DNA of 64,000 bases from Promethearchaeota archaeon (GTDB lineage Archaea; Asgardarchaeota; Lokiarchaeia; Sigyniarchaeales; SOKP01), in the NCBI GenBank assembly GCA_016840085.1, contig JAEOTA010000014.1, positions 1 through 64,000 on the forward strand, read 5' to 3'. The position numbers and the translations under genes were made by a program. This document shows positions 1 through 64,000 of this stretch, one piece after another. Each line of letters starts with the position of its first letter. Positions within the stretch are counted from its first letter, which is position 1. A model generated the notes under the pieces. The model was not told the origin of the DNA. It saw only the letters and a list, made by a program, of their open reading frames with translations, and searched no databases.

Positions 1-168
1 TAAAATTTCGGAAGGTTTTGCGGGCATTAAATAAAATAAGGATTTCACAAAGATAAATCTTTCTGTTGCTCTTGAATCGTCTAATCAATTTTGTCGGGTG
101 AGTATGGATTAACATTTAAGTTTTTTTAGAAATTATTACTAATTAACGCTTAAGGGTTCCTCTAGTAA

Positions 169-1482
169 TTAAAGGGCTTCAACCACAGTTGAAATACCCA
201 CACCAGCACCGCCACACATTAATTGCACACCGTATTTCTTATTGTTATTCTTCAAGTAGTGTACCATTTCTGTGAAATAAACCACTCCACTAGCCCCTAT
301 CGGATGTCCTATTGCGATTGCCCCGCCTGTAGGGTTTACTCGGGGATCATCAAATTCATATCCGAAATCCTTTGCAAATGCCAAACATGGGCTTGCAAAA
401 GCTTCATTAGGTTCGATTACATCCATATCATCTATTGTAAGATCAGCACGTCTTAAAGCTTTTCTCATGGCGGGAATTGGTGCCAAAAGCATGATAACAG
501 GCTCACCACCAGCAACTGCAGTTGATAGTATTCGAGCCATTGGTTTTAATCCAAGTTGATCTGCTTTCTCTCGCGACATTAACAATACTGCTGCTGCTGC
601 ATCAACTATCTGTGAAGAATTTCCGGCAGTTACTTTCCCGTGTTTTTCAGCGGACCTGAATACAGGTTTCAAACTACTTATCATCTCCCATCCTTTTTCT
701 GGGTTATCCAGATACACCTCACGTACAGTCTGATCTGTTGTTACTGTGACTTCTTCTACTTTCTGTTTTCCTGTTTTTTCATCTTTAATAGGATTCATTT
801 CTTCATCTGTATATCTCTTTAAATAAGTAACTGGAACCACTCGTTTGAAGTACTTTTCCTCATTACGCATTGCTTTAGTAGCCTTTTGATGGCTCCACAT
901 GCCAAAATGATCAAGTTCTTCTCTTGTAAAACTATATTTATCGTTTATCAACTCTGATGAAACACCTTGGGGAACCATTTTTCTCACCGGATCTTCCCTC
1001 ATTTTTTGTGAATAAATCACAGGATACTTTGGAATACGTCCAAAAATTTGCATGTCTGAACCCATTGCATAATGTGTCATTGATTCGACTCCTCCAGCAA
1101 TGCAAATATCACCGTCACCAACTTTTATCGCGTTAGCCACTGTATTGACGGCTTGAAGTCCTGCATTACAATATCTATTAACAGTTGCTCCTGCTATTTC
1201 TTCAGGTAATCCTGCCATTAATAATGCAAACCTTGCAATATTGCCACCTTGTTCTCCTATTTGTGATAAACATCCCACATGGCAATCTTCAATTTCTTTT
1301 GGATCGAAATCTGGACATATTTTTTTTGTTCTTTCAACAATCTGCTGTAACACTGTTATTAATAAGTCTTGCGCTGAGCATTCTCTAAAAGCACCTCCAA
1401 GTTTTTTCATTTGCGCTCTACTTGATTTCCCTACGGGTGTTCTAATAGCATCAATAACTACACATTCTCTTAATTCTTTCAT
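169..1482 (-). CDS. Thiolase (acetyl-CoA C-acyltransferase)
   Basis: VNRYCNAG catalytic Cys, NEAFA, GHPIGASG and CGGAG thiolase motifs. Confidence 0.95.
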   Translation of the reverse strand: MKELRECVVIDAIRTPVGKSSRAQMKKLGGAFRECSAQDLLITVLQQIVERTKKICPDFDPKEIEDCHVGCLSQIGEQGGNIARFALLMAGLPEEIAGATVNRYCNAGLQAVNTVANAIKVGDGDICIAGGVESMTHYAMGSDMQIFGRIPKYPVIYSQKMREDPVRKMVPQGVSSELINDKYSFTREELDHFGMWSHQKATKAMRNEEKYFKRVVPVTYLKRYTDEEMNPIKDEKTGKQKVEEVTVTTDQTVREVYLDNPEKGWEMISSLKPVFRSAEKHGKVTAGNSSQIVDAAAAVLLMSREKADQLGLKPMARILSTAVAGGEPVIMLLAPIPAMRKALRRADLTIDDMDVIEPNEAFASPCLAFAKDFGYEFDDPRVNPTGGAIAIGHPIGASGVVYFTEMVHYLKNNNKKYGVQLMCGGAGVGISTVVEAL

Positions 1483-1488
1483 TTTTCA

Positions 1489-2673
1489 TCACTCTATTAT
1501 AATATTTTCTTCTTTTACTACTTTATTTGGTAGATTTAAAATTATTTCTTTTGCCTCAATCATAATACCTTGAATTAGGTCATGAACTGTTGGTATCGAG
1601 TGAATTCTTCCAGTAACAACTCCCGCGTTCATAAGACTTTCATTTTCATCTTCATCTACTAGTTTTCTAAAACCTCGTTCTTCTAATTTACGAATTTCAT
1701 CTGTTGAAGGACAATGTTTCCCACGATAAAGATCTGAAGCACCCTTAATAGTTTCATCCACAACCTTAAGAGAAGCAGGATTCATTAGAAATCTCATGGG
1801 GCCAAATATTCCCCTTCCAACAATTGTATCAAATTCAGTAGCCTTTACCAATTGTTCTTTCCACATTTGTTCAAAATCACCTTCTTGAGTTGCTATGAAT
1901 CGGGTACCCATTTGAATTCCAATAGCTCCTAAAGCGAGAGCAGCAGCTAATGATGCACCATCAGCAAAGCCTCCAGCACCTACTACAGGTTTATTAACCG
2001 TCCTAACTACTTCAGGAAGAAGAACCATGGATGATGTGTCTCTCCAAGCACAATGCGCTCCCCCTTCCCTTCCTGAAGCAATAACTATATCTACACCAGA
2101 TCTTTCAGCCCTTTTTGCCCCCCTCACATTTGGACAAACATGACACCATATTAATGTAGGCAATTCTTTCTTGATTTCAAGAAACGACCGTTTTGAACCC
2201 TTTTCCTTCGCATCTACAGCCCAAGGAAGCGGATCTCCAGCTGATGTGACAACAACCCTTAATTGTTTCTTTACTTCTGGTGTTTCTTCAAAAATCTCGA
2301 TAACAGCTTTCATGAATTGCCTTGAAACCATAAAAAATTCTTTAGCAACTGGTATATTGACACCAAATACAGCTTCTGGATAATCCTTGAGTTTCTCATA
2401 AACATACCTTATTGTTTGTTTGAGGACATTTTTGGGACTGCCACCAACTCCGAACTCAAACTTTCGATCTTCCTCAGGTATGAAATTCACATCCAGTCCT
2501 GCCATACCTATTGTTGAGATTAAACCCAATCCACCCTCTTTAGCCACAGCTATGCATAATTTAGTTGTGGCGTAAGGACCCACTCCATAACCTTAAGTAA
2601 ATCTTAAGATTTTTCCGGCTTGAATAATTGGGTATTTGGTCCCGATAATTTCTTGGAATTTAGTTTGTATCAT
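1489..2673 (-). CDS. Nitronate monooxygenase / FabK-like flavoenzyme, interrupted by a 30-nt insertion near the 5' end
   Basis: EGGAH, GAGGFADG and GIQMGTRF motifs. The true N-terminus MIQTKFQEIIGTKYPIIQAG starts at ATG 2673, in frame with the ORF-track CDS but separated by an in-frame TAA at 2593-2595. Confidence 0.85.
2583..2612 (-). other. Candidate 30-nt BHB-like intron or mini hairpin insertion
   Basis: Removal gives GGA A|TG GGT (QAG-M-GP). Internal stem AATCTTAAG/CTTAAGGTT, with 3-nt bulges AA|A and AG|T flanking a CCGG/ATGG helix. Confidence 0.55.
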
Positions 2674-2757
2674 TTCAATTCGATTATTAATTTTTTTAAT
2701 TATCAATCTAAAATGTATTTTATATATTAAATTATATCGTTTCTAAATCAAGCTTCT

Positions 2758-3876
2758 TTATTTATTAAATCTGACTATATTGTTGGATTTATTTTGTATG
2801 ACTTTAACTCCCATTTCAGTAATTCTTTGCGAAAGTTCAGATATTTTCCACTTTTCATAACCTTTTACATATGTGGAGAAAGAATCTTGTAAAGGATCTT
2901 TCCATTTTGAGGGAATTTTCTTCGCACCAAGTTGAACACCCAATATTGTTCCAATATTGCCGCAATTACAATCTGTATCATATCCCATCATAGCAGCAAC
3001 ACAAATGGACTTTCCAAAAGGATCTTGCTTATCTTGGGCACCATATAAAAGAGATAATATAATTATTCCAATATTTGGTAATACATGTATTCCTCCTAGA
3101 CGAGTATTTAATAATATTCTTCTTTCTATTGGGAAAACTAAAGAAGAAATAAGCACTTTTTCTACCATCTCATCTATCCAAAATTCTCTTATTAAAATCT
3201 TCCTGGCAGCTCTAAAATCGTTTGGATTTTGTTCATATATTTTTATTCCTTTTTTAACCATCTGGGTATATAAACTTTCTTTTTCAGAAGGGAGATATTG
3301 AAGAGCACTATCAATATTATATCTAATATCCGATTCAAAGAACGCTTGCGATATTAAAACTGCGATGAAAACTTCTCCTTCAATACCTATTCTATCATGA
3401 GAGATTGAACCATCAATTTCAGCATAACTTTTAGCAAGATCTGAACAACCCGGGGTTATTAATTCCCATATATCTGCTCTCATCTGAGCACCTATGAAAT
3501 CATAATAAAAATTGTTTAAAATCCCTGATTTTGGAGGCATAATGCCTGCTTTAAGATTGTTTAGAGCAATTTTTTCAGCAGTAAAAACGTAATCCTCTCT
3601 ATTAAGGAGACTAACCCATTCTTGAGCAATTTGTTCTGCTGTTATTTCGATACCATATTTTTCTAAAGCAATTAATGCAATGATCTCATACATTTCATCA
3701 TCATTGACATGATTTAGATCTATTGGCTCGGGATAAACTGAAATATCACCATACTTCTCCTTAATATTTTCATAAGATCTTAATTCTACTGGAATTCCAA
3801 CAAAATCTCCCGCAACTCTCCCTATCCATGCTCCTAAAACTTTATTATAATATTCTTTATAACTTATTTCCATCAT
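2758..3876 (-). CDS. ADP-ribosylglycohydrolase family protein
   Basis: GDFVG, NDDEM, GAQMRAD and DTDCN motifs. Confidence 0.9.
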   Translation of the reverse strand: MMEISYKEYYNKVLGAWIGRVAGDFVGIPVELRSYENIKEKYGDISVYPEPIDLNHVNDDEMYEIIALIALEKYGIEITAEQIAQEWVSLLNREDYVFTAEKIALNNLKAGIMPPKSGILNNFYYDFIGAQMRADIWELITPGCSDLAKSYAEIDGSISHDRIGIEGEVFIAVLISQAFFESDIRYNIDSALQYLPSEKESLYTQMVKKGIKIYEQNPNDFRAARKILIREFWIDEMVEKVLISSLVFPIERRILLNTRLGGIHVLPNIGIIILSLLYGAQDKQDPFGKSICVAAMMGYDTDCNCGNIGTILGVQLGAKKIPSKWKDPLQDSFSTYVKGYEKWKISELSQRITEMGVKVIQNKSNNIVRFNK

Positions 3877-3979
3877 GACATTCTCATTTTTTTCTTTCTA
3901 TTCTTTATTGATGGATGAGTAAAAACTTATAGAATTAGTATATTTACAGTTTCTTAAAAAAGAAATCATATATAGTTCT

Positions 3980-5194
3980 TCATTCATCCTTTTTTGATTT
4001 TGAATTTATGAATTCCTTATCTTTATTTATGTAGTAAACCCATGCATTTCGAGACATTAAACAATAATCTTCAGCAGCTAGATTTTTTAACAGTTCAATA
4101 CGTAATTTCCGCGCTTCAATGATTTCTGAATCTGCTTGAATTAAGACATTTAAGACTTCTAATGCTAATTGTGCTTGATCTTGCTTTAAGAGTTCTTTTG
4201 CTCTATTTAAAATTTTATCAGAGTCTCCTATGAGATTGAAAATTTCACCCATGACCTCCTTTTCTGGTCTTGGTAAGAGATGAGCAGGATTATCATCAAA
4301 ATAGCCATGATACCAGCGATATACATTAAACGCGAAAAATTCTAGTCGGGAATAAGAAGGTCTTAAATAAGGGCTATCTTTGAGGTGATCAGGAATTTTT
4401 ACTTTATGAATCATTTCAGTAATATGCATTCCCTCATTAATGAAGTCTACCACTTGATCATGCAAATTTCGAATAACTTCGATATTTGCGTCTAAAGCTT
4501 CGCGTGCCTCTTCCCCTTTAAACATTACAGCTGCTCCATTGCAAAAAATATATTCTGGGTTTATCGTTCGAACTTCCTCCAATGCTTTAGCCCAATCTAA
4601 CGCAAAACGGGTCGGTTTCCATGGGTTACCTATATTTGGAAAAGTTCTGCCAACGATAAGATCTCCTATAAACGCAACATTTAATTCAGGTACATAGACC
4701 CAACAAACATCATCTGTCTCTGCTCTAGCGGTATGAAGTTCAAAGGTTTTATCTCCAAGTTTTATCGTCATATTTCCTAAGAAGGTTTTTGTAGGATACA
4801 CAAATTCCATCGGTATTACGACTTCAGGAATATTAAATTGAACTGCTGAGATGTGAGCTCGATGAGATGCAAGCATTTTATACCTATCTAATCGATCTGG
4901 TAAATATTTACTTGCAATAACCTCAGTTCCTTCATCCATAAATTCACTAGCACCCATAACATGATCCATATGTCCATGAGTGTAAATTATATACTTGATT
5001 TTGTCTTTAATTTGTTCCCTAGCTTTTTTTGCCGCACCACGGCTTATTAATGTATCAATAACTACAAACCCCTCAGTTGTATCAATCCATGCACATCCCG
5101 CAATTGGTAATATGGCAATATGAACGTCTTTTAGAGGATTTTTAAATTGAACCTTCTGTCCTCTTAAAACTTGAATACCTGACATAATTTTCAA
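3980..5194 (-). CDS. Metallo-beta-lactamase fold alkyl/aryl-sulfatase-like hydrolase
   Basis: THGHMDH motif, ETDD, FPNIGNPWK, C-terminal helical dimerisation region. Confidence 0.85.
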   Translation of the reverse strand: MKIMSGIQVLRGQKVQFKNPLKDVHIAILPIAGCAWIDTTEGFVVIDTLISRGAAKKAREQIKDKIKYIIYTHGHMDHVMGASEFMDEGTEVIASKYLPDRLDRYKMLASHRAHISAVQFNIPEVVIPMEFVYPTKTFLGNMTIKLGDKTFELHTARAETDDVCWVYVPELNVAFIGDLIVGRTFPNIGNPWKPTRFALDWAKALEEVRTINPEYIFCNGAAVMFKGEEAREALDANIEVIRNLHDQVVDFINEGMHITEMIHKVKIPDHLKDSPYLRPSYSRLEFFAFNVYRWYHGYFDDNPAHLLPRPEKEVMGEIFNLIGDSDKILNRAKELLKQDQAQLALEVLNVLIQADSEIIEARKLRIELLKNLAAEDYCLMSRNAWVYYINKDKEFINSKSKKDE

Positions 5195-5240
5195 CTACGA
5201 ATTTTTGCTTAGTTAATTTTTTTAATAATTTGTTTATTTA

Positions 5241-6440
5241 TTATTTTCGTGAATTTATGAATTCTTTGTCTTTGTCAATAAAATAAACCCAAGCATTACG
5301 AGACATTAGGCAATAATCTTCAGCAACCAAATTTTTTAACAGTTCAATACGTAATTTCCGCGCTTCAATATTTTCTGGATCTGCTTGAATTGGGACATCT
5401 AAGATTTCTAATGCAAGTTGGGCTTGATCTTGATCTGAGAGTTCTTTTGCTCTCTTTAAAATTATTTCAGAGTCTCCTATAAGCTTGTAAAGTTCCCCCA
5501 TGACCTCATTTTCTGGTCTTGGTAAGAGGTGGGCAGGATTATCATCAAAATAGCCATGATACCAGCGATATACGTTAAACACAAAAAATTCTGGTCTAGA
5601 ATATAATGGTCTTAAATAAGGGTTATTCGCAAGGTGATCTGGTAGTTTGATTTCATGAATCATTTCAGTAATATGTGTTCCTTTATTGATGTGTTCAACA
5701 ACCTGGTCATGAAGTGAATATATTGCTTCTATGTTATAATCTAAAATTTTGAGTGCTTTCTCTCCTTTATAATAATAACCCGCACCATTACAAAATACAT
5801 GCTCAGGATTGAGAGCCCTTACATCTTTTAAAGCTTTTGCCCAATCTAAAGCAAATCGAGTAGGCTTCCATGGATTACCAATATTTGGTAAACCCGCAAT
5901 GATAAGATCTCCTATAAACGCAGCCTTAAGTTCAGGAACATACACCCACACCGCATCATCGGTTTCTGCTCTTACACTATGAAGTTCAAAGGTTTTATCT
6001 CCAAGTTTAAGTGTCATATCTCCTAAAAAAGTTTTAGTGGGATACACAAATTCTGGGGTTCTAACAATTTCCGGAACATTAAATTGCACTGCTGTAATAT
6101 GTGCGCGATGAGGAGCAAGCATTTTATATTTATCTAACCGATCTGGTAAATATTTACTTGCTATAATTTCTGGATTATCTTTTAAGTATGCTGCTGCCCC
6201 TCCAACATGATCGCCGTGTCCGTGAGTATAAATAATATATTTAATCGTCCCTTTAATTCTTTTGAAGATTTCTTTTGCTACAGAAACTCTTGCTATTGTA
6301 TCTATAAGTACAACTCCATCAGTAGTTTCTACCCACGCACATCCTGCTATTGGTAACTTAGCGGTATAAACATCCTTCATAGGATTTGTAAAGCCGGCAT
6401 TAGGGGCTCCCAAAATTCGAGTACCTTTTATTTCATTCAT
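5241..6440 (-). CDS. Metallo-beta-lactamase fold alkyl/aryl-sulfatase-like hydrolase (tandem paralog)
   Basis: THGHGDH motif; highly similar to 3980-5194. Confidence 0.85.
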   Translation of the reverse strand: MNEIKGTRILGAPNAGFTNPMKDVYTAKLPIAGCAWVETTDGVVLIDTIARVSVAKEIFKRIKGTIKYIIYTHGHGDHVGGAAAYLKDNPEIIASKYLPDRLDKYKMLAPHRAHITAVQFNVPEIVRTPEFVYPTKTFLGDMTLKLGDKTFELHSVRAETDDAVWVYVPELKAAFIGDLIIAGLPNIGNPWKPTRFALDWAKALKDVRALNPEHVFCNGAGYYYKGEKALKILDYNIEAIYSLHDQVVEHINKGTHITEMIHEIKLPDHLANNPYLRPLYSRPEFFVFNVYRWYHGYFDDNPAHLLPRPENEVMGELYKLIGDSEIILKRAKELSDQDQAQLALEILDVPIQADPENIEARKLRIELLKNLVAEDYCLMSRNAWVYFIDKDKEFINSRK

Positions 6441-6497
6441 CTTTGATTCTCCTATTTAATTTTATAAATTGGAATTTTTAGTAATTAATATTAATTT

Positions 6498-7547
6498 CTA
6501 ATTGTTGAGATTTTTATTGATTTCTTCCCACACAGTTTCGACAGGTAAAGGTTGATAGGGTTTCATCTCAAATTGTTTCTTACTAAGCTCATAGATTACT
6601 CTATTATATGGAATTTCAATGTTTAACGAATCTGCTAATTTCACAAGATAACCTGTTAATGATTCAAGCTCAGATTGATTTTTCTGACGATGTATCATAT
6701 CTTGAGCCATGCTATTTAACCATGAATACTTAAGGTTTCGCCTAAAATTGTTTATTGCTGTCGCTTTATCAAGATTTCTACCCAATTCCATAACTTTCCA
6801 AGAAGGTAATCCTTTTAGTTCATATTCCTTATATCCCGCAGCTTTTATAACATCTACTCCTTCGAGATAGACATTCATAAAAATATTCCAAAGCAGGAAA
6901 ATTGAGTCATCGTCTCTAAGATCAGGACTAATTAAAGTGAAAGTTGAATTCGAAAGGTTTATAATCAATTTTGAATGAGCTGCATCTTGAAATTCTTTTG
7001 TCATTCTTGTTGGGATTCCAATATTAAGAATTTCAACAATTTTTTCAACAATTCCTAGATTCTTATTATTGGGGGTTCCAAGAGTTAAGTGTCCTTTACC
7101 TCTGGTTCCAAAGATTCCAGGTTTATCTCGCCAGCCTGACTGTACAACTACACAATAAACAATTTTCGTAAAATATTTTGGTAAGACTTTTTGATTCTCA
7201 AAACCATTTTGTAATCCTACGATAATTGGTTTATCTTCTAATTTCTTGGAAATATCCTTGGCAACTTCCTCTAAATCATAATTTTTAACAGTGATTACTA
7301 CAACATCAATATTAGTAAGCTCATTTAAGTCTTCGATGATTTTTACTGATATAGGTGCTGGATTATTATTTTCCCTTTCGTAAAGAATTAAACCGTTAGT
7401 TTTAAGCGCTATTGCATTTTCACCCCGAGCTAATAAGTATACATTTTCATTTTTTTGTGATAACCACCCTCCAAGAGTGGCACCTATTCCACCAATCCCA
7501 TAGAATACAATAGTTAAATCATCATTAATTTTCTCCACTAAATTCAA
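6498..7547 (-). CDS. panE: 2-dehydropantoate 2-reductase family protein
   Basis: GIGGIG Rossmann motif, TVKNYD, LQNG, KLIIN and SMAQD motifs. Confidence 0.8.
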   Translation of the reverse strand: MNLVEKINDDLTIVFYGIGGIGATLGGWLSQKNENVYLLARGENAIALKTNGLILYERENNNPAPISVKIIEDLNELTNIDVVVITVKNYDLEEVAKDISKKLEDKPIIVGLQNGFENQKVLPKYFTKIVYCVVVQSGWRDKPGIFGTRGKGHLTLGTPNNKNLGIVEKIVEILNIGIPTRMTKEFQDAAHSKLIINLSNSTFTLISPDLRDDDSIFLLWNIFMNVYLEGVDVIKAAGYKEYELKGLPSWKVMELGRNLDKATAINNFRRNLKYSWLNSMAQDMIHRQKNQSELESLTGYLVKLADSLNIEIPYNRVIYELSKKQFEMKPYQPLPVETVWEEINKNLNN

Positions 7548-7735
7548 CTCGTTTAGGAAATTATATTCTTATCTCGTAATTGCTTAAAATTAGCTCGAAA
7601 ACTATAATAATATTTCTTAATCAAAACATAAAAAAATTTTCGATTTATAAAATGAGCAAATTAATATTTTTTTTCAATTTTTCTAATATTAATTTAAATT
7701 AAAATAATTAATTAGTAAGAGAGTCTAAAAATAAT

Positions 7736-8902
7736 ATGGTAAATGTTAAAAATATTGTAGTAATCGGTGTTGGCTTAATGGGAAATGGAATTGCCCAAAT
7801 CTCATTAATGGCAGGATACAATACAACTCTTGTCGATATTTATCAAGGAATCATTGATAAAGCTGTAGCTAGCATTGAAGGTGGATTGAATAAACTTGAA
7901 TCCAAAGGAGTATTAAATGCAGCAGAAAATATGGCACGAATGAAAACAAGTTTAGATTTATCTTCTGCTGTAAAAGATGCTGATTTGATTATAGAAGCTG
8001 TAGTAGAAGATATGGATGTGAAGAAAAAGATCTTTAAAACTTGTGATGAAAATGCTCCACCTCATGCTGTAATCGCTTCAAACACATCAACGATGTCTAT
8101 AACTGAAATGGCAACTGCTACAAATAGACCAGATAAATGTATTGGTATGCATTTTTTCAATCCAGCACCTTTAATGAGGTTAATAGAAGTTATTGCCGGT
8201 GAAAAATCTTCTGATGAATCAATGGAAATTGGTGTGAAAGTTAGTGAAAGTTTACCGTGCCTTAGAGGAGATAGATACATTGCGAAAGTCTTGAAAGATC
8301 GTCCAGGATTTATAATAAACAGGCTAAATGCTCCAGGATCAATTTATTCTAGTTATCTCCTTGATCAATGCCTCGAGAAAGGAATTCCCTTTGAATCATT
8401 AGACGCGGATTATGGGAGTGGTGGACCTATGTCCCCCCTAGTTTTATCTGATTACACTGGCATTGATACAGGATATCATGTGCGAAATTATTATGCTGAA
8501 ACATTACATGAAGATTTCAGACCAGGAAAAGTTATCACAAAAATGTTTAAAGAAGGAAAATGGGGTAGAAAAACTGGACAAGGATTCTATGATTGGTCCA
8601 AAGGAAGGCCACAACCAGATTTCTCTAAAATCCAAAAAGCTGGATTGGCAGACCTTAGAATTGGTCTTGCTATACGTCTAAATGAAGGATGTAGGATATT
8701 AGAAGAAGGTATTGCTTCCGGTTGGAAAGTTATTGATGATGCGAATATGGCTGGTATGAACTTCCCAGGACCCTTTGAATATGGAATTAAAAATTGGCAA
8801 GGACTCGTTAAAGTATTAGAAGAATTCGCTGAAAAAATTGGTAGTGAATATCTTAAACCATGTGAATTGTTTAAGAGCGGGAAATTTGTAGATATGAAAT
8901 AA
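7736..8902 (+). CDS. 3-hydroxyacyl-CoA dehydrogenase
   Basis: GVGLMG, EAVVE, SNTSTMS, GMHFFNP and GRKTGQGFY motifs. Confidence 0.95.
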   Translation: MVNVKNIVVIGVGLMGNGIAQISLMAGYNTTLVDIYQGIIDKAVASIEGGLNKLESKGVLNAAENMARMKTSLDLSSAVKDADLIIEAVVEDMDVKKKIFKTCDENAPPHAVIASNTSTMSITEMATATNRPDKCIGMHFFNPAPLMRLIEVIAGEKSSDESMEIGVKVSESLPCLRGDRYIAKVLKDRPGFIINRLNAPGSIYSSYLLDQCLEKGIPFESLDADYGSGGPMSPLVLSDYTGIDTGYHVRNYYAETLHEDFRPGKVITKMFKEGKWGRKTGQGFYDWSKGRPQPDFSKIQKAGLADLRIGLAIRLNEGCRILEEGIASGWKVIDDANMAGMNFPGPFEYGIKNWQGLVKVLEEFAEKIGSEYLKPCELFKSGKFVDMK

Positions 8903-8924
8903 TACTTTTTTATTTTATTTATTT

Positions 8925-10133
8925 TTATTTATAATAGCAAAAGATTGCTAAAGATGATTTTTGTTCCTTTCTTAGTCTCTTAAAGATACCAGTAACAATT
9001 TTTTCGATATATTGGCGTCTTTCAGAGGTTTCTATATATGGGTTAGCTAACTTTCCAGCTTTTTCAAGTTCATCTGCTTCTTCCTTAGACACTATTATAT
9101 TATCACCGTTTTCTTTAGTCACAACGCAACCCGAATTTGTTAATATACGATAGTTTTCAGCAGTTTCATCATGATTACCCCAACAAATTAATTGGCAATT
9201 ACCACATGTTAATATAAAATTCTCAGTAAACCTATTTGATGCAATTTCCCCTGACGAAATATACTCTTGAGCAATTTTGTCATGTAATAATTTGGATTCT
9301 GCATAACTTCCTTCCTCTCCTACAACCCGTAAATTTTTAATAGGATGAGTAAAAAGATGAGCAAAAGTCTTATCAGCATCTTCTTCTGTTTCAGGATATG
9401 GTGTTCGCCCTGGAGACCAAGTAGACTATTTTCGGGTTTTATCCATGCCTGATAATCCCCCACAAACAGTATAACACCGAGATACGTTATTCCGCTTTGA
9501 AAATGAAAAGGAGTATCCGCCTAATGTGTATGAATCTTCTTCTTTTTTATCAAACATCCTAAAAGCGCAGACATTCACACAGAGTTTACATTTATCACAT
9601 GATGACTCTTCAGGTGGGATAGGATCAGTGGGGTTTAATTTTGCTGAAGTAACAAGCGCACCTAGCAATACTGTTGCGCCATATCCTTTTACTAGAATAT
9701 TACCTGACCATCCTATTGATCCGACGCCTGATCGGGCAGCAACCAATCTAAGGGCAAGTAGGGGAGGTAATTTAGTACGCCAATCAGGAACATCTTCGCG
9801 ATATTTAAAATTATTAATAACTGGAGCTGATTTATAACCCTTTTTCTCCAAAAAGTCTACTGTAAGCCTCGCAATTTTATAAGCTTTTAACTACGTATCC
9901 CCATTATCTATTACATGGTCAAAACGACCCCTTGGAGGTTCTTTTCCCAAATAAGAGCGTATTTTTGACTTATCCAAAGGAACTGCGAAACAAATCGCAG
10001 TTTCTGCTTCTGGTAATATATAAGTCATATCCGTGGTGGGTGGACCGCCTTCAAGTGTCTTTTTTGTAGCGAATCCTACACTCACAGCTCCTTGTTCTAA
10101 CAATAAACCTTTAATCTCATCATTTAAAGTAAT
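8925..10133 (-). pseudogene. QueG/reductive-dehalogenase-like 4Fe-4S protein with two in-frame TAG codons
   Basis: One continuous frame from ATT 10133 (7 nt after GGTGA) to 8925, with TAG at 9891-9893 and 9426-9428. Contains AARSGVG, CDKCKLCVNVC, CYTVC and TCGNCQLIC. Confidence 0.75.
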
Positions 10134-10336
10134 TTGAATCTCACCAAATTATAAATCAAGTTATCCCCAAATGCATTTTCTTGTTTTTATTTCATAATTC
10201 TATATAAAAATAGTTTACGTTTTTATGAAAAAGGTTAATAATTTCACAAAATTTTGAAACTCGTATAAATGATATTTAATATTTATATGAAAAAGAATAA
10301 TTTTTATTTATAACTTACTAAATATGCTAAACTTTA

Positions 10337-11392
10337 GTGATTACCATAAAACCAATCAATAAATTTAAGACATATAAGTATGATGCATCCCCATTCTTCT
10401 TTTTTATCGATATCTTCCCTCCAGATTACACTAATCCTAATAATCCTCATTTACTTCACCTCATAGAGAGCATAAAGAGTAATCCAATTATGCCATTACC
10501 GATGCGAGTTGACCGCGTATTTAATGGTGAAAGATCAATTCTAATTCGTCCTCGAGAGCCAATAACCTTTACAATCACTGATGATAAAACCGCAGTGATC
10601 AATCCAAAACCTTTTCTACAATATGGAGTAGAAAAATTACTATATTTCACAGAAATTCGTTCTCGTGAGAAGTTTTCTGTCCATTTCACATTAGAAAGAG
10701 CTATAAGATGGTGGAATTCGACGAGATTTCTCTATGGTAATTTAATCCATCTAGAAGAAGACTTTTCAGCCTTTTCGAGAGCATATTTACATACAATGGT
10801 AAAAGCTATAATTCTTGAGGAAGATCTTATAAATGCGGCAAAAAATTATTGCCAAATGATTGCAGATATATGTAGAAAGAGAATGGAAGAAAATTCTATG
10901 CTTATAGAAATAAAAGGCAAACAGCAGAGTGTAAACCTTTACAAGATAAAAGATTTTACTTATTATAAAAAATTTAAAAAAGTAAGTGAAACCCAGTATC
11001 ATCCTGAGCTTATAGATATTGAATTTTTCGATCTCATGGAGAAAGGATTTTCAAAGCAAGAAGATGAGCGGACTAAATTAGGAAATGAAATGAAATCAAA
11101 AGAATTAAAGTATATTCCCTTATTATTTTATGATGATTTACTCGAATGTATGCTTCAGAATTTAAAAAGCCTTGAAGATGGTGATGATAGTTTATTAGAT
11201 CCATCCTTTTTATTCGAAAAAAATATAATAATCGTGGAAAATCCTAAAGAATTAGAAGAAACTAATATTCAGAAGTATTCATGGTGGAATAATTTTGATG
11301 ATTTAGAGTTAGAATCTGTTATAAAAACTATTGAAACAACTCTTACAGAATTTTTTCTTGCTTATAAAGAGAAATTCCTTGATACTCAATAA
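10337..11392 (+). CDS. Hypothetical protein
   Basis: 351-aa ORF, no recognised motif. Confidence 0.8.
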   Translation: MITIKPINKFKTYKYDASPFFFFIDIFPPDYTNPNNPHLLHLIESIKSNPIMPLPMRVDRVFNGERSILIRPREPITFTITDDKTAVINPKPFLQYGVEKLLYFTEIRSREKFSVHFTLERAIRWWNSTRFLYGNLIHLEEDFSAFSRAYLHTMVKAIILEEDLINAAKNYCQMIADICRKRMEENSMLIEIKGKQQSVNLYKIKDFTYYKKFKKVSETQYHPELIDIEFFDLMEKGFSKQEDERTKLGNEMKSKELKYIPLLFYDDLLECMLQNLKSLEDGDDSLLDPSFLFEKNIIIVENPKELEETNIQKYSWWNNFDDLELESVIKTIETTLTEFFLAYKEKFLDTQ

Positions 11393-11545
11393 AGTTAAAT
11401 ATGATTAATACAGATAATTAGATCAAGTTTAATAAAAAATTCTCGACTATACTATTTTTATTTAACTCATTAATAAACAATCTTAAAAAAAAACCTAGTT
11501 ACCTTTATTTTAAGATAAATAAAGATGTTTATGAAAGTTGTGTAA

Positions 11546-12679
11546 ATGCTCTACAAGAAAGAAAGACCAGCAATTTTAATGCTTCAAGACGGACGTTATT
11601 TTCAAGGGATTGGTTTTGGAGCGAGTAAGAAAGTCGAAGGAGAAATTGTCTTTACAACAATTACGGGTGCGGGGTATGTTGAAACATTAACAGACCCCTC
11701 CTATAAAGGACAAATTGTTGTAATGACTCATCCTCTTGTTGGTAATTATGGTGTTCCTGCTTGGGAAAAGGATAAGTTTGGAATCCATAAATATTTCGAA
11801 TCTGATTCCATTAAAATGAATGGTTTTGTAATTAATGAATGTTGTAAAAATCCAAGTCATTATGAAAGTATAAGAACTTTAAACGAATTTCTCCTTGATG
11901 AAGATATACCTGGAGTTGAATGGATTGATACTAGAGCAGTTACAAAAATATTAAGGGAAGAAGGTGTGCAATTAGGTCTACTAGCAGTTTATCATCAGGG
12001 TGAGAAACCTAATATTGAAGAATTAAGAAATGAAGTGAAAAAAGTTGAAGATCCAAATCTTAGACATTTAGCAAGAGAGGTATCTACAAAAGAGATTCAA
12101 AGATTTGTCCCCTCGAATCCCATTGATACTGTTGTTGTTATGGATTTAGGCGTGAAAAACAATATTCTCAGAAATCTAGTAAAAAGAAATCTTGAAGTAA
12201 TTCTCGTTCCTTATGACTTTACTTTTAAAAAAATTATGGAGTTGGACCCAAGTGGAGTTTTAATTTCTAATGGACCAGGAGATCCTGCTATTTATAAAAA
12301 TGCGATTGAAGTTGCTCGTAGTTTAATTGATAGTAACATCCCTACAATGGGTATTTGTTTAGGAAATCAAATTATTGGTTTAGCTGCTGGAGGCGATTCT
12401 TATAAACTGAAATATGGCCATAGAGGTGGTAATAAAACAGTAATCAATCCAGAAACTCAGAAATGTTATATTACTTCTCAAAATCATGGTTTTTGTGTTA
12501 GAAATTTTGAAAAGGGCGGATTCAAGGAATTTCTTAGAAATATTGATGATAATTCTAATGAAGGTTTGATTCATAAAAATAAACCTGTATTTGCAGTTCA
12601 ATTTCATCCAGAAGCGTCTCCAGGACCATTGGATTCTCTATATCTTTTCGATAAATTTATTGAACTTATGGAGTCATAG
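11546..12679 (+). CDS. carA: Carbamoyl-phosphate synthase small subunit
   Basis: LTDPSY, GNYG, SNGPGDP, GICLG, SQNHG and QFHPE motifs. Confidence 0.97.
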   Translation: MLYKKERPAILMLQDGRYFQGIGFGASKKVEGEIVFTTITGAGYVETLTDPSYKGQIVVMTHPLVGNYGVPAWEKDKFGIHKYFESDSIKMNGFVINECCKNPSHYESIRTLNEFLLDEDIPGVEWIDTRAVTKILREEGVQLGLLAVYHQGEKPNIEELRNEVKKVEDPNLRHLAREVSTKEIQRFVPSNPIDTVVVMDLGVKNNILRNLVKRNLEVILVPYDFTFKKIMELDPSGVLISNGPGDPAIYKNAIEVARSLIDSNIPTMGICLGNQIIGLAAGGDSYKLKYGHRGGNKTVINPETQKCYITSQNHGFCVRNFEKGGFKEFLRNIDDNSNEGLIHKNKPVFAVQFHPEASPGPLDSLYLFDKFIELMES

Positions 12680-12683
12680 TTAA

Positions 12684-15600
12684 ATGCCATTAGATAAAAC
12701 TATTAAGAAAGCATTGGTCTTAGGATCTGGAGGGATACGTATTGGTCAAGCTGGAGAATTTGATTATTCTGGAAGTCAAGTATTAAAAGCACTTAAAGAG
12801 GACGGAATAGAAACCATTCTAATTAACCCGAATATCGCCACTATCCAAACTGATCCAGAACTATCTGATAGAGTTTATTTATTACCAATAAATATTAAAT
12901 ATGCAGAGGAAATAATTAAAAAAGAAAAACCAGACGGAATTTTATTAGCATTTGGCGGCCAAACAGCTTTAAATGTAGGTGTTGAACTAAAAGAAGCAGG
13001 AATTCTGAAGAAATATAATATAAGAGTATTAGGAACACCAATTGAAGCAATTGAAGCTACAGAAGACAGAGATCTTTTTATTAGGGCAATGAAAAATTCC
13101 GATGTTAAAGTATGTAAAAGTCAAGCAGTAAATTCTTATACTGAAGGTCTAAAGGCTATTAAAGAGATTGGATTTCCTTGTATGATACGGGTAGCTTATA
13201 CATTAGGTGGAAGAGGATCAGGTATTGTTAACAATATGAAGGAATTCGAAAGAATGGCGAAGAAAAGTTTAGCTCAATCGAGAATTAATCAGATCTTAAT
13301 CGAAGAAAGTATATGGGGTTGGAAGGAGATCGAATATGAAGTAGTAAGAGACTCTAAAGATAATTGTTTTATTAATTGCAATATGGAAAACTTCGATCCT
13401 GTAGGACTTCATACAGGAGAATCGCTTGTCGTTAGTCCAAGCCAGACTCTCACAAATGAGGAATACCATATGCTCCGGTCAGCTTCTATTAGAGTTATAC
13501 GGAACCTAGGGATTATAGGAGAATGCAATATTCAATATGGATTAGATCCTTTTTCAAAAGAATTTCGTGCAATAGAAGTTAATGCTCGGCTTTCAAGATC
13601 ATCAGCACTTGCTTCTAAAGCAACAGGGTATCCATTAGCTTATATAGCTGCTAAGCTAGCAATAGGGTATACATTGCCAGAATTAAAAAATAAAATTACT
13701 GGAATTACGACAGCATGTTTCGAACCGGCATTAGATTATTTAGTACTTAAAATTCCAAGATGGGATCTTACCAAATTTCAAAGAGTTGATAGAACCATCT
13801 CAAGTCAGATGAAATCGGTCGGAGAAGTCATGGCAATTGGCAGAACTTTCGAAGAAGTATTACAAAAAGCTATTAGAATGCTTGATATAGGCATGAAAGG
13901 TTTTGTGGCAAATAATTTAGCACCTATTGGTGATACAAATGAATTGAAATATGCTTTAAGAAATCCCACAGATTTAAGGATTTTCAGAATTGCTGAAGCG
14001 ATAAAAAAGGGGATTTCTATAGACGAAATTTATCGTTTATCACGAGTAGATAAATGGTTTCTCTATAAATTAAAGAATATTATTGATATTGAACATCAAC
14101 TCCAAAAGCTTGATTTATTGGAAACTACAGATATAGAAAAAAGTTATTGGTTGGAAAGAGCTAAAAGATTTGGATTCTCTGATGGACAAATTGCTAAGAT
14201 CATGGGAGTTGATACAATTTTCATAAGGCAGATGAGAAGAAAATTGGGAATCCATCCTTTTGTTAAAAGAATTGATACTTTAGCTGCTGAGTGGCCAGCA
14301 GCTACTAACTACTTATATCTTACCTATAGTGCTTCTGAACACGATATTGATTTTGAACAAGAAAATAGCTCAAATCTGAGAAAGATTATTGTTTTAGGGT
14401 CGGGGACTTATCGTATTGGTGCCTCAGTTGAGTTTGATTGGGGATCTGTTAATTGTTTATGGGGTTTAAAGAAATTAGGTATTGATCAAGCAATTATGAT
14501 TAATTATAATCCTGAGACCGTCTCTACTGATTATGATATATCAGATAAATTATATTTTGAAGAAATTTCTGGTGAAAGAGTGCTTGATATTTGTGAACTT
14601 GAAAAAGCAGCTGGTATTGTAGTTTCTGCTGGAGGGCAAATAGCAAATAATCTAGCAGCGAAAATCTCTAAATATTCTGAATTTTTTAGAAAAACTAATT
14701 TGAAAATTCTTGGAACTCATGGTTCAAGAATAGATATGGCAGAAGATAGAAGTAAATTTAGCGCTTTATTAGATCAGCTAAATATAAGACAACCAGAATG
14801 GAACTCAGTAACAGAAAAAGAAGAGGCTTTAAAATTTGCTAAAAAGGTCGGGTATCCCGTATTAGTTAGACCTTCATATGTATTAAGTGGAGCAGCTATG
14901 AGAGTATCATATGATGAAAAAACACTAAGGGACACACTCGATCTTGCTGCTTCTGTTTCTAGTGAATATCCAGTTGTAATTACTAAATTTTTTACAAATG
15001 CCAGAGAAATTGAATGTGATGGTATCTCCGATGGAGATAATGTATTAATAGGAGCGATTGTTGAGCATATAGAAAATGCGGGAATTCATAGTGGAGATGC
15101 AACCATGGTAATTCCGCCTCAAACAGTCCTTAAAAATGTTATTGAGACAATTGAAAATTACACAAAAAATATTGCTTTAGCTCTCAAAATACAAGGTCCA
15201 TTTAATGTTCAATATTTAGTTGAGAATGGAGAAGTGTATGTAATTGAATGTAATTTACGTTCAAGTCGTAGTATGCCTTATGTTTCAAAAACACGAGGGA
15301 TAAACCTGATGAGATTAGCAGCAGAGGTAATAATGGGTAAAAAAATTCCTGAAAAACTTCTTAAACTTCCTTATGGAGAATATGTTGGTATTAAAGCACC
15401 TATGTTTTCATTTATGAGATTGGATAAGGCAGATTTTCGACTTGGTGTTGAAATGGCATCAACGGGTGAGATCGGGATAATAGGAGAAGATTTCCAAGAT
15501 GCATTATTAAAAGCTTTAGAAGCTACTGAAATGAACATACCTGTTGACGGGGGAAATGTTTTGATTTCTGTAGGTGGTAAAAAATTGAAGAAGAAAGTTA

Positions 15601-15995
15601 TTCCAATAGCAAAGAAGCTAAATCATCTAGGATTTACAATTTTTGCTACAGAAGATACTGCGCAAGCCTTAAAAAATAATGGTATTCATGCTGTAAAACT
15701 GTATAAAGTTCATGAATCTGGGATGGAGCCGAATATTATGGGATGTCTACAAAATGGGGCGATAGATTTAGTTATCAATATCCCAATACCAACTACCATT
15801 GAAGAAAAATTTAAAACCATTATGGAAGATGAATATAAAATTAGAAGAATGGCTGTGGATTATAACATTCCTGTTATAATCAATTTACAATTAGCTGAAG
15901 CAATTGTAGATGCAATTGAAAAAGTGCGTACTAAAAAAGTAGAAATTAAATCTCTAAATGAATATCATAAGACTTTAAAAGAAGTTTATTGGTAA
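12684..15995 (+). CDS. carB: Carbamoyl-phosphate synthase large subunit
   Basis: IGQAGEFDYSG, EVNARLSRSSALASKATG, duplicated ATP-grasp domains, C-terminal MGS-like domain. Confidence 0.98.
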   Translation: MPLDKTIKKALVLGSGGIRIGQAGEFDYSGSQVLKALKEDGIETILINPNIATIQTDPELSDRVYLLPINIKYAEEIIKKEKPDGILLAFGGQTALNVGVELKEAGILKKYNIRVLGTPIEAIEATEDRDLFIRAMKNSDVKVCKSQAVNSYTEGLKAIKEIGFPCMIRVAYTLGGRGSGIVNNMKEFERMAKKSLAQSRINQILIEESIWGWKEIEYEVVRDSKDNCFINCNMENFDPVGLHTGESLVVSPSQTLTNEEYHMLRSASIRVIRNLGIIGECNIQYGLDPFSKEFRAIEVNARLSRSSALASKATGYPLAYIAAKLAIGYTLPELKNKITGITTACFEPALDYLVLKIPRWDLTKFQRVDRTISSQMKSVGEVMAIGRTFEEVLQKAIRMLDIGMKGFVANNLAPIGDTNELKYALRNPTDLRIFRIAEAIKKGISIDEIYRLSRVDKWFLYKLKNIIDIEHQLQKLDLLETTDIEKSYWLERAKRFGFSDGQIAKIMGVDTIFIRQMRRKLGIHPFVKRIDTLAAEWPAATNYLYLTYSASEHDIDFEQENSSNLRKIIVLGSGTYRIGASVEFDWGSVNCLWGLKKLGIDQAIMINYNPETVSTDYDISDKLYFEEISGERVLDICELEKAAGIVVSAGGQIANNLAAKISKYSEFFRKTNLKILGTHGSRIDMAEDRSKFSALLDQLNIRQPEWNSVTEKEEALKFAKKVGYPVLVRPSYVLSGAAMRVSYDEKTLRDTLDLAASVSSEYPVVITKFFTNAREIECDGISDGDNVLIGAIVEHIENAGIHSGDATMVIPPQTVLKNVIETIENYTKNIALALKIQGPFNVQYLVENGEVYVIECNLRSSRSMPYVSKTRGINLMRLAAEVIMGKKIPEKLLKLPYGEYVGIKAPMFSFMRLDKADFRLGVEMASTGEIGIIGEDFQDALLKALEATEMNIPVDGGNVLISVGGKKLKKKVIPIAKKLNHLGFTIFATEDTAQALKNNGIHAVKLYKVHESGMEPNIMGCLQNGAIDLVINIPIPTTIEEKFKTIMEDEYKIRRMAVDYNIPVIINLQLAEAIVDAIEKVRTKKVEIKSLNEYHKTLKEVYW

Positions 15996-16038
15996 AAATT
16001 AATAATTTATCTAGATTATTTACTAATTAAGGTGTTAT

Positions 16039-16326
16039 ATTATTTATTATCGGGGATATATCTTATTCAGACTAAAAATCATCGGTACTCAATGGAAAAT
16101 AGCTGAAAAACTAAAAAGTTTAAAATCTACTGAACCAGATGAGGATTGGAAAATCACATATGCAACTCCTATTTATGGTGGATGGGATATATTAGCTGAA
16201 TGCTCTTTTTCTAAATTGGAAGATTTAGATAAAATTCTTCATTTCTGTAGAAATGATAAAGAATTATCTCAATGGTTAGAAGCAACTACGACCCTTATAA
16301 ACACTAAAAAGAATTACCCTCATTGA
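16039..16326 (+). CDS. Unannotated Lrp/AsnC ligand-binding (RAM)-like small protein, probable ATT start
   Basis: 95-codon frame IIYYRGYILFRLKIIGTQWKIAEKL...ATPIYGGWDILAECSFSKLEDLDKI...EATTTLI; AGGTG SD at 16030-16034; no ATG/GTG/TTG near the 5' end. Confidence 0.7.
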   Translation: MIYYRGYILFRLKIIGTQWKIAEKLKSLKSTEPDEDWKITYATPIYGGWDILAECSFSKLEDLDKILHFCRNDKELSQWLEATTTLINTKKNYPH

Positions 16327-16409
16327 ATATAATGAAATTTTTAAAATTTCATTAAATGTTAGCACTTTTTAAATTGTGAAAGATCTGAAAAAGATAAATA
16401 AAAATAAAA

Positions 16410-16565
16410 CTAAAGTTCCTTTAGAAATTTAAGAAAACTTTGTTTTAATGACGTATGATAATGCTTTGGTTGAATTTGTAATTCTTCATTCATCCATATT
16501 CTTAACTTTATTTCCTCTAATTGTTCTTCCAATCTTAAATCGTAAGCAATTTCTCTTTCCGACAC
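16410..16565 (-). CDS. Small hypothetical protein (51 aa)
   Basis: GTG-start frame MSEREIAYDLRLEEQLEEIKLRIWMNEE...; below the ORF-track cutoff. Confidence 0.35.
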   Translation of the reverse strand: MSEREIAYDLRLEEQLEEIKLRIWMNEELQIQPKHYHTSLKQSFLKFLKEL

Positions 16566-16660
16566 AATTATTTAATGAAACTTATCCTATTTAAATTGTT
16601 CCGTAACAAAATATAACTCTTCTTTATTATTAATGGGTTAATACATAATCAGTGAATAGC

Positions 16661-17158
16661 TTATAGAAAAAATTCCATAAAAATCTCATCTTCATAGTGC
16701 CCATCAATCTTAACTTGTTTTGAAAGCACCCCTTTCTGTATAAATCCTAAATTTTTATAAAATTCTATTGCTCCTGTATTGTTTGCTCGTACATATATAA
16801 TTAGCTTTTCATATCCCTTTTCACGAGCAAATTGAAAAGTTTTAATAGCTAATTGCCGTTCAATTCCACATCCTCGCCATTTAGGAAGAATAAAACTACC
16901 AATTGTTCCAACGTGATCAAATGAATCTGTGTATTTTGCCCACTTGTCTAATGATTGAAAACCAAAGATTTGATCTTTTGTTTCAGCTATAAAAATACCT
17001 TCACGATCAGATAAAGATAGTATATAATCTTTTTCTTGTTCAGGTGTGAAAGGATGGTTTACAGCAGAATACTTCCTCTCAGCACATATAACTTTCCAAA
17101 TATTTGATATTTCTTCAGCATCCTCCACTTGAGCCTTTCTAATAGTAGTTTGTATCAT
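16661..17158 (-). CDS. GNAT family N-acetyltransferase
   Basis: ILPKWRGCGI and NTGAIEFYKNLGF motifs. Confidence 0.9.
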   Translation of the reverse strand: MIQTTIRKAQVEDAEEISNIWKVICAERKYSAVNHPFTPEQEKDYILSLSDREGIFIAETKDQIFGFQSLDKWAKYTDSFDHVGTIGSFILPKWRGCGIERQLAIKTFQFAREKGYEKLIIYVRANNTGAIEFYKNLGFIQKGVLSKQVKIDGHYEDEIFMEFFL

Positions 17159-17338
17159 TTATGTCAACTCTTCCTTATTGATTTTAAATTTATCTATAAT
17201 TTTAAAAAAAACCATCCTCTCCTTACTGAAATAATAATATTAATAATTTATATTTTGAAGGTAAAAAATCTATTAACTATAAAATACTTCAACAAAATAA
17301 CTTGAGAAATAATTTCCTATCATTATAATTGTATAAAT

Positions 17339-19177
17339 ATGCAAAGTACACAAGTAAAAAAGATAACTGCTAATTATGTAGAATTTAGACCAGGAAAAGA
17401 TCCTTTTGAAAAAGCACGGCAGAAAGGTTCAAGAAGATGGATATTATCCCATATTTTTTATGGATCTAATAAAACCTTTATATTAATTGTGTTAATTACA
17501 ACTATTCTCACAGCCAATTTATCCTCAGCAATTTTAGTTGTTATTGGAAATGCTATTACAGATTTTTTACTGGGAAAACAATCAAGTTTACTATTCTATA
17601 CAATATTTATACTATTATTAAGTATAGGGACTCCTTTATTGCGCTTAATTAATTATATGCTACGTGAAGTTATAGCACAGAGATTAGAAAGAGATTGTCG
17701 AAAAGAATTCTATTCTAACCTCCTTGGTAAAAGCCAATCATTTCATGATCAACAAAAAATTGGAGAATTGATGGCTCGTGCTACAGATGATGTTCGAACA
17801 ATGAATTTTTTAATTAGTCCCGCAATCTCCTTAATATTTGAGTCCTTTACCTCGTTAATAATCCCTCTTTTCTATATTATCGCTTTTTATCCTACACAAT
17901 TAATTTTAACGCCATTAATTTTTTCTGTATTATTCTTCTTTTCTTTAAAGTCATATATTAGAAAAATTGGACCAGTTACGGGGAAATTACGTAGTTTTTA
18001 TGGAATGATGAACGCAACATTGAATGAAGCGTTAACTGGAATTGAAGTTGTTAAAGCAACTGCCCAAGAAACTAAAGAAAGTCAAAAATATTTTGACAAT
18101 GCTAATAATTATAGAAATGCATTTGTTGAACAAGGAAATATTGAAGCAAAATATCTCCCAATACTAATTTTAGCCTTAACAATTACTGGTGGTCTAATAC
18201 ATGCTATTATCCTTAATTTTATGGGCCTGATGAATATTGGACAAATAATTGGTTATTTAGGTTTATTAGCATTGTTACGTTTCCCTACATTTATATCTAT
18301 CTTTGTCTTTGCAATCATACGACTAGCGGTTTCAAGTGCTCAGAGATTACTTGAATTAATGGATAAAAAAACAGAAATTGATGAAAATGTTGAGGGTTAT
18401 AAAAAGGAAATTGAAGGTGCTATTAAATTCGAAAATGTCACTTTTAGTTATCCTGGAACTGAAAAACCTGTATTAAAGAATATAAGTTTTGAAGTTAAGC
18501 CTAGTCAAACTTTAGCAATAGTAGGAACTACTGGATCAGGTAAAACTACTTTAACAAAATTAATTTCACGATTATATGATGTTGATGAAGGTAGAATACT
18601 TATTAATAATGTAAATATCCGCGATTATGCTTTAAAATCGTTAAGAAATCAAATTTCTTATGTAGATCAAGATGTATTTTTATTCTCTACAAGTATTTTC
18701 GAAAACATATCATTTGGACGTACAGGTTCAATTGAGCAAGTCATTGAAGTGGCAAAAGAAGCTCAGGCACACGAGTTTATCTCTAATTTACCAAATCAAT
18801 ATCATTCTGAAGTTGGAGAGAGAGGTGTGCAATTAAGTGGAGGTGAAAGACAAAGAATTGCTATTGCTCGTGCTTTTCTTGTAGATCCTAGGATTTTAAT
18901 CTTAGATGATTCTACTTCGGCGATAGATTCCAATACAGAGGATAAAATTCAGAAAGCTATTCGAAATATCCTAAAAAATAGAACAACAATTCTTATCACA
19001 CACCGTTTAAGTCAAATTCGATGGGCTGATTTAATAATTGTATTGAAAAAAGGAGAGATTGTTACAAAAGGAACTCATGAAGAATTATTAAAGACTTCAG
19101 AAGAATATCAACGAATCTTTATCAAAAAATTTGATGTTGAGATTGATACATTAATTAAAAAGTGCGAGGAAGCTTAA
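17339..19177 (+). CDS. ABC exporter, TMD-NBD half-transporter
   Basis: N-terminal TM helices, GTTGSGKT, LSGGERQR, ILILDD (degenerate site). Confidence 0.95.
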   Translation: MQSTQVKKITANYVEFRPGKDPFEKARQKGSRRWILSHIFYGSNKTFILIVLITTILTANLSSAILVVIGNAITDFLLGKQSSLLFYTIFILLLSIGTPLLRLINYMLREVIAQRLERDCRKEFYSNLLGKSQSFHDQQKIGELMARATDDVRTMNFLISPAISLIFESFTSLIIPLFYIIAFYPTQLILTPLIFSVLFFFSLKSYIRKIGPVTGKLRSFYGMMNATLNEALTGIEVVKATAQETKESQKYFDNANNYRNAFVEQGNIEAKYLPILILALTITGGLIHAIILNFMGLMNIGQIIGYLGLLALLRFPTFISIFVFAIIRLAVSSAQRLLELMDKKTEIDENVEGYKKEIEGAIKFENVTFSYPGTEKPVLKNISFEVKPSQTLAIVGTTGSGKTTLTKLISRLYDVDEGRILINNVNIRDYALKSLRNQISYVDQDVFLFSTSIFENISFGRTGSIEQVIEVAKEAQAHEFISNLPNQYHSEVGERGVQLSGGERQRIAIARAFLVDPRILILDDSTSAIDSNTEDKIQKAIRNILKNRTTILITHRLSQIRWADLIIVLKKGEIVTKGTHEELLKTSEEYQRIFIKKFDVEIDTLIKKCEEA

Positions 19178-19181
19178 GAAA

Positions 19182-20990
19182 ATGGCATATGGGTGGGATT
19201 TAGAAGCTGAAGAATACGATCGAGAAATTTCTGATAGGGTATTATTAAAGCGTATTTTATCTTATTTCCGTCCATATAAGCGTTCAATGACAATAGTTAT
19301 TTTTTTTATAACCATCGCATCTATTACTTCTGCCTTTGTCCCAGTTTTAACCAGTGTAATTATTAATAATTTAGAGACAAATAGAAATATTTTCTATATA
19401 ATCTTAATCATAATTCTTATTCTTATTTTTAATCTATTCAGTTGGGTTTTTAATTATTTTCAGCAACGACATGCTTTTCGAGTCATAGGTGGGGTTGTTT
19501 TAGATCTGAGAAAAGATGCAACAGATGCGGTTTTAAATCATGATCTTTCTTTTTTTGACAGAAATCCAACAGGTAAAATAGTAAGTCGAGTTAATTCAGA
19601 TAGTGAAACTTTCGGAACAACTGTCGATTTGTCTATTCAATTAATATCATCAGTCTTGATTATTTTTTTTTTACTTATTATTATGTTCTTTATAAATGTT
19701 ATATTAACATTAGCAATAATCATTGCAGTTCCAATATTTTTTGTATTAGCGTTATCATTTCGAAAAATAGCTAGAAAAAAGACTTTATTGGGGCAAAGAG
19801 CTTTAGCTTCTGTTAATGACTTTGTTAAGGAGAGTTTTTCTGGTATTCAAATAGCAAAAACATTTCGTCAAGAAGAAAAATTATTTGAAAAATTTAATAA
19901 AGTAAATGATACTTCTTATAAGGTCAATCTAAGAAGAGCATTTATATTGAACGCCATCTTCCCGTCCTTAGGAATCATACAAGGAATTGTTATAACTTTA
20001 TTAGTACTTTTTGGAGGTAGTAACGTTTTAGGAGGCACGATAAGCGCTGGAGACCTAAATCTATTCCTCCAAGGTGTAAATTATTTATTTTATCCTTTAT
20101 TATCGATTGCTGCATTTTGGCCCACATTTCAAGCCGGAATGGCTGCTTCTGAGCGTATTTTTGCTTTAATAGATACTATACCATTAGTTATTCAAAATGA
20201 TAATATTAAGCCCTCTAGATTAAAGGGGAATATAGAAATTAGAAACTTAATATTCCACTATGAAAAAAATAAAAATATTTTTAATAACTTTACTCTATCA
20301 ATTAAATCAGGAGAATCTATAGCAATCGTTGGACACACAGGTGCTGGAAAGTCTAGCTTAGCTAGACTTTTAGCGAGATTTTATGAATTTCAAGGAGGAG
20401 ATATTTTAATAGATGATATTAGCGTCAGAAATTATGATCTTAAAGAATACCGTAGGCAAATTGGTATTATTCCTCAATCACCATTTCTTTTTGCAGATTC
20501 AATCAAAAATAATATAAAATATTGTTGTATAGACGCAAAAAAAGAAGATATTCATAATTCATTAAATGTCACCAGTGGTTCTGATTGGATTGAAGATTTA
20601 CCAAAGGGATTAGAAACTGATGTTGGTGAAAGAGGCAATTTAATTTCAATGGGACAACGACAATTAATAGTTTTTGCGCGGGTTCTATTAGAAAATCCTG
20701 CTATTCTTATCTTGGATGAAGCTACTGCTTCAGTGGATCCTTTCACAGAAACTCGCATTCAGGATGCATTACAAAAAACAATTGAAGGGCGAACATCAAT
20801 TATAATTGCTCATCGTCTTTGGACCGTGCGCCATGTTGATAGGATTATTGTACTCGATCATGGGAGGATTGTAGAAGAAGGTGGTCATGATGAGTTAATG
20901 GCTAAAGGAGGAACTTATGCTGAGCTCTATAATACTTACTTTCGCCATCAATCTTTAGAATATATCGAAAAAATGAAAGAAATTATATAA
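19182..20990 (+). CDS. ABC exporter, second half of heterodimer
   Basis: GHTGAGKS, ISMGQRQ, LILDEATA, IAHRL. Confidence 0.95.
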   Translation: MAYGWDLEAEEYDREISDRVLLKRILSYFRPYKRSMTIVIFFITIASITSAFVPVLTSVIINNLETNRNIFYIILIIILILIFNLFSWVFNYFQQRHAFRVIGGVVLDLRKDATDAVLNHDLSFFDRNPTGKIVSRVNSDSETFGTTVDLSIQLISSVLIIFFLLIIMFFINVILTLAIIIAVPIFFVLALSFRKIARKKTLLGQRALASVNDFVKESFSGIQIAKTFRQEEKLFEKFNKVNDTSYKVNLRRAFILNAIFPSLGIIQGIVITLLVLFGGSNVLGGTISAGDLNLFLQGVNYLFYPLLSIAAFWPTFQAGMAASERIFALIDTIPLVIQNDNIKPSRLKGNIEIRNLIFHYEKNKNIFNNFTLSIKSGESIAIVGHTGAGKSSLARLLARFYEFQGGDILIDDISVRNYDLKEYRRQIGIIPQSPFLFADSIKNNIKYCCIDAKKEDIHNSLNVTSGSDWIEDLPKGLETDVGERGNLISMGQRQLIVFARVLLENPAILILDEATASVDPFTETRIQDALQKTIEGRTSIIIAHRLWTVRHVDRIIVLDHGRIVEEGGHDELMAKGGTYAELYNTYFRHQSLEYIEKMKEII

Positions 20991-21038
20991 TAAGATAATA
21001 AATTCAAAAAAAAATAAATTAGAGAAAATTTATTATAC

Positions 21039-21566
21039 TTATTCAGCAAATTTAGCAAGAATCCATGCGAAAACCAAAACTCCGCCCACAACCATTATCA
21101 TAATCATTCCTAACCCAATTGTAAATGTTAATTCAACTCCAGGGTAATTATCGGCTATAAGGTCTGGAATGAGAAATAACAATAAGGCGATTACTATAAC
21201 TTGACTTATAATCCTAGATAGACCTCCTGTCAACCATCTTTTTCTAGCCTTCTCAAGTTCTTTATTTCCAGTCATAACTCTAATCCCACTAATAAAAAGC
21301 AATAAAGCATCAAGGCCAAAGAAAATCGCAAAAACAATTCCAACCCAAAAAAAAGCTGTTTGAAGTTCTCCAGCTTCGGGAACTGTAGCAACATAAGGGT
21401 CAAGTTCATCCATGATTCCCCCTCCAAGAGGCATAACATCTCCAGTTATAGCGGGATCTATGACTCCAGAACTAAAAATACTTAAACCCATCACTGGTAA
21501 AAACAAAGAAACAATTAACAACAATACACAAATAATAGGAAAAATTCCTATCCATTTACCTCCCAT
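21039..21566 (-). CDS. Four-TM membrane protein, unknown function
   Basis: Four hydrophobic segments. Confidence 0.75.
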   Translation of the reverse strand: MGGKWIGIFPIICVLLLIVSLFLPVMGLSIFSSGVIDPAITGDVMPLGGGIMDELDPYVATVPEAGELQTAFFWVGIVFAIFFGLDALLLFISGIRVMTGNKELEKARKRWLTGGLSRIISQVIVIALLLFLIPDLIADNYPGVELTFTIGLGMIMIMVVGGVLVFAWILAKFAE

Positions 21567-21844
21567 TTTATTTTCAACTCTCTTCTATTTTTATAAATTC
21601 ATTACGATAACAATTATTAATCGTTATTTTTTAAAAAACTTATATGTATAAATTGAACTAAAATGTAAAATTAACTTACCTGAAATAAATATTTTTAGGA
21701 CTTTAATTATGTTTATTTTGATTAGAGTACAAAGGGATTTGTGATATAAAAACTGGTCTCTATAAATTACTTATAATAATTTCGATTTATTTCACATAAA
21801 GAAAAAGAAGATTTAAACAGATTTTATAGGTTTGAGTTATTTTA

Positions 21845-22096
21845 ATGAAAGTTAGTGTAAAATATTATGAAATCTTAGAGAAAAACCTAAGAGAGGAATT
21901 AGAGTGGCTGAAAGAAGAATTTAAAATCTTATTTAATTCTAAAATAGAAAATTATACCGAAAAAGATAAGAGAATGGCAAATAATATTTTAGATTATATT
22001 ATAGAAAATGTCTATATATATGATAATATAATCTTACAAACTTTATTCACTGAAGCTATGGAAAATATTGAAAAAATGTACCCAAACTTATTTTAG
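21845..22096 (+). CDS. Small hypothetical helical protein
   Basis: 83-aa ATG ORF in an otherwise intergenic gap. Confidence 0.65.
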   Translation: MKVSVKYYEILEKNLREELEWLKEEFKILFNSKIENYTEKDKRMANNILDYIIENVYIYDNIILQTLFTEAMENIEKMYPNLF

Positions 22097-22127
22097 TCAA
22101 TCTTTTTAATCAATTATTCTTAACCAA

Positions 22128-23777
22128 TTATAAATTTATTTTCTTTAAAACAGGATATCTTCTCCCAATTCCAAAAGCGCTTTCACTAACTTTAATTGTT
22201 TGAACTAATTGTCTGCGCTTAAATTCTGAGTTTAAATAAAGTTTTCTTACTTTATTGATTGTATCTGGTTCATAACCTTTACTTGTTAAATTGTTAAATT
22301 CAGAACCAATCCCATTATCAATAATCTCCTCTAATATTACATCAAGGATTTTATAAGGAGGTAATGAATCGCTATCTTTTTGATTTTCACGGAGTTCAGC
22401 AGTTGGAGGTCTTTCAATAATCCCTTTAGGGATTATCTCTTTCTCTTTGTTAATCCAATTACATATATCATATATTTGAATTTTTAAAAGATCTCCAGGA
22501 ACATTTTTACCCCCACAAGTATCGCCATATAAAGTACAATAACCTACTCCAATCTCGGATTTATTCCCAGTCGATACTACTAGCCAATTGAATTTATTTG
22601 AATAATACATTAAAATGTTTGCTCTAATTCGGGCTTGAAGATTCTCATCCGCTATATTAAAACGTAACTTTCCTAGATTCTTTTCTATATTAGTCTCATA
22701 GACGTCAAATAAATCATCAATAGGATGAATAATATATTTAAGGTTCAAATTCTCACACAAACTACGCGCAAGATTAATACTCTCTTTTGAAGTGAATTTT
22801 GTGGACATCATAATTGCGGTTATCTTATCTGAACCAAGAGCTTTCGCGCAAATATAAGCAGTAAAAGTTGAATCAATTCCTCCACTTAAACCTAAAACGA
22901 CTCCATCAAAAATTCCACTTTTATTATAATAATCATATAAATTCAATTTTAGAGCATTTATTACTTCCTCTCTCCAATCCATTTCATAATCTTTTTCTTC
23001 AATTAGCTGAACATCATTTAAAGGTATTTCAAAAAGGCAGATATTTTCTTCAAATGCTTTTGCTCTAAAAGTTATTTGACCAAATTTATTTGTAATAAAA
23101 CTTTGACCATCATATACTATTTCATCAAGACCACCAACCATATTTACATATATGATAGGTACAGAAAGAATCTTAGATTTTCTTTTAATTAAATCTCTCC
23201 TTAACTGAAATTTATTTATATGATAAGGAGATGCATTTATAACGATTAAAAATTCGGCTCCATTTGCTACTAAATTCCTTGCTACTTTTATATCATAATG
23301 CTTATCCCATATATCTTCACAAATTAATATTCCTACGTTGTATCCTTTAATTTCCACAGGATCGTATTTATCATCAAATGAAAAATATCTTCTCTCATCA
23401 AATACATCATAATTAGGTAATAAGCGTTTATTCACGTGAGCTTTTATTTCATTATGATCAATAATAACAGCAGAATTATAAAACCGTTGGATTTTTCCCT
23501 CTAATTCTTTTGGTTCTGTAAAAGTTCCTAAAATTATTGTCGCTTCCGTTTCAATTTCCTTGATTTTTTTAATAGATTCAAGATTTTTATTTTTAATTAA
23601 TGGATCATGGATATGATCCATAATTGGATAGCCAACCAGCACCATCTCAGGAAAAACTATAATATCACATTCTTGATTGTTTTTTATAATATTGGTTACT
23701 TTTTTAGTGTTATACTCAATATCTCCTACAATAGGATTAATTTGAGCAATAATAATCTTTAATTTTGAATTTCGCAT
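22128..23777 (-). CDS. nadE: Glutamine-dependent NAD+ synthetase
   Basis: Nitrilase domain (FPE, K..LPNYDVFDE, ICEDIW) plus SGGIDS, ENLQARIR and TGNKSE. Confidence 0.97.
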   Translation of the reverse strand: MRNSKLKIIIAQINPIVGDIEYNTKKVTNIIKNNQECDIIVFPEMVLVGYPIMDHIHDPLIKNKNLESIKKIKEIETEATIILGTFTEPKELEGKIQRFYNSAVIIDHNEIKAHVNKRLLPNYDVFDERRYFSFDDKYDPVEIKGYNVGILICEDIWDKHYDIKVARNLVANGAEFLIVINASPYHINKFQLRRDLIKRKSKILSVPIIYVNMVGGLDEIVYDGQSFITNKFGQITFRAKAFEENICLFEIPLNDVQLIEEKDYEMDWREEVINALKLNLYDYYNKSGIFDGVVLGLSGGIDSTFTAYICAKALGSDKITAIMMSTKFTSKESINLARSLCENLNLKYIIHPIDDLFDVYETNIEKNLGKLRFNIADENLQARIRANILMYYSNKFNWLVVSTGNKSEIGVGYCTLYGDTCGGKNVPGDLLKIQIYDICNWINKEKEIIPKGIIERPPTAELRENQKDSDSLPPYKILDVILEEIIDNGIGSEFNNLTSKGYEPDTINKVRKLYLNSEFKRRQLVQTIKVSESAFGIGRRYPVLKKINL

Positions 23778-23899
23778 CTGTCAATCGCTCTAAATAAATT
23801 ATTTGTTTTTTTTTATAAATATTTTGTACTTAGAAATAAGTTTTAAAAAATTTTTAAATTAATCTTTAAAAGATTTATAAAAAAGATTTAGAAAGTAGA

Positions 23900-25252
23900 T
23901 TACAAACGAGTAATATATCTATTTCTCTCCCATTCACTTACTATTACTCGATAGGCATCATATTCTTCAAGCTTAGCATAATAATAATTTTTAAATGCCA
24001 ATTCTCCGAATACCTCCTTCATGAAATCTGAATATCTAAAATACTTTAAAGCTTCATTTAGACTTCCCGGCAATGAAATAATTCCTTCTTTTTCCATTTC
24101 TTTTGAAGATAAATGGTATACATTTCTATCAGTTGGTTCTGTAATTTCAATATCTTCTGATATGATTCCATCTAACCCTGAAGAAAGAAGTACAGCAAAT
24201 TGGAGATATGGATTCCCTGAAGGGTCAGGACAACGGATCTCTACCCTAGCGGCGCTAGACTTACTATGAAAATCTGGAACCCTAAGTAGGGGGGACCTAT
24301 TTCGGAAACCCCATGCTAGATAAACGGGAGCCTCATATCCAGGAACTAATCTCTTATATGAATTTGGCCAGCTACTCAAAACAGCACACATTGGAATTGC
24401 ATGCTTTAATTGCCCTGCAATCCATTTTTTCATCAAAAGTGAAATATTATCATTATCATTTTCGTCATAAAAGACATTATTACCGTTCTTCCAAAGCGAT
24501 TGGTGGACATGCATTCCAGAACCGTTAATTCCTTCAAATGGTTTTGGCATAAAAGTTCCTATTAAATTATGTTGAGCTGAAACTGTTTTAACAATAGTTT
24601 TAATTGTTATTGTATTGTCCGCAGTATTAACCGCTTCATCATATCTAAAATCTACCTCATGTTGACCGAATGCAACTTCATGATGTATACATTCAACAGA
24701 AATCCCCATAGCATCACAATATTCCGCTATTCGATATCTTATCATTTCATTTATATCATAAGGATCATAATCGAAATACCCTCTCATGTCTGAGGGTTTA
24801 AACGCCTCCTTAGTGTCTGGAGTTAATATGAAGAACTCCATTTCTGGAGCACAATAATAATCATACCCTAGTTTTTTTGCTTTATTAACAGCTCGTTGTA
24901 ATATTCCGCGAGGGTCACCTTCATATCGTTCTCCATCCGGTTTATAGATATCACAAATCACCCTCGCAACCTTATTTTCTTTTCTCCATGGCAAAAGATA
25001 GAATGTGCTTGGATCAGGAAGCGCGACTTTATCACTCTCTTCAATCGCTCCGTACCCCGTTATCGAACTTCCGTCGAAATTTTCACCTACCTCAAAGATA
25101 TCCTCAATCCTATTTGAATTTATTTCAAAAGATTTAATAAGTCCATGGATATCAGTAAATTGAAGATAAATAAATTTAATATCTTCCTCTTTTATCTTCT
25201 TGATTACTTTATCACACATCTCTTTCCTTTTTGGATCATCTTTTTCAATCAT
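23900..25252 (-). CDS. glnA: Glutamine synthetase type I
   Basis: FDGSSI, HHEVA..QHE, FMPKP...NGSGMHVHQS, NSYKRLVPGYEAP. Confidence 0.98.
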   Translation of the reverse strand: MIEKDDPKRKEMCDKVIKKIKEEDIKFIYLQFTDIHGLIKSFEINSNRIEDIFEVGENFDGSSITGYGAIEESDKVALPDPSTFYLLPWRKENKVARVICDIYKPDGERYEGDPRGILQRAVNKAKKLGYDYYCAPEMEFFILTPDTKEAFKPSDMRGYFDYDPYDINEMIRYRIAEYCDAMGISVECIHHEVAFGQHEVDFRYDEAVNTADNTITIKTIVKTVSAQHNLIGTFMPKPFEGINGSGMHVHQSLWKNGNNVFYDENDNDNISLLMKKWIAGQLKHAIPMCAVLSSWPNSYKRLVPGYEAPVYLAWGFRNRSPLLRVPDFHSKSSAARVEIRCPDPSGNPYLQFAVLLSSGLDGIISEDIEITEPTDRNVYHLSSKEMEKEGIISLPGSLNEALKYFRYSDFMKEVFGELAFKNYYYAKLEEYDAYRVIVSEWERNRYITRL

Positions 25253-25351
25253 TTTCTAACCTTTTATCATTCTTTATATTTTATTATTACACGATAGTTT
25301 GAAGATTTGAATAATAAATCCTGATTCATTTTTATTATATCGTTTAATTTT

Positions 25352-25795
25352 TTATTCATAAATCAATAAATTATTTGCTTCTCTTCCAAAAATCCTTGAA
25401 CTTTCAGTCCTTAAATCTTTACGTGGTCTCAATTGAGAAAAATAATCTTTTTCAGTGCAATAATTATTAAATCTAATATTTGACTTACAATTCAACTTAA
25501 AATCTTTTCTGAGTTTAAATTTCCTAAACTTTGGCTCAGAAGCAATTTTAATATATGCATCATTTACTTTTTGCTTTCCAAATACTATGGAATCAAACCC
25601 TAAAAAAACACCAGGATTCCATTTTTGAATATAGAACTCATCTATATTTGTTAAATTACTGTATTTTGAATAATCTTCACAATCTTGGCAAATTTTACGG
25701 TCATAATAATATTTTTTTCCACATATAGGGCATCTTAATGACATTATTTTCATATCCAAATCTTTTTCTATTATACTTATGAGAATCATACCCAA
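25352..25795 (-). CDS. Zinc-ribbon hypothetical protein upstream of glnA
   Basis: CPICG...CQDC. Confidence 0.6.
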   Translation of the reverse strand: MGMILISIIEKDLDMKIMSLRCPICGKKYYYDRKICQDCEDYSKYSNLTNIDEFYIQKWNPGVFLGFDSIVFGKQKVNDAYIKIASEPKFRKFKLRKDFKLNCKSNIRFNNYCTEKDYFSQLRPRKDLRTESSRIFGREANNLLIYE

Positions 25796-25818
25796 TAGTT
25801 TATTCTATAAATAGAATT

Positions 25819-25963
25819 ATGATCATATATATATAAATTTTAACCTTTTTTAGTTCAAATGTTTACATAAATGGAAGATTACATTTATAAATGATCACTA
25901 ATATTTAATTAAAATGATCGATTGATTAATCATACGATTTTTGTCGCAGTAAAAAATGATCAT
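25819..25963. promoter_or_regulatory. Divergent promoter region with repeated ATGATCAY boxes
   Basis: ATGATCAT 25819, ATGATCAC 25891, ATGATCGA 25914, ATGATCAT 25956. Confidence 0.5.
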
Positions 25964-26033
25964 TCGGTCGATTTTTAAGTTTTTCTATGGCCAATTGCAT
26001 ACTTTTATAATTATTATATAACTTTTTAATAAT

Positions 26034-26531
26034 ATGACTGAACAACCTACCCATGAAGATCCTTCTGATTTAGATATTGAGATTCTAAAAAAACTTAGTG
26101 AAGACAGTAGAATCTCACTTCGCCAACTTGCAAAAGATCTAGATGTGGGATCTCCAGTTACAATTAAGAAACATGTTGAGGATTTGGAGAAAAATGGTAT
26201 TATCATAGATTATGGTGCTAAGATTAATTTTGAGAAATTAGGATATGAAATCATGGCTATTATTGAGGCAACTATTTCTAAAGGAAAAATGTTTGAGGTA
26301 GAGGAAAAGATTGCTGAAAATCCTAATGTTTTTGGCGTCTATGACATCACAGGAACATATGATGCTCTTATTTTAGCTAGATTTAAAACACGAGATGAAC
26401 TAAGTAAAATGATAAAGGAAATTCATAAATCTCCTAATGTAGAGCGTACAAATACTCATTTTGTATTAAATACCATCAAAGAGGGTATTTCTTTTGCTGC
26501 CTTAAAAGAAAAAGAAAATAATAAAAAGTAA
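26034..26531 (+). CDS. Lrp/AsnC family transcriptional regulator
   Basis: LDIEIL..L.EDSR HTH domain, VYDITGTYD ligand domain. Confidence 0.95.
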   Translation: MTEQPTHEDPSDLDIEILKKLSEDSRISLRQLAKDLDVGSPVTIKKHVEDLEKNGIIIDYGAKINFEKLGYEIMAIIEATISKGKMFEVEEKIAENPNVFGVYDITGTYDALILARFKTRDELSKMIKEIHKSPNVERTNTHFVLNTIKEGISFAALKEKENNKK

Positions 26532-26563
26532 TATACTAAAAGGCTTCAATTTTTTATATTTTT

Positions 26564-27430
26564 TTATTCATTTTTTAGAATTTTTACTCTATTTCTGAAA
26601 TCCTTACGCTCTTTTATCCCAACCTTTACCATGAGCTTAAATCTGCCAACATCAATTTCCCAAGCATTGTTAAATTTATTTGGTATCCGATTTTCCCAGT
26701 ATTTATCTATATTCTTAAGATAGTTCGATAAATCTTTTAATATATCTTTAGAGACACCATAGTCTTCGTGAGAAGGATATATTTCGTTAATATTTTTTTC
26801 ATTGCAAAGTGTAATTAGTTTCTCAATACTGTTTACCATGAGTGAAATATCATCCTTAGGAGGAAGAGGGATAAAGCCATAATGAACGAGATCACCGGGA
26901 AAAAGTTCACCTTTATCTGTGTATAAAGAAATAGATCCTGGAGAATGTCCTGCATTATGAATATATCCAACATCAATCCCTCCTAAATTGAAAACTTCAC
27001 TACCACTCAACGTATTAATCTTTTTTGTAGGTGGTAAAATCAAATTTATATTGCTATAGCGATTTACAACTGTATTTGGTGCCTCTTTTAGAAATGTTAA
27101 ATCAAGATTATTTTTAATAAACATTTCCTCATTTTTATGGATGAAAACCGAATCAAATTCACCATTTCCTCCCACATGATCAAAATGAGAATGTGTATTC
27201 ACCACTTTTAATCTCTTTCCATTTAAAAATTTTTCAATAATAGGTTTGAGTGGAAAGAGACCACAGCCGGTATCAATTAATAAACACTCTTTATTTCCTA
27301 TAATCAAGAATAAATTTGTATACTTTGTTAGATAACGAGAATCAATCTCGTCGAGCTTTTCTTTAATTATAATTAAATGGTCCTTTTCTTTAATTACTTC
27401 ATACCAGTCCTCAGAAATCATATTAATCAT
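26564..27430 (-). CDS. MBL-fold metallo-hydrolase
   Basis: THSHFDH, GHSPG, PGD and PSH motifs. Confidence 0.9.
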   Translation of the reverse strand: MINMISEDWYEVIKEKDHLIIIKEKLDEIDSRYLTKYTNLFLIIGNKECLLIDTGCGLFPLKPIIEKFLNGKRLKVVNTHSHFDHVGGNGEFDSVFIHKNEEMFIKNNLDLTFLKEAPNTVVNRYSNINLILPPTKKINTLSGSEVFNLGGIDVGYIHNAGHSPGSISLYTDKGELFPGDLVHYGFIPLPPKDDISLMVNSIEKLITLCNEKNINEIYPSHEDYGVSKDILKDLSNYLKNIDKYWENRIPNKFNNAWEIDVGRFKLMVKVGIKERKDFRNRVKILKNE

Positions 27431-27580
27431 TTCGTTTTGTATAAAATGTATATTATAATGAAAGAATGATCTATAGTGACTATATTGTTAGTTGGAAATA
27501 TTTATTATTATTTTAAGGAACGTAATTAAAATGAAAAGATAATTTAAATAAAAATTATCTCTTTTTTTTTAACAAAATTT

Positions 27581-27829
27581 TTAGGTATAGCTTATTCTTG
27601 GGTTTAGTATTGCGTATATAACATCGGTTAGTAAAGTTGTAAATATGAAAATGATTGTAATCATAAAGACTAGCGCATTTAACACCCAATAATCGTATAA
27701 GAGTATTGCGTTAACAAATAGACTACCCATACCAGTTAAGTAAAATGTAGTTTCTGTAAGAATAGCTCCTCCTAATAAACCAGTTACTCCTAATCCGATA
27801 ATAGTGACAGTTGGAATTAAAGCTTTTTT
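27581..27829 (-). pseudogene. 3' remnant of an oligo/dipeptide ABC permease (DppB/OppB-like)
   Basis: Frame KALIPTVTIIGL..LLGGAILTETTF..GMG....DY......DVIYAILNPRISYT*; no start codon or N-terminal part. Confidence 0.75.
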
Positions 27830-28365
27830 CTATTTCCGCAATTTTGAGAATTTTTTTCAGTAAGAATAGATTTGTTTAACCCATATTTGATATTTTTATA
27901 TTTAATTCTTTAGTTTATATTCGAATTTTTCTTTAATATCAGATTGTTTTATGATATCAATTTGATTTTCGATTTGTTGATTGTTTTTATTTCTCACTTA
28001 ATTGGTCCAAAAAATGAATATATGCTTTCATGAATTTAAATCCTTTATTGAAATTCCATTAATACGCTAGATAATGGTCATTTTTGAATATTTATTAAAA
28101 AACTAAAAAATTTCGATATTATTAATCAATTAAAAGGAATTTATTATAAACTATAGTTTTTTGAAATTTGTTTATGATGCTTACGTAAAATTTAAATCAA
28201 AGATAAAATATAATGAACATTATTTAAAATAATCACTTATTTTCAACAACTTTTTTAAATGATAAATTTGTTTTTGTCGATTTATCTAGTAAAATTAATT
28301 AAAAAATACAATAATGTTCACATAAATTTATAAATCAGTAAGTATATCATTATATAATAGATAAT

Positions 28366-28379
28366 GGGATCTGGTTCCC
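28366..28379. promoter_or_regulatory. GGGA-N6-TCCC palindrome downstream of a TATA-like box
   Basis: GGGATCTGGTTCCC; TTTATAAA at ~28327; second copy at 35589. Confidence 0.45.
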
Positions 28380-28460
28380 ATAATTCTCATAAAATTATAA
28401 CAAATTAGATCGAAAATAATCTAAAAATCGTTAATAAGAAATACGGAGGAATAAAAAATA

Positions 28461-28670
28461 GTGAATGAAACTATCCTAAGAACTTGGGAAGAGATTTGTC
28501 TAGACAAACTAAGAGAGATTGGAGCAGCATCTGCGCAAGAATGGGCTGCGGCATTAGGATATGAGAATAGAAATGGAGTTGTACATGTCATCAATAGAAT
28601 TAAGAAAAAAATGCCTGAAAAATTAGAAGTCTATTATGACAAAAGACCACGTTTATATAAAGCAATCTAA
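28461..28670 (+). CDS. Small winged-HTH-like protein, first gene of the glutamate synthase operon
   Basis: 69 aa, GGAGG SD, helix-turn-helix-like A..WA.ALG plus RPRLYK wing. Confidence 0.7.
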   Translation: MNETILRTWEEICLDKLREIGAASAQEWAAALGYENRNGVVHVINRIKKKMPEKLEVYYDKRPRLYKAI

Positions 28671-28690
28671 ATATAGAGTATTGAATAAAA

Positions 28691-30340
28691 ATGACAAAAT
28701 TTTCGATGATAACTCATCAGTCAAGTATGATTGGCTCGAAAACTCGAGTTGAGGATTCTTGCGAGTCTGGATTATGCCCAATTTGTATTGCTGATTGTCC
28801 CGTTTTCTGTGAAGTTTCAAAATCAGCTCTTCGCGGTCGAGAAGTGCTGTATCCTCGAAGAGAGTTTTTTGGGAATTCTACTGCGGGTTCCCCAAAAGAT
28901 TTTGGTTTTTCATTTAGTGATTTTCAAATCCAATTTGAATGTCGAGGAGCTCAAGGGATTGAAGCTCATGAAGATAAAGTGATTTTTCCTAATGTCAATA
29001 TCAAAACTAAATGGGGAAAAATAGAACAGGAATATCCTTTTGTTATCGCAGGTTTAGGAAGCACATATGTAGCAAAACGAAATTGGGATGGATTGGCAAT
29101 AGGGGCATCGTTAGCAGGGATAAGTATCACGGTTGGAGAGAATGTAGTTGGGATGGATCCCGACGCAAAATTTGCTAACCATGCTCTGTATCCAAAAGTG
29201 ATTGATACTGTGGATATGAAAAATCGTGTTGAGACCTATAGGGAATTTTGGGATGGGAAGCATGGGGATATAATTGTCCAAAAAAATGTTGAAGATACAA
29301 GATTAAGTGTTTTTGATTATGTTATATCAGACTTAGAAGTAAACTCACTTGAAATAAAATTTGGTCAAGGTGCAAAAGCTATTGGAGGTGAAGTAAGGTT
29401 AGAATCCTTGGAACGCGCCCAATTACTACAGGAAAGAGGATATCTAGTCTTTCCAGATCCCTCAGATCCTATTATTATTGAACAATGGAAAGCAGGATTG
29501 ATTCCCGATTTTGAAAGACATAGTCGAGTAGGATTATCTTCTACTGAGGATGTTTTAGAGGAAATTGATCAAGTTCGCTCAAGTGGCGCAAAAAATATTT
29601 TTATAAAGACAGGAGCATATCGACCAGCAGCAACAGCCTGGATCCTAAGGTTAGGTATTGAAGGGAAAGTAGATGGTATGACATTTGATGGTGCGGGTGG
29701 AGGTACTGGTATGAGTCCCGTAAGTATGATGAATGAAGGATCAATTCCCACAGCCTATTTAGAAGCACTTATAGTTGGATGCCTTGACATGATTAAAGAG
29801 AAAAACCCAAATGCAAAAATCCCCTCTATCGCAATAGCAGGCGGTATTGCAAACGAAACTCAAATTTTTAAAGCGCTTGCCATGGGTGCTCCTTACATAA
29901 ATTGTATCGCTATGGCAAGAGCACCAATTACTGCAGCTATGAAAGCGAAATATATAGGAGAAGTTATTGACAAAAAGGAAGCCACACCAGCAATGTTAAA
30001 GAACCTAGGATTCCCTAAGGATAAAGATCCTAAAAGTTTAACCTTAAGTGAAGCATTTATTGAATATGATAATTTAAGCAGAATTAATAATGGACATCGT
30101 ATTCCTCCTTCGGCGATTGGAGTTTACACTTATTTTGCTAGCAAATTAGGTATAGGTTTAAAGCAATTGCTAGCTGGAGTTCGAAAATTTAAATTAAATT
30201 TAGTAGATCGTCAAGATATTGCATATATATCACAACGAGCTAAAGATGTATGCAAAAAATGGAAATTAGGTATTAAATCTCAGGAATCATTAGATTATGA
30301 GTTAGTAAAAAAAGAAATATACTCTGGAATCTATAAATAA
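28691..30340 (+). CDS. FMN-binding glutamate synthase (archaeal GltB2-type stand-alone subunit)
   Basis: N-terminal CxxCxxxCxxxC, EIKFGQGAK, DGAGGGTG, AGGI and KALAMGA motifs. Confidence 0.9.
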   Translation: MTKFSMITHQSSMIGSKTRVEDSCESGLCPICIADCPVFCEVSKSALRGREVLYPRREFFGNSTAGSPKDFGFSFSDFQIQFECRGAQGIEAHEDKVIFPNVNIKTKWGKIEQEYPFVIAGLGSTYVAKRNWDGLAIGASLAGISITVGENVVGMDPDAKFANHALYPKVIDTVDMKNRVETYREFWDGKHGDIIVQKNVEDTRLSVFDYVISDLEVNSLEIKFGQGAKAIGGEVRLESLERAQLLQERGYLVFPDPSDPIIIEQWKAGLIPDFERHSRVGLSSTEDVLEEIDQVRSSGAKNIFIKTGAYRPAATAWILRLGIEGKVDGMTFDGAGGGTGMSPVSMMNEGSIPTAYLEALIVGCLDMIKEKNPNAKIPSIAIAGGIANETQIFKALAMGAPYINCIAMARAPITAAMKAKYIGEVIDKKEATPAMLKNLGFPKDKDPKSLTLSEAFIEYDNLSRINNGHRIPPSAIGVYTYFASKLGIGLKQLLAGVRKFKLNLVDRQDIAYISQRAKDVCKKWKLGIKSQESLDYELVKKEIYSGIYK

Positions 30341-30385
30341 ATCTTTTTTTACTTTTTGGGTAATTTTTTTAAGTTCTCAACAAAT

Positions 30386-31021
30386 TTATTTTTCTACAAA
30401 TACAAATAAGTGATATGATTCTCCAAACTTAGAAGATTCTTTTATTAATTTAGACCAAATAATTTTAAGTCCAATATTTCTAAGCATTTTAATATTGAAA
30501 TCTTTATCAAACCCACTCCAATACATTGGTATCTCACAGCCAAAAAAATCTTCAGCATAAGATTCTGGATCATCATTACTATGAAAAGTGAGGAGACTAA
30601 CACCGTGTATTTTTAACATACGATAGAAATTTTTTAATGAATCATATTGTTCATCTCTAGGAACATGAATTATAGCATAATAGGATAAGATTCCATCAAA
30701 AAATTCATCAGGAAAGTCAAGATTAGTCATATCCCTGCAAATAAACTCCGCTTTTGGAGCATTTTGCTTTGCTAATTCGATTTGTTTCTCCGATATATCC
30801 ACACCAATCACGTTAAACTTTTCACTTAAATAGCGAGAATATGATCCGTTTCCACAACCAGCATCTAATATTTGACCATCTAAAGGGATTCGAGCCATAA
30901 ATTCATAAAAAGGTTCCATTTCCTCCAATCCATCTCTTTCTAATCCCCATATTTCTTTAATTTTTTCAGCTGCTTTATTATAGCCTTCGCGAACTATTTC
31001 TTTCTTTTCCATATAAAACAC
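30386..31021 (-). CDS. Class I SAM-dependent methyltransferase
   Basis: ILDAGCGNG, GVDIS, YAIIHV. Confidence 0.9.
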   Translation of the reverse strand: MFYMEKKEIVREGYNKAAEKIKEIWGLERDGLEEMEPFYEFMARIPLDGQILDAGCGNGSYSRYLSEKFNVIGVDISEKQIELAKQNAPKAEFICRDMTNLDFPDEFFDGILSYYAIIHVPRDEQYDSLKNFYRMLKIHGVSLLTFHSNDDPESYAEDFFGCEIPMYWSGFDKDFNIKMLRNIGLKIIWSKLIKESSKFGESYHLFVFVEK

Positions 31022-31127
31022 TTTATCAATTAAAGTCTAATAGAATCTTATAAAACCGGATATAATAAAAAAATACTTGAATAGAATATAATAATAAGGT
31101 TGCCGTAATATACTTTTTAGTAGTAAT

Positions 31128-32927
31128 CTACCTCATTAACTCTTCTAATTGATTGACAAAATCTGCATATTGTTTAATTCCTAATTCCCAAAAATCTTGT
31201 TTCGTGATATCTAATCCAACAATCTTTCCTAAATCTTCTGGAGATAAACTGCCTCCTGCTGCAAGAAGTTTTTTAAATTTTGGTACAAATTCCTTTCCTT
31301 CCCTTTTAAATGTTTGATATAATGCATAAACAAATAATTGAGCATATACATAGGGATAATTATAAAAGCGAAAATTTGGGATAAAGTAATGCGGTTTCAT
31401 TGTCCACTCCCAGTCCATCTCTTCAAACCATTCAACAGAATCTCCATATATTTTGTCTCTACCAGCACACCAATATTTAGAAATCGTTTTCCCATCTAGG
31501 TTTTCACCTCTTTCAATGGCTTTATAAAGTTCTTGTTCAAACCATACTCTTGCACTCACTTGGAACGCAGCTTGTCCTGCGTCGTCTAATACATGTGCTA
31601 AAATCGTCATTTTTTCTTCTTTTGAATCTGCCGTATCAAGAAGGAGATCTGTTACTAATAATTCTCCGAAGGTTGATGCTGTCTCTGCTACAGTATACCC
31701 TGGATGAATATTAAAATATGTATGTTCTTCGATCGCTAAATAATCATGAATACCATGTCCAAGTTCATGAATAAGTGTAAAAATCTCATTTAATTCTCCA
31801 GTATACGTCATAAGAATAAAAGCAGATTTACCCTTATACCATGAAGCACAATTTGCTCCATTTCGCTTACCTTTTCTAGGACTAGCATCAATGTGTTTTT
31901 TATCAAACATGTCTTTTACAATTTCAGCAAATTCCGAATCAAACCTTTCATAAGCTTGAATTGCAAGGTTTTTTGCCTGTTCCCATGAATATTTCTTATG
32001 GGACGCAATTGGAAGCGGAGCACGAACATCAGCACAGTTTAAAATTGGTAGATTTAAGATTCTTGCTTTAAGATTTAAGTATTTGTGATAAACTCCTACT
32101 CCTCCTTCTATTGTTCTCATCAAATTATCGATTATTTCTTGAGTGGTATCATTTACTAAGAGACTATCGTGCATAGGGCTATTATAATTTCTTCTCTTGC
32201 TATTTTTTATCCAATCTCCACAAATACTTTTAAGTGCTGAAGAAAAAACATACTCCTCTTTTCCTAACAACCCATAAATAGATTTATTTGCCGAAATTCT
32301 AGTCTCACTATCTGGGTGGGTAAATAAAGCATTAGCTTCTCCATATGACAGCTCTTTATCTTCACCCTCAACATTAACTAGTATTTTTCTGGTATTCAAC
32401 CATTTAGATTGTAAATTACTCCATGCTCTAATACCATATTGATCTTTCTCAAGGATTAGTTGCTCTTCCAATTCAGATAAATAATGAGGATAAGCTCTTT
32501 GTATCTTTTCTAACTTATGTTTGTAATTAGTAAGAATTTGATCATTTATAATATTAATATTTTTCTCTACAAATTTTGCGACCTCTAATTCTAAGAATGC
32601 TAAATCCTTTGATATGTTTGTTACAAAATCTTCGACTCGATTTTTCAATGTTTCACTTTCTGGTATTGTCATATTTGCACTATATAATCTATTTGAAAAG
32701 AGTTTAATTTCATTGAGATCTGCTTGAAATTTTTCTTGTTTTTCAAAAAGTTCTAATAATTTTCCAGAATTAAACTCAGCATTATCAATTTTTCCTTTAT
32801 AATCACTTATGAAATCATCGGCTTCTTTTGAAAGGTTATTCATAGTTTCAGTGATTTTTGGGTCATTATGAGTAGTAAATATTTCAGTTAAATCCCATGC
32901 GATTTCTTTTTCAGTCATTTCAATCAA
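31128..32927 (-). CDS. pepF: Oligoendopeptidase F (M3B)
   Basis: WDL N-terminus, HELGH, AETAS, HYF..FYNYPY. Confidence 0.93.
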   Translation of the reverse strand: MIEMTEKEIAWDLTEIFTTHNDPKITETMNNLSKEADDFISDYKGKIDNAEFNSGKLLELFEKQEKFQADLNEIKLFSNRLYSANMTIPESETLKNRVEDFVTNISKDLAFLELEVAKFVEKNINIINDQILTNYKHKLEKIQRAYPHYLSELEEQLILEKDQYGIRAWSNLQSKWLNTRKILVNVEGEDKELSYGEANALFTHPDSETRISANKSIYGLLGKEEYVFSSALKSICGDWIKNSKRRNYNSPMHDSLLVNDTTQEIIDNLMRTIEGGVGVYHKYLNLKARILNLPILNCADVRAPLPIASHKKYSWEQAKNLAIQAYERFDSEFAEIVKDMFDKKHIDASPRKGKRNGANCASWYKGKSAFILMTYTGELNEIFTLIHELGHGIHDYLAIEEHTYFNIHPGYTVAETASTFGELLVTDLLLDTADSKEEKMTILAHVLDDAGQAAFQVSARVWFEQELYKAIERGENLDGKTISKYWCAGRDKIYGDSVEWFEEMDWEWTMKPHYFIPNFRFYNYPYVYAQLFVYALYQTFKREGKEFVPKFKKLLAAGGSLSPEDLGKIVGLDITKQDFWELGIKQYADFVNQLEELMR

Positions 32928-33094
32928 GAGGTTTAAAATTAGAAAAATTAAAAACCTTTTCTTTATTTGTAAAAAAATTCTATAAGAATTGAAAAATGAA
33001 TTTGTCTTCTATAAATGTTTTAAAAATATAATAATTTTTAAGTGATATTAGTTTGTTTTAAAGTTAGTTCTAATTAATAATGGAGTAATTTGTA

Positions 33095-33778
33095 ATGAAA
33101 CTTAATAATTGGAAAAAATGGGTGTACATATTCCATATGATTGGATGTGCCCAATTTATATTATTTACAGTCTTGGGGATGGTGTTTTATACAGGAGGTA
33201 CTTATAATAACCCTACTACTCCGGGTTATTCTTTTTTTGCAAACTTTATTAGCGATATAGGTCGAACTGTATCACATTCAGGAGAATCAAATTTTATTGC
33301 TTTTCTTTTCTTTAGTATAGCATTTTTCATAGTTGGCATCTCATTAATGCCCTCATTTTTAGCATTTCCAATTTTCTTTAAAAAAGAACATCGATTAAAA
33401 TGGATTAGCAATATAGGATCTATTTTTGGAATTTTCACTGCTTTTTGTTTTGCAGGAATTACTTTTGCTCCGTCTGATATAAATCCTGCAGGACATATCT
33501 TTTTTGTTTATGGAGGTTTTCTTTCAGGGCTGGTACCGTCAATCTTATTTACAATCATCATTTTTCTTAAAAAAGAATATCCTTCACGATATGCTTTTAA
33601 CTTTATGATATTTGCAATAATTCTAGTTGGATATGTAATACTATTATTTGCTGGTCCTGATAATTTGGTAATCCAAGTAACGGGGCAAAAAATTGTACTA
33701 TATAGTTTTGCTATATGCTTATTCATCCATGGATATGGTACATGGAAGTTTGAAAAAGAAAGAATTACTAAAGAATAA
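33095..33778 (+). CDS. Multi-pass membrane protein (DUF998-like)
   Basis: About six TM segments, YSFFANFISDIG motif. Confidence 0.7.
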   Translation: MKLNNWKKWVYIFHMIGCAQFILFTVLGMVFYTGGTYNNPTTPGYSFFANFISDIGRTVSHSGESNFIAFLFFSIAFFIVGISLMPSFLAFPIFFKKEHRLKWISNIGSIFGIFTAFCFAGITFAPSDINPAGHIFFVYGGFLSGLVPSILFTIIIFLKKEYPSRYAFNFMIFAIILVGYVILLFAGPDNLVIQVTGQKIVLYSFAICLFIHGYGTWKFEKERITKE

Positions 33779-33798
33779 CAGGAAATAGCTTTTTTTAT

Positions 33799-35358
33799 TT
33801 ATTCATATTCTATTGTACTTGGTGGTTTATTAGATATATCATAGACAACACGATTAATGCCTTTTACTTCATTAATAATTCGAGTTCCAATTTTTTCTAA
33901 TAGATCCATATCAAGTTTAGCGAAATTAGCAGTCATGACATCGAGAGATTCGACTGCTCTAATGGCACATATATACTCATAAGTCCTATAATCTCCCATA
34001 GTGCCTACAGTTTTTAAGGGGAGAAATACGCAAAATGCTTGCCATAAACTCTCATATACCCCCGCATTCTTTATTTCTTCGATCAAAATCTCATCTGCAT
34101 CTCTTAATATCTCGAGCTTTTCCTTATCTATTGGACCAATAATTCTAACTGCTAACCCAGGTCCAGGGAACGGATGTCTTGTGATAATTTCTTTAGGAAC
34201 ACCCAATTTCATACCAATTCTTCTAACTTCATCTTTATATAAATCTTTCAATGGTTCGATAATTTCCAACTTCATATTATCTGGGAGAGTTAAGTTATGG
34301 TGTGATTTTATTTTTGCAGAAGCTTTACTTGTGGCACTAGTTTCTACGCGATCAGGATAAATAGTGCCTTGGGCTAGATACTTAATGTCGGGATACGTTT
34401 TTTCAAGTTCAATAGTTTTATGTTCAAAAACTTCAATAAATGAATGACCAATAATTCTACGTTTTTCCTCTGGATCTTCAATATCTTTAAGTCTTTCTAA
34501 AAACAAATTTTCAGCATCCACATAATGGAAGTTCTTAAAATTTAGTTTGCTTTCAAATGTATTCTGGACATCAATATGTTCATTTTTTCTTAGAAGACCA
34601 TTATTTACAAAAATAGAATGTAGTCTATCTCCGATTGCTTTATGTATTAAAATTGCTGTTACTGAGGAATCTATGCCCCCACTTAACCCTAAGATTACTC
34701 TATTATCTGAACCTACTTCATTTATAATGTTTTCAATTGTTTGTTCAATCCAATTTTCCATTTTCCATTCTTTTTTACAATTGGCAATTTTAAAGATGAA
34801 ATTCTCAAGAATTATATTTCCTTTAGGAGTATTTACTACTTCAGGATGAAATTGGACCCCAAATAACATTTTTTCTTCATTCCCATAAGCAGCAATAGGG
34901 CAAGTTTCTGTTTTAGCATAAATTTTGAATCCATTAGCCATTTTTGTAATTTGATCTCCATGAGACATCCATACAATCTCTTCCTTTCCTAATGTATCAA
35001 ATAATAAATTTTCTCCCAGAATTTTTAAATTAACTTTCCCATATTCTTTTTTTTGCTTCTGTTCTACTTTTCCTCCTAAAATTTGCATAATTACATGATG
35101 CCCATAACAAATTCCTAAAACTGGAATTTTATTATCAAATGTAAACTTAAAAAAGTCTTTAGATAAATTTGGACTGTTATCTTCATAGACACTACTAGGT
35201 CCACCTGAAAGGATTATAGCTTTTGGTTTAGTTTCCTTAATTTTCTTATAGTTGATATCAAAAGGTAAAATTTCAGCGTACACACCTAAATCTCTAACTC
35301 GTCTGGTAATTAAATGAGTATACTGCCCACCAAAATCTATAATGAGAACATTATCCAT
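33799..35358 (-). CDS. guaA: GMP synthase (glutamine-hydrolysing), fused form
   Basis: DFGGQY, GICYG, QFHPEV, SGGIDS, IKSHHN, HPFPGPGL, KPPSTIEYE. Confidence 0.98.
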   Translation of the reverse strand: MDNVLIIDFGGQYTHLITRRVRDLGVYAEILPFDINYKKIKETKPKAIILSGGPSSVYEDNSPNLSKDFFKFTFDNKIPVLGICYGHHVIMQILGGKVEQKQKKEYGKVNLKILGENLLFDTLGKEEIVWMSHGDQITKMANGFKIYAKTETCPIAAYGNEEKMLFGVQFHPEVVNTPKGNIILENFIFKIANCKKEWKMENWIEQTIENIINEVGSDNRVILGLSGGIDSSVTAILIHKAIGDRLHSIFVNNGLLRKNEHIDVQNTFESKLNFKNFHYVDAENLFLERLKDIEDPEEKRRIIGHSFIEVFEHKTIELEKTYPDIKYLAQGTIYPDRVETSATSKASAKIKSHHNLTLPDNMKLEIIEPLKDLYKDEVRRIGMKLGVPKEIITRHPFPGPGLAVRIIGPIDKEKLEILRDADEILIEEIKNAGVYESLWQAFCVFLPLKTVGTMGDYRTYEYICAIRAVESLDVMTANFAKLDMDLLEKIGTRIINEVKGINRVVYDISNKPPSTIEYE

Positions 35359-35588
35359 AATATTTACAAGTTTTTTTATCCGATTTGAAAATTAAGCAAG
35401 ATAAATAATTATTTAATTGAAAGTTTTTTTAGGTTTAATATTTAATAAGCAATCTAAAAAAAATAATTTTTCCAAATAATCATATACTTTTTCTAAGCTA
35501 AAATCTTAAATAATTTGGATATTTAAAAATGATTAAATATATCAGAATACATAGAATGTGATTTTATTTATTCGCAACGCTAAAATTG

Positions 35589-35610
35589 GGGAACTAATTC
35601 CCGTGACCAT
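35589..35610. promoter_or_regulatory. GGGA-N6-TCCC palindrome with adjacent GTGACCAT box upstream of sudB
   Basis: GGGAACTAATTCCC followed by GTGACCATTAT; both motifs also occur upstream of the glutamate synthase operon. Confidence 0.45.
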
Positions 35611-35716
35611 TATATTTAATAATTCAATTTTTTTAAATTGAAATATCCCTTCAGTTATATGATAAATCTGTTAAAAGTTATTTATTAATTCAAATTTAAA
35701 TTTAAGATGATTAATA

Positions 35717-36595
35717 ATGCCATATAAAATATTAAAAAAAATTCGACTTGGCAATAGTGGTACTTTATATGAAATTGATATCGATGCTCCATTAATTGCT
35801 ATGAAAGCATTTGCAGGCAATTTTGTATTAATTCGAATTAATGAGAAAGGCGAAAGAATCCCTCTAACCATAGCAGATTATGATAGAGAAATGGGAATTA
35901 TTACAATTGTTTTTCAAGTCGTTGGAAAATCTACATTATTACTTTCTCATCAAAACGTCGGTGATGAAATCTTAGATGTTGTTGGACCATTGGGGAACAA
36001 GCTCCATATTGAAAAGTATGACAATCCAATAATTATAATTGGTGGTGGTGTTGGTATTGCTTCTTGTTTTCCTCAAGCAAAGGAATTGAAGCAAGCAAGT
36101 AATAGGATCATTTCGATATTAGGGGCTAGAACTAAAGATCTTTTGTTTTGGAAAGATAAAATGGCTAAAGTTTGTGAACAAGTAATTATCTGTACTAATG
36201 ATGGAAGTGAAGGCATAAAAGGATTTGTGACATATCCCCTAAGAAAAATACTCACAGAAGAAAAAATAAGTTTAGTTATTGCTATTGGTCCTATGATAAT
36301 GATGAAAAACGTTGCAGAACTAACAAGTGGTATTGAAGGGTTACCAAAAGTAAAGACTAATGTATCACTAAATACTATAATGATAGATGGTACAGGCATG
36401 TGTGGAGGGTGTCGATTCCCTTCAAAAGATGGAGAGATCCATTTTGCTTGTGTTGAAGGTCCAGATGTTGATGGGCATATAGTTGATTTTGATATTCTGT
36501 TAAACAGAGAAAAGAGATTTACGGAGCATGAAAAAAAATCTTTTGAATTATATAAAAAAGAATGTAAAATCCTAAAAGAATTTGAAACTAATTAA
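35717..36595 (+). CDS. sudB: Sulfide dehydrogenase / NfnA-type FAD-2Fe2S subunit
   Basis: GERIPLTIAD, GGGVG, IMIDGTGMCGGCR, FACVEGP. Confidence 0.9.
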   Translation: MPYKILKKIRLGNSGTLYEIDIDAPLIAMKAFAGNFVLIRINEKGERIPLTIADYDREMGIITIVFQVVGKSTLLLSHQNVGDEILDVVGPLGNKLHIEKYDNPIIIIGGGVGIASCFPQAKELKQASNRIISILGARTKDLLFWKDKMAKVCEQVIICTNDGSEGIKGFVTYPLRKILTEEKISLVIAIGPMIMMKNVAELTSGIEGLPKVKTNVSLNTIMIDGTGMCGGCRFPSKDGEIHFACVEGPDVDGHIVDFDILLNREKRFTEHEKKSFELYKKECKILKEFETN

Positions 36596-36615
36596 AAATC
36601 TAAAAAGGGACTTCT

Positions 36616-38010
36616 ATGGCAAAAATACCACCAAGACAAAAAATGAGGGAGCAAAACCCTAATAGTAGAATATATAATTTTCAAGAAGTTGCACAGGGCT
36701 TCACTAAAGAAATGGCTATAAAAGAAGCTGAGAGATGTCTACAATGTGATGAACCTAAGTGTATAAATGGATGTCCTGTTAATATTGATATTCCAAAATT
36801 CATTAGACTCATTAAAGAAAATGATTATTTAGAAGCAATTCGGAGCATTAAAGAATACAATATATTACCTGCTATATGTGGTAGAGTCTGTCCTCAAGAA
36901 ATTCAGTGTGAGAAAGCATGTATTCTTAGTAAAAAGTGGGACCCGGTTGCGATCGGGGCTCTTGAGAGATTTTTAGCAGATTGGGAAAGAAAAAATCAAT
37001 TAAAAGAATGTCCCGATTGTGAGGTTCCAAATCATATTAAAGTTGCTGTTATTGGTTCAGGTCCCGCAAGTTTAACTTGTGCTGCAGACCTCGCTAAATA
37101 TGGATTTGATGTAACCATCTTTGAAGCATTTCACACAGGTGGAGGTGTTTTAGTTTATGGTATTCCAGAATTTAGGCTCCCCAAAGAAATTGTTGAGAAT
37201 GAGATAGAAACCTTGAAAATGTTAGGTGTAAAAATTGAATATAACATTATTATTGGCAAAACTTTAACTATTAATGATTTAAAGAATATGGGTTTTATGG
37301 CTATTTTTATAGGTGTAGGGGCGGGTGTACCTTTAATACCCAAGATCCCTGGATTAAATCTAAATAGTGTTCTTACTGCAAATGAGTTTCTTACTAGAAC
37401 AAATTTAATGAAAGCCTATAAATTTCCAGAATATGACACCCCTATAAAAATTGGAAAAATTGTTATTGTTGTCGGTGGTGGAAATACAGCTTTGGATTCT
37501 GCACGTGTTGCCCTAAGACTTGGTGCTGAAAAAGTAATAATAGCATATAGAAGAAGTGAAGCTGAAATGCCCGCAAGAAAGGAAGAATATCACCATGCTG
37601 TAGAAGAAGGGATAGAATTCAAATTTTTAACCAATCCTGTAAAAATTTTAGGAGATAAAGACAGCAATGTGAAAGAAATTGAATTTATTAAAATGGAATT
37701 AGGAGAATATGATGAATCTGGACGGCGAAGACCTATTCCTATAGAGAATTCAGAATTCAAAATAAAATGTGATACAGTGATTTTAGCGATTGGTGCCCTC
37801 GCAAATCCAATACTAATAAAATCTATTCCCGAAATAAAATTAAATAAAAGGGGCTATATCCAAGTGGATGAAAACGGAATGACTAATATAGAAGGTATTT
37901 TTGCGGGGGGAGATATTGTATCAGGATCAGCAACTGTCATAAGTGCTATGGGTGCTGGACGTAAAGCAGCTGAGGCAATAAATCGATATTTAAAGTCGAG
38001 TTTAGAATAA
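36616..38010 (+). CDS. sudA: NADPH-dependent GltD-like SudA/NfnB subunit
   Basis: EAERCLQC, GCPV, CGRVCPQE.QCE, GSGPA, GGGNTA, AGGD. Confidence 0.92.
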   Translation: MAKIPPRQKMREQNPNSRIYNFQEVAQGFTKEMAIKEAERCLQCDEPKCINGCPVNIDIPKFIRLIKENDYLEAIRSIKEYNILPAICGRVCPQEIQCEKACILSKKWDPVAIGALERFLADWERKNQLKECPDCEVPNHIKVAVIGSGPASLTCAADLAKYGFDVTIFEAFHTGGGVLVYGIPEFRLPKEIVENEIETLKMLGVKIEYNIIIGKTLTINDLKNMGFMAIFIGVGAGVPLIPKIPGLNLNSVLTANEFLTRTNLMKAYKFPEYDTPIKIGKIVIVVGGGNTALDSARVALRLGAEKVIIAYRRSEAEMPARKEEYHHAVEEGIEFKFLTNPVKILGDKDSNVKEIEFIKMELGEYDESGRRRPIPIENSEFKIKCDTVILAIGALANPILIKSIPEIKLNKRGYIQVDENGMTNIEGIFAGGDIVSGSATVISAMGAGRKAAEAINRYLKSSLE

Positions 38011-38142
38011 AATTCTTTCAGTAGACCTAGACTTTTTTATTTTTGATAAGACATAACTATTTATATTGTGAATAAAATTGAAATTTATTTAGATTGTTTA
38101 TATAAATATTAGGTTTATTGAAAAAAGACTAATATATGTGAG

Positions 38143-39399
38143 ATGAAGATGACTGAAGAATTAGATCCTTTTAAGATTTCTCAAAAACAACTGTATAAAG
38201 CCTGCACGGTTAGTGGATGTGGAAGTGAAGTGTATACTGCCTTGAGTGAACCCGAAAGATTTATTGAAGTAAAAATCCTTATGAAAATGGACGATGGTTC
38301 ATTAAAAGCTTTTAAAGGTTTTAGATCTCAATATAATTCCGCTAGAGGACCTATGAAAGGTGGTATCAGATGGCATCCTGATGAAAGCGCGTCTCTTGTG
38401 AAAGCATTATCTGCATGGATGACTTGGAAATGTGCGTGTGTAGACATTCCGTTAGGAGGCGCTAAGGGAGGCATAATTGTCAACCCGAAAGAAATGAGCG
38501 GTAGGGAACTTGAATCACTAGCTAGAAATTATATAAGGCAAATTGCAGATTTTATTGGACCGAATATTGATGTACCGGCTCCCGACGTTTACACTAATCC
38601 TCAGATCATGGCTTACATGATGGATGAGTACGAAAAAATCATGCGAGTGCATGCGCCCTCAGCTATTACGGGTAAACCTTTGCCGTTAGGTGGTAGTGCA
38701 GGCAGATTAATCGCTACAGCTAAAGGAGGTTCTTTCTGTATTAGAGAAGCGGCAAAAGACATCGGATTGAATCTAAATGAAGCGAAGGTCGTCATACAAG
38801 GATTTGGAAATGCAGGTTCGTGGGCTTCAAAAATTTTGATTCGGGATTTTAATTGTAAGGTAATTGCGGTATCTGATTCTAAGGGAGGAATATATAACAA
38901 AAATGGGCTTGATCCAAATAAAGTTATAGATCATAAAGAAAAAACATCTACAGTATTAGGTGTAAAAGAGACTCAAGAGATTACAAATGAAGAATTATTA
39001 GAATTAGAGTGTGATATATTAATTCCTGCCGCGTTAGAAAATGTTATTACGAAAAAAAACGTAAATAATGTACATTGTAAAATCCTCGCAGAACTTGCAA
39101 ATGGGCCAACTACGCCTGAGGCAGATGAGGTTTTATTTAATAATGGGATTCTCGTAATTCCTGATTTTTTATGTAATGCGGGAGGCGTTACTGTTTCATA
39201 TTTAGAAATGGTTCAAGGCTATTATCAATACTTTTGGTCTGAAGACGAGGTACTTGCAGCTTTAGATCGTACGATGACTAAAGCATACCATGAAACTGTT
39301 GAAAAAGCAAAAGAATATAATACTCACAACCGACTAGGTGCTTATACAATAGCAGTTGATAGAGTTATAAATGCTATGGAATTACGCGGTTGGATATAA
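38143..39399 (+). CDS. gdhA: Glutamate dehydrogenase (copy 1)
   Basis: KGGIR, MTWK, GGAKGG, PAPDV, QGFGNAG. Confidence 0.93.
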
Positions 39400-39563
39400 T
39401 TAGAATAAAAATTGCTGAAAAATTTTTATAAATTTATAGGATTTATTAGACAAATTACTAATTTTTTATTACTATTTCTTAATATTATTAAAAAAAATTT
39501 AATTTTAAATATTTATCAAAATATTAGCTAATTATAATAGAAATAATTCGTGTTGTAAAAATT

Positions 39564-40817
39564 TTGATTGATATTAATCCGTTTGAAAGTGCTAAAAAGA
39601 AACTAGATATTGCTGCAAGATTAATAGATCTAAATTCAAACACTTTAGAATATCTAAAAAAAGTAGAGAGAGCATTAATCGTTTCTATTCCTATTCTTAT
39701 GGATGACGGTTCTCTTAAAATTTTTGAAGGATATAGGGTTCATCACTCAACCTTAAGAGGTCCAGCAAAAGGAGGTATAAGATATTCTCCAGATGTTACC
39801 CTTGACGAAATTAAAGCTTTAGCGTTTTTAATGACCTTTAAAACAAGTCTTTTAAACTTACCTTTTGGAGGTTCTAAAGGTGGTGTTTGTATAGATACTA
39901 AAAAATTTTCGAATAGTGAATTAGAAAAATTAACTAGAAGATATACTGCTGAGATTATTAATATGATTGGCCCCGATATAGATATTCCGGCACCAGATAT
40001 GTATACAGATTCAACAATTATGGCTTGGATCATGGATACATATAGTATGCAAAAAGGACGAACTATTCCGGGTGTGGTAACTGGTAAACCTATTGAAATT
40101 GGAGGTTCTGTAGGAAGAATTGAAGCCCCTGGAACAGGAATAACATATTTGCTAGATCACTTGTGTCAGAGATTAAATTATGATTTAACAAAAATGAAAG
40201 TTGTAATCCAAGGGTTTGGGAAAGTAGGATCTGTTGTTGCTAAGCAATTATGTACAACAAATTGTAATATAATTGCAGTTTCTGAAAAAGAGGGGGGAAT
40301 ATTTTCGCCGGATGGCTTAGATATTGACGATTTAATTTCATGGAAACAACAGGGAAATCTATTAAAAGATTATGAAGGAAAAAATATTAATCCAATAACT
40401 AATGATGACTTACTAAAAACTAAATGCGATGTTTTAATTCCTGCTGCTGTTGAAAATCAAATATATAGCAAAAATGCGGATAAAATCGATTGCAAAATTA
40501 TATTGGAGGGTGCAAATAGTCCAACAACATCCCAAGCAGATGCAATCTTGAATGAAAAAGGAGTAATTATCGTTCCAGATATTCTAGCAAATAGTGGGGG
40601 CGTATGTGTTTCATATTTTGAATATATACAAGACATCCACAGCTATTTTTGGGGATTAGATCGTGTTAATAGAGAAATGAAAAATATTCTCATTAAATCT
40701 TTTGAAGATGTCTATATAATTTCAAAGGAAATGCATACAACACTCAGAACAGCAGCATTTGCTATTGGAGCAAAAAGATTAGCGAAAGCACATGAATTAA
40801 GAGGTTTATTTCCATAA
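39564..40817 (+). CDS. Glutamate dehydrogenase-like (copy 2, divergent cofactor motifs)
   Basis: GGSKGG and PAPD present, but EAPG for the usual ATG, GFGKVG, AVSE and GANSPT. Confidence 0.88.
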   Translation: MIDINPFESAKKKLDIAARLIDLNSNTLEYLKKVERALIVSIPILMDDGSLKIFEGYRVHHSTLRGPAKGGIRYSPDVTLDEIKALAFLMTFKTSLLNLPFGGSKGGVCIDTKKFSNSELEKLTRRYTAEIINMIGPDIDIPAPDMYTDSTIMAWIMDTYSMQKGRTIPGVVTGKPIEIGGSVGRIEAPGTGITYLLDHLCQRLNYDLTKMKVVIQGFGKVGSVVAKQLCTTNCNIIAVSEKEGGIFSPDGLDIDDLISWKQQGNLLKDYEGKNINPITNDDLLKTKCDVLIPAAVENQIYSKNADKIDCKIILEGANSPTTSQADAILNEKGVIIVPDILANSGGVCVSYFEYIQDIHSYFWGLDRVNREMKNILIKSFEDVYIISKEMHTTLRTAAFAIGAKRLAKAHELRGLFP

Positions 40818-40968
40818 TCTTTTATAATCAAATCTTAAAGATTGATTAAATCTGTGATTTAAATAAATTTTAATATGATTAAAAAGGTATTTCAAAAAAA
40901 AATAAGTAAAGGTTACCAGAAAAAAAATCTAAAAATACAGTTTAAGAAATTGAATAATATTAAAAATA

Positions 40969-42234
40969 TTGGAGTTAAATAAGATGGAAATAAATCCTTT
41001 TGAAATAGTCCAAAAACAGATAGATGTAGTCTTAGAAGAAATAAGCTTAGATCCTAATACTGGTCAGTTTTTAAGAAGAATCGAGCGTTCATTAATAGTT
41101 TCGATCCCAATTATGATGGATGATGGGAAAATGAAAATTTTTGAAGGATATAGAGTACATCATTCTACAATACGAGGACCAGGAAAGGGAGGTATAAGAT
41201 ATTCTCCACATGTTAATCTCGATGAAGTAAAAGCTCTAGCAACTTGGATGACATGGAAAACAAGCCTTTTAAACTTACCTTTAGGAGGCGCTAAAGGAGG
41301 TATATGTGTGGATCCCATGAAATTATCTAAAAGAGAATTAGAAAGATTAACAAGAAGATATACAGCTGAAATAATTAATATTATTGGACCGGATATAGAT
41401 ATTCCTGCTCCTGATATGAATACTAATGCTCAAGTTATGGCATGGATTATGGATGTATATAGCATGCAAAAAGGAAGAACAATTCCAGGAGTTGTGACCG
41501 GAAAACCTATTGAAATAGGTGGATCTGTGGGTAGAGAAAGTGCTACGGGTATGGGTATGTTTTATGTGCTTCAAGCATCATGCAATAAATTAGATATTGA
41601 TTTAAAATCGATGAGGATTATAATTCAAGGATTTGGTAATGTTGGAGGTTGGATTGCTAATATATTATATGAAAATGGTAGTAAAATTCTTGCAGTTTCA
41701 GATATATCAGGCGGAATTTTTTCTGAAAATGGGCTTAATATTAAAGAATTATTAGAATGGAGAAACCAAGGAAAATTATTGAAAGATTTTCAAAAAAATA
41801 ATCATAAGCATATTACAAATGAAGAATTACTTACACAAGAGTGTGATGTTTTGATTCCAGCAGCCTTAGAGAATCAAATAACTGAAATTAATGCCGATAA
41901 AATAAATTGCAAGATTGTATTAGAAGGCGCAAACGGCCCTACAACTCCAGATGCGGATAAAATTCTCTATAATAAAGGAATCTATGTAATTCCTGATATT
42001 TTAGCTAATTCTGGTGGTGTTTGCGTATCTTATTTTGAATATATTCAAGATATTCATAGTTACTTTTGGGATTTAGACCGTGTGAATCAAGAACTTAAAA
42101 AGATCATTGTAGACGCATTTGAGAGCGTATATAGTGTCTCAAAAGAAAGAAATCTGCCCTTAAGGACAGCCGCTTATATAATTGCCCTTTCTCGTGTAGC
42201 AAAAGCCATTGAATTAAGAGGTATTTTTCCATAA
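40969..42234 (+). CDS. gdhA: Glutamate dehydrogenase (copy 3)
   Basis: GGAKGG, PAPDM, GRESATG, QGFGNVG. Confidence 0.92.
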   Translation: MELNKMEINPFEIVQKQIDVVLEEISLDPNTGQFLRRIERSLIVSIPIMMDDGKMKIFEGYRVHHSTIRGPGKGGIRYSPHVNLDEVKALATWMTWKTSLLNLPLGGAKGGICVDPMKLSKRELERLTRRYTAEIINIIGPDIDIPAPDMNTNAQVMAWIMDVYSMQKGRTIPGVVTGKPIEIGGSVGRESATGMGMFYVLQASCNKLDIDLKSMRIIIQGFGNVGGWIANILYENGSKILAVSDISGGIFSENGLNIKELLEWRNQGKLLKDFQKNNHKHITNEELLTQECDVLIPAALENQITEINADKINCKIVLEGANGPTTPDADKILYNKGIYVIPDILANSGGVCVSYFEYIQDIHSYFWDLDRVNQELKKIIVDAFESVYSVSKERNLPLRTAAYIIALSRVAKAIELRGIFP

Positions 42235-42311
42235 TTATAATTTCACTTTAGATTAAATTTAAAAATCTAATATATGATTATAAATCTAATTATAAAATTA
42301 AGATATTTAGA

Positions 42312-42839
42312 ATGGAATTATCCTTTAAAGTTATTATTGTTGGACCTGGTGCGGTTGGTAAAACAAGTTTACTAAACAGGTTTGTACATAACGAATTTAA
42401 TTTAAAATATAAATTAACTATTGGTGTTGATTTTTTAACTAAAAATTTAGAATATAAACCATCAAAATTTGCTAAACTCCAAATATGGGATATAGGAGGT
42501 CAAGAAAGATTCAAATTTTTACATCGTAGCTTTTATGATGGTGCTTTTGGTGCATTGCTTGTATTTGATCTTTCAAGACAACATACATTTTCACGTATGA
42601 AAATTTGGCTTTCAGAAATGCGTAGTATTGTTTTAAATGATATACCTAAAGTAATAATAGGGAATAAATCTGATTTAATTCCTGAAATTGGTCAGATTAT
42701 AGATCGGAATGAAGTAGAAAAATATGCAAAAAATGAAGGTTGTTTATATATTGAGACCTCAGCTAAAACGGGGGACAATGTTGAAAAAGCTTTTCTCGAA
42801 CTTACGAATCACATAGTAAAAAAGGAAGAGAAAAAATAA
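42312..42839 (+). CDS. Rab-like small GTPase
   Basis: GPGAVGKTS, TIGVDF, WDIGGQERF, NKSD, ETSAK; no C-terminal Cys prenylation motif. Confidence 0.95.
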   Translation: MELSFKVIIVGPGAVGKTSLLNRFVHNEFNLKYKLTIGVDFLTKNLEYKPSKFAKLQIWDIGGQERFKFLHRSFYDGAFGALLVFDLSRQHTFSRMKIWLSEMRSIVLNDIPKVIIGNKSDLIPEIGQIIDRNEVEKYAKNEGCLYIETSAKTGDNVEKAFLELTNHIVKKEEKK

Positions 42840-42899
42840 AGAGAAATGCGAAGTAATGCAAGGTAATTTTATTTTTTAATATCTTCTCTCTTTTATTTA

Positions 42900-44204
42900 T
42901 TAAACAAAAATTGCGGTTAAAATCATTAAGTAGATCGCTGCTAGTCCAATATGTATGAAAGCAAAAATAGCTCCAGTAATAAGTAAGCGTTTATAGTTTA
43001 GATTATCTACACCTGAATCTTGAGCAATTTTTAAAGTCATCATATCACAAGCAGCACCTTGAGGAATAATATTTCCCCCAAGATTTATACCAATTATAAA
43101 AGCAAATAATAAAGGGACTGATTCAAAATTAAAAGGGGCTGCCATTAATGTCATGATTATGGTACTAAAAATTAATGCAGTTGGAGTATTCGCAACAAAC
43201 CCACTCACAAAACTTATAATTATTAAAATCAAGAATGATAAGAGTATTGGATTCAATTCTTGAAAAGGTAAATTTGCAAAAATTTCGGTAAATCCAGCTT
43301 GAACTAAACATTCTATAACTACGTACAGTGAAATAAAGAAGAATATTATTTCCCATTCAATATCTTTTAAAAGTTCACTCATAGGTTTTTTAGTAAACTT
43401 CCTATTGACTAGGACTAAAATTAAAGTCGAAACAACAGCAGTTAAATATAAAGGCACAGGTAATGCAACAAATAAAATAATCGTTATAATAATAGCTATG
43501 CTATTAAGATAAAACATCTTTTTATTTTTTATCATAACATCTGTGTCTATTAAATCTATGACAAATCTCTTCTGTTGTTCCTCTATTTTTGGTTCTTTTG
43601 AAAGAATAAACCTATCTAATAAAAATATGGTTAAAAAAAGTAGTAAAAATGAAAAAATCCAAAAATATTGAATAAAGTAAAGTGTATCAAGGTTAAAAGC
43701 CGTTGAGATGATAATATTTTCCCCACTTGAAAACGGAGTAATGATTGATCCAATATTTATACAGATTGTCATTCCTAAAAGATATGTCCCAGATCTTATT
43801 TTTAAGAAGTTACAGAGACGGATTACAATAGGCGCTAATATTAACACGACAACAACATCGCTTATAATAGCTGCTAATAGTGTTGTTATTATACATAGAA
43901 GCCAAAAGAAGATTCTTTGATCTCCCTTTGATATTTTAAAAAGTTTCACGGCAACATATTCTAAAATATTAGAATCCTGAGCAATTTTTGTTATAATGCT
44001 CATACTTAATATTATAATAATTGCGGGCCATTCAATACTAATAATAAATACTTCTAAATCTGTTCCCTTTACCAAAAATGTAATTGAAGCCGCTATAAAA
44101 CAACATAAAAGGGAGATCGCGACGAAATCTAGATTGGGTCTCGTATAACTTAGAATAATAATTCCGAAAATAACAAATATTATTATTAATAATACAAGAT
44201 CCAT
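42900..44204 (-). CDS. ArsB/NhaD/SLC13-family permease
   Basis: About 12 TM segments, NIGS.ITPF, SGFVANTP, NLGGN. Confidence 0.85.
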   Translation of the reverse strand: MDLVLLIIIFVIFGIIILSYTRPNLDFVAISLLCCFIAASITFLVKGTDLEVFIISIEWPAIIIILSMSIITKIAQDSNILEYVAVKLFKISKGDQRIFFWLLCIITTLLAAIISDVVVVLILAPIVIRLCNFLKIRSGTYLLGMTICINIGSIITPFSSGENIIISTAFNLDTLYFIQYFWIFSFLLLFLTIFLLDRFILSKEPKIEEQQKRFVIDLIDTDVMIKNKKMFYLNSIAIIITIILFVALPVPLYLTAVVSTLILVLVNRKFTKKPMSELLKDIEWEIIFFFISLYVVIECLVQAGFTEIFANLPFQELNPILLSFLILIIISFVSGFVANTPTALIFSTIIMTLMAAPFNFESVPLLFAFIIGINLGGNIIPQGAACDMMTLKIAQDSGVDNLNYKRLLITGAIFAFIHIGLAAIYLMILTAIFV

Positions 44205-44386
44205 TCTAATTTAAAGTGATATTTGTAGAATTAATTAATATTGTAAATAAACAGCGTTTAATAAATCTAATTAAAATCTATAGCTTTTAATTTTAAGGTA
44301 AATACGTTAACGAATTTAATGAATTTGATAATTTCTTTTTGTTAATTCTTTTTACTAATTAAAAATTTGAAAATGTTAATCGAAAA

Positions 44387-45232
44387 TTATTTTACTAAGA
44401 AAAGTTTGATCAGAAAAATGAATAAATTCAAATCGTTTAAGAGATTAAAATTAGATAAAATATAGTCAAAAATATTTTCTTCAATAAAATATTTTAAACA
44501 TGTATAAAAGCCTTCTTCTTCTTTGAGGATTTCAACTATTGTTTTAATTAAGTTTATCAATTGTTTTTCAACAACAAACATATCACAGTTCATGGGGTTG
44601 ATATTAATCACGTTAACACCAGTCTTTCTCTGAAAATTAATTTTACATAATTCTGGATTTCTCTTCACAATTTCGAGTTTTTCATAATTTTTAAACATTT
44701 TTTCTATTTTTTTATAGATTTGATTTTTTTTTTTCGCGGATAAATGGCCTTCAATGACATTAATCACTAAATTTAATATTTGTTGAAAAATCCCTAACAT
44801 ATCAAAAAATTCAGCTATAGTTGTAACACTTTCTGCTTGTTTCCATTGGGTATAATATTCATCAATAACCTCTTCAAATGGTTTGTAGAGTTCTACATTA
44901 CCTGCCCATTTACTCCCCCAACGATTCTTTTCATGAGCATATTGCTGTATAAATGTGTGTCGTATTACGTCTAAACGAGCTCTTAATATATCTCCACTTA
45001 CTTCTTTAGAATCTGCACCAATAAATAATAAATTAGTGTCCTTATCTTGGATATAAGCCCATCTTAAGCCACCCATTTCAATGGAATCAATGCCTTGCTT
45101 GAACTCCACTATTGTAAACTGATTCAAGGCAGTTAATAAACCAGAAACTAGATCTTCATTTACAGGGAAATCCATATATGGTTTATAGACTAATGTTATT
45201 CCAGAGTCAGACTCAAGTACCCAAATATTCAT
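44387..45232 (-). CDS. Longin-like domain protein
   Basis: N-terminal SGITL...EDLVSGLLTALNQF...IDSIEMG pattern typical of Asgard longin domains. Confidence 0.7.
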   Translation of the reverse strand: MNIWVLESDSGITLVYKPYMDFPVNEDLVSGLLTALNQFTIVEFKQGIDSIEMGGLRWAYIQDKDTNLLFIGADSKEVSGDILRARLDVIRHTFIQQYAHEKNRWGSKWAGNVELYKPFEEVIDEYYTQWKQAESVTTIAEFFDMLGIFQQILNLVINVIEGHLSAKKKNQIYKKIEKMFKNYEKLEIVKRNPELCKINFQRKTGVNVININPMNCDMFVVEKQLINLIKTIVEILKEEEGFYTCLKYFIEENIFDYILSNFNLLNDLNLFIFLIKLFLVK

Positions 45233-45324
45233 TTTTCAACCTAAACCTACTAAAAAATCTCCATGATAAATTAAAATTGAATCTTAAATAATTTCTTCTA
45301 TTTATAATAAATGATTATTATCTA

Positions 45325-45813
45325 TTATAGATCACTAAGAGAATTTACTTTTAACCAACGTTCTAATTTTCTTAATATTTCTGTTATTTTAGTTCTTAAA
45401 GTAAGTTCTGCAGCATTTTTTCCAATTAAATTTAGAAAGTCACTACTTAACGTAAAACTTTTAATAAAAACGCCAATTTTTGATTTAGTTGGAGTTAATG
45501 TCTTAATTCTTAAATGACCCTCTAATTCTCTAACATCTTTATTATTTCTAACGTTCAGTTCAATTAACCGCCCTTTCCCTTCAGATTGTTCCCCTTTATC
45601 TTGTAAAACTAATTCTCCTTCCATTTCAACAGGAATTTTAACAATCTCATCAAATATTTTATTATATAATACATTGGGAGCAATGAATTTTGCTTCCATT
45701 TTTTTAGTGGGATTAGTAATTATCCAAAACTCTTCTTTATACAGTGCTCTAATAAAATCCTCCTTATTACAATTCTCTATTTCTACAACCTTTGAGATTA
45801 TGTTTACACTCAT
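45325..45813 (-). CDS. Hypothetical protein (possible SRPBCC/START-like fold)
   Basis: 162 aa, beta-rich with long C-terminal helix; fold is a guess. Confidence 0.65.
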   Translation of the reverse strand: MSVNIISKVVEIENCNKEDFIRALYKEEFWIITNPTKKMEAKFIAPNVLYNKIFDEIVKIPVEMEGELVLQDKGEQSEGKGRLIELNVRNNKDVRELEGHLRIKTLTPTKSKIGVFIKSFTLSSDFLNLIGKNAAELTLRTKITEILRKLERWLKVNSLSDL

Positions 45814-46053
45814 GAAAATCTAATCTCACTCTTATGTACTTAAATAATTAATATCTAGAAAACTTATAATTGTTTATATCTTTCTTCCCTTGTTTAATAT
45901 TTCTAATTATTAATAGTCCAACATTAAGAAATGCCTCAGTCTTCCTCTGATTTAATCATTTTTAAACATAAATCATAACTTAGGTATTTTCATCATAGGC
46001 ATATAAATAATTAAAAAAATAGGAATGTTTATACAAATAAATTAAGTTAATAC

Positions 46054-46275
46054 TTACTCATAGGCTAACCTAAATAATCTACTTTTATCTAAGTCATTCT
46101 CTTCTTTACATTTAGGGCAAATCCAGATCTTATCATTTTTTTTAACTGAATTAATACAATCATGACAGATTGCAATATCACATATACAATAATAAGTTCT
46201 ATCCATAGAATCTTTGCAACTCTTACCGCAAGTAAAACAAATTGGTGGAGTTCGTGTCATTTTTAACTTAAACAA
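46054..46275 (-). CDS. Stand-alone C4C4 RING-type zinc finger protein
   Basis: C-x2-C-x13-C-x-C-x4-C-x2-C-x12-C-x2-C. Confidence 0.75.
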   Translation of the reverse strand: MFKLKMTRTPPICFTCGKSCKDSMDRTYYCICDIAICHDCINSVKKNDKIWICPKCKEENDLDKSRLFRLAYE

Positions 46276-46352
46276 TTTATTTATTTTTTTCTATATTATA
46301 CTTTTAATTCTAAGTAATATATTACTTTAATTATTAAATATAAGTTTATAAT

Positions 46353-46547
46353 ATGGATAAAGTAAGATCAGGAATTCGATTATTAGCATTATTTAGCATT
46401 TTTTTTATTTATAAAGCAATTACAGGAATAATTGAAAATAATACTAATGAAGTTATTTTATGGTCATTAATTACTGTTGTTTATATAATTTCACTTGTAA
46501 TATTGTATTTTGTGGTTAAGAACTGGGAAAATGAACAAAAACTTTAA
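46353..46547 (+). CDS. Small two-TM membrane protein
   Basis: 64 aa, two hydrophobic segments. Confidence 0.65.
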   Translation: MDKVRSGIRLLALFSIFFIYKAITGIIENNTNEVILWSLITVVYIISLVILYFVVKNWENEQKL

Positions 46548-46550
46548 CCA

Positions 46551-46829
46551 TTATTTCTTTTTCTTCAAAAACCCTGGAATCATTCCATCAAGACCAAGAT
46601 TCTTCAAAATAGTATCTCTTACATTCATCTGAATTGTTAAATCTGACATCATTTTCATGGCATCCTCTAATGCTTTTGAGAAATTTTCACTCGCCTCTTT
46701 TATGGCTTGGGAAGTTGAATTTAAGGATTCCCTAATAGCAAGATTGGTCTCATGTAATTCTTCTGTTAATTTTTCCATGCTATTTCGCATTTCAGAAAGT
46801 TCATTTTTTAACTCTTTTATTCCAGCCAT
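46551..46829 (-). CDS. Small coiled-coil protein
   Basis: Heptad-like pattern, basic C-terminus. Confidence 0.7.
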   Translation of the reverse strand: MAGIKELKNELSEMRNSMEKLTEELHETNLAIRESLNSTSQAIKEASENFSKALEDAMKMMSDLTIQMNVRDTILKNLGLDGMIPGFLKKKK

Positions 46830-47150
46830 TTTTTTCCATTATTCTCGTTGTTAAGCTAAATAAATATTTAATATTTATTAAAATTATCAACTAGCATAGA
46901 ATATGTAAGGTTTCGCTTTTAAAAATTTATTATTTGTAGATCTCCCTTAAATTTATATGGTATTTTCAGAATTATTTTTATAAACTAAAATGATAAATTT
47001 TTATTTTAGTTGTAAAGACTTTACATTTACATCAATAGAATTTTCATTTCTAATTTAATACTTCATACTCCATTCTTATTATTAATAACAATAATATATT
47101 TATTTCTTTGATAGATTTTAAATATAAAAACATAAAAACAGATTAAAATT

Positions 47151-47291
47151 ATGTCAGAATGGAAAGAAAAATTAGACAGTTCAAAAAAAGACGAATTCTT
47201 TTGCACAGGATGAGGTATAGTTGATGGAATTATTCGATGTATTAAAAATATCAAAATTAGACACCATAAGAAAAGAATTTCAAAAAATTAA
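47151..47291 (+). CDS. Candidate micro-selenoprotein 1 (CxxU), 46 aa
   Basis: MSEWKEKLDSSKKDEFFCTG-UGA(47211)-GIVDGIIRCIKNIKIRHHKKRISKN-TAA; TATA-like TTTAAATA about 30 nt upstream. Confidence 0.6.
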
Positions 47292-47295
47292 AACA

Positions 47296-47363
47296 AATCT
47301 CAAGGATTAGATTTAAAAAATATTAGGAACTAATCCTATGAATTCAGCCAAGAATTCGAGATT
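47296..47363 (+). ncRNA. Conserved 3'UTR structured element, copy 1 (SECIS-like candidate)
   Basis: AATCTC/GAGATT closing stem; AGGATTAG/CTAATCCT stem with AAAAAATATTAG loop; GAATTC/GAATTC hairpin. Confidence 0.55.
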
Positions 47364-47521
47364 ATATCTTATTGTTTCACTTTTTTATATTAAATTAATA
47401 AAAGTTAAACCGTTTTTATAAAAAATTCACATTCTGATAGTAGCTTCTATTATTTATAATCGCTACCCTTTTTTCTTTAGGATACTTCAAAAGATTAGAA
47501 CATTAAAAGGTGTTTGTTAAA

Positions 47522-47665
47522 ATGGCTGAACAGAGAGATTATATTGATATTGATTATGACGAAAACTGTTATAATTCCAGTTGATCTTTTATTGATATGT
47601 GGTATCGAAGAGCACGCAAACTCAAAAAATTAAAAGAAAAACAGAGTAAAACAAATAATAAATAG
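47522..47665 (+). CDS. Candidate micro-selenoprotein 2, 47 aa
   Basis: MAEQRDYIDIDYDENCYNSS-UGA(47582)-SFIDMWYRRARKLKKLKEKQSKTNNK-TAG; AGGTG SD at 47508. Confidence 0.55.
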
Positions 47666-47729
47666 AATCTCAAAAAATTAAATCAAAAATGGTAGGATTT
47701 AATTCTAAGTTCTGCGTGAACAAGAGGTT
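47666..47729 (+). ncRNA. Conserved 3'UTR structured element, copy 2 (SECIS-like candidate)
   Basis: AATCTC/GAGGTT closing stem; AATTAAATC/GATTTAATT stem with AAAAATGGTAG loop; GTTC/GAAC hairpin. Confidence 0.55.
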
Positions 47730-47759
47730 TAATGATTAAAAATTAATTTTTTATTCTTT

Positions 47760-49145
47760 TTATGAGGGTATATGTGTTGGCGTATTCGATCCTTCTCCAA
47801 CTTTCCTATAAGTGAATCCCTTTTCCTCAACCAATTTTTTCTTAAAGATATTTCTGCCATCAATAATAATAGGTGTTTTCACTTTACTCTTTAAATCATC
47901 AAGATCAATATCATAATACTCACTATGGTTTGTGGCAAAAATGAGAACGTCAGCTCCAGAAACAGCTTTATTAAAGTCATTCGTTAATTCTGTGGCGTTG
48001 TAATCTCGCGGTTTCACATAAGGATCATGCGCAATAAATGTTATGTTGTGAGAATGATACCTATTTTTTAAGAATTTAACAATATTTTCAGTTGGTGTAT
48101 TACGAGTGTCATCTGTATTTGCCTTGTAAGAAATCCCTAATAAAGTAATTTTGATATTGTCTACTACTTTGCGTGATTCTCTAAAAGTATCTTCCATCAA
48201 TTCTATTATATGACGAGGCATGAAATCATTCAAATCTCTTGCTTTTAGCAAAATATCAGAGTTGAATTTATGTTCCGTGTATGTGCGATGACCATATTCG
48301 AGTAAATGAGGATCCTTTGTAAGACAATGACCTCCTACGCCTGAACCAGGATAATGCATCATTCGATCATCCCTTTGGTTAATTAATTCTATAATCTCAA
48401 ATATATTTCTATTAAAGTCTTCACATAATAACGCCATTTCATTTGCAAAAGCTATGTTAACATCCCTATAAGTATTTTCAATACATTTAGTTAATTCGGC
48501 TGTTAATGTATCAGTTACTCTTAATTCCTTCTTGACTACCTTTCCATATAAGAATTTTGCTCTATTATTTGCTTCTTCACACCCTCCTCCAATTACTCGT
48601 TCCATATCAGTTATATATTCGAGTAATTTCCCAGGCATAAGGCGTTCGAATGAAAATACTAGATAAAAATCCTCTCCTCTCTTTAGCCCACTTCCTTCCT
48701 CTAATATCGGTTGTACAATATTATTAGTTGTGCCCGGTGCTACTGTGGATTCAATTATAATCGTAGTTCCTTTTTTATTATGTTTAGATATTTCTTTAGA
48801 AACCTCTTTTAATGATTCGTATCTAGGAACTTTAGAATCTAGGTCAACAGGGGTCTGTACGTCAACTAGAATAAAATCTGCATCATCCACATCATCATAT
48901 TTGTCAGTAACCTTCAATTTTCCATTTTTTGCAACTCTAGCTATTAATTCATCTAAACCTGGCTCCTCTCCCTCAAAAGGATTCTTTCCACTATTGAGCC
49001 AATCAATCTTCCAACCTGATCTTTTTGATCTACGCTGAATTCCAGTAACATAAAAATTATCAACATCAGCTAATAATGCTGCCATTGGTATACCTACATA
49101 CCCCATGCCGATAACAACTATATTAGTTCTATCCATTTTAACCAC
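47760..49145 (-). CDS. Nucleotide-sugar dehydrogenase (WecC/WbpA family)
   Basis: GMGYVG, ESTVAPGTT, ENTYRDVNIA, GVGGHCL, YKANTDDTR. Confidence 0.93.
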   Translation of the reverse strand: MVKMDRTNIVVIGMGYVGIPMAALLADVDNFYVTGIQRRSKRSGWKIDWLNSGKNPFEGEEPGLDELIARVAKNGKLKVTDKYDDVDDADFILVDVQTPVDLDSKVPRYESLKEVSKEISKHNKKGTTIIIESTVAPGTTNNIVQPILEEGSGLKRGEDFYLVFSFERLMPGKLLEYITDMERVIGGGCEEANNRAKFLYGKVVKKELRVTDTLTAELTKCIENTYRDVNIAFANEMALLCEDFNRNIFEIIELINQRDDRMMHYPGSGVGGHCLTKDPHLLEYGHRTYTEHKFNSDILLKARDLNDFMPRHIIELMEDTFRESRKVVDNIKITLLGISYKANTDDTRNTPTENIVKFLKNRYHSHNITFIAHDPYVKPRDYNATELTNDFNKAVSGADVLIFATNHSEYYDIDLDDLKSKVKTPIIIDGRNIFKKKLVEEKGFTYRKVGEGSNTPTHIPS

Positions 49146-49280
49146 AGAGTTATTATTTTTGGTTGATTATTTTATCTTAATCCTAATTTAACTTCTTAAT
49201 AATTAGTAATAATTAATATAATTCATAATTCAAAAAATTTAGGAAAATAAAAAGAAATTAAAAATTAAATTATTGGCATT

Positions 49281-49930
49281 TTATTTTTTGTATTTAGGTT
49301 TTACAGCTTTGAAAATACTTGCTATTACGGCTCCTCCTATGAATCCTCCTACATGAGCAAAATGGGCAGTCTGTCCTATGCTTAAAGGGTCAAGAATCGA
49401 AACAATCGCATAAGTTAATTCAGCTACAAAGTATATTACAATAAAAACACCCGCACCCACTTTTCGCGCACCTACTCCCGATAGAACATTAAATTTATTA
49501 CCAGGATAAAGAATAGCATACACTGCCATAAGTCCAAAAATTGCTCCTGAAGCGCCTAAAGAAGGAATATCTGCTAAAAATGGGCCCCATACTGGAATAA
49601 TTATCGTACTTAAAGCGTGAAGTAAAGTACCACACAATCCTGAAACAAAGTAGGTAAATAAAAATAAGAAATGCCCCATAGAATGTTCACAATTATCTGT
49701 TATTACAAGGTAAAACCACATGTTCATGATTATGTGGACATTGATGTGATTAATGTCCATAACTTTTCCCCTGCAAAGAATTCAGAAGGAACAAAAGCAG
49801 CTTCGATATGCATTTGCCCAGCAGGATCCAAAAACTGTCAGATAAAGACAATTATATTTGCGATTAATATAAGTACAGAGAAATATTGCTTAAAAAATGG
49901 AATTTTATCAGGTTCAGCTTCATATACCAT
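49281..49930 (-). pseudogene. Rhomboid intramembrane serine protease, disrupted
   Basis: ATG 49930, in-frame TGA 49838-49840, then WTLITSM followed by a frameshift/deletion at ~49738; downstream HIIMNM, GASG and AHFAHVGG are intact. Confidence 0.8.
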
Positions 49931-50120
49931 TTTAATTAACTCTCTTTATTTTTTTTGAATAGAATTCAATATTAAAGATAAGTTCCTTAAAACTATTTAA
50001 AGGTTCTTCTAATACTTACTAAATTTAAATAATAAAAAGAAGAAGAAATAGTATGAAGTTAATTTCTAATAGAAGCTTCTTAAATTATAAAGATCGTTAA
50101 TAGAAAATAAACTGAGGTTT

Positions 50121-50510
50121 TTAATTCTTATTTTGCTCTAATAACTCTTGAATTGTTTTCAAAAGTTCTTTACCAGAAAAAGGTTTTGTAATATAGGCAT
50201 CAGCACCTAGTTTCTTTCCCTTTTGAACATCCTCATTAAAACTTTTCACTGTGAATAATACAACAAGGATATCTCTATATCTTTCATTATTCTTGATTTC
50301 CTCGAGAACGCTATAGCCCGATCGGCCTGGCATCATTATATCTAAGAGGATTAGGGCGATTTTTTCATAATTCTCTTCTACCATTTTCATTGCTTCTTTT
50401 GCATTATTACTTGTTATCGTTTCAAAATCTCCTAACTTTAAAAATTTCTCAGTGAGATTAACAATATCTGGCTCATCATCTACAATTAGGATCGTATTTT
50501 TTCCAGACAT
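50121..50510 (-). CDS. Stand-alone response regulator receiver (CheY-like)
   Basis: ILIVDDE, LLDIMMP, GADAYITKPF. Confidence 0.95.
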   Translation of the reverse strand: MSGKNTILIVDDEPDIVNLTEKFLKLGDFETITSNNAKEAMKMVEENYEKIALILLDIMMPGRSGYSVLEEIKNNERYRDILVVLFTVKSFNEDVQKGKKLGADAYITKPFSGKELLKTIQELLEQNKN

Positions 50511-50624
50511 AAGTAAACCCTAAACACAATTATTAGTCTTAGTTAAGAATAAATTTATTTAACTATTATATATTGATTTATGCATTTATATAAATGACCT
50601 TATTTTTTGCAATTGTGATAGACA

Positions 50625-51284
50625 TTGGTAAGAAAAAATAGACTCCCGAAATTTCCAGATGATTATATTGATGACAAAGCGGAAGAATATGATAGTTCAA
50701 GCTGGATGGAGCGCAATCAGAAGAGAGCCACTTTATTAAGTATTCAATATCTTTACGACGAAAAATTAAGTGGTAAGGCAGACAAGGGGGTAAATATAGG
50801 AGATTCCTACCTAATTTTAGACTTAGGATGCGGCACAGGATTTTCATCTGAAATTATGATTGAAAATGGATTTAGAGTAATTGGAATAGATATTTTAAGT
50901 GATATGTTATTAAAAGCAAGAGATAAGAAAAAAAAATTTGAAAATTATAAAAGTTTAGAATTAATATTAGCAGATATTAATTTTTTACCTATAAAGGGAG
51001 CCTCAATTGATCACATTATTTCAATTTCATCCTATAATTTTATAACGTATGGAAAAGACAACTACGGAGAAAGGATTAAGCTTCTAAATGATACAGCAAA
51101 ATATTTGAATAAGATTTTAAAGAAAAAAGGAAGAATTATTATTGAATTTTACCCTAAGAATGATAAGGAACTAAAGGTTTTTAAAAGATCATTTATAATG
51201 AATGGATTTGAAGGCTACATGGTGAAAAATAAGCCTTCTCAAAAATCAGGTCAAACCTATTTATTATTAAAGAAAATATCTTAA
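50625..51284 (+). CDS. Bud23/WBSCR22-like SAM-dependent rRNA methyltransferase
   Basis: ILDLGCGTG, ISIS, EFYPKND and GFEG..V...P...YLLL, matching Bud23 motifs from memory. Confidence 0.75.
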   Translation: MVRKNRLPKFPDDYIDDKAEEYDSSSWMERNQKRATLLSIQYLYDEKLSGKADKGVNIGDSYLILDLGCGTGFSSEIMIENGFRVIGIDILSDMLLKARDKKKKFENYKSLELILADINFLPIKGASIDHIISISSYNFITYGKDNYGERIKLLNDTAKYLNKILKKKGRIIIEFYPKNDKELKVFKRSFIMNGFEGYMVKNKPSQKSGQTYLLLKKIS

Positions 51285-51294
51285 AAATGGGAAA

Positions 51295-52437
51295 ATGGGA
51301 ACATGCAAATTCTGTGGTAAACTTGATAGGAATATCTCTGAAGTCCTACAAGTATGTAGGGCTTGTATTCTAAATGGAGATTGGGAGATAATTGAACCAC
51401 ATATTTTCCAAGTGCATAAACAAGTTCGGCAACTCGTTGATTTACCAGATAAACCTCCTAAAGCAGAACGACCAAATATTAAACTAAACTGCAATTACTG
51501 CATAAATGAATGTTCTCTTTCTGAAAATGATGTAAGTTATTGCGGATTAAGAAACATTCAAAGAAAGAACTCAGGGGAATTGCCATTTCCAACAAAATCA
51601 AAGGGTTATATTCATGGCTATATAGATCCAAATCCAACAAATTGTTGCAATGCTTGGTTTTGCCCCGCAGGAACTCCAGCAGGATATCCCGAATTCTCGA
51701 ATTATGAAGGCCCTGAATTTGGTACATACAGCTACGCTGCCTTTCTATATGGATGTACGTTTTCGTGTTTGTTCTGCCAAAATAGTAGCCATAAGCAATT
51801 TCAGAAGCGAAATCTATTTGATGGTGAAGCTTTAGCAAATCAAATAGTAAAAAATGAAAAGATTACTTGTCTATGCTATTTTGGGGGAACTCCCGAATCC
51901 CAATTACCGTTTTCTATTAACTTAGCAGAACTTATTTTAGAAAAAATGGAAAACGAAGATAAAAAGAGAAAATTCAGGATATGCTGGGAATGGAATGGAA
52001 GTGGAAGACAAGATTTAGTAGAAAAATGCATGAGACTCGCAATAAAAACAGGAGGAAATATTAAATTTGATTTAAAAAGTTTCAATGAGAAATTAAATTT
52101 AGCAATGTGTGGTGTCAGTAATAGTAGAACACTTGAAAATTTCAAATTTTTAGCGGAGAAGTATTTTGGAACTAGAGGGAAAGACATGCCAGAGATGAGT
52201 GCGTGTACACTGATGGTTCCCGGATACACTACTCAAGAAGAAGTTGAGCTGATTGCTGAATTTGTTAGTTCCATAAACGAAAATATTCCTTTTAGTTTAT
52301 TAATTTTTCATGGAGATTATCAAATGAGGGATTTAGGGATTACTCCTCGTAAGCAAGCGTTAAAAAGTTTTGAAGTAGCAAAAAAATATTTAAAAAATGT
52401 GAATTTGGGAAATAAATTTCTTTTAGGAATTGTTTAA
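51295..52437 (+). CDS. Radical SAM protein (PflA/AmmeMemoRadiSam-like)
   Basis: GCTFSCLFCQN CxxxCxxC motif, N-terminal Cys clusters, DLK. Confidence 0.88.
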   Translation: MGTCKFCGKLDRNISEVLQVCRACILNGDWEIIEPHIFQVHKQVRQLVDLPDKPPKAERPNIKLNCNYCINECSLSENDVSYCGLRNIQRKNSGELPFPTKSKGYIHGYIDPNPTNCCNAWFCPAGTPAGYPEFSNYEGPEFGTYSYAAFLYGCTFSCLFCQNSSHKQFQKRNLFDGEALANQIVKNEKITCLCYFGGTPESQLPFSINLAELILEKMENEDKKRKFRICWEWNGSGRQDLVEKCMRLAIKTGGNIKFDLKSFNEKLNLAMCGVSNSRTLENFKFLAEKYFGTRGKDMPEMSACTLMVPGYTTQEEVELIAEFVSSINENIPFSLLIFHGDYQMRDLGITPRKQALKSFEVAKKYLKNVNLGNKFLLGIV

Positions 52438-52490
52438 TTTTTTTTAATAAAATTTACTTTATAAAAGTTCAAAAATGAATATTAAACACA

Positions 52491-52910
52491 CTATACGTTA
52501 AATAATCTATAAGGTACTCCGAAAAATGTATCTCCTCCAATGATCTCTAAAATTTTATCTCTAGTATAAACAGTATCATAATAAATAAATAATTCACCCT
52601 TTCCATTACATCTTTCATTAATCTCAACCCAAACATATTCAGGACTCGTGTTTTCGATCTCTTCTATAATATCCTTATGATCTTCAACAACTTGCCTGAC
52701 TTTTTCAATTTCTGGGAGTTCTTCGCAAGGTAATTTTAGATTATAATTTATTGAATTCTTGATAGTTTTATACGCATAAATGACTATTGGAATGCTTGCT
52801 AGAGATATTATTATAACAATAGTTATGATGATTAAAGCCCATATTCTACGTTGATTTTTTCTTCTTAGTGAAAGATTATTTCTAATAGGAATATAATCAT
52901 CATCTTTCAT
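52491..52910 (-). CDS. Single-TM-anchored hypothetical protein
   Basis: Basic N-terminus, one TM segment, two Cys in the soluble domain. Confidence 0.7.
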   Translation of the reverse strand: MKDDDYIPIRNNLSLRRKNQRRIWALIIITIVIIISLASIPIVIYAYKTIKNSINYNLKLPCEELPEIEKVRQVVEDHKDIIEEIENTSPEYVWVEINERCNGKGELFIYYDTVYTRDKILEIIGGDTFFGVPYRLFNV

Positions 52911-53145
52911 GATATTCTCTCTTTCTCTATTTTTAAGTAGTATTTTCTGCCGATGATTAAATTGAAAACTTCCTTTTTAAATTTATTGGGTAAAAAACAA
53001 AAATAATCAAAAATTTCCAATATCCTTTTGAAAATTAGATGAAAAAATTTATTTAAGAGCAATTATTTAATAATTTATTCAGTAGCAATTAGAATGCTAA
53101 AGCTAAGGGTAAATTTTAAATACAACTTTTAGTGGTGAGTAAAAC

Positions 53146-53451
53146 ATACAAAAAGCACGCATACGGTTGTCATCTACTCAATTAGATTCATTGCAATCAG
53201 TATGCGAGCAAGTGTTACAGGTTTGTCGTAGTCAGGGCATCAAAAAAAATGGTCCTATTCCCCTTCCTACTAAAAGATTGCGTGTACCAGTAATGAAGGC
53301 GCCTAGTGGCCAAGGTACTAGTACCTGGGCAAAATTTGAGATGAGAATTCATAAAAGACTTTTTGAAATTATCGCAAATGAGCGCAGTATGCATCTCATC
53401 ATGAAAATTCAGATTCCTGAATCAGTTCTCGTAGAAATTGAATTAATGTAG
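53146..53451 (+). CDS. rpsJ: 30S ribosomal protein uS10, probable ATA start
   Basis: (M)QKARIRLSST, GPIPLPTK, EMRIHKRL; in-frame TAA at 53140 leaves ATA 53146 as the only start that includes QKARI. Confidence 0.93.
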   Translation: MQKARIRLSSTQLDSLQSVCEQVLQVCRSQGIKKNGPIPLPTKRLRVPVMKAPSGQGTSTWAKFEMRIHKRLFEIIANERSMHLIMKIQIPESVLVEIELM

Positions 53452-53493
53452 TTTGAGTCGATTTTTATATTGGAATAGAATACTTTAACTTAG

Positions 53494-54249
53494 TTATAAT
53501 TCATCTAATTTAATTTGAATTGGTTCATTAGCTAATTTTGCTTTTTCATCGATTTCAATAATATCAACATAATAAACATTTCCGAGAATTTCTGTTCTTT
53601 GACCAATTTTTACATCCTTACCCTTTATATTTCCATCAACATGCGTTTTGATAATATTTACTTTATTTTTAGCAAGAATACTTCCGTGTATTTTATAATG
53701 TTGTTTCTTAATTTTTTCTTGAACTCCAATTATAACATTTTCAGCAACAACATTCCCTTCAATATTAGTTGATCCATTAATATTAATATTTTTCTCAGAA
53801 GATAGATTTCCATTGATATCTGAAGAGCCAGAAAGATTAACACTTTGCTCTCCCCTCACAAAATTTCCACCTATAAATGTTCCAGATGCTATTAAAGATC
53901 CTTGAATAGTAATAATATTCCCCACTTGTGCTGAACCAGCAAAATCAGCACTTTCATCACCATAAAGGAATCCTGCCACATTAAATGTGCCTGAACTACT
54001 AATATCCCCATGAACAGTAACATTACCAGATCCATTTAAAGAACCTGAAGTCGTAAGTCCACTACATTCTAAATCCCCATTAATTTTTCCTGAACCTGCT
54101 ATTCGTATAGATTTATCTACTTTTCCACCAGAAATTTTTGCAGAACCTGAAACGCTTATATGTTTGTCAAATTCAGTGAAATCACCTGAACTACTTATCA
54201 TAGCTCTTTTTTCGGGTTTTTCAATAGAATCATCATCTTTTTTTTCCAT
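53494..54249 (-). CDS. Polymer-forming cytoskeletal (bactofilin/CcmA-like) beta-helix protein
   Basis: Repeated I.GS..I.G.L units. Confidence 0.8.
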   Translation of the reverse strand: MEKKDDDSIEKPEKRAMISSSGDFTEFDKHISVSGSAKISGGKVDKSIRIAGSGKINGDLECSGLTTSGSLNGSGNVTVHGDISSSGTFNVAGFLYGDESADFAGSAQVGNIITIQGSLIASGTFIGGNFVRGEQSVNLSGSSDINGNLSSEKNININGSTNIEGNVVAENVIIGVQEKIKKQHYKIHGSILAKNKVNIIKTHVDGNIKGKDVKIGQRTEILGNVYYVDIIEIDEKAKLANEPIQIKLDEL

Positions 54250-54435
54250 ACTTTTAACCTTCTATAATAATTGATTTACAGTTATATAAAATCAAGTTTA
54301 ATAAAACTTTTACTTATTTACTAAAATTTTCGAAAAAACTATGTATCTAATTAATCAGATTTAAATCAATAAATAAATATAATTTTATTAAATAAATGGA
54401 CGATATCTTAAAAAATAATATAATAGTGTATTGAA

Positions 54436-55155
54436 TTGGCTGATTTTCATACAAAAACGTTTTATGGACAAGAATCAAGTTTAATTATTACTAGTCCTGC
54501 GAAAATGGTTCCATATATCTTTTTAAGTTGTATAAAGAGAAAAGATAATGGAACTTGGGAACATACTACTGAAGGGGAAGGAAAAACCGTTAAAATGTCA
54601 ATCGAAGAAATAGTATGTATCTTAGAAGTCCTTCATAGAAGGAGTGCCAACTGGCGAGGATATCACGTTTTCAAAGATCGCAAAACAGAGATTTATGTAG
54701 GCTGGGAAGATGAAACTCGGCAATTGTTACAAGTTAAACTAGGAGATTATATAAAAAAAGTCCGGTTTCCGAATTTAAATTTTTTAACATTGTTGCTTGA
54801 ACATATATTAAAAGAGAAAATCGAATTTGCTACAAGTGGGACTTTTGAATCTAAGACAAAAGAAAAAATAGAAATTGATGAAGAAGCAGAATATGGTGTG
54901 TTTGCTGAACATATCACAGCTAGAGACGGATTACATATAGTAGAAACTACTGAATATGGTGTTTCAGTTGATACAATAGATATAAAAGCAAAAATTAAAG
55001 TTGAAAGCCCTAAGGCGTTATTAATTACTCTCGATACAGAAGAAGAATTCTGGATTCCAAAAAGTTGTATCCACAGCGATTTTGATGTGAGTAAGAAAAG
55101 TAAACCTCAGAAATTTATTGTAGATAAATGGATAATTGAAAAACATCAAATTTGA
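54436..55155 (+). CDS. Hypothetical protein, possible Whirly/PC4-like nucleic-acid-binding N-domain
   Basis: W.....K.VKMSIEEI..IL......YH pattern; C-terminal ESPKALL...WIPKS module. Confidence 0.7.
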   Translation: MADFHTKTFYGQESSLIITSPAKMVPYIFLSCIKRKDNGTWEHTTEGEGKTVKMSIEEIVCILEVLHRRSANWRGYHVFKDRKTEIYVGWEDETRQLLQVKLGDYIKKVRFPNLNFLTLLLEHILKEKIEFATSGTFESKTKEKIEIDEEAEYGVFAEHITARDGLHIVETTEYGVSVDTIDIKAKIKVESPKALLITLDTEEEFWIPKSCIHSDFDVSKKSKPQKFIVDKWIIEKHQI

Positions 55156-56417
55156 AAATGATTGAAACCAATGAGAATCTGAAGTTTTACGAACGTCCTA
55201 TATTTTTAAACTTTTTGTTGTTAACTATAACTATTTTATTATTCATTTTAAAATTAATATTTTCATCTATATCCAATAGTTTAGCACTTCAAGCAGACGC
55301 CTTTGATAACCTTACTGATATAGTAATGGTAGTTGCAGCATTAATAGGAATTATATATTCTAGAAAAAAGCCTAATGAAAAATTTCCTTATGGTTATTAT
55401 AAAATAGAAAATATCGTTAGCTTGATTATTTCAATATTTATTTTTTATACTGCTTATAATATTATTTTGCAATCAATTAGAGAAATCTTAAGCTTTATTT
55501 CAGGTAATTTGAAAACTATCGAGACATCAATTTTAATCTACGTCTTTTTGGTAATTTCTTTAATTATTTCTTTATCCATTACTCTTTATTTAAAGATCAT
55601 AGGAAAGAAAACGAACTCACCTGTAATTGAGGCAGAAGCAAGCGAAAAATTATATGATAATTTTATATCTTTATCAGTTTTGATCGGATTTATCGGTGCT
55701 AGTTTTAATTTATATCTTTTAGACTCAATAATTGGATTATTCATTGCTCTCTTTATTATTAAAGGGGGTTTTGATATTTTTTTAAACTCAACAAAAATCT
55801 TGCTTGATGCAGTTATAGATTTTGATAAAAGAACTGAACTTTATAATTTAATAGAAACATTTCCAAAGATTAAAAAAATAGAACGGTTAGAAATAAGATC
55901 TTATGGAAAATATGTATTTCTAGAAGTAAATGTTAATTTAAGCAAAGATCTTACTTTAAACCAAGTTCAAACGTTAAAAAATCTCATAAATATAAAGATT
56001 AAGGAATCATTCCCTCAGATATTTAAAGTAGTAATATTAACTCAAACTGAAGAGAAACCTATAACGAAAGTAGCTATTCCCTTAATTGATAATAATGGAT
56101 TAAACTCACATATATCTGATCATTTTGGAGAAGCTCTCTATTTTGCTTTATTTGAAATAGAAGAAAGTGATGTGGGAAAACATTTATTGAATTATAATAT
56201 AGTAACTAACAAATTTATTAAAGAAGAAAAGAGAAAAGGAATTTTAATCTCAGATTGGTTAATTTCATATAAAATCGATAAAATATTTTTAAAAAAAGAC
56301 CTAAAAATAGGTCCCAAATTAATCTTCGAAAAAGGTCTAATTTCAATAGAGATAACAGAACTAAATAATTTAAATGAAATAATAAACTATGAATTAAAAC
56401 TTTTAAAATCTACATAA
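55152..56417 (+). CDS. Cation diffusion facilitator fused to a NifB/NifX-like domain
   Basis: SLALQADAFDNLTD, FPYGYYKIE; C-terminal KVAIP...HFGEA.YF. Confidence 0.88.
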   Translation: MKMIETNENLKFYERPIFLNFLLLTITILLFILKLIFSSISNSLALQADAFDNLTDIVMVVAALIGIIYSRKKPNEKFPYGYYKIENIVSLIISIFIFYTAYNIILQSIREILSFISGNLKTIETSILIYVFLVISLIISLSITLYLKIIGKKTNSPVIEAEASEKLYDNFISLSVLIGFIGASFNLYLLDSIIGLFIALFIIKGGFDIFLNSTKILLDAVIDFDKRTELYNLIETFPKIKKIERLEIRSYGKYVFLEVNVNLSKDLTLNQVQTLKNLINIKIKESFPQIFKVVILTQTEEKPITKVAIPLIDNNGLNSHISDHFGEALYFALFEIEESDVGKHLLNYNIVTNKFIKEEKRKGILISDWLISYKIDKIFLKKDLKIGPKLIFEKGLISIEITELNNLNEIINYELKLLKST

Positions 56418-56472
56418 AAATTAAATGTTATTTTAGATTTTTGAATACTTATTAAAACTTACACTGATTTTA

Positions 56473-57303
56473 ATGGAATTGGATATCAACTTCTTAAAAC
56501 AAATTGCTATTGATGTATTTAATAAAGTGAATCCTTTATTGGGTTCAAAAGAAGCAGCAGAGAAATCAATGAGAGGTGCTGGAGGTGATTTGTCTATGAA
56601 TATTGACATTATTGCTGAGAATGTGATAATTGAATCGTTAGAAAAAGCTAATATTAATTTATTATTGATTAGTGAAGAGATTGGAGAGAAATTTATAGGA
56701 GATAAATACAAAGCATTAATAAATCAAAATGTGCTAATAGTCGACCCTATAGATGGGTCTAATAATGCTGTAAGGGGGATACCATATTGTTCTACTTCTT
56801 TAGCATATGCAATCGGTACAAAAATTAGTGACATCAAGAAAGCCGTTGTTATTAATCTAATCACTAAAGATATCTATTGGGCAGAAAAAGGAAAAGGGGC
56901 TTACTTGAATGATAAAAAAGTTAAAATATCTAATCTAGATATAACTCAAAATTGCTTTTTTGAACTTAACCTCCCTATGAAAAATTTAATGAAGAATTTG
57001 CAGAAGTTAGCTCCAATTATAAGGAGCCTTTTTCGAATTCGGATATTAGGTAGTAGTGCTTTATCTTTATGCCATGTGGCAAGCGGAAATATGGAAGCTT
57101 TTATTAACTTGCGAAATAGCAATAGATTAGTGGACGTAGCGGCAGGGATTTTAATCTTAAAAGAAGCAGAGGGACGAATATTTTCTTTAGAGGGAGCTGA
57201 AATTGAATATGAATTATCGATTAATTCAAAATTTCCATTTATAGCATGCAATGCTGAGTTCGAATCATTCCTTAAAAAAAAATTGATCAAAAAAAAGAAT
57301 TAA
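56473..57303 (+). CDS. suhB: Inositol monophosphatase / FBPase family
   Basis: SEE, VDPIDGSNN, RILGSSAL, DVAAG. Confidence 0.9.
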   Translation: MELDINFLKQIAIDVFNKVNPLLGSKEAAEKSMRGAGGDLSMNIDIIAENVIIESLEKANINLLLISEEIGEKFIGDKYKALINQNVLIVDPIDGSNNAVRGIPYCSTSLAYAIGTKISDIKKAVVINLITKDIYWAEKGKGAYLNDKKVKISNLDITQNCFFELNLPMKNLMKNLQKLAPIIRSLFRIRILGSSALSLCHVASGNMEAFINLRNSNRLVDVAAGILILKEAEGRIFSLEGAEIEYELSINSKFPFIACNAEFESFLKKKLIKKKN

Positions 57304-57343
57304 TATCATTTATTAATCAGCATATAAAGAGGGATAATAAGAT

Positions 57344-58504
57344 ATGAATTCAAGAGAAAGGGTAAATACTACTTTAAATCATGTAGAACCAGATAAGGTA
57401 CCTTTAGATTTGGGAGGTAATCAATCTAGTATACATATTAAAGTTTATAAGAAATTAATAGAATATCTCGAGATTGAGGATAAAGAGATTCAAATTTTAG
57501 ATTTTATTCAGCAAATCGCCATTCCTTGCGAGGAATTATTGGAACGGTTTAATATAGATATTAGGTACATCCGACCGCTTGGAGGTATGGTAAAAATTGA
57601 TGATTTCGAACTCCAATATGAGGGGCAGTATGTTGGTGTCTATGACCAATTCGGTTGCTTTTGGGGGAATGATGCGAATAAAGATATAGATGAAATATTA
57701 TATTACGACCCTGTAATTCATCCGTTTGCAGATCTTAAAACAGTTCAAGAAATTAAAGATTTTGACTGGCCTAATGGAAAAGATAAATCTCCATTTGAAG
57801 GTTTAAAGGATTATACTAAGAGAATTCATGAAACTACTGATTATGCATTAGTAACACATCCTTCTGGTTGTATATATGAATATACTACGTTTCTTTTTGG
57901 ATTTATAAAGGCTTTAATATATCTTAAAAAAAAGCCAGAATTGATTAAAGCTGCTATGGAAGGGCTATTAGAATATTGGATAGATTATAATATTACATTT
58001 TTAAATGAGGTTGGTGAATTTATTGATGTTATTTGTATCAATGGAGACTTAGCAGAACAAGCAGGACCAATAATGAGTTTAAAAATCTATGAGGAACTTA
58101 TAAAGCCTGTTGAGAGAAAATTATCAGAAAAAATCCACGAATTAGCTGAAATTAAAATTAATTATCATTCCTGCGGGTCGATTCCTTTATTTATTCCCCA
58201 CTTTGCAGACATTAAATATGATGCTGTTAATCCTGTCCAGATATCTGCTTATGATATGGAACCCTGTAGCCTAAAGAAACGCTATGGAAATATGATAACG
58301 TTTTGGGGTGGATTATGCAACACTCAGCAGACACTTCCTTTTGGAACACCTAAACAGATTCGAGAAGAAGTTAAAAGAAATTTTGAATGTTTCAAACCAG
58401 GAGGGGGATTTATTGCAGCGAATATTCATAATATTACTGCAGAAGTCCCACCTCAAAATATTGTAGCTATGTTCGATGCCGCTAATGAATTTAGGGAATA
58501 TTAA
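57344..58504 (+). CDS. Uroporphyrinogen decarboxylase-like (MtaA/CmuA) family protein
   Basis: SRERV....H.EPD.VP, YHSCG, FWGG, PGGGFI....HNI. Confidence 0.88.
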   Translation: MNSRERVNTTLNHVEPDKVPLDLGGNQSSIHIKVYKKLIEYLEIEDKEIQILDFIQQIAIPCEELLERFNIDIRYIRPLGGMVKIDDFELQYEGQYVGVYDQFGCFWGNDANKDIDEILYYDPVIHPFADLKTVQEIKDFDWPNGKDKSPFEGLKDYTKRIHETTDYALVTHPSGCIYEYTTFLFGFIKALIYLKKKPELIKAAMEGLLEYWIDYNITFLNEVGEFIDVICINGDLAEQAGPIMSLKIYEELIKPVERKLSEKIHELAEIKINYHSCGSIPLFIPHFADIKYDAVNPVQISAYDMEPCSLKKRYGNMITFWGGLCNTQQTLPFGTPKQIREEVKRNFECFKPGGGFIAANIHNITAEVPPQNIVAMFDAANEFREY

Positions 58505-58510
58505 AACAAA

Positions 58511-59596
58511 TTAATCGGGCACATCAATCGGATAATTTCCATATTTCCTTCTTATATTTTGCATAGCTTCAAATCGATCTATAGTAACAGCAGGATTTAT
58601 ACTGTGGCCAGAACTAAAAATATATCCTCCTCCTGGTGCTAATTCTCTAATTAATTTTTTTGCATAAGATTCAATTTCAGAAATTTCGCCCATTGCTAAC
58701 ATTACTGGACTTAAATTACCTGAAAATGTTATTTTATCTCCATATCTTTGATTTAATTTGAAAATATTATATTCTGGATTTGCTGTTGTTGACTCTAGTG
58801 GATTTATAGCATCAACTCCACATTTTACAATATCTTCGAAAATTTCCAAAAGATCACCATCAGAATGTAAAAAAATTATACAATCACGTTTATGGGCTGC
58901 ATCACATATTCTTCTTAGCCAAGGGAACACATACTTCCTATATTTATTAGGAGACATAAATAGACCATTTTTAAAACCATAATCATCCCACAACAATACG
59001 ATTTTAGCATCTTTTTCAGCTAAAATTTTTACAATTTCTAGCGTAAAACTGCCTCTGTCGTCAAAAACCTTTTTTATTTTTTTATGGTTTGCTAAAATTC
59101 TTGAAAATGTCTCTATACCAAAACCTTCCCATGTACACTCCATTAAAGAACCAGTTGCTGGAATGGAAAAAACTTCATTGTTTATATCTTTTTGAACTTT
59201 TCTTCCATTTAGAAATTGATCTAAACGTCCTTTTAAGTTCGGATCTGGCTGTTCCCAACTCTCATAATCTTCAAAACTTTTAAAATGTCCTCCATGGTAA
59301 GCTAGTATTTGAGTACCATCTTTATATGGTTCAAATTTCATATGTCTTCCATATTCATCAATGAATCCCTCATTTTTTTTAAGAAATTTTCGAGGAAATA
59401 AACTTACAAAGCTTAAAACTAAATCAATCCCTACTTTTCGTAAAAATTCATAAGATAATTTGTAACCTCCTGCTCCTTTTGGATCGATTCCATAATGTCT
59501 CATAATTGTATTATTTGTAAAGGCACTTTCAAATGCAGGAACACGATCAGGTTCTTCATGATTAATTGCTTTTAAAACTCTTTCTGGTGCTTTCAT
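58511..59596 (-). CDS. Uroporphyrinogen decarboxylase-like (MtaA/CmuA) family protein
   Basis: ERV..A.NHEEPDRVP, WDDYG, HSDG, PGGGYIFSSGHS. Confidence 0.88.
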   Translation of the reverse strand: MKAPERVLKAINHEEPDRVPAFESAFTNNTIMRHYGIDPKGAGGYKLSYEFLRKVGIDLVLSFVSLFPRKFLKKNEGFIDEYGRHMKFEPYKDGTQILAYHGGHFKSFEDYESWEQPDPNLKGRLDQFLNGRKVQKDINNEVFSIPATGSLMECTWEGFGIETFSRILANHKKIKKVFDDRGSFTLEIVKILAEKDAKIVLLWDDYGFKNGLFMSPNKYRKYVFPWLRRICDAAHKRDCIIFLHSDGDLLEIFEDIVKCGVDAINPLESTTANPEYNIFKLNQRYGDKITFSGNLSPVMLAMGEISEIESYAKKLIRELAPGGGYIFSSGHSINPAVTIDRFEAMQNIRRKYGNYPIDVPD

Positions 59597-59690
59597 TATC
59601 CCCTAGTTTTTAAGAAGTAATTTGAATTTATATAAGTAATAACATTATTCTTGATAAATAAATAATTCTTTCGATAATTTAAATAAGTCG

Positions 59691-60293
59691 TTGATTAATC
59701 TTAAAAAACTGAATAGAGAGTTCTTCAATAGAAAAACTAAAATAGTAGCAGAGGACTTATTAGGGAAATATTTAGTAAGAGAAACTGTAAATGGTAAAAT
59801 GGTTGGGAAAATTATTGAAGTTGAAGCTTACCTCGGTCCTAACGATAAGGCCAGTCATTCATATAATTTCAAAAAAACTGAAAGAACAAGGGTCATGTAT
59901 GAAGAACCTGGAACTCTATATGTTTATCTTATTTATGGAATGTATTATTGCTTAAATGTTATAACTGAGCCAAAAAATATGCCTTGTGCTGTTTTAATTA
60001 GACAATTGTATCCAATTGAAGGAATTGAGCAGATGAATGAATATAGAACTGTAAAAATCGGAAAAGATTTTAAAAATCTGACTGATGGACCAGGGAAGCT
60101 GTGCATGGCTCTAAATATAACAAAATCGAAATTTAATGGTAAAGATTCTTGTTCTATAGATTCGAAATTATTCTTTACTCAAGGTGAAAAAATAAATAAA
60201 AAGGATATTATTACACACAAAAGAATTGGCATTAATTATGCAGAAGAAGATAAAGACCAACTTCTAAGATTCTCTCTAGTGAAAGATAATTAG
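59691..60293 (+). CDS. mpg: 3-methyladenine DNA glycosylase (AAG/MPG)
   Basis: IIEVEAYLG..D.ASH, YVYLIYGMY.CLN, AVLIR, GPGKL, RIGI. Confidence 0.95.
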   Translation: MINLKKLNREFFNRKTKIVAEDLLGKYLVRETVNGKMVGKIIEVEAYLGPNDKASHSYNFKKTERTRVMYEEPGTLYVYLIYGMYYCLNVITEPKNMPCAVLIRQLYPIEGIEQMNEYRTVKIGKDFKNLTDGPGKLCMALNITKSKFNGKDSCSIDSKLFFTQGEKINKKDIITHKRIGINYAEEDKDQLLRFSLVKDN

Positions 60294-60497
60294 AATTTTA
60301 CTTAAAATGTAATCGATAAGTAATATTATGCTGACCCTTCTATGCTTGTTTTTAGAAATTCTAAATTTTCACATGAAAAATTTGACAATAATGGAAAAAG
60401 TTTAAATATTCGTGTTTTCAATGATTATTTGGAACTTAGGATTAATGGGTTAAGGTTTTTAACAAGGACTTAAAATTAAGATTTTAAAGGTGATTAT

Positions 60498-60962
60498 GTG
60501 GTAAAGGATGCTCTTAAGTTTTTCCAGGCCTATGTCCATGAGATGATAGATGTGGGCGGAAATAATTTACCCAAAGCTATTTCAGTAAAATCTGGTTCAA
60601 AGTTAGGAAAATTTTATAAAGAAAGAGGGTCGTCATTAGATATGGAAATCGTCTTAAAGCAGTTCTATACTGGCTTGAATGGAAAACCAACTATCACAAA
60701 ATTAAATGAAAATACTTATGAAGTTGTAATAAAATATCCAAAAAAGTTTTGTCCAATCGGAGGAAGTTATAATCCTTCCCGAGCTTCTATATTTCAAGAT
60801 AATATTTGTATTCCCTACATGAGAGGATTTTTTAATGAATTATTTCCTCAATTTACAACTGAAGCTGATTTTTTAAATTGTATTCCTTTAACAAATCAGC
60901 GAACTTGTCATTACATTTTAAAATTGCAGAATAAAAAACATACAGGTAATTCACCTAATTAA
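60498..60962 (+). CDS. V4R/HNOB-like ligand-binding domain protein
   Basis: FCPIGG...CIPY...C...C. Confidence 0.7.
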   Translation: MVKDALKFFQAYVHEMIDVGGNNLPKAISVKSGSKLGKFYKERGSSLDMEIVLKQFYTGLNGKPTITKLNENTYEVVIKYPKKFCPIGGSYNPSRASIFQDNICIPYMRGFFNELFPQFTTEADFLNCIPLTNQRTCHYILKLQNKKHTGNSPN

Positions 60963-61190
60963 AAAGTAATTCCAAAAGTGTAATCCGTCAATCGCGGGGT
61001 TTTTTTCCAGTCTCTTTTAGAAATATTTGATCTTAAATATTCAAACCTTTTAAAAATCTAGTCTAAATTTTAAGATATTCGTCATTATCTATTATCAAAT
61101 AAATAATTTTAATAAAAACTATTAAATACTTTTGAATTGAGATTTAAGTAAGTTTTCTTCAATAATTTTAAATAAGGATTTTGGGGATAA

Positions 61191-61640
61191 ATGTCAAAAA
61201 ATAGAGATGCTTTAAAGTTTTTCCAGAATTTTATTCGCGAAATGATTGATATCGGAGGTCCCAATCTCCCAAAATCTATTTCAGCAAGCTTAGGAGCGAA
61301 ATTAGGCAAATTATTAAAGGAACGCGGAGTATCTGGGATAGAAAATAGTTTAAAGAAAATTTATAATGCAGTAAATGCTAAGACTAAAATAAAATCAATT
61401 GGGGATAATATCCTCGAGATAACACTTAAACATTCAAAGAAATTTTGTCCTATAGGTGGCAAAGTTAATCCAGAAAGGGCTGAAGTTATTCAAAGTACAA
61501 TATGTATTCCTTACACTTTAGCCATTTTAAACAGTTTGGATTCTGATTTAAAATATAATGTTGAATTTCAAAACTGTATTCTTAAGTCTAACAATAAAAT
61601 TTGCCAGTATAGATTAACCATAGAAGAGAAAAAAAAGTAG
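61191..61640 (+). CDS. V4R/HNOB-like ligand-binding domain protein (tandem paralog)
   Basis: DALKFFQ..EMID.GG.NLPK shared with 60498; same four Cys. Confidence 0.7.
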   Translation: MSKNRDALKFFQNFIREMIDIGGPNLPKSISASLGAKLGKLLKERGVSGIENSLKKIYNAVNAKTKIKSIGDNILEITLKHSKKFCPIGGKVNPERAEVIQSTICIPYTLAILNSLDSDLKYNVEFQNCILKSNNKICQYRLTIEEKKK

Positions 61641-61667
61641 TAGCAGTCAATTATAATTTTATATTAA

Positions 61668-62010
61668 AACCCGAATCTAAACCTCAATTATATTGCTAAA
61701 CCAGAGGTCATGCCTCTCCACACCCTTACTTTCTTCATATACCGTATAAATACGGTGCTATTATAAAGCGTAAATACCTATAGTTATGGTTGCTCCATCC
61801 CTGGCCTAACCAGTTTTCTAATTATGAGCTTATATCTTTCCTACAAAAGGTACCGCTCTGATACCTACCATTATAGGGAATGCTTCGACGAGGACATAAC
61901 GGTGGATAACAATATTCATGAAATCTTAACTCGGGCAATTTCCGCTAATGTGCATTTCACGGTCCATTCAGCATGGAATATCAGCCATTGCACAACTTGG
62001 CCAAGTTACG
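61668..62010 (-). ncRNA. ffs: Signal recognition particle (7S) RNA
   Basis: Helix 8 GGUUAGG-CCA-GGGA-UGG-AGCAACC (61788-61811); helix 6 with GUAG tetraloop (61826-61858); long helix 5; Alu-type loop complementarity GCUGA/UUAGC. Ends approximate. Confidence 0.85.
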
Positions 62011-62097
62011 ATAATTCATACTATAATTTAAAATTTATAATATTAGGAATGGGACAGGATATCTTAAGTTGTATAAAAATTAAGAGATTATAAAATG

Positions 62098-62265
62098 TTA
62101 CAAATGTTCCGAAATTATTTTTTCTTTTACCAGTTTTCTTCTAATTATTGATAAGAACTCTTTTGTATCAGGAAATACATATACAATATCTTCTCCATCA
62201 TCTTCAATTGTAACTTCTCTGTAAAATTTTCCCTCTACTTTAGTTTTTAAATCATTTACAATCAT
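62098..62265 (-). CDS. Small hypothetical protein (55 aa)
   Basis: MIVNDLKTKVEGKFYREVTIEDDGEDIVYVFPDTKEFL...; below the ORF-track cutoff. Confidence 0.55.
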   Translation of the reverse strand: MIVNDLKTKVEGKFYREVTIEDDGEDIVYVFPDTKEFLSIIRRKLVKEKIISEHL

Positions 62266-62380
62266 AAATAGAAGATGTAAAAAAATAATTCAAAAAAACA
62301 TATAGCATGGTGATAACACTCAAGAAAATTCAAAATCTGAATAGTAAATCAATTCAGAAACTAATGGAATTTATAATATT

Positions 62381-63238
62381 CTAATTTACGATAAGCTTCT
62401 CTAAGAATACCTTAATTTGATTATTAACAACTTTACCATCATTAAAAATATTATTTAGATACCCATTAAGAAAGACTTTGATTTCAGAATTAAGATCTTT
62501 CAAATCAATATAGTTATATTTAGATTTCAATTTCTTACTATTAATCAACGGTTTTATGTGTGTATCGACTAGATTTAATATGAAATCAATTACCACATGA
62601 TTAATTCTATTTTTATCAAGTGGAGTCAATTCATATTCACCATGAATCGTCTTATTTCTAATTTCATTTAATTCAAGTAAAGTTGCTTCCAATTCCGGTG
62701 ATAAACTTAATAATTTTATTTTTATTGGTAAATCCTTCTCTTTTTCTGAGGTAAGTTGAGAATTGCAATAATTTTCTAAATTGGCATAAAATCGAACTAA
62801 TAATTTAAATGTATCTCCAAAATCATACATATTTTCCCATGCTGTTAGATTTAAATACTTGAGAGATGTTTTTATAGAATCTGTGACTTTATTTGCTGCA
62901 TTTGTTAGATATTGTGTATAATCTTCAAATGGAAATCCAAAATAATAGTTATTATATTTTTGCTTTATATCTTTCGCTATTATACTCTGATTTTGAATTT
63001 TTTCTTTTTTAACTATTTCTTTTACAAATTTCATTACGTAGTTACAATTTGGGCAATAAGTAATCCAAGAGCTTAGAATTACTTCTGCTGGTTTAACTCC
63101 GCTCGATTCAATATACCCATTAAATCCTGACAATTTTTTTCCATCAGAAGTTGAAAAAATCGCTTCTTCAGGGTAAAAAGTTCTTGGAATGAATTTAACA
63201 CTACATACAGGACATTTTAATTTTTCTTTTTGCCTCAT
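62381..63238 (-). CDS. Zinc-ribbon plus putative HEPN-like domain protein
   Basis: CPVC...CPNC; LNEIRNKTIHG (Rx4H). Confidence 0.65.
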   Translation of the reverse strand: MRQKEKLKCPVCSVKFIPRTFYPEEAIFSTSDGKKLSGFNGYIESSGVKPAEVILSSWITYCPNCNYVMKFVKEIVKKEKIQNQSIIAKDIKQKYNNYYFGFPFEDYTQYLTNAANKVTDSIKTSLKYLNLTAWENMYDFGDTFKLLVRFYANLENYCNSQLTSEKEKDLPIKIKLLSLSPELEATLLELNEIRNKTIHGEYELTPLDKNRINHVVIDFILNLVDTHIKPLINSKKLKSKYNYIDLKDLNSEIKVFLNGYLNNIFNDGKVVNNQIKVFLEKLIVN

Positions 63239-63491
63239 ACGTTTATTTTCTTCGAATATTAATTATTATTAATTTTAGTTGTAACGACTTAATACCTTCA
63301 TTATTCTTTAAAATATTAGTAATATAAATACGTAAATAATATGTAGACCATATTGCTATAAAAACTAGGTTTTACAAGTATATTCATCTTATAATAAGAA
63401 ATATATTAAAATTGGAGATGTTAATTATATTATTACGGTGTTTTAAGTATCCCCCAAACTAGTTTATAATTAAAAAGGAGAAAATTATAAG

Positions 63492-64000
63492 ATGTCAGAG
63501 GAAATATCTTATCTTGATGCTAAAACTCTTGAGAATTTTATGAGAGATGTTTTTATCGGTCTTGGTGTGCCACAAGATGATGCTAAAATCATTGCTGATG
63601 TGCTTATTACTTCAGATATAAGAGGTATTGATTCACATGGCATCCAGAGATGCAAAATGTATTATGATAGAATTAAGGAAGGAATCTATGAAGTTAAAAC
63701 TAAGATCGATATCATTAAAGATGGTCCTACAACGGCTCTTTGGGATGGAAATTGCGGGATGGGGCATGTAATTGCTTATAAAGCTATGCGGGAAGCAATT
63801 AAAAAAGCTAAAAAATATGGGTTAGGCGCGGTTGCTGTCCGAAATAGTACACACTTTGGTATTGCAGGTTATTATTCTCTAATGGCAATTAAAGAGGGCA
63901 TGATAGGATTAACAGTAACAAATGCCAGACCTTCAATCCCACCTACTTTTGGAGTAGAACCAATGTTAGGCACTAATCCGTTATGTGTAGGAGCACCTAC
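63492..64000 (+). CDS. Ldh_2 family oxidoreductase (malate/L-sulfolactate dehydrogenase-like), runs off window
   Basis: DIRGIDSHG, DG..GMGH, RNSTHFG.AG.Y, GTNP. Confidence 0.9.
   Translation, partial: MSEEISYLDAKTLENFMRDVFIGLGVPQDDAKIIADVLITSDIRGIDSHGIQRCKMYYDRIKEGIYEVKTKIDIIKDGPTTALWDGNCGMGHVIAYKAMREAIKKAKKYGLGAVAVRNSTHFGIAGYYSLMAIKEGMIGLTVTNARPSIPPTFGVEPMLGTNPLCVGAP

What the first reader, a model, noticed from the sequence alone, without database searches (positions are those of the whole stretch)
2583..2612. Candidate 30-nt bulge-helix-bulge micro-intron inside a protein-coding gene
Seen: the minus strand reads ...CAA GCC GGA AAA ATC TTA AGA TTT ACT TAA GGT TAT GGA GTG GGT CCT. The family N-terminus (PIIQAG) is split from the rest by 30 nt containing a stop. 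The insert folds as CCGG-[AA|A]-AAUCUUAAG-loop-CUUAAGGUU-AUGG-[AG|U]. Known: archaeal splicing endonuclease EndA cuts BHB motifs after the 2nd nt of each 3-nt bulge, and mRNA introns are known mainly from crenarchaeal cbf5. Cutting by that rule gives GGA A|UG GGU, recreating the Met of the conserved QAGMG motif, a codon absent from the genomic DNA. Inference: an EndA-spliced mRNA intron in an Asgard archaeon. Caveats: the central helix is 3/4 paired, the exon-side helix is poor, and a GGA-flanked mini-insertion (giving QAGVG) is an alternative.
Basis: partly seen in the sequence, partly recalled or inferred. Interest (0 to 1): 0.85.

Follow-up and report, generated by a model that had tools for sequence, protein, structure and literature searches.

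The report
tRNA-type mini-intron in Asgard flavoenzyme gene
A 30-base hairpin interrupts a flavin-enzyme gene of an Asgard archaeon exactly where the archaeal tRNA-splicing enzyme would cut, and relatives carry two other such inserts at the same spot, so this messenger RNA is very probably spliced, which papers confirm in archaea for only one protein gene; no RNA data exist yet.

Summary
Observation confirmed. Window 2612-2583 (-) is a single-copy 30-nt stop-containing insert in a FabK/nitronate-monooxygenase-family gene of a probable Lokiarchaeia genome. Removing exactly these bases restores ATG of QAGMGPY (Met in 114/114 full-length homologues); these are also the cut points of the bulge-helix-bulge rule (central helix 3/4, intron stem 9/9; 1e-5 of random genomic 30-mers). 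Relatives carry two other 30-nt stop-containing inserts here: one at the same phase, one a base upstream with a perfect helix in genes under purifying selection (dN/dS about 0.05 at dS about 0.9). All three lineages use the rare Ala codon GCC that pairs with the insert (1/17 intronless genes do). A motif-free comparison with a sister genome found like inserts in EF-2, ribosomal uS3 and tRNAs of this genome. Best reading: an EndA/RtcB-spliced mRNA intron with a relaxed motif (0.85). Caveats: no RNA run; the motif is weak (no exon helix); the catalytic EndA subunit is missing from this assembly (a gap). The scan noted this phenomenon before on other Asgard DNA (231 AI notes); I found no paper on it.

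The parts
2613..2673 (-). Exon 1 (61 nt): start ATG, 20 codons and the A of Met21; encodes helix 5-10 and barrel strand beta-1 (residues 16-18)
   Evidence: secondary structure of the orthologue model
2583..2612 (-). 30-nt BHB-type intron, phase 1, splitting ATG as A|TG
   Evidence: 30 bases absent from a relative's contig
2615..2618 (-). Central helix, exon strand CCGG; includes the silent third base of Ala19 (GCC, position 2617)
2612..2614 (-). 5' bulge AA^A; predicted cut between 2613 and 2612
   Evidence: BHB rule applied
2589..2611 (-). Intron stem-loop: 9 bp (2611-2603 with 2597-2589), 5-nt loop; contains the in-frame TAA at 2595-2593
2585..2588 (-). Central helix, intron strand AUGG (3 of 4 pairs, G.A next to the 5' bulge)
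2582..2584 (-). 3' bulge or internal loop AG^U; predicted cut between 2583 and 2582
1489..2582 (-). Exon 2 of the FabK/NMO-family FMN oxidoreductase (PF03060); gene callers annotate it alone from GTG 2583 as 364 aa
169..1482 (-). Thiolase gene 6 nt downstream, probably co-transcribed; the same order is seen in relatives with and without the intron

Best explanation
The 30 nt are a tRNA-type (BHB, relaxed HBh'/BHL-like form) intron in a pre-mRNA. The transcript folds a 9-bp intron hairpin and a 3/4 central helix with exon 1. The two-subunit splicing endonuclease cuts after the second base of each bulge, RtcB joins the exons, and this creates the AUG of Met21 and a 384-aa FabK-like FMN enzyme. 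Shown here: the insert, its boundaries, the fold geometry, the intact and constrained reading frame, recurrence of such inserts at this site and in essential genes, RtcB and one EndA subunit. Inferred: transcription, cleavage, ligation, circularisation of the intron, and splicing efficiency. The intron looks like a lineage-specific gain at a site that was hit more than once; most likely it is tolerated rather than regulatory.
For: (1) The BHB cut equals the unique junction that restores the orthologue sequence. Met21 is invariant (114/114 full-length hits). (2) Chance 5e-4 to 1e-5. (3) L182 (distant orthologue) has a different 30-nt stop-containing insert that fits the same phase with CCGG/ACGG and the same G.A. 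L172-174, L178-181, L187-189 and L191 have a third insert that fits one base upstream with a 4/4 helix and an 8-9 bp stem. Those genes differ by dS up to about 0.9 with dN/dS 0.03-0.07 for the distant pairs, so they stayed functional with a stop in frame. (4) Ala19 is GCC in all three insert lineages, in 1 of 17 intronless genes, and in 8.7% of Ala codons genome-wide. (5) Motif-free census over about 1.6 Mb of aligned coding DNA against G002: 8 of 13 ORF-breaking inserts have BHB scores at p<0.003, none of 21 in-frame stop-free inserts is below 0.15. Hosts include EF-2 (two inserts) and uS3 (two, one frameshifting), each the only copy found in the assembly; tRNA introns of 25-30 nt have the same geometry. 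(6) One uS3 insert also splits A|TG and has only 2/4 central pairs, so imperfect helices occur in an essential gene. (7) No excess of protein change on this gene: 11 unique amino acids against 19 unique silent codons, within the range of intronless controls. (8) RtcB is present; two EndA paralogues are typical of the genus.
Against: No transcript evidence. The central helix has predicted probability about 0.27 and competes with an exon-2 hairpin; there is no canonical exon helix. This exact insert was found in no other genome (0 of 134 family genomes), so its age is unknown and a recent inactivation would leave no dN/dS trace. The catalytic EndA subunit was not found in G000, although its conserved neighbours, including a probable V-ATPase A gene, are missing too, which points to an assembly gap. 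The gene has about ten distant paralogues in the genome, so it is not evidently essential.
Confidence: 0.85

Rival explanations
1. A decayed or badly spliced intron: the insert arose as a BHB intron, but its central helix has eroded, so little or no spliced mRNA is made and the gene is a young pseudogene.
For: Weak central helix and no exon helix; the insert is confined to one species; a few unique changes at otherwise constant residues (I288M, P311H, T365I, E368K); many paralogues.
Against: The stem is perfect (9/9). The same G.A occurs in the independent L182 insert, and a worse helix occurs in uS3. The frame is intact, with no excess of amino-acid change.
Confidence: 0.08
2. No splicing: ribosomes stop at the TAA and re-start at GTG 2583 (ATG in the L172 type), making a 364-aa protein, with or without the 26-aa leader peptide as a partner.
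For: A start codon directly follows all three inserts, and gene callers annotate this form.
Against: Exon 1 holds strand beta-1 of the eight-stranded barrel and invariant P15, Q18, A19, G20. Re-initiation does not explain the hairpin geometry, the GCC preference, the fixed 30-nt length, or mid-gene and frameshifting inserts in EF-2 and uS3.
Confidence: 0.04
3. A miniature mobile or repair-derived insertion with a GGA target duplication, leaving QAGVG if excised at DNA level; or stop-codon read-through of a 10-residue loop insertion.
For: GGA occurs at both ends in one register, and the insert is a palindrome-like hairpin with a length divisible by three.
Against: Single copy in the genome even at 6 mismatches. 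Val is never seen at this position. That register has 1/4 central pairs. The other two inserts have no GGA duplication and different stops (TAG, TAA) at different codons.
Confidence: 0.02
4. Assembly artefact.
For: Metagenome-assembled genome with 7.6% contamination; raw reads were not available.
Against: Identical in contigs of two runs at depth 29 and 16; other 30-nt inserts at the same place in assemblies from unrelated projects.
Confidence: 0.01

Closest known systems
cbf5 pre-mRNA intron of Crenarchaeota (Watanabe 2002; Yoshinari 2006; Yokobori 2009, PMC2738675)
   Same: Short intron (16-39 nt among the sizes read) in a coding region, inserted between the first and second base of a conserved codon, with a mostly unconventional BHB, cut between the second and third bulge bases by a hetero-oligomeric EndA.
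   Different: Other phylum and gene. cbf5 is one site in one gene with cDNA proof; here there are many lineage-specific sites per genome, three different inserts at two adjacent positions of one gene, and no RNA proof.
Non-canonical tRNA introns of Asgard archaea (bioRxiv 10.64898/2026.10.13.758758)
   Same: Similar size (median 22-23 nt there; 25-30 nt in this genome's tRNAs), repeated and often terminal-branch gains, BHB boundaries, mostly two EndA paralogues.
   Different: That study covers tRNA genes only (no mention of mRNA or cbf5 in the text).
BHB intron in the 5' UTR of Haloferax HVO_1309 (Schwarz 2020, PMC7714728)
   Same: An mRNA substrate of EndA, shown by circular-RNA sequencing and in vitro cleavage.
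   Different: 46 nt, outside the reading frame, so splicing does not create a codon.
FabK / PA1024-type FMN oxidoreductases (PF03060), the host protein
   Same: TIM-barrel fold, best matches FabK 2z6i and 5gvh, TM about 0.7; GGxH motif invariant.
   Different: 25-28% identity; below the NCBIfam FabK cut-off (161 against 453 bits); substrate untested.

Membership tests
Archaeal BHB (EndA-spliced) intron | Removal restores a conserved, uninterrupted product found in relatives | tested here: met
   384-aa frame with QAGMGPY
Archaeal BHB (EndA-spliced) intron | Boundaries lie after the second base of each 3-nt bulge flanking a 4-bp helix | tested here: met
   Homology junction equals the BHB cut and is unique
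Archaeal BHB (EndA-spliced) intron | 4-bp central helix | tested here: inconclusive
   3 of 4 pairs, G.A at the fourth; pairing probability about 0.27; similar or worse helices in uS3 and L182
Archaeal BHB (EndA-spliced) intron | Intron-side helix h' | tested here: met
   9/9 pairs, probability about 0.9
Canonical hBHBh' motif | Exon-side helix h directly closing the 3' bulge | tested here: not met
   0/6 in register; a shifted 5-bp helix gives an internal loop. So it is a relaxed motif, not a canonical one
Archaeal BHB (EndA-spliced) intron | Host encodes a splicing endonuclease able to cut relaxed motifs, and a ligase | tested here: inconclusive
   RtcB and a subunit lacking the catalytic His are present; the catalytic subunit is in 51 of 53 other genus genomes but absent from this assembly with its neighbours; specificity unknown
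Archaeal BHB (EndA-spliced) intron | Spliced RNA or excised circle observed; cleavage in vitro | not testable with these tools
   No RNA holder listed
MITE / miniature insertion sequence | Multiple copies, terminal inverted repeats, target-site duplication | tested here: not met
   One copy at up to 6 mismatches; the GGA duplication is not shared by the other inserts
Known structured RNA family (Rfam) | Match to a covariance model | tested here: not met
   No match up to E 1 in 2300-2900
FabK enoyl-ACP reductase (host gene) | TIGR03151 score above cut-off; enoyl reductase activity | tested here: not met
   161.5 against 453.1 bits; activity not testable; filed only as PF03060 family

The most novel reading that the evidence does not exclude
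Loki-type Asgard archaea keep gaining sequence-unrelated introns of about 30 nt in mRNAs. Particular exon contexts (here GCCGG before an ATG) are hit repeatedly and independently, and intron-bearing or intron-free alleles move between species by recombination of a flanking block of roughly 60 codons, with no homing endonuclease: a live, protein-spliced intron gain-and-spread system in the sister group of eukaryotes.
Probability: 0.35. Interest if true: 0.92.

Novelty: new variant of a known kind. Interest (0 to 1): 0.76.

Why it matters
Papers I could read list one confirmed archaeal coding-region intron (cbf5) and one 5' UTR case; six literature searches found none for Asgard mRNAs. If spliced, this gene shows that the closest prokaryotic relatives of eukaryotes need RNA cutting and ligation to read ordinary metabolic genes as well as EF-2 and uS3, and that Asgard annotations contain many falsely truncated or pseudogene calls. 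This site is a useful test case: three natural inserts at two adjacent positions, ranging from a perfect to a weak motif, plus intronless sisters, allow direct measurement of EndA tolerance and a test of how such introns arise and spread.

Tried and rejected
RNA evidence: no RNA holder listed; this is no evidence either way. Motif-first scan for introns shared by G000 and G002: 12 loci, as many as in shifted controls (13 and 13); nearly all are operon junctions, and one is a probable selenocysteine TGA, so the scan was discarded. Whole-region folding z-scores were uninformative. The pattern search found no same-site insert in 134 other family genomes or in the genome collection; two of five metagenome hits (L175, L176) were chance. 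Three N-truncated homologues (P0092, P0101, P0104) are intronless genes with TTG starts. The 5'-block tree had too little support to use. Homology between the three insert types is undecided: same 1+9+5+9+4+2 layout, but only about 11-15 of 30 bases match by hand count. A second EndA subunit was sought in G000 by profile, motif and tblastn without result. The FabK paper read did not give residue-level FMN contacts for the Gly-Met loop. The spliced protein itself could not be folded; an intronless orthologue (91% identical) stood in.

Full report
Observation. On the minus strand a reading frame starts at ATG 2673, runs 20 codons to PIIQAG, passes through 30 extra bases (2612-2583) with a TAA at 2595-2593, and continues as a 364-codon frame to 1489. 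The insert is single-copy in the 4.68-Mb genome. It is unchanged in contigs of two runs of one study (depth 29 and 16; one may be the source), and a roughly 90%-identical contig from another study lacks exactly 30 bases at 2583. No RNA run is listed.

Host gene. The product belongs to PF03060. A model of a 91%-identical intronless orthologue (pLDDT 88) is an eight-stranded barrel closest to FabK and PA1024, and its first strand (residues 16-18) lies in exon 1. Named homologues come mostly from Promethearchaeota/Lokiarchaeota bins and other Asgard bins, so the organism is probably a Loki-type Asgard archaeon (inferred). A thiolase gene follows after 6 nt.

Boundaries. All 12 orthologues first inspected read ATG at codon 21. 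Of 120 homologues, 114 have QAGMGPY and six are called from MGPY; residues 18-24 are invariant in a 78-sequence alignment. Only one 30-nt excision restores ATG, between A and TG, and it is the best DNA match to the orthologue. The same two points follow from the BHB rule: central helix CCGG/AUGG (three pairs and a G.A), bulges AA^A and AG^U, intron stem 9/9. Shuffled inserts reach this score in 5e-4 of trials; random genomic 30-mers give the observed pairing in 1e-5. The motif is relaxed: there is no exon helix in register, and the central helix has a predicted probability of about 0.27. The alternative register (GGA duplication, Val) pairs 1 of 4.

The same site in relatives. A pattern scan and look-ups of N-truncated proteins gave two further kinds of 30-nt, stop-containing insert. 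L182, in a distant subclade, fits the same phase with CCGG/ACGG and the same G.A, though its stem is partly decayed. A group of eleven loci (L172 type) fits one base upstream, with GCCG/CGGU 4/4 and an 8-9 bp stem. In these two types both registers restore ATG, so the fold alone assigns the phase. The distant L172-type pairs differ by dS 0.4-0.9 with dN/dS about 0.03-0.07 and keep a nearly identical insert: they are not pseudogenes. All three lineages have GCC at Ala19, whose silent C pairs with the insert; only 1 of 17 intronless genes does, and GCC is 8.7% of Ala codons in this genome (three lineages only, and their independence is not proven). G000's nearest relatives in the tree are intronless, and no other of 134 family genomes matches the insert pattern, so this insert is probably a recent gain.

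Genome-wide context, found without using the motif. Aligning 2.8 Mb of a sister genome (G002) to G000 gave about 1.6 Mb of aligned coding DNA. Of 13 distinct internal ORF-breaking inserts, 12 are 29-37 nt and 8 have BHB scores at p<0.003; none of 21 in-frame, stop-free inserts is below 0.15. In G000 the hosts include EF-2 (two inserts, 4/4 helices), AMP phosphorylase and uS3 (a 31-nt frameshifting insert and a 30-nt one that also splits A|TG, with only 2/4 central pairs); EF-2 and uS3 are the only copies found. tRNA genes carry inserts of 25-30 nt with the same geometry. By predicted central-helix probability ours lies within the range of the uS3 inserts.

Selection on this copy. Against its nearest intronless relative dN/dS is 0.07. 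Unique changes are 11 amino acids and 19 silent codons, against 8/13, 9/34, 12/25 and 8/25 in intronless controls. This excludes an old pseudogene, not a very young one.

Machinery. RtcB is present. The genus typically has two EndA paralogues; 51 of 53 other genomes hold the catalytic one. G000's assembly has only the subunit that lacks the catalytic His and K-F-G motif; the conserved neighbours of the catalytic gene are absent as well, which indicates a gap. Relaxed motifs are substrates for some endonucleases (PMC12397907), but not all (alpha-beta)2 enzymes cut them well, so activity must be measured.

A lead on spread. Among L172-type genes silent divergence in codons 1-60 (0.14-0.23) is lower than in the rest (0.38; Fisher p 0.0002-0.03). 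Intronless L002 and L004 are sisters of intron-bearing genes (96% and 99% support) yet differ more in that block (L172-L002 0.37 against 0.12, p 1e-5). G000 against L192 shows the same (0.47 against 0.25, p 0.001), but so does the intronless pair L192-L190 (p 0.007). Intron presence or absence therefore seems to move with a recombined 5' block; the direction is unresolved, the pairs are not independent, and structural constraint may contribute.

Mechanism and verdict. Most likely the pre-mRNA is cut by the two-subunit endonuclease at both bulges and joined by RtcB, creating Met21 (0.85). Rivals: decayed intron and young pseudogene (0.08), re-initiation without splicing (0.04), mini-insertion or read-through (0.02), artefact (0.01). 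It works like the cbf5 intron and meets the testable features of an EndA-type intron, except the canonical exon helix. Published coding-region cases are limited to cbf5; a 2026 preprint treats Asgard tRNA introns only; my searches found no paper on Asgard mRNA introns. Earlier AI notes of this scan report the phenomenon on other Asgard DNA and elsewhere in this genome; I did not use them as support, and I found the EF-2 and uS3 cases independently. Class: new variant of a known kind. Interest 0.76.

Noticed in passing
G000:C85 about 142160-142280 (+); orthologue L063:132-923: Ribosomal protein uS3 carries two inserts (31 nt, central helix 4/4, frameshifting; 30 nt, 2/4, splitting A|TG).
   Followed up: partly
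G000:C4 16392-14083 (-); orthologue L103:5620-7869: EF-2-family gene with two 30-nt BHB inserts. It is the only EF-2 found, it scores below the aEF-2 cut-off, and its G002 orthologue lacks an HRG motif, so it may be the Asgard paralogue, with the canonical copy unassembled.
   Followed up: partly
L101, L052, L061, L033, L079, L065 (G002): G002-specific 29-37 nt ORF-breaking inserts in genes that look like UvrB, DnaG primase, uL11 and thioredoxin, and in two others (names from sequence motifs, not tested).
   Followed up: partly
L172-L174, L178-L181, L187-L189, L191; L002, L004: Silent-site pattern suggests the intron moves in or out with a recombined block of about 60 codons.
   Followed up: partly
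G000:C44 about 45030 (+); L158 about 6230: HdrA-like gene with an in-frame TGA after DCSI, shared with G002: probably selenocysteine, not an intron.
   Followed up: no
G000:C79 3617-4223 (L031:1210-1818): Only the non-catalytic EndA subunit is assembled; the catalytic subunit locus, with a MEMO-like gene and a probable V-ATPase A gene, is missing despite 98.8% marker completeness.
   Followed up: yes
G000:C30 about 4210-4340: tRNA gene with two 30-nt introns absent from G002, one in the T-loop; ARAGORN finds only 26 tRNAs in the genome, probably because of multiple introns.
   Followed up: partly
L009 (G021:C14): Intronless orthologue is broken after about 179 codons; cause not examined.
   Followed up: no
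window 169-8902: Acyl-CoA cluster: thiolase, the FabK-like gene, an ADP-ribosylglycohydrolase, two tandem metallo-beta-lactamase/alkyl-sulfatase-like paralogues, a PanE-like reductase and a 3-hydroxyacyl-CoA dehydrogenase (the last three by inspection).
   Followed up: no

Follow-up and report, generated by a model that had tools for sequence, protein, structure and literature searches.

Two tandem micro-genes in a Lokiarchaeial genome, ORF1 and ORF2, very probably represent two new families of micro-selenoproteins that are served by a new variant of the Asgard selenocysteine (Sec) insertion signal, as judged from comparison of their sequences with those of their homologues. They lie in a 64,000-nucleotide stretch of contig JAEOTA010000014.1 (assembly GCA_016840085.1), which we call the window. 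In the explanation that we favor, and that we consider likely, both are real small-selenoprotein genes with separate promoters, their internal UGA is read as Sec by way of a 3' RNA element that has lost its core motif, and a Cys and the Sec form a redox or metal pair. A preliminary description of this DNA had proposed Sec micro-proteins overlooked by gene callers. Its translations (46 and 47 amino acids, TGA at codon 21 in both) are confirmed, and the proposal now gains support from conservation of the TGA, dN/dS beyond it, the Sec machinery of the host and Cys exchange in ORF2. The features are as follows.

47095-47105, plus strand: A/T-rich, conserved TATA-like box 5' of ORF1 (putative promoter)
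47151-47291, plus strand: ORF1, candidate selenoprotein of 46 amino acids with Cys18-x-x-Sec21 and a TAA stop; C-terminal to Sec21, a predicted amphipathic helix and a basic tail
47211-47213, plus strand: in-frame TGA of ORF1 (putative Sec codon)
47296-47363, plus strand: 3' element 1 (candidate SECIS), three-helix junction with side hairpin and no AUGA/GA core; 12-nt loop, with AAA-N4-AG at 47318-47326
47453-47460, plus strand: TATA-like box 5' of ORF2 (putative promoter of its own)
47507-47512, plus strand: putative Shine-Dalgarno-like hexamer 5' of ORF2
47522-47665, plus strand: ORF2, candidate selenoprotein of 47 amino acids with Cys16-x4-Sec21 and a TAG stop; acidic N-half, conserved MWYxR helix (predicted) and basic tail
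47582-47584, plus strand: in-frame TGA of ORF2 (putative Sec codon)
47666-47729, plus strand: 3' element 2 (candidate SECIS), three-helix junction with side hairpin and no AUGA/GA core; 9-bp stem, 11-nt loop at 47685-47695

That the internal UGAs of ORF1 and ORF2 are decoded as Sec is highly likely from the behavior of this codon across homologues, whose counts overstate independence because the copies are kin. When copies were anchored on the N-terminal motif only, the first stop of ORF1 was TGA in 93/93 and TAA or TAG in none, and the frame then stayed open for 21-50 codons in 92 of them, the exception being a frameshifted copy. The same anchoring recovered 68 TGA forms of ORF2, all open for 23-31 further codons, with the other 9 copies being Cys forms. 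Counted by the codon at the site, ORF2 has TGA in 63 copies, TGT or TGC in 11 and nothing else, a lone TAT row having turned out to be a false pattern match. These Cys forms occur in four lineages (G029/G032/G051; G021 and its kin; L156/L176; L158), the first two of which are set apart by the tree. A TGA that never drifts to TAA or TAG and that exchanges with Cys alone is the signature of Sec. The TGA/Cys exchange that had been named as a check is thus seen in ORF2, but not in ORF1, where no Cys or other variant was found at the site among 102 copies; it extends to ORF1 solely through the probable paralogy of the two. Past the TGA, third codon positions vary most, and over 15 codons dN/dS is 0.25 in ORF1 and 0.26 in ORF2 as against 0.9-1.7 in shifted frames (values that are somewhat biased, the copies having been gathered by homology), which is the coding-type conservation that the preliminary description had proposed to look for. 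The TGA is codon 21-26 in ORF1 homologues, 25 being the commonest, so that the common codon-21 position holds for the two genes here and not as a family trait.

The host genome (4.68 Mb, 29.5% GC) encodes the Sec machinery whose presence had been another of the proposed checks. SepSecS is encoded, SelD is present as two tandem genes (C78:5990-8158), both of which contain an in-frame TGA and have a type II element of their own, and there are an EFSec-like factor of 473 aa and a PSTK-like kinase, both scoring below the curated cut-offs while each is the single full-length best match. The tRNA-Sec lies between EFSec and SepSecS (C32:24374-24530) and was located via an anticodon-arm search; it had been missed by Rfam RF01852 and ARAGORN because it carries two introns, one of 34 nt in the D arm and one of 30 nt that is the known T-loop intron. 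Without these it has a 9-bp acceptor, a 7-bp D stem with a 4-nt D loop, a 6-bp anticodon stem with a TCA anticodon, a long variable arm, a 4-bp T stem and a G discriminator, an architecture that agrees with the one given for Lokiarchaeota (PMC4989117). Since SepSecS is found in 153/161 genomes of the host's class, that is, in nearly all of them, its co-occurrence with ORF1 and ORF2 is uninformative.

Behind each ORF, as first described, lies a 3' RNA element that folds as a three-way junction (element 1: -18.5 kcal/mol, z -3.68, model match of 41 bits; element 2: z -2.5, model match of 71 bits). Element 2 starts just past 47665, where the piece that was described first ends. Three parts make up the architecture of the element: a closing stem of 5 bp, a stem of 9-11 bp whose loop measures 11-12 nt, and a short side hairpin, in which GCAA is a frequent loop. 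Paired cells make up 94.7% in the ORF1 type and 90.5% in the ORF2 type, and two-sided changes were found at 9 pairs of element 1 and 11 pairs of element 2, exceeding both shuffled and slid controls; in the ORF1 set the closing stem is too invariant for covariation proof. Across 158 copies the loop measures 12 nt in 114, 11 nt in 40 and some other length in 4, and nearly all carry AAA-N4-AG, with the AAA and the final G near invariant. What the element does not have is the canonical core: AUGA/GA at the stem base occurs in 0/158 copies, a search for a GA or AA quartet partner after the stem found none of the 158 with a TGA..GA pair at that position, and Rfam over the locus gave chance-level matches only, with no SECIS match. 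The element is not a canonical lokiSECIS.

The position of the core-less element follows the UGA more closely than it follows the end of the gene, with a UGA-to-loop spread smaller than the stop-to-loop spread (sd 4.9 nt as against 11.7 nt in one set, 2.6 nt as against 7.8 nt in the other), and the UGA-to-loop distance is close to the 96 nt of VhuU. Five genomes have ORF1 and ORF2 20-30 nt apart with a single common element, which lies 264-278 nt away from the first UGA. Model searches place the core-less element solely behind these micro-genes, and the host genome has it at these two places alone. In two of the four Cys lineages the element behind ORF2 is gone, and ORF1's element stays; the two others keep a recognisable one (57-69 and 38 bits), which may have an RNA-stability role too or may simply be decaying slowly. 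A further genome (L010 of G024, 1305-1374, minus strand) has ORF2 deleted and a decaying remnant of the ORF2 element directly behind element 1. Taken at the level of sequence, it is probable that the three-helix element is the Sec insertion signal of ORF1 and ORF2.

How does this element relate to known SECIS types? Published models of lokiSECIS and of the Asgard eSECIS-like type I elements are defined by the AUGA/GA core (PMC4989117; PMC11227280). The host has canonical elements behind its VhuD, VhuU, Prx-like and SelD genes, in which AUGA precedes a 9-bp stem, the 11-nt loop ends in AG, and GA or AA follows the stem; they have the stem, the AAA-N4-AG loop and the side hairpin in common with the core-less elements. 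The side hairpin of the host's canonical lokiSECIS (on C4, C9, C19, C24, C41, C44, C78 and C82) sits between core and closing stem, often with a GCAA loop, and is not emphasised in PMC4989117 or PMC11227280. The micro-gene element resembles lokiSECIS in its place at the gene's 3' end, where it sometimes overlaps the stop, in its stem of about 9 bp, in its A-rich 11-12-nt loop with a final AG (the lokiSECIS loop in PMC4989117 matches it), in its side hairpin and closing stem, and in that two tandem genes can share a single element, as for HdrA-VhuD. It differs from lokiSECIS in having neither AUGA before nor GA/AA after the stem, hence no kink-turn core, in a stem of 9-11 bp that runs into the junction, and in a loop of mostly 12 nt. 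We infer that it is a lokiSECIS without the kink-turn core; by the motif that defines the lokiSECIS class it lies outside this class, and it would act in a SECIS-like manner. It is also unlike the euryarchaeal SECIS (Methanococcus type), in that it has no GAA_A bulge or three G-C pairs and its upper stem is long and A-U-rich. Under the explanation that we favor, a lokiSECIS ancestor would have lost the AUGA/GA kink-turn core while its stem with the AAA-N4-AG loop, its side hairpin and its closing stem were retained, and EFSec would bring Sec-tRNA to the internal UGA under the control of this three-helix RNA about 105 nt downstream.

Two other readings of the UGA have to be weighed against Sec. 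If it were a true stop, the genes would encode 20-aa peptides followed by a conserved non-coding RNA or a re-initiated mini-ORF, and the hairpin would be a terminator or stability element. ORF2 indeed has ATGs two and five codons past the TGA, the gene caller's 26-aa product (P0025) starts from an ORF2 ATG past the TGA, and both the persistence of the element in two Cys lineages and its remnant where ORF2 is deleted would fit. Under this reading, though, one would expect drift to TAA or TAG, which are 86% of host stops, and it is never seen; ORF1 has no ATG past the TGA and yet shows codon-periodic conservation there, and in the Cys forms a Cys codon joins both halves of ORF2. After an ordinary TGA stop of this genome, the next TAA/TAG comes at a median distance of 8 codons, and at 24 codons or more in only 22% of cases. 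A terminator does not sit well with an element that the genome holds only twice, nor with T-rich tracts that come after the element and are separate from it. We regard a true stop as very improbable, and reading as Trp or another standard residue under a reassigned code as more improbable still, to the point of being negligible. The latter draws on public proteins of both families that show W at the TGA site. All of the six that were checked (6/6) proved to be TGA translated by the gene caller with code 4, no TGG stands at the site among about 175 copies, and genome-wide reassignment is ruled out by the use of TGA as a normal stop, which ends 291/2147 long ORFs. Homologues with Trp or Arg at the site, named in the preliminary description as evidence against Sec, were not found.

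ORF1 and ORF2 are probably two diverged families that arose by an old duplication, rather than the one family first proposed, of which the probable paralogy is what remains: their profiles align end to end, Sec on Sec, with a probability of 78% and an identity of 18%. A Cys is found N-terminal to the Sec in 102/102 copies of ORF1, at position -3, -4, -5 or -8 in 87, 1, 4 and 10 of them. The Cys that had been described before the TGA is thus always present in ORF1, but its CxxU spacing is not invariant, and Cys and Sec would make a flexible pair and no rigid thioredoxin-type CxxU. Likewise, the Asp/Arg pattern described past the TGA stands in part, in that the fourth residue is always Asp in ORF1 but is Asn in 26/38 copies of ORF2, and ORF1 does not keep the Arg. 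AlphaFold predicts for both peptides a single helix that starts at the Sec or just after it (21-45 in ORF1, pLDDT 73-91; 23-45 in ORF2), with a poorly defined N-half and a pTM of 0.36-0.40. The hydrophobic moment of the helix is 0.51 in one peptide and 0.44 in the other, and the charges are -2 and -8 in the N-halves and +8 and +5 in the C-halves.

Pfam, NCBIfam, PDB sequences and the ESM Atlas gave no match that explains either peptide, a search of 1.8 billion proteins returned family members only, and longer or fused forms of ORF1 were looked for and not seen, which is weak evidence. The aromatic-C-x-x-U-G of ORF1 followed by a helix resembles what we take to be the active site of Rdx. ORF1 differs from Rdx and from SelW-SelT-SelH (PF10262) in its length of 46 aa, its lack of a predicted beta sheet and a Cys spacing of 3 to 8; the micro-proteins do not match Pfam Rdx (PF10262) even at E 10, and no thioredoxin-like alpha/beta fold is predicted for them. 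Selenobacteriocin (TIGR04081), KCU-star and the CC/Se-motif bacterial selenopeptides are likewise tiny Sec products overlooked by gene callers, whereas the micro-genes described here have no NCBIfam match or linked maturase and have an archaeal 3' signal, not an in-frame bacterial SECIS. With the known Asgard selenoproteins (SelD, FrhA/VhuU, HdrA, FrhD/VhuD, Prx-like, AhpF-N-like and DsbA-like; PMC11227280) they have an in-frame UGA, a 3' signal and the Sec machinery in common, but they show no sequence match to these families. VhuU likewise measures about 50 aa, and its loop follows the UGA at a distance of about 96 nt. It differs in that its UxxC is a nickel ligand of hydrogenase and its element is canonical, whereas the micro-proteins have the Cys before the Sec and no enzyme operon; the C-terminal UxxC motif of VhuU/FrhA is absent from them, and the host's own VhuU lies elsewhere.

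What might such peptides do? No family, structure or neighbor indicates a specific function (Pfam, NCBIfam, PDB, Atlas and synteny). In the products, of about 5.5 kDa, an amphipathic helix rich in Lys and Arg would begin with the Sec, and the Cys would lie 3-8 residues N-terminal to the Sec, within a flexible acidic segment. The pair would cycle as a selenenylsulfide or ligate a soft metal, and the basic helix would hold the peptide at a membrane surface or a partner. We lean slightly toward a redox or metal-binding role for the Cys/Sec pair, and anchoring to a membrane or partner through the helix is possible at somewhat less than even chances. That Cys alone takes the place of Sec indicates that chalcogen chemistry matters, and it speaks, for ORF2 at least, against a store of selenium and against a pure on/off switch.

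It is also conceivable that the genes act as a selenium gauge, in which the UGA switches between a short acidic peptide at low selenium and the full basic-helix peptide at high selenium, with the element setting a low or tunable read-through. The half before the UGA is indeed acidic and the half after it basic and helical, ORF1 is never exchanged to Cys, and the element is unlike the one used by the host's own enzyme selenoproteins. We nevertheless find this unlikely, because ORF2 has turned into a constitutive Cys form on four occasions and was kept open, and because the upstream Cys, which a pure switch does not need, is retained. Attenuation by a leader peptide does not fit either, as there is no same-strand downstream gene and the next gene is convergent. 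Their size, acidic N-part and cationic amphipathic C-part, together with a radical SAM gene 3.6 kb away (51295-52437), might instead suggest Sec-bearing precursors for post-translational modification (RiPP-like, compare selenobacteriocins) or membrane-active peptides. This is improbable, and more so than a gauge: the radical SAM enzyme looks like glycyl-radical activases/AmmeMemoRadiSam, with scores far under the cut-off, the conserved neighbors encode a sugar-nucleotide dehydrogenase and a coiled-coil protein of 92 aa rather than maturases, no leader motif, peptidase or exporter adjoins, NCBIfam gives no match, and the low diversification (dN/dS 0.25) is unlike that of antimicrobial peptides.

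Both micro-genes occupy the gap between a divergent gene at 46551-46829 (minus strand) and a convergent one at 47760-49145 (minus strand). The former encodes the 92-aa coiled-coil protein of no known family, is kept in 55/83 loci (synteny was checked within about 1.5 kb) and, being divergent from ORF1, could have a common promoter region with it; the latter, the nucleotide-sugar dehydrogenase gene, is kept in 68/83. A TATTTA hexamer lies 50-59 nt 5' of the ORF1 start in 34/41 copies and TTTATA 65-69 nt 5' of the ORF2 start in 32/38, and many homologues have GGTG/GAGG words similar to the Shine-Dalgarno-like hexamer of ORF2. Scans for sigma-70 promoters and hairpin terminators, both ill-suited to archaea, gave nothing above chance. 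Intergenic micro-ORFs with the shape of ORF1 and ORF2 number 6 in the 4.68-Mb genome, of which 2 are ORF1 and ORF2; with both also conserved in dozens of genomes, the pair is more than a product of chance. Elsewhere in the window, a stand-alone 73-aa RING/FYVE-like zinc finger (46054-46275, minus strand; best Pfam match zf-RING_4, E 0.001, below cut-off) is often retained near the micro-genes, and two tandem genes that look glutamate-dehydrogenase-like by sequence (39564-42234, plus strand) are followed by a Rab-like small GTPase (42312-42839).

The two families appear to be confined to one Lokiarchaeial family, that of the host, in which ORF1 is found in 105/134 genomes and ORF2 in 63/134, ORF1 often being present without ORF2. 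Outside it, searches of the class's remaining families and of another 239 genomes from the phylum gave no ORF1, bar one match that we treat as chance (G327, E 1e-3, within a 575-aa frame), and ORF2 was not found outside the host's family. The RNA-element model agrees, with matches in 100/126 genomes within the family and 0/24 outside. The complete genomes G068 (4.4 Mb) and G079 (6.0 Mb) have neither ORF. One copy sits on an LAZR contig, which we take to be from the Loki's Castle metagenome. G006 has a second locus (C1:190009-191484; L135, L141) with two extra ORF2 copies and their elements, as well as a further element (190009-190080) with no micro-gene recognised upstream, and G046 and G010 have a third element each. 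One ORF1 copy (L118 in G150) is frameshifted before the TGA with its element intact, and is either a pseudogene or an assembly error.

A survey of more than 400 Asgard genomes listed seven selenoprotein families (PMC11227280), and those published for Asgard archaea have all been detected through homology or through the AUGA/GA core (PMC11227280, PMC4989117). None of the 119 prokaryotic selenoprotein families in a 2026 inventory (PMC13188914) matches ORF1 or ORF2 by motif, size or profile, and we found no account of either in the literature, of which our coverage is incomplete. Both families escape homology and core-motif filters, which implies that the Asgard selenoproteome is under-counted. 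The host genome also has a 121-aa ORF with two adjacent in-frame TGAs after Gly-Cys (GCUU; C19:107226-107588, plus strand), followed by a canonical lokiSECIS (loop 107609), which is not obviously any of the seven known Asgard families. A candidate for another small selenoprotein is an ORF of 78 aa (C82:24200-24436, plus strand) that has one hydrophobic segment, contains an in-frame TGA (U-x3-C) and is again followed by a canonical lokiSECIS.

We speculate, with considerable reserve, that the core-less element is a second, kink-turn-independent class of Asgard Sec signal, which would give the micro-proteins a selenium-tuned read-through and so add a sensing or buffering layer to selenium and redox control. 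If this were true, the archaeal machinery would read the AAA-N4-AG loop, the stem and the side hairpin, and not the eukaryote-like core. No SBP2 has been found in Asgard genomes (PMC11227280). With core-bearing and core-less elements in one genome, and with Cys revertants that have no element, the question of what reads the SECIS becomes directly testable by part swaps, and the identity of the reader of the archaeal SECIS bears on the origin of the eukaryotic signal.

Follow-up and report, generated by a model that had tools for sequence, protein, structure and literature searches.

Core-less three-way-junction RNAs behind two UGA-containing small genes of a Lokiarchaeia genome as candidate selenocysteine insertion signals

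The window analyzed here, the first 64,000 nucleotides of contig JAEOTA010000014.1 of a Promethearchaeota archaeon (assembly GCA_016840085.1), contains two small reading frames, ORF A and ORF B, each with an in-frame UGA codon and each followed by a structured RNA element of about 65 nt. From comparative sequence analysis, both elements are very probably 3'-UTR selenocysteine (Sec) insertion signals, core-less derivatives of the Asgard (loki) SECIS that serve two candidate micro-selenoproteins. Since the element is coupled to the UGA codon and is lost with cysteine in its place, we infer that Sec is inserted. The candidate is best read as a three-helix lokiSECIS signal in which the AUGA/GA module has been replaced by short linkers; it keeps the apical arm (9-12 bp, with an 11-12-nt loop that contains AAA and a terminal AG) and, next to helix P1, a side hairpin with an NGCAA-type loop. 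By the published definition it is not a lokiSECIS, because the core is missing; it most likely works like one and descends from one. Counted against this reading were the retention of the element by two Cys-type B genes, the lack of a Cys homologue of family A among the genomes searched, and the absence of the AUGA/GA core itself.

We suggest that the folded element would recruit EFSec carrying Sec-tRNA, either directly or through an archaeal SECIS-binding factor. Recognition would most likely be by way of the apical and P3 loops as positioned by the junction, and the ribosome would then insert Sec at codon 21 of each frame to give two selenoproteins of 46-47 aa.

The locus and its genome setting

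ORF A and ORF B are both unannotated, and the features of the locus are collected in Table 1. The first-pass annotation of this DNA had placed the elements directly behind the distal stop codons, and this placement is borne out: element 1 begins 4 nt past the UAA of ORF A and element 2 begins 0 nt past the UAG of ORF B. As the U-rich tract behind element 2 is a likely terminator, this element would fall in the 3' UTR. At least 7 T per 10 nt occur within 35 nt of most elements, a figure that comes from an AT-rich genome and a comparison without a control.

Table 1. Coordinates of the locus in the window, and of canonical SECIS elements elsewhere in the host genome (contig labels are ours).
Feature	Position	Strand	Basis or remark
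TATA-box-like motif upstream of ORF A, putative archaeal promoter	47095..47105	+	conserved column block in relatives' alignment; putative function
ORF A, 46-aa candidate selenoprotein, family A: C-x-x-U, then basic amphipathic helix	47151..47291	+	homologues in ~105 genomes of family
In-frame UGA, codon 21 of ORF A, putative Sec	47211..47213	+	invariant in evaluable homologues, never TAA/TAG
Element 1, candidate core-less three-way-junction SECIS variant	47296..47363	+	fold, covariation, covariance model
Element 1 P1	47296-47301/47358-47363	+
Element 1 P2	47303-47313/47327-47337, loop 47314-47326	+
Element 1 P3	47340-47357	+
TATA-box-like motif upstream of ORF B	47453..47460, second at 47415	+	conserved in relatives; putative function
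ORF B, 47-aa candidate selenoprotein of family B, with acidic N-terminus, C-x4-U motif, conserved WY and basic helix	47522..47665	+	Cys homologues exist
In-frame UGA, codon 21 of ORF B, putative Sec	47582..47584	+	TGA in 114 distinct sequences, TGT/TGC in 7, TAA/TAG never
Element 2, candidate core-less three-way-junction SECIS variant	47666..47729	+	fold, covariation, covariance model
Element 2 P1	47666-47671/47724-47729	+
Element 2 P2	47676-47684/47696-47704, 11-nt loop 47685-47695	+
Element 2 P3	47709-47721	+
U-rich tract directly 3' of element 2, likely archaeal terminator	47745..47762	+	sequence composition
Convergent UDP-glucose/GDP-mannose dehydrogenase family gene	47760..49145	-	Pfam; context only
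Host canonical SECIS elements	C78:7003 and 8326, C82:24461 (+), C82:91168 (-), C41:14057, C9:52114, C24:112261, C44:46863, C19:107600

The host genome is 4.7 Mb in size and AT-rich, and TAA makes up 72% of its stop codons. Its genes, a Rab-like GTPase and a RING protein among them, and its type of SECIS are those expected of a Lokiarchaeia-type Asgard archaeon. The genome appears to possess the full Sec machinery, with EFSec and PSTK represented by candidates that score below the curated cut-offs. A SepSecS gene is present, and both of the two selD genes have an in-frame TGA. A tRNA-Sec with a UCA anticodon adjoins SepSecS on its upstream side (contig C32, ~24375-24527); its D arm and its T loop are each interrupted by an insert, probably an intron in both cases. 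Both Rfam and ARAGORN failed to call this tRNA, Rfam because the two inserts break it up. Across the order, Sec machinery is almost universal. Upstream of both ORFs, a small RING-like protein is encoded at 46054-46275 of the window (minus strand; Pfam zf-RING_4, E 0.0012, below cut-off), and in at least one contig from a metagenome (L158) a similar block of small genes lies ahead of the locus.

A DNA search found the locus kept in 33 of 36 genomes of the same genus. With a combined model, the element was detected in 103 of 130 genomes from a single Lokiarchaeia-type family (11 genera), nearly always behind the UGA of one of the two small ORF families, and in 0 of 19 genomes from other families of the order; a phylum-wide sample added no more than one weak match outside the family. 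Weak model matches in genomes G090 (a partial hairpin with no family ORF) and G197, together with a second match in G070, were taken as chance. One genome (G006) carries five elements, with two copies of the locus (L043 and L040), one of which has an extra ORF B.

Fold, strand and conservation of the RNA element

The three helices proposed for both copies are recovered in each, with fold z-scores of -4.1 and -2.1 relative to shuffles, and the compensatory change reported for P2 is present as two G-C/A-U swaps between the copies when they are registered from the loop. The outline given earlier for P2 and its loop in copy 1 had to be mended: three further pairs (one a mismatch here) extend the helix and leave a 13-nt loop, where relatives have a loop of 11-12 nt. 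Trained on copy-2-type sequences alone, a covariance model detects copy 1 with an E-value of 3e-5 and gives no other significant match over the 4.7-Mb genome; the element thus occurs there twice only.

Among 90 new hits in relatives, 95% of cells pair and two-sided changes are seen at 17 of 20 pairs, a level of pairing and covariation that none of 500 shuffles reaches; slid registers pair at 17-59%. This alignment was fitted to the model, and plain MAFFT alignments agree with it. The covariation that had been claimed for the whole junction is strong in P2 and P3, whereas P1 is nearly invariant and displays mainly conserved complementarity. In the unselected alignment, the A directly after P1 and the AAA and last G of the apical loop are invariant columns. 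The junction linkers are short, mostly 0-4 nt, and vary in length and sequence with no conserved G. No covariation was found for a loop-loop pairing between L2 and L3, and an Rfam search with the elements gave no relevant match.

The wobble pairs of P2 comprise 202 G-U against 24 A-C, an excess that assigns the RNA to the same strand as the small ORFs. This count weighs on the idea that the elements are a short repeat or serve the convergent dehydrogenase gene of the opposite strand as terminators. Element 2 does lie 30 nt from the stop of that minus-strand gene and also folds on the minus strand, but the wobbles favor the plus strand, element 1 lies 400 nt from the dehydrogenase gene, and the element tracks the UGA genes rather than this neighbor. 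With strand bias and distribution both against it, we regard the terminator or repeat reading as refuted, with a negligible chance of being correct.

The conservation data also speak to an account in which the UGA is a normal stop and the ORFs are selenium-sensing leader peptides, with the RNA switching between P2 and an alternative hairpin. The ORFs are of leader-peptide size, and the UAGGA hairpin that had been raised as a possible switch can be drawn in both window copies; it is not conserved, however, and its mean pairing probability is 0.006 versus 0.88 for P2. All five alternative pairs are possible in only 78 of 261 elements, and the hairpin beats P2 in just 2 of the 261. The next gene is usually convergent, so that nothing lies downstream to be regulated, and the stretch beyond the UGA is under selection as protein, with continuous Cys homologues, as described below. 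We consider a leader-peptide switch highly improbable and return to the elements as Sec insertion signals.

The UGA codon and its coupling to the element

Profile searches of 161 genomes of the class found family A in ~105 genomes, each true match having one in-frame TGA; family B was found in ~64, five of which do not have the TGA. At the UGA position, 7 family B sequences are Cys homologues. The 14 codons after the UGA are free of stops in every sequence examined (0 of 145 in family A, 0 of 107 in family B), and pN/pS in this segment is 0.33 (A) and 0.23 (B) in frame versus ~1 in the other frames, for pairs of relatives that are not independent. The UGA codon itself changes only to TGT or TGC and never to TAA or TAG, despite the prevalence of TAA among the stops of the genome. 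Purifying selection downstream and Cys-only codon changes together indicate that the UGA is read as an amino acid, for which Sec would be expected. Judged by these patterns of sequence change, UGA in families A and B is a sense codon.

What the two proteins do is less readily suggested. Sequence searches with families A and B gave no Pfam, NCBIfam or PDB match, a word-index protein search with ORF A returned no candidate, and database copies of both are mostly uncalled or called with Trp. The profile comparison between A and B is weak (probability 67%), and paralogy of the two is possible. Structure models of modest confidence depict a short helical peptide in which a basic helix begins with the Cys/Sec pair, an arrangement that weakly suggests a thiol/selenol redox or metal-binding role, perhaps with A and B acting as partners. 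One family B gene (L161:1501-1639, plus strand), sister to a Cys-type gene, has the UGA and an intact element, lacks the conserved Cys and Trp, and is possibly degenerating.

The element follows the UGA codon closely. Counting distinct sequences from both genomes and metagenomes, an element of its own stands 70-106 nt behind each of 256 UGA codons, typically at ~85 nt. UGA-type family B genes have their own element in 110 sequences and in one more that the parser missed; four others are cut by contig ends, and none is without it. Family A genes have their own element in 146 sequences, plus one divergent copy seen by eye, and 7 distinct family A sequences lie in A-B bicistrons with a single common element placed after B. 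We found no complete UGA-type gene without an element on its transcript. Among Cys-type B genes, by comparison, the element is absent from five of the seven, all five with an intact frame, and is kept in two (L046 and L158). The first-pass annotation had tied the element to UGA genes, and in the host genome it stands at no other gene. Its reading of the RNA as a non-canonical SECIS is well supported by this coupling and by the coding selection downstream of the UGA.

The Cys-type B forms are not one clade (p-AU 2e-80). The five sequences without the element occupy three places in the tree, and a single origin of these is not rejected (p-AU 0.35, with long branches), so that loss of the element amounts to one to three events. 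The two Cys-type genes that keep the element are nested among UGA forms, which fits either a recent change or continued service of the element to ORF A. In another genome (G024; L016:1426-1496, minus strand) ORF B is deleted and an orphan element is decaying, with a broken P1 and an altered loop end.

The same distribution helps in judging whether the RNA is instead a stability or processing element of the 3' end, with the UGA decoded without it, by SECIS-independent Sec insertion or by Cys or Trp readthrough. Its place at the 3' end ahead of a U-rich tract would suit such a role, as would the one terminal copy of the bicistrons and the two Cys-type genes that retain the RNA. We nevertheless judge it improbable, because no other gene in the genome bears the RNA, because five of seven Cys-type genes with an intact frame have none behind them, and because the loop and layout are held in common with known SECIS elements.

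Relation to lokiSECIS and other known signals

In the text of Mariotti et al. (2016; PMC4989117), lokiSECIS has a 9-bp stem, flanked by AUGA on its 5' side and GA on its 3' side, and an 11-nt loop that starts A-rich and closes with a G, mostly preceded by A. The AUGA/GA core is described as always present in lokiSECIS, and published models, as their text describes them, treat it as obligatory. Like lokiSECIS and the Asgard type I eSECIS-like elements described in the text of PMC4989117 and of Huang et al. (2024; PMC11227280), the candidate lies directly behind a gene or overlaps its end, and one copy may serve two genes, as one lokiSECIS does for hdrA-vhuD (text of PMC4989117). Its P2 of 9-12 bp, with covariation, compares with a lokiSECIS stem of ~9 bp; of 265 elements, 77 have a loop of 11 nt and 181 one of 12 nt, with A before the last G in 95%, and copy 2 of the window matches the 11-nt lokiSECIS form exactly. 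Unlike lokiSECIS, the candidate has no AUGA before the stem (it is not among the 15 commonest 4-mers there) and no GA/AA after it, a tandem G-A pair being present in 2 of 265 elements over stem lengths of 7-13. In place of the core it has the short linkers and 1-2 extra Watson-Crick pairs; its P1 is nearly invariant, and it is limited to two small gene families in one genome family. The first-pass annotation had remarked that it could place neither the RUGA/GA quartet nor the GAA/A motif consistently, and this agrees with these counts and with the finding of GAA/A in 0 of 260 regions. Its further suggestion that this may be a new recoding element is not supported in the sense of a wholly new one, as the apical arm and the entire three-helix layout are common to canonical lokiSECIS. 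A canonical SECIS was also sought in these transcripts and did not rise above the reverse-complement level, at a loose setting that found 15 of 15 selD controls.

Canonical lokiSECIS elements occur elsewhere in the host genome, behind four vhuD, one vhuU-like and two selD genes and two unannotated UGA ORFs; a search with the VhuD family gave Cys forms first and was left out of the comparison. Most of these elements are predicted to form three-way junctions in which a side hairpin follows the GA directly, with the closing helix beside it, and the side hairpin often has a GCAA-type loop, in the host elements as in relatives' loci (L273-L301). In relatives, 25 of 29 selD SECIS elements parse as P1-core-P2-P3, where shuffled flanks score similarly in 9% of trials, and most of their side loops begin with GC, as in the candidate. 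The text of PMC4989117 and PMC11227280, figures and supplements aside, makes no mention of the side hairpin. The apical hairpin pattern alone has 165 genome matches versus 97-118 in shuffles, so a loop match carries information only when combined with position and the remaining helices; a loose AUGA pattern search was rejected as too unspecific.

The survey of canonical elements turned up further loci. An unannotated ORF on host contig C19 (L240:216-686, plus strand) has no Pfam match; its Gly-Cys is followed by a pair of adjacent UGA codons, a canonical SECIS lies ~120 nt downstream, and it is a candidate new selenoprotein. On contig C82, a small unannotated ORF (L239:286-534, plus strand) with one hydrophobic segment and a U-x-x-x-C motif, followed by a canonical SECIS, is a candidate membrane selenoprotein. 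At C4:77334 (minus strand) there is a canonical-looking type I SECIS for which the parser found no upstream UGA ORF. The UGA stop of a VhuU-like gene on contig C41 (L241:330-671, plus strand) is the SECIS core, which reads UUGA; a UGA stop within the SECIS core has been published for Loki VhuU.1. In a relative (L292 of G079), selD is followed by a type I-like SECIS and not by the type II usual for selD.

SECIS recognition in archaea is stated as unanswered in the text of PMC4989117 and PMC11881835. We tentatively propose, from the parts that the two classes share, that the Asgard SECIS reader could recognize the apical AAA...AG and the NGCAA side loops and not a kink-turn core. This proposal competes with one that concerns the recognition step only and leaves the SECIS role as it is, in which the junction would be a complex k-junction with non-linear G-A or A-A pairs, bound by the same L7Ae-type reader as the canonical elements. 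In the k-junction of Wang et al. (2014; PMC4005666) the third helix lies beside the closing helix, and the canonical lokiSECIS layout, with its third helix in the non-bulged strand beside P1, fits this arrangement. Complex k-turns are moreover hard to recognize from sequence (PMC4005666), the same paper warns that such motifs can be cryptic, and the A after P1 is invariant. The candidate nonetheless lacks the tandem G-A pairs that define a k-junction at the base of the NC helix: a GA/GA or GA/AA pair is found in 2 of 265 elements with stem lengths of 7-13, and the linkers are short and variable, without a conserved G. We therefore think a concealed kink-turn unlikely.

As a core-less Sec insertion signal, the element would have consequences beyond this locus. 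The published text on Asgard and archaeal SECIS, figures and supplements aside, yielded no core-less variant, side hairpin or families A and B. According to that text, it is the AUGA/GA core that makes lokiSECIS the proposed ancestor of the eukaryotic SECIS. If our reading is true, the elements are a natural deletion experiment showing that Lokiarchaeia can do without the AUGA/GA motif, to which SBP2 later came to bind in eukaryotes. A natural variant minus the core, beside canonical elements in one genome, would separate needed from dispensable parts, and the variant and a canonical element would be matched baits for finding the archaeal SECIS reader. Published Asgard SECIS search patterns that require the GA core would miss such signals, and the 2026 list of 11 archaeal selenoprotein families (text of PMC13188914) would gain two candidates. 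The two SECIS classes may also differ in efficiency, giving a different ranking of micro-selenoproteins under selenium limitation.

Wider comparison sets the candidate among other 3'-UTR signals. With the eukaryotic SECIS (form 1, read by SBP2) it has in common a 3'-UTR position, unpaired apical adenines and a distance of at least 70 nt from the UGA; unlike that element, it has three helices, no non-Watson-Crick quartet and no Rfam match, and SBP2 is reported missing from Asgard archaea in the text of PMC11227280. The SECIS of Methanococcales and Methanopyrus, as described in the text of PMC11881835, is likewise an archaeal 3'-UTR Sec signal, but its GAA/A bulge with a G-C clamp is found in 0 of 260 transcript regions of the candidate. 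When placed in M. maripaludis, a SECIS of lokiarchaeal origin showed no activity (PMC11881835). The Asgard selenoproteins named in the text of PMC11227280 are SelD, VhuU/FrhA, HdrA, VhuD/FrhD and Prx-like, AhpF-N-like and DsbA-like proteins. The products of A and B, predicted to be short helical peptides, differ from these in having neither a hydrogenase motif nor a thioredoxin fold, and resemble them in combining an in-frame UGA with a 3' signal, in the CxxU motif of family A, and in size, which is similar to that of VhuU.
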